UHGV virus genome: UHGV-1780293
DNA from: a virus
Reading direction: 5' to 3' (one strand)
DNA length: 10,980 nucleotides
A model generated the notes under the pieces. The model was not told where the DNA came from and did not search any database. It worked only from the letters and a program-made list of their open reading frames with translations. Both the position numbers and the translations under genes were made by a program. Below are positions 1-10,980 of the stretch, one piece after another. How positions within the stretch are numbered: the first letter of the stretch is position 1; every line of letters starts with the position of its first letter.

Positions 1-353
1 ATCACTGCCGGTGTCGGCGGGATAGTCGAATCATCTGCCGGGGTGATAATCAGGCGCGTGGTGTTGTAATTGGCACCAATCACATCAAGGTCATTACCGG
101 CTGCACAGGCCAGCATCACCGCCCGTGCAGCCTCATTCACACGCTGACGCCAGATAAGCTCACGATAAGCATTTTCCTCCAGCAGTTTGACGAGAGGCTC
201 AGATTCCAGCGTCAGGGTACGGGCGACCGCCTCCTGCTGGTCTTCCGGGTAAAGGGAAATCAGTGTCGCCTTGCGTTCGGCAAGAATGGTTTCAAAGTCC
301 AGCTCCTCGACCACATCCGGTGCGGGTAGCTGGTTCAGGTCGATAATCGGCAT
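1..353 (-). CDS. J: Baseplate assembly protein J, 5' partial (N-terminal ~117 codons; gene continues off the left edge)
   Basis: Minus-strand ATG at 351..353 (plus-strand 'cat'), 4 nt after the W stop. My translation of the reverse complement reads MPIIDLNQLPAPDVVEELDFETILAERKATLISLYPEDQQ..., which I recognise as P2 gpJ. Not in the ORF track because there is no in-window stop. Confidence 0.85.
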   Translation of the reverse strand, partial: MPIIDLNQLPAPDVVEELDFETILAERKATLISLYPEDQQEAVARTLTLESEPLVKLLEENAYRELIWRQRVNEAARAVMLACAAGNDLDVIGANYNTTRLIITPADDSTIPPTPAV

Positions 354-357
354 GGTT

Positions 358-705
358 TCAACTCACAGGGATGGTTAACGAAAGTGGCTGGCCGGTGTCG
401 TTGTGCTGGCCGGTTAACGTGACCGTCATTCGCCCGTCAAAGCTGCGCGCCGTGGTGACGGATGACAGGGTGACGCGGGGTTCCCATTTCAGCACTGCCA
501 TGTAACAGGCGACCTTAATCTGCAACTCAAGCGCCGGGGTCTGCGGCTGGTCAATCATTGACGCCAGCAACGAGCCGTAATCTCGACGCATCACCCGTGA
601 GCCGACCGGCGTGCGCAGGATATCGCCGATACTCTGGCTGATATGCTCAAGGTCAGTGACAGTCAGGCCATCACTGCGATTCATTCCGAGATAACGCGCT
701 GTCAT
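358..705 (-). CDS. W: Baseplate wedge protein W (T4 gp25-like)
   Basis: 115-aa ORF from the track (MTARYLGMNRSDGLTVTDLEHISQSIGDILRTPVGSRV...). Length and position between V and J match P2 gpW. Confidence 0.88.
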   Translation of the reverse strand: MTARYLGMNRSDGLTVTDLEHISQSIGDILRTPVGSRVMRRDYGSLLASMIDQPQTPALELQIKVACYMAVLKWEPRVTLSSVTTARSFDGRMTVTLTGQHNDTGQPLSLTIPVS

Positions 706-1315
706 AGAGGTCCCCCTGTTGTGCCGCCACTGTCGCCGGGGTGTTTATGGGTATGCAGTACCTTACCGTTTGATGAGAGTTCACCACCGGTATGTGCAAT
801 GTCTGCACTTCCAGCGTGCCGGTAATCAGCCTGTTGGTGCAAACCACCTCCGGTGTGTCCAGGGTGACGCGGGTTGATGCTTTCACCATGACCACCGGCA
901 CCGTGGCAGTAACAGAATCAGAAGCCGTCACGCTGGCCGTTTTAATTCCGCTTACCGTGAGTGCACTGGTTTCGGGTTCATACTCAATCACCGCCCCGTC
1001 AGGGAAACGGATATGCAGGGCATCCGCCGACGCAGACGGCGCGGGGTTATCGCCGGAATAAATCCCCGGCAGAACGAACGCCGTGTCGAGTTCACCGCCC
1101 ACGGCCAGAATCAGCACCTGTTCCCCCACGGAAGGTGCCCACCATGTGCGCGAACGTCCGGCGCGATGGGTCAGCCACTGAAGCCAGTCGGTGCACATGC
1201 CGCCGGTCTGCACACGGCAGCGACCGGCGTTAAGGTCAGTTTCGACGATAATGCCGGTGCGAATCATGTTGCGCAGTGCGCGCGCGAGTTCCTGAATATT
1301 TGCGAGAGTGTTCAT
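671..1315 (-). CDS. V: Baseplate central spike / hub protein V
   Basis: 214-aa ORF (MNTLANIQELARALRNMIRTGIIVETDLNAGRCRVQTGG...) in the P2 S-V-W-J order. Its 3' end overlaps the W start by 35 nt. Confidence 0.88.
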   Translation of the reverse strand: MNTLANIQELARALRNMIRTGIIVETDLNAGRCRVQTGGMCTDWLQWLTHRAGRSRTWWAPSVGEQVLILAVGGELDTAFVLPGIYSGDNPAPSASADALHIRFPDGAVIEYEPETSALTVSGIKTASVTASDSVTATVPVVMVKASTRVTLDTPEVVCTNRLITGTLEVQTLHIPVVNSHQTVRYCIPINTPATVAAQQGDLYDSALSRNESQ

Positions 1316-1326
1316 AACGGGAAGGA

Positions 1327-1350
1327 TGCCGCCGGGTCATACCGGCGGCA
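1327..1350 (-). promoter_or_regulatory. GC-rich stem-loop in the S-V intergenic region (stem 1328..1335 / 1342..1349, 6-nt loop)
   Basis: Perfect inverted repeat GCCGCCGG-gtcata-CCGGCGGC read directly from the sequence. It lies 12 nt upstream of the V start codon on the minus strand and has no U-tract after it, so it is not a canonical intrinsic terminator. Confidence 0.4.
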
Positions 1351-1381
1351 ATGTGACGATGAGGTGTCAGGAATGGCACAA

Positions 1382-1834
1382 CTAACGGTCGAGGTGAGCC
1401 AGGATAATCTCTTCAATCATCTGCACATCCTCACTGGTAAAGCCGAGCAGAGGACGCGCCGGATAATCAATTTTCTTACCGTCTTTCCGGTTTTCTTCCG
1501 ACAGACCGAACTGATGCACGCTGGCGATTTTCGGTGACTTCCCGCCGTAAAACTCCATTGATGCCTGTTCCGGGCTGGCGCGGATATGCAAAAAACGACT
1601 GGTGATAAGTTTCGCAAACATTTTTCGCTTAACACGACCAGTCTTTTTTCTGGCGCTCTGCTGCTGGCGTGGCGCGTAGGGTGTGCCGTCCGGGGCTTTC
1701 TGAGCCATCACCCGACGCTGCTGACTCTGCCGCAGACGTTTCGCCAGTTCGGCGCTCAGTCGCCGACGCCCTGACGGTGACAGCGACTCAATCAGTCCGG
1801 TCAGCCGGTCTTCAAAACGCTTAAACTCATTCAT
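1382..1834 (-). CDS. S: Tail completion protein S
   Basis: 150-aa ORF (MNEFKRFEDRLTGLIESLSPSGRRRLSAELAKRL...). Its start overlaps the R stop by 8 nt (ATGAATGA), and the length matches P2 gpS. Confidence 0.88.
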   Translation of the reverse strand: MNEFKRFEDRLTGLIESLSPSGRRRLSAELAKRLRQSQQRRVMAQKAPDGTPYAPRQQQSARKKTGRVKRKMFAKLITSRFLHIRASPEQASMEFYGGKSPKIASVHQFGLSEENRKDGKKIDYPARPLLGFTSEDVQMIEEIILAHLDR

Positions 1835-2294
1835 CCCACTTGCTCACCAGTTCGCCATTGATATAAAGCTCCATCGGGCGGGTGACCGGCTCCGGCGGCG
1901 TGGGTTCCGGGATATTCTTCACATGCAGCGCACCGTCAACCTCACTGACCAGCGTGCGCTCGGTCAGCATCAGGCTGATACTGATATCAAAGCTGCTGTC
2001 ATTGTTGATGTCTGCATAAAACGTGAAGCCTTTTTTCTGGCCTTCGTCGGTGGTCATGATGTCGGGCTGATTTTCCCGCAGCCACGCCAGCACCGGCACG
2101 ATGAGCAGGTCAAAATCACCGGTAAAATCGGTCACAATGACATTGAGCGTGTAACGCTTTTCGAATGACAGCGACGTCGCCAGTGTGGAGGCAATACTCC
2201 CGTTATCCACGAATATCCGCAGCATATCGGGGTTAGTTTTCAGCACCGTGACGGCATCAGTCAGCGCCCTGCGCAGGCTGTCGGGTTTGAGCAT
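1827..2294 (-). CDS. R: Tail completion protein R
   Basis: 155-aa ORF (MLKPDSLRRALTDAVTVLKTNPDMLRIFVDNGS...). Length and position match P2 gpR. Confidence 0.88.
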   Translation of the reverse strand: MLKPDSLRRALTDAVTVLKTNPDMLRIFVDNGSIASTLATSLSFEKRYTLNVIVTDFTGDFDLLIVPVLAWLRENQPDIMTTDEGQKKGFTFYADINNDSSFDISISLMLTERTLVSEVDGALHVKNIPEPTPPEPVTRPMELYINGELVSKWDE

Positions 2295-2547
2295 CGTTTT
2301 CGTCCTGACAGTGTTTAATCATTTTTACCTGGCTGGCACAGCGTGCCAGCGCGTTCTCAAGCTGCCGGATATCGGCACTTAAATCGCCGTTCGTCTCCGG
2401 GTCACTGCCCGGCATCGGGCAAAGACTCACTTTCGGGCAGGCGTTGTGGACAATCACTGGCGTCGGTGCAGGCGGGGCGCTGGTGCAACCGGCGCACAGC
2501 ATCAGGCAGGTCAGCGCCATACCAGCGGCGGAAATCTTCGTTTTCAT
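2257..2547 (-). CDS. lysC: LysC, Rz1-like outer-membrane lipoprotein spanin, nested out of frame in the 3' end of lysB and extending into the 5' end of R
   Basis: Internal ATG of the 135-aa track ORF 2257..2664 gives a 96-aa product, MKTKISAAGMALTCLMLCAGCTSAPPAPTP..., with a signal peptide and lipobox (LCAG-C) followed by a Pro-rich segment. This embedded arrangement is the P2 lysB/lysC architecture. Confidence 0.7.
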   Translation of the reverse strand: MKTKISAAGMALTCLMLCAGCTSAPPAPTPVIVHNACPKVSLCPMPGSDPETNGDLSADIRQLENALARCASQVKMIKHCQDENDAQTRQPAQGAD

Positions 2548-2827
2548 TGAGTAATCTCGTGATGGTTTTCTCGCGCTGAGCTTCACGCTTCGCGGCGTTT
2601 TCCAGTTCCTGACGCAGTGCAACCTGCGCCAGCTCGTTTTTGTCTGCCCTGGTGATGGCAACATGAAACTGATTTTTCAGCATGGTGATGGTCGTCTGCT
2701 GTTCACTGGCGACGTTGTTCGCCCTGTCCAGCGAGGTGCGCAGGCTGGCATTTTTATGTTTCACCAGAAACAGACCGGACAGCGCCAGCGATAACAACAC
2801 GACCAGCACAGTCATCAGCTTTGACAT
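2402..2827 (-). CDS. lysB: LysB, Rz-like inner-membrane spanin
   Basis: 141-aa ORF with an N-terminal transmembrane segment (MSKLMTVLVVLLSLALSGLFLV) followed by a charged coiled-coil-like region. It overlaps the lysA stop by 13 nt. Confidence 0.85.
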   Translation of the reverse strand: MSKLMTVLVVLLSLALSGLFLVKHKNASLRTSLDRANNVASEQQTTITMLKNQFHVAITRADKNELAQVALRQELENAAKREAQREKTITRLLNENEDFRRWYGADLPDAVRRLHQRPACTDASDCPQRLPESESLPDAGQ

Positions 2828-3240
2828 GGTTCCCGCCCCTCAAAACGCTGACGGCAGGCCGTACGTATCAGCCGGAAGAACACCGACGCCACGAGATAAA
2901 TCAGCGCGGTAAAAATCCACCCGGCAGCGACCAGCGAGATAAACGTCGTCACCATCACCCCCAGAGCCGCCGCCCGTCTGCGCCACGGCACCGGCTGCAA
3001 AAACAGCGCCGTGACAATCTTCACGGCCAGCGATTCCGGCGGCAGCTCCCGCCCGTAGCGTTCCAGCACATACTCCGTGGCATACACGCCGACACCACCG
3101 GCAACCACACAGATAACCGTCGCCAGAATCGCCCAGGTGGCGACAAAATTGACGGCCACGCTCTGCGGGTAAATCAGGGACAGTGCCAGCATCAGCGCCA
3201 GCGACACGTTCAGCATCAGTGAAAGGGATAATTTCTTCAT
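2815..3240 (-). CDS. lysA: LysA, polytopic membrane protein (lysis timing)
   Basis: 141-aa strongly hydrophobic ORF (MKKLSLSLMLNVSLALMLALSLIYPQ...) immediately downstream of the endolysin gene, as in P2. Confidence 0.82.
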   Translation of the reverse strand: MKKLSLSLMLNVSLALMLALSLIYPQSVAVNFVATWAILATVICVVAGGVGVYATEYVLERYGRELPPESLAVKIVTALFLQPVPWRRRAAALGVMVTTFISLVAAGWIFTALIYLVASVFFRLIRTACRQRFEGREPCQS

Positions 3241-3254
3241 GGTGTTTACTCCGT

Positions 3255-3752
3255 TTAAGCCGGTACGCCGCCAGCGGTACGCCAGACGGTGACCAGTTTT
3301 TCCAGTGAATGCTCACGCTGACCGTAACCGGCACCCGGCAGGGACGCCCAGATATTGCGACAGCGTGAAATGGCGCGCTCAATGCGTCCCGCCCGGATGT
3401 CATCCAGTGCACCGCGTTCGCGGATCAACTGAATGGCGAGTCTGTCCTGTGACAACGGACTGAAATCCGGCAGGGCAAGCTGTTTGCGGTAATGCGGCCA
3501 GAACAGGTAAAGCTGCTGATAGCGACCGGAGGCCGTGGATTTTTCACCGCGACGGTTAAACACCTTCGCCGGTCGGCCATGCGCGAACGGGTGGTCACTG
3601 TAGTCGGTGAAAATTTCCGGCTTCCCGTCCAGTCCGGTGACTATCACGTCATAGCCCCGGTTTTTCGTCAGCGGATGATTCGCCGTCCCTTCGGACACGG
3701 CCAGCATGTCGAGAAAGGCGGCGATATTCTGATGCGTGTTAATTACCGGCAT
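3255..3752 (-). CDS. K: Endolysin (lysozyme-like murein hydrolase)
   Basis: 165-aa ORF (MPVINTHQNIAAFLDMLAVSEGTANHPLTKNRGYDVIVTG...), which I recognise as P2 gpK. Its start overlaps the holin stop (TAATG). Confidence 0.9.
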   Translation of the reverse strand: MPVINTHQNIAAFLDMLAVSEGTANHPLTKNRGYDVIVTGLDGKPEIFTDYSDHPFAHGRPAKVFNRRGEKSTASGRYQQLYLFWPHYRKQLALPDFSPLSQDRLAIQLIRERGALDDIRAGRIERAISRCRNIWASLPGAGYGQREHSLEKLVTVWRTAGGVPA

Positions 3753-4033
3753 TACGGTTTCCCCCTGCCCTTAAAACGGCGCTGAATGGCAATCTCAATC
3801 ACCTGATAACCGGCGATACCCAGCATGGAGCCGATACCGCACACCGCAGGCAGTGACAGGTCAGGAAACTGCACCAGAACAACACCGGCAACCATCGAGA
3901 CAAAACCACCGAGCAACATGCGCCCGATAAACAGACGCGGGGTGATGGGTTCACCACCGGCAAGCACCTTGCCGACAACAATCAGCACCCCAATCATGAA
4001 AAGCGACAGGACGCTTTTTTCTTCTGCTGTCAT
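3752..4033 (-). CDS. Y: Holin
   Basis: 93-aa ORF with multiple hydrophobic transmembrane segments and a charged C-terminus (..QRRFKGRGKP), directly upstream of the endolysin gene. Length matches P2 gpY. Confidence 0.88.
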   Translation of the reverse strand: MTAEEKSVLSLFMIGVLIVVGKVLAGGEPITPRLFIGRMLLGGFVSMVAGVVLVQFPDLSLPAVCGIGSMLGIAGYQVIEIAIQRRFKGRGKP

Positions 4034-4036
4034 GCG

Positions 4037-4240
4037 TTACTCCCACAGATTGACAGTTTCAGCCACGGGCGCGGTCTGAACGTCGGGCAGTTCGACGGCG
4101 GTGCCGTGTGGCAGCACCGCGCCCAGTTCAGCCAGTCCCGGATTTGCGGCGAGCACAGCCTCGACCACGCCCTCAGTGCGCCCGTAATACCGGACACAAA
4201 TGGCGTCGAGCGTGTCGCCCTGTAGCGCAAAAGCCTTCAT
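4037..4240 (-). CDS. X: Tail protein X (small LysM-like protein)
   Basis: Internal ATG at 4238..4240 of the track ORF 4037..4309 gives a 67-aa product, MKAFALQGDTLDAICVRYYGRTEGVVEAVLAANPGL.... That ATG overlaps the L stop (TGATG). The longer track start is rejected because it would overlap L by 70 nt. Confidence 0.82.
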   Translation of the reverse strand: MKAFALQGDTLDAICVRYYGRTEGVVEAVLAANPGLAELGAVLPHGTAVELPDVQTAPVAETVNLWE

Positions 4241-4749
4241 CAGATTTGACTCACGATGCAGCGCGGCTTGTCCTGGATGCGCGCCACTGCCCAGCGCATA
4301 TCCCGCCACAGCTCATCAATGGTGCTGTCAATGCTGTCGGCCTTCTTGTCGCCTTTCGCACTGGCATCCACGCCGCGATAACGCTCATAAAGCGACGCGG
4401 TCGCCATCGCACACACGGCGCGCTCGTAGTAAAAAACTTTGATGCTTTCACCGTCGATGTCGTCCGCCGGAACGTCCGCCAGACGCGTAAAACCGGCGGC
4501 AATTTTCTGTTCGCGGTACTCGTACAGCTCCGCATTCGTCTCCGCCATGCCTGACTTGATGGCCTCACGCAGACGGGCGGGGGCGACGGTCTGCTCAAGG
4601 CGCATACGTTCCCGGACGCGCTTCGGGTCGATATCGGGAAAAAAGAACGTGTTTTTAATCACCGGCTCGTCGCCTGCCGGTTGCGGGATGACCACCGTAC
4701 CCTCACCGGACACGGGAGCCTCCTTTCGCGGAATAATCAGCGTCATCAT
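4240..4749 (-). CDS. L: Head completion / stabilisation protein L
   Basis: Start taken at the internal ATG at 4747..4749 (MMTLIIPRKEAPVSGEGTVV...), preceded by AGGT 5-6 nt upstream. This gives 169 aa, the P2 gpL length; the track's 189-aa start has no ribosome-binding site. Confidence 0.82.
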   Translation of the reverse strand: MMTLIIPRKEAPVSGEGTVVIPQPAGDEPVIKNTFFFPDIDPKRVRERMRLEQTVAPARLREAIKSGMAETNAELYEYREQKIAAGFTRLADVPADDIDGESIKVFYYERAVCAMATASLYERYRGVDASAKGDKKADSIDSTIDELWRDMRWAVARIQDKPRCIVSQI

Positions 4750-4848
4750 GACTACCTCTGAAAAGTCGGGCGGTGGACGCCGGTGCAGTGTCAGGTGATT
4801 CACCCTCACTGACCGGCGTGCCGCCCTGGCGCGGGGCGCATTCGGTTG

Positions 4849-5586
4849 TTAACTGGCTTTCTTTTTCGGGCGCCCACGTTGTGCCGGTGTCACGCACCGG
4901 GTCTTACGCGGGGCGCGGGTGACCGCTTTTGGCTCCGGCTTCGGTTTCAGCTCCCGCTCCAGTCGTTCAATCTCTTTTTTGACGCCTGCCTGACAGTCGA
5001 GCTGTGTCGCACGTTGCAGATGCGCCAGCGCCCCTGCGGCATCACCAGCGTCACGCAGAAACAGACCGGTGATTTTGTGCAGCTTTGCGCGCACTTCATC
5101 AGGCATGTCAGCCGTGGCGGTCAGTTCAAGGGTGTCCGTCAGCAGGCGGGGATCCACAGACTCACCGGCAGCGTGAGCGCGCATGGCCGCAAGCGCCACC
5201 TCCTCGGTGAACATGTACGGCGGGGTGCGGCGGTGTTTACCCGGCATGGTCAGACCGTACTTCAGGGCATAACGGGCAATCTCCAGCGCACCGGCAATAT
5301 CGCCGGTATCCAGACGCCACAGCATGACCGTCATCAGAATGTCATCCTGTGCACCTTTGCCCTGCTCCAGCACGCCGTTCACCCACGGCAACCAGAACGG
5401 CAGCAGTTCGCGTTTTTTCGCGGCCTTCAGCTCTTTTGAATAAATCGCTTTCAGTGTGCGCTGGTCTGCGGCGAGCTTAACCAGCATCTGCTCATAGACA
5501 GTTGCATGTCGCAGCGGGGCGGCTTCCCGCTGCGCGGTCATCGCTGCCGAGACCCGCATCATGTGGCGCTGTGCGGGACTCGTCAT
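4849..5586 (-). CDS. M: Terminase small (endonuclease) subunit
   Basis: 245-aa ORF (MTSPAQRHMMRVSAAMTAQREAAPLRHATVYEQ...) with a basic C-terminal tail, located between N and L as in P2. Confidence 0.88.
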   Translation of the reverse strand: MTSPAQRHMMRVSAAMTAQREAAPLRHATVYEQMLVKLAADQRTLKAIYSKELKAAKKRELLPFWLPWVNGVLEQGKGAQDDILMTVMLWRLDTGDIAGALEIARYALKYGLTMPGKHRRTPPYMFTEEVALAAMRAHAAGESVDPRLLTDTLELTATADMPDEVRAKLHKITGLFLRDAGDAAGALAHLQRATQLDCQAGVKKEIERLERELKPKPEPKAVTRAPRKTRCVTPAQRGRPKKKAS

Positions 5587-5589
5587 CGG

Positions 5590-6663
5590 TTACGCTCCCG
5601 GCTCTGCGGTCGCCTTAGCCGGTGTGGAGAAGTCACCGACCTTGATTTTTTCCACCAGACAACCGGCGGCGTAGTCTTCCACCACGTAATCAATGTTCAT
5701 TGACTCGTAGTTCTCCACGCGGTCGAGTTTCGGGTTTTCCTCAATCACGCGGCGATGGCTGTCATCCATGTAGTAGATGGACAGGTTTTCCAGCTTCGTG
5801 ATGAGCATCGCATCCGCCGGGAAGTACGGGACGCGTACCGCCGGCAGGTTACCGATGCGTTTCTGGCTGATGATGACGTCAGCGGCCAGCATCTCGCTGT
5901 TGTCCTGCTCCTTGTTGACGATGGGGAAATACTTGTCCGCCAGTAGCTGACGCCCCACAATCACCACAAGGTCAGGGTCTTCCTGATACCACGGCTCAAT
6001 CAGGTTGTTGGTCGCATCCATCACCAGTGCATCAAGGCTGGCATAATCACCGCCCTTACCCACGCGGATGACCTCAGAGGTCGTGTGACCTTCCTCGTCA
6101 GTAACCTTGCTCATCACGCGCGCCGGGGCTTCATTGCGGTATTTCTGCAGCCAGCCGACCGCCACATCCTGCAGCATCTGGTTACTGCTGCGGTCAGAGG
6201 TTTCGGCACGCCTCACGCCGTTAAAACCGGCCATGATTAAATCAAGGGACTGGCGTTTGATAATGGCGTTACGGACACGGAGCTGGAAATCCTGATAACG
6301 CGCCCACAGGTCAAGCGTTTTGTAGCGGATATAAAAATCGAAGTTAATCTGGTCGCATTCGTACTTGTTTGACGCCAGCTTCGAGAAGTCCTTCGGCTGA
6401 CGCTCGGTGCCACCGGCGGTGTCGGTGGTGCTGGCGATGGAGCCGGTGACACCAATACCAATTTTTTCCCCTTTCATTTCGCTGACCGGCACAATGTTGA
6501 TGCGGGTCAGAAAGTCAGAGGACTCCTGCATGGTGTTCATCAGGGTCTGGGTGACCGACGGTTCAACGGTGAATTTTTTCGACACATCACCGGCGTCGAT
6601 GCCGTTCAGTTCGGCAACACGGGACAGGTAGGCATTAAATTTAAAGCGGGTTTCCTGGCGCAT
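5590..6663 (-). CDS. N: Major capsid protein
   Basis: 357-aa ORF (MRQETRFKFNAYLSRVAELNGIDAGDVSKKFTVEPSVTQTLMNTMQ...), which I recognise as P2 gpN. AGGA lies about 8 nt upstream of the ATG. Confidence 0.93.
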   Translation of the reverse strand: MRQETRFKFNAYLSRVAELNGIDAGDVSKKFTVEPSVTQTLMNTMQESSDFLTRINIVPVSEMKGEKIGIGVTGSIASTTDTAGGTERQPKDFSKLASNKYECDQINFDFYIRYKTLDLWARYQDFQLRVRNAIIKRQSLDLIMAGFNGVRRAETSDRSSNQMLQDVAVGWLQKYRNEAPARVMSKVTDEEGHTTSEVIRVGKGGDYASLDALVMDATNNLIEPWYQEDPDLVVIVGRQLLADKYFPIVNKEQDNSEMLAADVIISQKRIGNLPAVRVPYFPADAMLITKLENLSIYYMDDSHRRVIEENPKLDRVENYESMNIDYVVEDYAAGCLVEKIKVGDFSTPAKATAEPGA

Positions 6664-6721
6664 AGTTTTTCCTGAAATTAAGGGTTAATCGTGAAGGTTT
6701 TCCCGGACTGACTGACGCCGG

Positions 6722-7576
6722 TCAGCAGTTCGTCATCAGGGCGTCACCGCCACCACCGGTGGCCTTGCTGCGGCGCTGCTGGGTCAGACTTTCGGTGTGG
6801 TCGAGACTGTTTTTCAGGCGGCTGAATGCCTGGCTGGTTTCATCCGCCCTGTCAGTCACCTCCTGCTTAAGTGCGGAAAAGGCGGTTTCCATCTCAGCGA
6901 GTCGCTGCTCAGTGGCGCTCAGTTTTTCCTGCACATGTTCAGCAACAGCGGTCACCGCTTCATGCACGTCATTCAGACGGGCGTCATCGCTGGCCTGTTT
7001 GCGGCCAAAAATGGATTTCACCTTTTCGGTCAGGGCGGTGAACACGGTTTCAGGCAGGTCTTCAAATTCCAGCTCAACAGGCGTTGCCACTGAAATCAGG
7101 TTTTCAGGGCTTAATTTGAAGCGGTTCAGGGGGTTGTGTTTTGCCGTGCGGCAGAATTCCAGGTATTCCGTGCCGAGGCTTGCCGGGTCATCGGTGACGG
7201 CCAGACCCACCAGATAACATTTGCCGGTGTTGGCAAAGTTCGGCTGAATTTCCATTGAGGTGTAGACCTTCTGCGCGGCCTTGTTCATCGCGATAAGGTC
7301 ATCGGTCGGGGTGATTTTCGCAAACAGCGCCCATTTGCCTTTCAGCGCCGAATCATCGTCAATCTTTTCGGCCTTCAGTTCGACCACATCGCCATAACGC
7401 TTAAAAATACCGTCAGGCAGGATGCCGCGCAGATGTTCCAGGTTAATGCGGCAACCATAGACACGCGGGTCAAAGGTTTCGGCCATTTCCTGAATATCCT
7501 GCGCACTGATGACACGCCCGTCACAGGTGTCACCCTCAACGCCGATACGAAAGAATTTTGAGACTTTTTTTGCCAT
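6722..7576 (-). CDS. O: Capsid scaffolding protein
   Basis: Start taken at the internal ATG at 7574..7576 (MAKKVSKFFRIGVEGDTCDGRV...), with AGGA about 12 nt upstream. This gives 284 aa, the P2 gpO length; the track's 306-aa start lacks a ribosome-binding site. Confidence 0.88.
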   Translation of the reverse strand: MAKKVSKFFRIGVEGDTCDGRVISAQDIQEMAETFDPRVYGCRINLEHLRGILPDGIFKRYGDVVELKAEKIDDDSALKGKWALFAKITPTDDLIAMNKAAQKVYTSMEIQPNFANTGKCYLVGLAVTDDPASLGTEYLEFCRTAKHNPLNRFKLSPENLISVATPVELEFEDLPETVFTALTEKVKSIFGRKQASDDARLNDVHEAVTAVAEHVQEKLSATEQRLAEMETAFSALKQEVTDRADETSQAFSRLKNSLDHTESLTQQRRSKATGGGGDALMTNC

Positions 7577-7749
7577 TGTCAGGAGTCCTGAATAGTGATT
7601 AGAGGAGTCACATGTCGGCATCAGTTTCCCGACGATGCGCATCCTCCGCCATCAGTCCCGGATGGCTTATCACTGACACAACAGCACCTTAGCGAATCGC
7701 GGGACGCGACTCAGTAGCCTTGCCGTGTATTCATCACGGCGAGGTATTC
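7577..7749. promoter_or_regulatory. Divergent late-promoter region between O (leftward) and P (rightward)
   Basis: 173-nt intergenic region separating two divergently oriented late operons. In P2 this interval carries the Ogr-dependent late promoters PO and PP (established knowledge). No strong sigma-70 -35/-10 pair is visible, and I found no exact TGT-N12-ACA dyad, only a GTGA-N9-TCAC dyad at 7595..7611 and partial matches. Confidence 0.5.
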
Positions 7750-9522
7750 ATGACCATCACCACAGACACCACTCTTTTACACGACCCGCGTCGTCAGGCG
7801 GCGCTGCTGTACTGGCAGGGATTTTCCGTGCCGCAGATTGCCGCCATGTTGCAGATGAAACGCCCGACGGTGCAGAGCTGGAAACAGCGCGACGGCTGGG
7901 ACAGCGTTGCCCCCATCAGCCGTGTCGAAATGAGTCTGGAAGCGCGGCTGACCCAGCTCATCATCAAACCGCAGAAAACCGGCGGTGACTTCAAGGAAAT
8001 TGACCTGCTCGGACGCCAGATTGAACGACTGGCACGGGTAAACCGCTACAGCCAGACCGGCAACGAGGCAGACCTTAATCCGAACGTCGCTAACCGCAAC
8101 AAAGGCGGGCGTCGCAAACCGAAAAAGAATTTTTTCAGTGACGAGGCCATCGAAAAGCTGGAGCAGATTTTCTTTGAGCAGTCTTTCGATTATCAGTTGC
8201 ACTGGTATCGCGCCGGGCTTGAGCACCGCATCCGCGATATCCTGAAATCCCGCCAGATTGGCGCGACGTTTTATTTTTCCCGCGAGGCGCTGCTGCGCGC
8301 CCTGAAAACCGGCCATAACCAGATTTTTCTGTCGGCCAGTAAAACGCAGGCGTATGTGTTCCGTGAATACATCATCGCCTTTGCCCGGCTGGTTGACGTT
8401 GACCTGACCGGTGACCCGATTGTCCTGGGCAATAACGGCGCAAAACTGATTTTTCTCGGCACCAACTCCAACACCGCGCAGAGCCATAACGGCGACCTGT
8501 ACGTCGACGAGATTTTCTGGATCCCGAATTTTCAGGTACTGCGTAAGGTGGCATCAGGTATGGCCTCACAGAGTCACCTGCGATCGACCTATTTCTCCAC
8601 CCCGTCCACGCTGGCGCACGACGCCTACCCGTTCTGGTCGGGTGAACTGTTCAACCGGGGACGCGCCAGCGCCGCCGAACGCGTGGAAATCGACGTCAGT
8701 CATAACGCCCTTGCCGGTGGGCTTCTCTGTGCGGACGGCCAGTGGCGACAGATTGTCACCATTGAGGACGCCCTGAAAGGTGGCTGCACGCTGTTCGACA
8801 TTGAGCAGCTCAAACGCGAAAACAGCGCCGACGATTTTAAAAACCTGTTCATGTGTGAATTTGTTGACGACAAGGCGTCGGTGTTCCCGTTCGAGGAGCT
8901 GCAACGCTGCATGGTCGACACGCTGGAAGAATGGGAAGACTATGCACCCTTTGCCGCCAATCCGTTCGGCTCCCGCCCGGTATGGATTGGTTACGACCCG
9001 TCACACCGTGGCGACAGCGCCGGATGCGTGGTACTGGCACCGCCGGTGGTGGCCGGTGGCAAATTCAGAATACTTGAGCGTCACCAGTGGAAAGGCATGG
9101 ACTTTGCCACCCAGGCGGAATCCATCCGCAAACTCACCGAAAAATATAACGTTGAATACATCGGGATTGATGCCACCGGCCTCGGTGTCGGCGTGTTCCA
9201 GCTCGTGCGCTCGTTCTATCCCGCCGCGCGCGATATCCGCTACACGCCGGAAATGAAAACCGCAATGGTGCTCAAGGCAAAAGACGTTATCCGCCGTGGC
9301 TGTCTGGAATATGACGTCAGCGCCACCGACATCACCAGCTCGTTTATGGCTATCCGCAAGACCATGACCAGCAGCGGACGCAGCGCCACCTATGAGGCCA
9401 GCCGCAGCGAGGAAGCCAGCCACGCCGACCTCGCCTGGGCGACCATGCACGCTCTGTTAAATGAGCCACTCACCGCCGGTATCAGCACCCCGCTGACATC
9501 CACCATTCTGGAGTTTTACTGA
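7750..9522 (+). CDS. P: Terminase large (ATPase) subunit
   Basis: ATG at 7750 preceded by GAGG 8 nt upstream; 590 aa (MTITTDTTLLHDPRRQAALLYWQGFSVPQIAAMLQ...), which I recognise as P2 gpP. The track's TTG start at 7720 is rejected. The stop overlaps the Q start (TGATG). Confidence 0.93.
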   Translation: MTITTDTTLLHDPRRQAALLYWQGFSVPQIAAMLQMKRPTVQSWKQRDGWDSVAPISRVEMSLEARLTQLIIKPQKTGGDFKEIDLLGRQIERLARVNRYSQTGNEADLNPNVANRNKGGRRKPKKNFFSDEAIEKLEQIFFEQSFDYQLHWYRAGLEHRIRDILKSRQIGATFYFSREALLRALKTGHNQIFLSASKTQAYVFREYIIAFARLVDVDLTGDPIVLGNNGAKLIFLGTNSNTAQSHNGDLYVDEIFWIPNFQVLRKVASGMASQSHLRSTYFSTPSTLAHDAYPFWSGELFNRGRASAAERVEIDVSHNALAGGLLCADGQWRQIVTIEDALKGGCTLFDIEQLKRENSADDFKNLFMCEFVDDKASVFPFEELQRCMVDTLEEWEDYAPFAANPFGSRPVWIGYDPSHRGDSAGCVVLAPPVVAGGKFRILERHQWKGMDFATQAESIRKLTEKYNVEYIGIDATGLGVGVFQLVRSFYPAARDIRYTPEMKTAMVLKAKDVIRRGCLEYDVSATDITSSFMAIRKTMTSSGRSATYEASRSEEASHADLAWATMHALLNEPLTAGISTPLTSTILEFY

Positions 9523-10556
9523 TGAGCAAGAAAAAAGGGAAAACACCGCAACCTGCGGCAAAAAAAATGACCGCCAGCGCCCCGAAAATGGAGGCATTCA
9601 CCTTTGGTGAGCCGGTGCCGGTACTCGACCGCCGTGACATTCTGGATTACGTCGAGTGCATCAGTAACGGCAGATGGTATGAGCCGCCGGTCAGCTTTAC
9701 CGGTCTGGCGAAAAGCCTGCGTGCTGCCGTGCATCACAGCTCGCCGATTTACGTCAAACGCAATATTCTGGCCTCGACATTTATCCCGCATCCGTGGCTT
9801 TCCCAGCAGGATTTCAGCCGCTTTGTGCTGGATTTTCTGGTGTTCGGTAATGCGTTTCTGGAAAAGCGTTACAGCACCACCGGTAAGGTCATCAGACTGG
9901 AAACCTCACCGGCAAAATATACCCGCCGGGGGGTGGAAGAGGATGTTTACTGGTGGGTGCCGTCCTTCAACGAACCGACAGCCTTCGCGCCCGGCTCCGT
10001 GTTTCACCTGCTGGAGCCGGATATTAATCAGGAGTTGTACGGCCTGCCGGAATATCTCAGCGCCCTTAACTCTGCCTGGCTGAATGAGTCGGCCACGCTG
10101 TTCCGCCGCAAGTATTACGAAAACGGCGCACATGCCGGATACATCATGTACGTCACTGATGCCGTGCAGGATCGCAACGATATCGAAATGCTCCGCGAAA
10201 ACATGGTGAAGTCGAAAGGCCGCAACAACTTTAAAAACCTGTTTCTCTATGCCCCGCAGGGGAAAGCTGACGGCATTAAAATTATCCCCCTCAGTGAAGT
10301 CGCAACGAAGGACGATTTTTTTAATATCAAAAAAGCCAGCGCCGCTGACCTACTGGACGCGCACCGCATCCCCTTTCAGTTGATGGGCGGCAAGCCGGAG
10401 AACGTCGGGTCGCTGGGTGATATAGAGAAAGTGGCAAAGGTCTTTGTCCGCAATGAGCTTATCCCGTTACAGGACAGGATCCGCGAGATAAACGGCTGGC
10501 TCGGTCAGGAGGTCATCCGCTTTAAAAACTACTCACTGGACACTGACAACGGCTGA
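9522..10556 (+). CDS. Q: Portal protein
   Basis: 344-aa ORF (MSKKKGKTPQPAAKKMTASAPKMEAFTFGEPVPVLDRRD...), which I recognise as P2 gpQ. It is the last gene before cos, as in P2. Confidence 0.93.
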   Translation: MSKKKGKTPQPAAKKMTASAPKMEAFTFGEPVPVLDRRDILDYVECISNGRWYEPPVSFTGLAKSLRAAVHHSSPIYVKRNILASTFIPHPWLSQQDFSRFVLDFLVFGNAFLEKRYSTTGKVIRLETSPAKYTRRGVEEDVYWWVPSFNEPTAFAPGSVFHLLEPDINQELYGLPEYLSALNSAWLNESATLFRRKYYENGAHAGYIMYVTDAVQDRNDIEMLRENMVKSKGRNNFKNLFLYAPQGKADGIKIIPLSEVATKDDFFNIKKASAADLLDAHRIPFQLMGGKPENVGSLGDIEKVAKVFVRNELIPLQDRIREINGWLGQEVIRFKNYSLDTDNG

Positions 10557-10561
10557 ACATC

Positions 10562-10583
10562 GCCGCCTGCGGGCGGCTTTTTT
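10562..10583 (+). terminator. Rho-independent terminator of the P-Q operon
   Basis: GCCGCC-tgcg-GGCGGC stem-loop followed directly by TTTTTT, 6 nt after the Q stop codon. Confidence 0.75.
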
Positions 10584-10725
10584 ACACCCCGTCATCACGC
10601 CCTCACACGCTCATCACCGCACAAAAAATCCCGCAGACACACCAACGCCCCAGCAGGCCAAGTAAACGCCTTCACGACGCGCTCAGACGCTGAAAAAATA
10701 AAATCAGCACCACCGCCAGCGCGCA

Positions 10726-10744
10726 GTGCTTTCCCCGCCTCGCC
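10726..10744. other. cos: cos site: 19-nt cohesive-end sequence of P2 type
   Basis: Plus strand GTGCTTTCCCCGCCTCGCC, the reverse complement of GGCGAGGCGGGGAAAGCAC, which I recall as the P2 19-nt 5' overhang. Its position about 170 nt beyond the Q stop agrees with P2 organisation. Confidence 0.8.
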
Positions 10745-10879
10745 CGCCCGCTTCATGAGTCGGTTTTAATGCAGTTGCATAGATACTATGGATCCGCACC
10801 AGCTCTGACCGCAAGCAGCTGGAACGGGCATCCCCGACGCATGCAAAAACATTCACTTGTTGCATGCACGGCTTATTTA

Positions 10880-10980
10880 ATGACAAATCAACCTAAGCGT
10901 CACCGCAGTTCCCACAAAAAACGTAACACCATGATTTTAGTGATATTTATGACTTTTTTAATTGCTTATTTAAGTCCGAC
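10880..10980 (+). CDS. Possible 5' end of an AT-rich cargo ORF running off the right edge (alternative start at 10931); could instead be AT-rich regulatory DNA
   Basis: The only reading frame with no stop across the AT-rich terminal segment; the other two plus frames and all three minus frames contain stops here. Translation from 10880 is MTNQPKRHRSSHKKRNTMILVIFMTFLIAYLSP, a basic stretch followed by a hydrophobic run. No convincing Shine-Dalgarno precedes either ATG. Confidence 0.2.
   Translation, partial: MTNQPKRHRSSHKKRNTMILVIFMTFLIAYLSP

Follow-up and report, generated by a model that had tools for sequence, protein, structure and literature searches.

The window, by which we mean the whole 10,980-nt stretch of DNA analysed, is a P2-like prophage segment and was collinear with prophages of E. 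coli. Its right end carries the large terminase gene P, the portal gene Q with a terminator behind it, and the cos site, and the first base past cos is 10745 (Table 1). The linear phage records H56/H57 terminate at cos. Q and cos are only ~170 nt apart, and in relatives the distance from cos to the replication endonuclease gene A is ~990 nt. A 60-aa minus-strand ORF at 10704-10886, which spans cos, was dismissed as mechanical.

Table 1. Features at the right end of the window, in window numbering
Feature	Position	Strand	Basis or remark
Large terminase gene P	~7720-9522		
Portal gene Q	9522-10556		stop at 10556
Rho-independent terminator 3' of portal gene Q	10562-10585	+	hairpin GCCGCCTGCGGGCGGC followed by a T-run; same place as P2 terminator tQ
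cos, 19-nt cohesive end GTGCTTTCCCCGCCTCGCC	10726-10744		reverse complement of the P2 cosR feature, identical
Conserved cos flank, last piece of the universal P2 backbone	10745-10780		P2 alignment and portal-identical loci
Hotspot leader allele, position-equivalent to the P2 old-tin promoter	10781-10896	+	P2 transcript-start alignment
Inverted repeat GCATGCAAAAA / TTGTTGCATGC, overlapping the -35	10839-10867		11-nt arms, 91% complementary, 7 nt apart
10-bp direct repeat GCTTATTTAA, two perfect copies	10871-10880 and 10964-10973		spacing 93; the copies bracket a 93-bp unit
Open frame noted earlier, judged not to be a gene	10880-10980	+	broken frame, no Shine-Dalgarno sequence, no family match
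A6 homopolymer, variable in length	10916-10921		13 relatives with the window-type tail compared
Start of an 18-codon hydrophobic micro-ORF, MILVIFMTFLIAYLSPPY in relatives	10931-10980	+	coding status doubtful
Sigma-70-like site TTAAAA, 16 nt, TAAAAT	10934-10961	-	only consensus site in the window tail; reads towards cos

We aligned the tail to the P2 right end, as the first-pass annotation had proposed, and observed similarity only through cos and about 30 nt beyond it (to ~10773), after which it fades; old and tin are absent. Of the ten loci examined that encode exactly the same portal protein and carry other cargo, eight diverged precisely at 10780, and the remaining two matched the window up to 10868 or 10873. 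Matches to most phage records extended to ~10778-10787. Because the portal-identical loci and P2 lose homology there, we place the end of the universal backbone at 10780. The flank at 10745-10780 is presumably part of the packaging signal. On these alignments, the DNA to the right of 10780 is one allele of a variable region.

The sequence became AT-rich towards the edge. The first-pass annotation had counted 12 G or C in the last 50 nt, against about 57% G+C in gene P, and both values held: 12/50 is the minimum of all 50-nt windows in the 10,980 nt (the next-lowest has 17, at ~7545), and P measured 57.3%. It had also reported that G+C drops abruptly past cos. The drop is real, but it sets in ~130-150 nt beyond cos and not at cos (48.7% G+C in 10745-10896, 35.7% in 10897-10980 and 24% in 10931-10980). 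The two ATGs it had picked out, 10880 and 10931, share one frame that is open to 10980, and the product MTNQPKRHRSSHKKRNTMILVIFMTFLIAYLSP is basic and then hydrophobic, as described.

The locus itself is already known and well described as variable: the gpA-gpQ region adjoining cos is a hotspot of anti-phage cargo in P2-like prophages (Rousset et al. 2022, PMC9122126). In P2, old, tin and orf91 lie on this same side of cos, before gene A (P2 annotation, NC_001895). The window end adjoins cos downstream of portal gene Q, and its placement inside the hotspot was borne out by the portal-identical loci, which diverge there (at 10780, 10868 or 10873) and carry different genes. The exact portal protein of the window was found in thousands of contigs; the ten that we examined all carry other cargo, and at least seven different gene sets follow cos among them. 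Their cargo included DprA with a second gene that had only a faint phosphoribosyltransferase match, FRG with a gene that had a weak reverse-transcriptase match, a metallo-beta-lactamase fold protein, AAA_23 with MC4 and DUF676, and DUF7380. Relatives whose backbone is identical or almost so also hold an AAA ATPase, SIR2 and an M78 peptidase at this locus, whereas in the window allele both sides of cos are free of annotated genes, the gene A side being judged from relatives. The earlier observation is accurate and identified the locus correctly.

In one group of relatives (L006-type: Z1323HEC0477, Salmonella phage MET_P1_103_31 and several viral contigs), a three-gene insert of 2.56 kb lies exactly between the equivalents of 10896 and 10897. 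In Z1323HEC0477 it occupies L006 3121-5677, and the same gene set was present in L007, L025 and L029. The insert encodes a CapP-like M78 peptidase (PADLOC capP, E = 1e-30) and two proteins of 199 and 312 aa that had no family match; it may be an uncharacterised defence cassette. Because this cargo is inserted exactly there, the window allele corresponds to the 10896/10897 site without an insert. E24377A carries an AAA ATPase gene and a gene for a 145-aa protein between the portal gene and cos (L009 2931-4678), and NMBU-W12E19 carries a SIR2-family gene interrupted by an IS5-like element in the same interval (L010 1052-4725). Since the cargo of these two genomes lies between Q and cos, the hotspot has insertion sites on both sides of cos. 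Elsewhere in the window, only ~55 nt (1317-1371) lie between the genes that align to V (baseplate) and S (tail) in L001 and L002; in these close relatives the interval measures ~1 kb and includes a hypothetical gene of 247 aa, and in P2 it is occupied by the nonessential orf30. With an interval of only ~55 nt, this second variable site of the prophage (V-S) is also without cargo.

To follow the tail past the window edge, we turned to relatives. Four complete E. coli genomes (EC2641, 504838, Ecol_AZ159 and Ecol_542) matched 10560-10980 over the full length at 94-98% identity. The PGAP annotation of these four (L001-L004) contains no gene, accessory or defence, between the portal gene and gene A, where the longest conserved ORF is 37 aa, and the gene A stop codon lies ~755 nt past the equivalent of the window end. 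The tail was found in 13 loci (L001-L004, L009, L010 and L013-L019), which comprise the four complete genomes, E24377A, NMBU-W12E19 and seven viral contigs and were 97-99% identical to 10720-10978. In 13/13 loci the alignment ran to 10977/10978, and the next base opened, with no gap, a common AT-rich segment (~755 nt, 39% G+C, 97-100% identical to EC2641) that abuts the gene A stop, the far boundary of the hotspot. This segment occurred in 150/5,426 complete E. coli genomes, always adjoining gene A. All 13 loci are cargo-free on the gene A side of cos; in E24377A and NMBU-W12E19 the cargo lies between Q and cos. A 26-mer from the leader within the AT-rich segment was absent from all 185,579 species-representative genomes, which lent no support to the idea that the segment came from another species. 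An Rfam scan (E<=1) of the equivalent 1.4 kb returned only sub-threshold RNAI and Phe_leader matches, which correspond to the terminator hairpin.

The first-pass annotation had proposed that novel cargo, if present, starts at the window end. This was not borne out among the relatives, as none of the 13 has an annotated gene before gene A. An early stop past 10980 with no genes before A, the pattern that it had named as speaking against its proposal, was found in all 13. Because the tail leads straight to gene A in every relative that shares it, the Q-A hotspot of this lineage seems to hold no defence-sized gene. By extrapolation from these relatives, the window itself would continue without a gene.

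We examined the leader between the cos flank and the AT-rich DNA for expression signals. It shows a promoter-like layout, in which a 17-nt spacer separates a -35 TTGCAT (10860-10865) from a weak -10 ACAAAT (10883-10888). In the alignment, the transcript starts annotated for P2 old-tin (33426/33424) correspond to 10894/10896, which would place a transcript start at 10894-10896 if the predicted promoter is active. A consensus promoter scan made no call at this old-tin-equivalent position. The putative promoter resembles that of P2 old-tin (NC_001895) in its position relative to cos, its orientation, the TTGCAT, the 17-nt spacer and the aligned start; the region differs from that of P2 in its weak -10, in the loss of similarity ~30 nt past cos and in the absence of old, tin and orf91. 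The inverted repeat that overlaps the -35 may be an operator.

Of the 82 E. coli genomes with a match covering >=80% of the query, nearly all ended at 10896 and only 4 reached the window end, and matches ending at 10896 recurred in loci with cargo inserted after 10896. The EN1077-type allele (84 E. coli records at 80-90% identity and many viral contigs) has a single copy of the direct repeat and is without the 93-bp frame-bearing unit. The repeat pair resembles a scar left by recombination where the cargo joins, and we infer a deletion history from the single-copy allele; together these alleles suggest that short-repeat recombination occurs there. In L006-type loci, DNA homologous to the minus-strand sigma-70-like site lies ~300 nt upstream of the M78-peptidase gene and on the same strand. 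This site is possibly a relic of the promoter of the leftward cargo operon seen in these relatives.

The micro-ORF that starts at ATG 10931 was intact in 13/13 window-type loci. A 19-aa variant, MILLEFM(A/S)LFL(I/V)TCLNPPY, was present in eight cargo-bearing (L006-type) loci (8/8). The frame was thus open in 21 loci, although the two forms differ by ~20% at the DNA level and by a 3-nt indel that preserves the frame. This persistence would fit a real type I-toxin-like membrane peptide or leader peptide encoded by the micro-ORF alone, as would the strong hydrophobicity, the Ibs-type size and the promoter-like site on the opposite strand. However, the codon differences between the 18- and 19-aa forms all change the amino acid and none is synonymous, which gives no sign of purifying selection. 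The micro-ORF was also interrupted in L008/L021 and absent from 17 fetched loci, all of the EN1077 type, and no Shine-Dalgarno sequence precedes its ATG. It shares with the type I toxins (Ibs/Sib) the size of 18-19 aa and the extreme hydrophobicity, but it lacks a ribosome-binding site and coding-type conservation, is absent from many related alleles, and had no match to Sib or any other antisense RNA family by Rfam at E<=1. These data suggest that the micro-ORF is probably non-coding, and we consider a functional peptide unlikely.

A second alternative is that the window genome departs from all relatives found and carries unseen, possibly novel cargo at or just after 10980. The window passes all four junctions of the relatives (10780, ~10870, 10880 and 10896) and was 99.3% identical to the cargo-free allele over 10700-10978, and the 13/13 tail carriers are cargo-free on the gene A side of cos. 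All of this argues against such cargo. What speaks for it is the high variability of a hotspot in which one identical portal protein goes with at least seven cargos, together with the edge itself: the second-to-last base, 10979, differs from all relatives, and the exact window tail was found nowhere in the collections scanned. In an exact-match scan of genome, viral and metagenome collections, the terminal 25-mer of the window, a 24-mer from the micro-ORF and a window-specific 29-mer returned nothing or only relatives. On balance, unseen cargo at this position appears very unlikely, and the cargo-free allele is the better account of the window end.

The first-pass annotation had read the frame from ATG 10880 as a possible membrane-protein ORF, which did not withstand comparison with the relatives. 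In the closest relative, L002 (EC2641), the frame encodes MTNQLKRHRSSHKKRNTMILVIFMTFLIAYLSPPY, 35 aa, and then stops; by extrapolation, the stop in the window would fall at 10985-10987, that is 5-7 nt past the edge. The A-run within the frame counts six A in the window; of the 13 relatives, 3 also have six, 4 have seven and 6 have eight. Because these differences are not multiples of three, ATG 10880 is cut off from the hydrophobic part in 10/13 relatives. Such length variation fits neutral slippage in non-coding DNA. No Shine-Dalgarno sequence precedes ATG 10880. The ATG sits in the spacer/-10 of the predicted promoter, upstream of the position aligned with the mapped P2 old-tin transcript start; with a start at 10894-10896, it would not be on the transcript if that promoter is used. 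The exact 35-aa peptide was absent from a collection of ~15 billion predicted proteins, and the 33/35-aa and 37-aa peptides gave nothing above noise in NCBIfam, PHROGs and Pfam. An OLD-family ATPase (P2 old) was rejected, in agreement with the earlier remark that the N-terminus does not resemble one: the frame has only 35 codons, the P2 old start does not align, and there was no Pfam/NCBIfam match.

We therefore read the frame from ATG 10880 as most likely one of 35 codons that arose by chance in non-coding DNA. That it encodes a real 35-aa small membrane protein with a single hydrophobic helix behind its basic N-terminus, perhaps a toxin-like or conversion peptide expressed in the lysogen, is highly improbable: its basic-then-hydrophobic layout is plausible and the frame is intact in the window and the three relatives with six A, but besides the evidence above, the frame-bearing segment is wholly missing from the EN1077-type allele.

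A counterpoint to an empty locus comes from the ~755-nt segment beyond the window, which contains a 37-aa ORF that is conserved and has a strong ribosome-binding site. In L002, a copy of the nrdDG promoter and the sequence up to a terminator span 12436-12910 (~10996-11470 in window numbering). We found that 118 nt of it (L002 12436-12553) share 80.5% identity with a site that all E. coli genomes searched carry (5426/5426) and that in K-12 is the treC-nrdD intergenic region, the nrdDG promoter. The local alignment to the nrdD promoter scored 127, against 18 +/- 2.5 for shuffles, and this homologous stretch agrees with the K-12 probe sequence given in PMC12176259. FNR activates the nrdDG promoter, and repression acts through two NrdR boxes spaced 31-32 bp apart (PMC2892513). 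The prophage copy keeps TTGAGCTATATCAA (13/14 to the FNR consensus), TTGATGCAAA and a TAAAAT -10, and it has two NrdR-box-like 16-mers (14/16 and 12/16 to consensus) 32 bp apart. It differs from the host promoter in that it precedes a 37-aa ORF and not a reductase; its regulation is predicted from these shared elements.

The similarity to nrdD does not continue past the -10 into its leader or gene. What follows there is a leader of ~170 nt, then a GGAGG ribosome-binding site and the 37-aa ORF MKKCYYCILVLALFGYPYGSPSGLSVNVSNIHVSIIL, with a strong bidirectional terminator 3' of it. Neither the ORF nor its leader was judged homologous to the leader or N-terminus of nrdD, as the score (23 vs 18.5 +/- 2.3 for shuffles) was not significant. 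None of the 37 loci has a broken copy of the ORF; across its 9 alleles we counted 7 synonymous and 6 non-synonymous codon changes, and databases list the peptide only as a hypothetical protein, in roughly a thousand contigs. A 39-aa ORF in the AT-rich segment was set aside; it is broken by a 2-nt insertion in the EN1077 type. We tentatively raise the idea, which we hold to be less probable than its negation by a wide measure, that the AT-rich segment is a compact conversion cassette common to many P2-like prophages, in which a captured nrdDG-type promoter, responsive to anaerobiosis through FNR and to the dNTP pool through NrdR, would drive a conserved 37-aa membrane-type peptide. This promoter and ORF unit is the only element with some novelty potential, and it lies outside the window.

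Overall, our data suggest that 10745-10980 is a cargo-free allele of the hotspot, a reading that we consider likely: non-coding DNA to the right of cos in a P2-like prophage, with no defence-sized gene and with a chance frame from ATG 10880. The tail would consist of three layers. The first (10745-10780) would be the conserved flank of the packaging site, and the second (10781-10896) one leader allele of the hotspot, standing where P2 has the old-tin promoter. The third (10897-10980) would be AT-rich junction DNA in the repeat-bounded 93-bp unit, probably left by recombinational exchange of cargo; the last 84 nt would then be such a junction and not the start of a gene. The tail would lead from there straight into the ~755-nt AT-rich segment that abuts the gene A stop, as it does in every relative that shares it.

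For the choice of loci to follow up, this allele is most likely without a defence system, and extending the sequence is unlikely to reveal a new one. AT-rich junction DNA in hotspots readily yields short basic and hydrophobic frames, which calls for caution in reading them as genes. Surveys of annotated genes would score such loci as empty, although they contain a conserved ORF of 37 aa preceded by a copied host regulatory region. If the segment is indeed a conversion cassette, it would be missed by every gene-based survey of the hotspot, and lysogens would gain from it a micro-protein expressed under certain conditions, which may act against phages or as a fitness factor.
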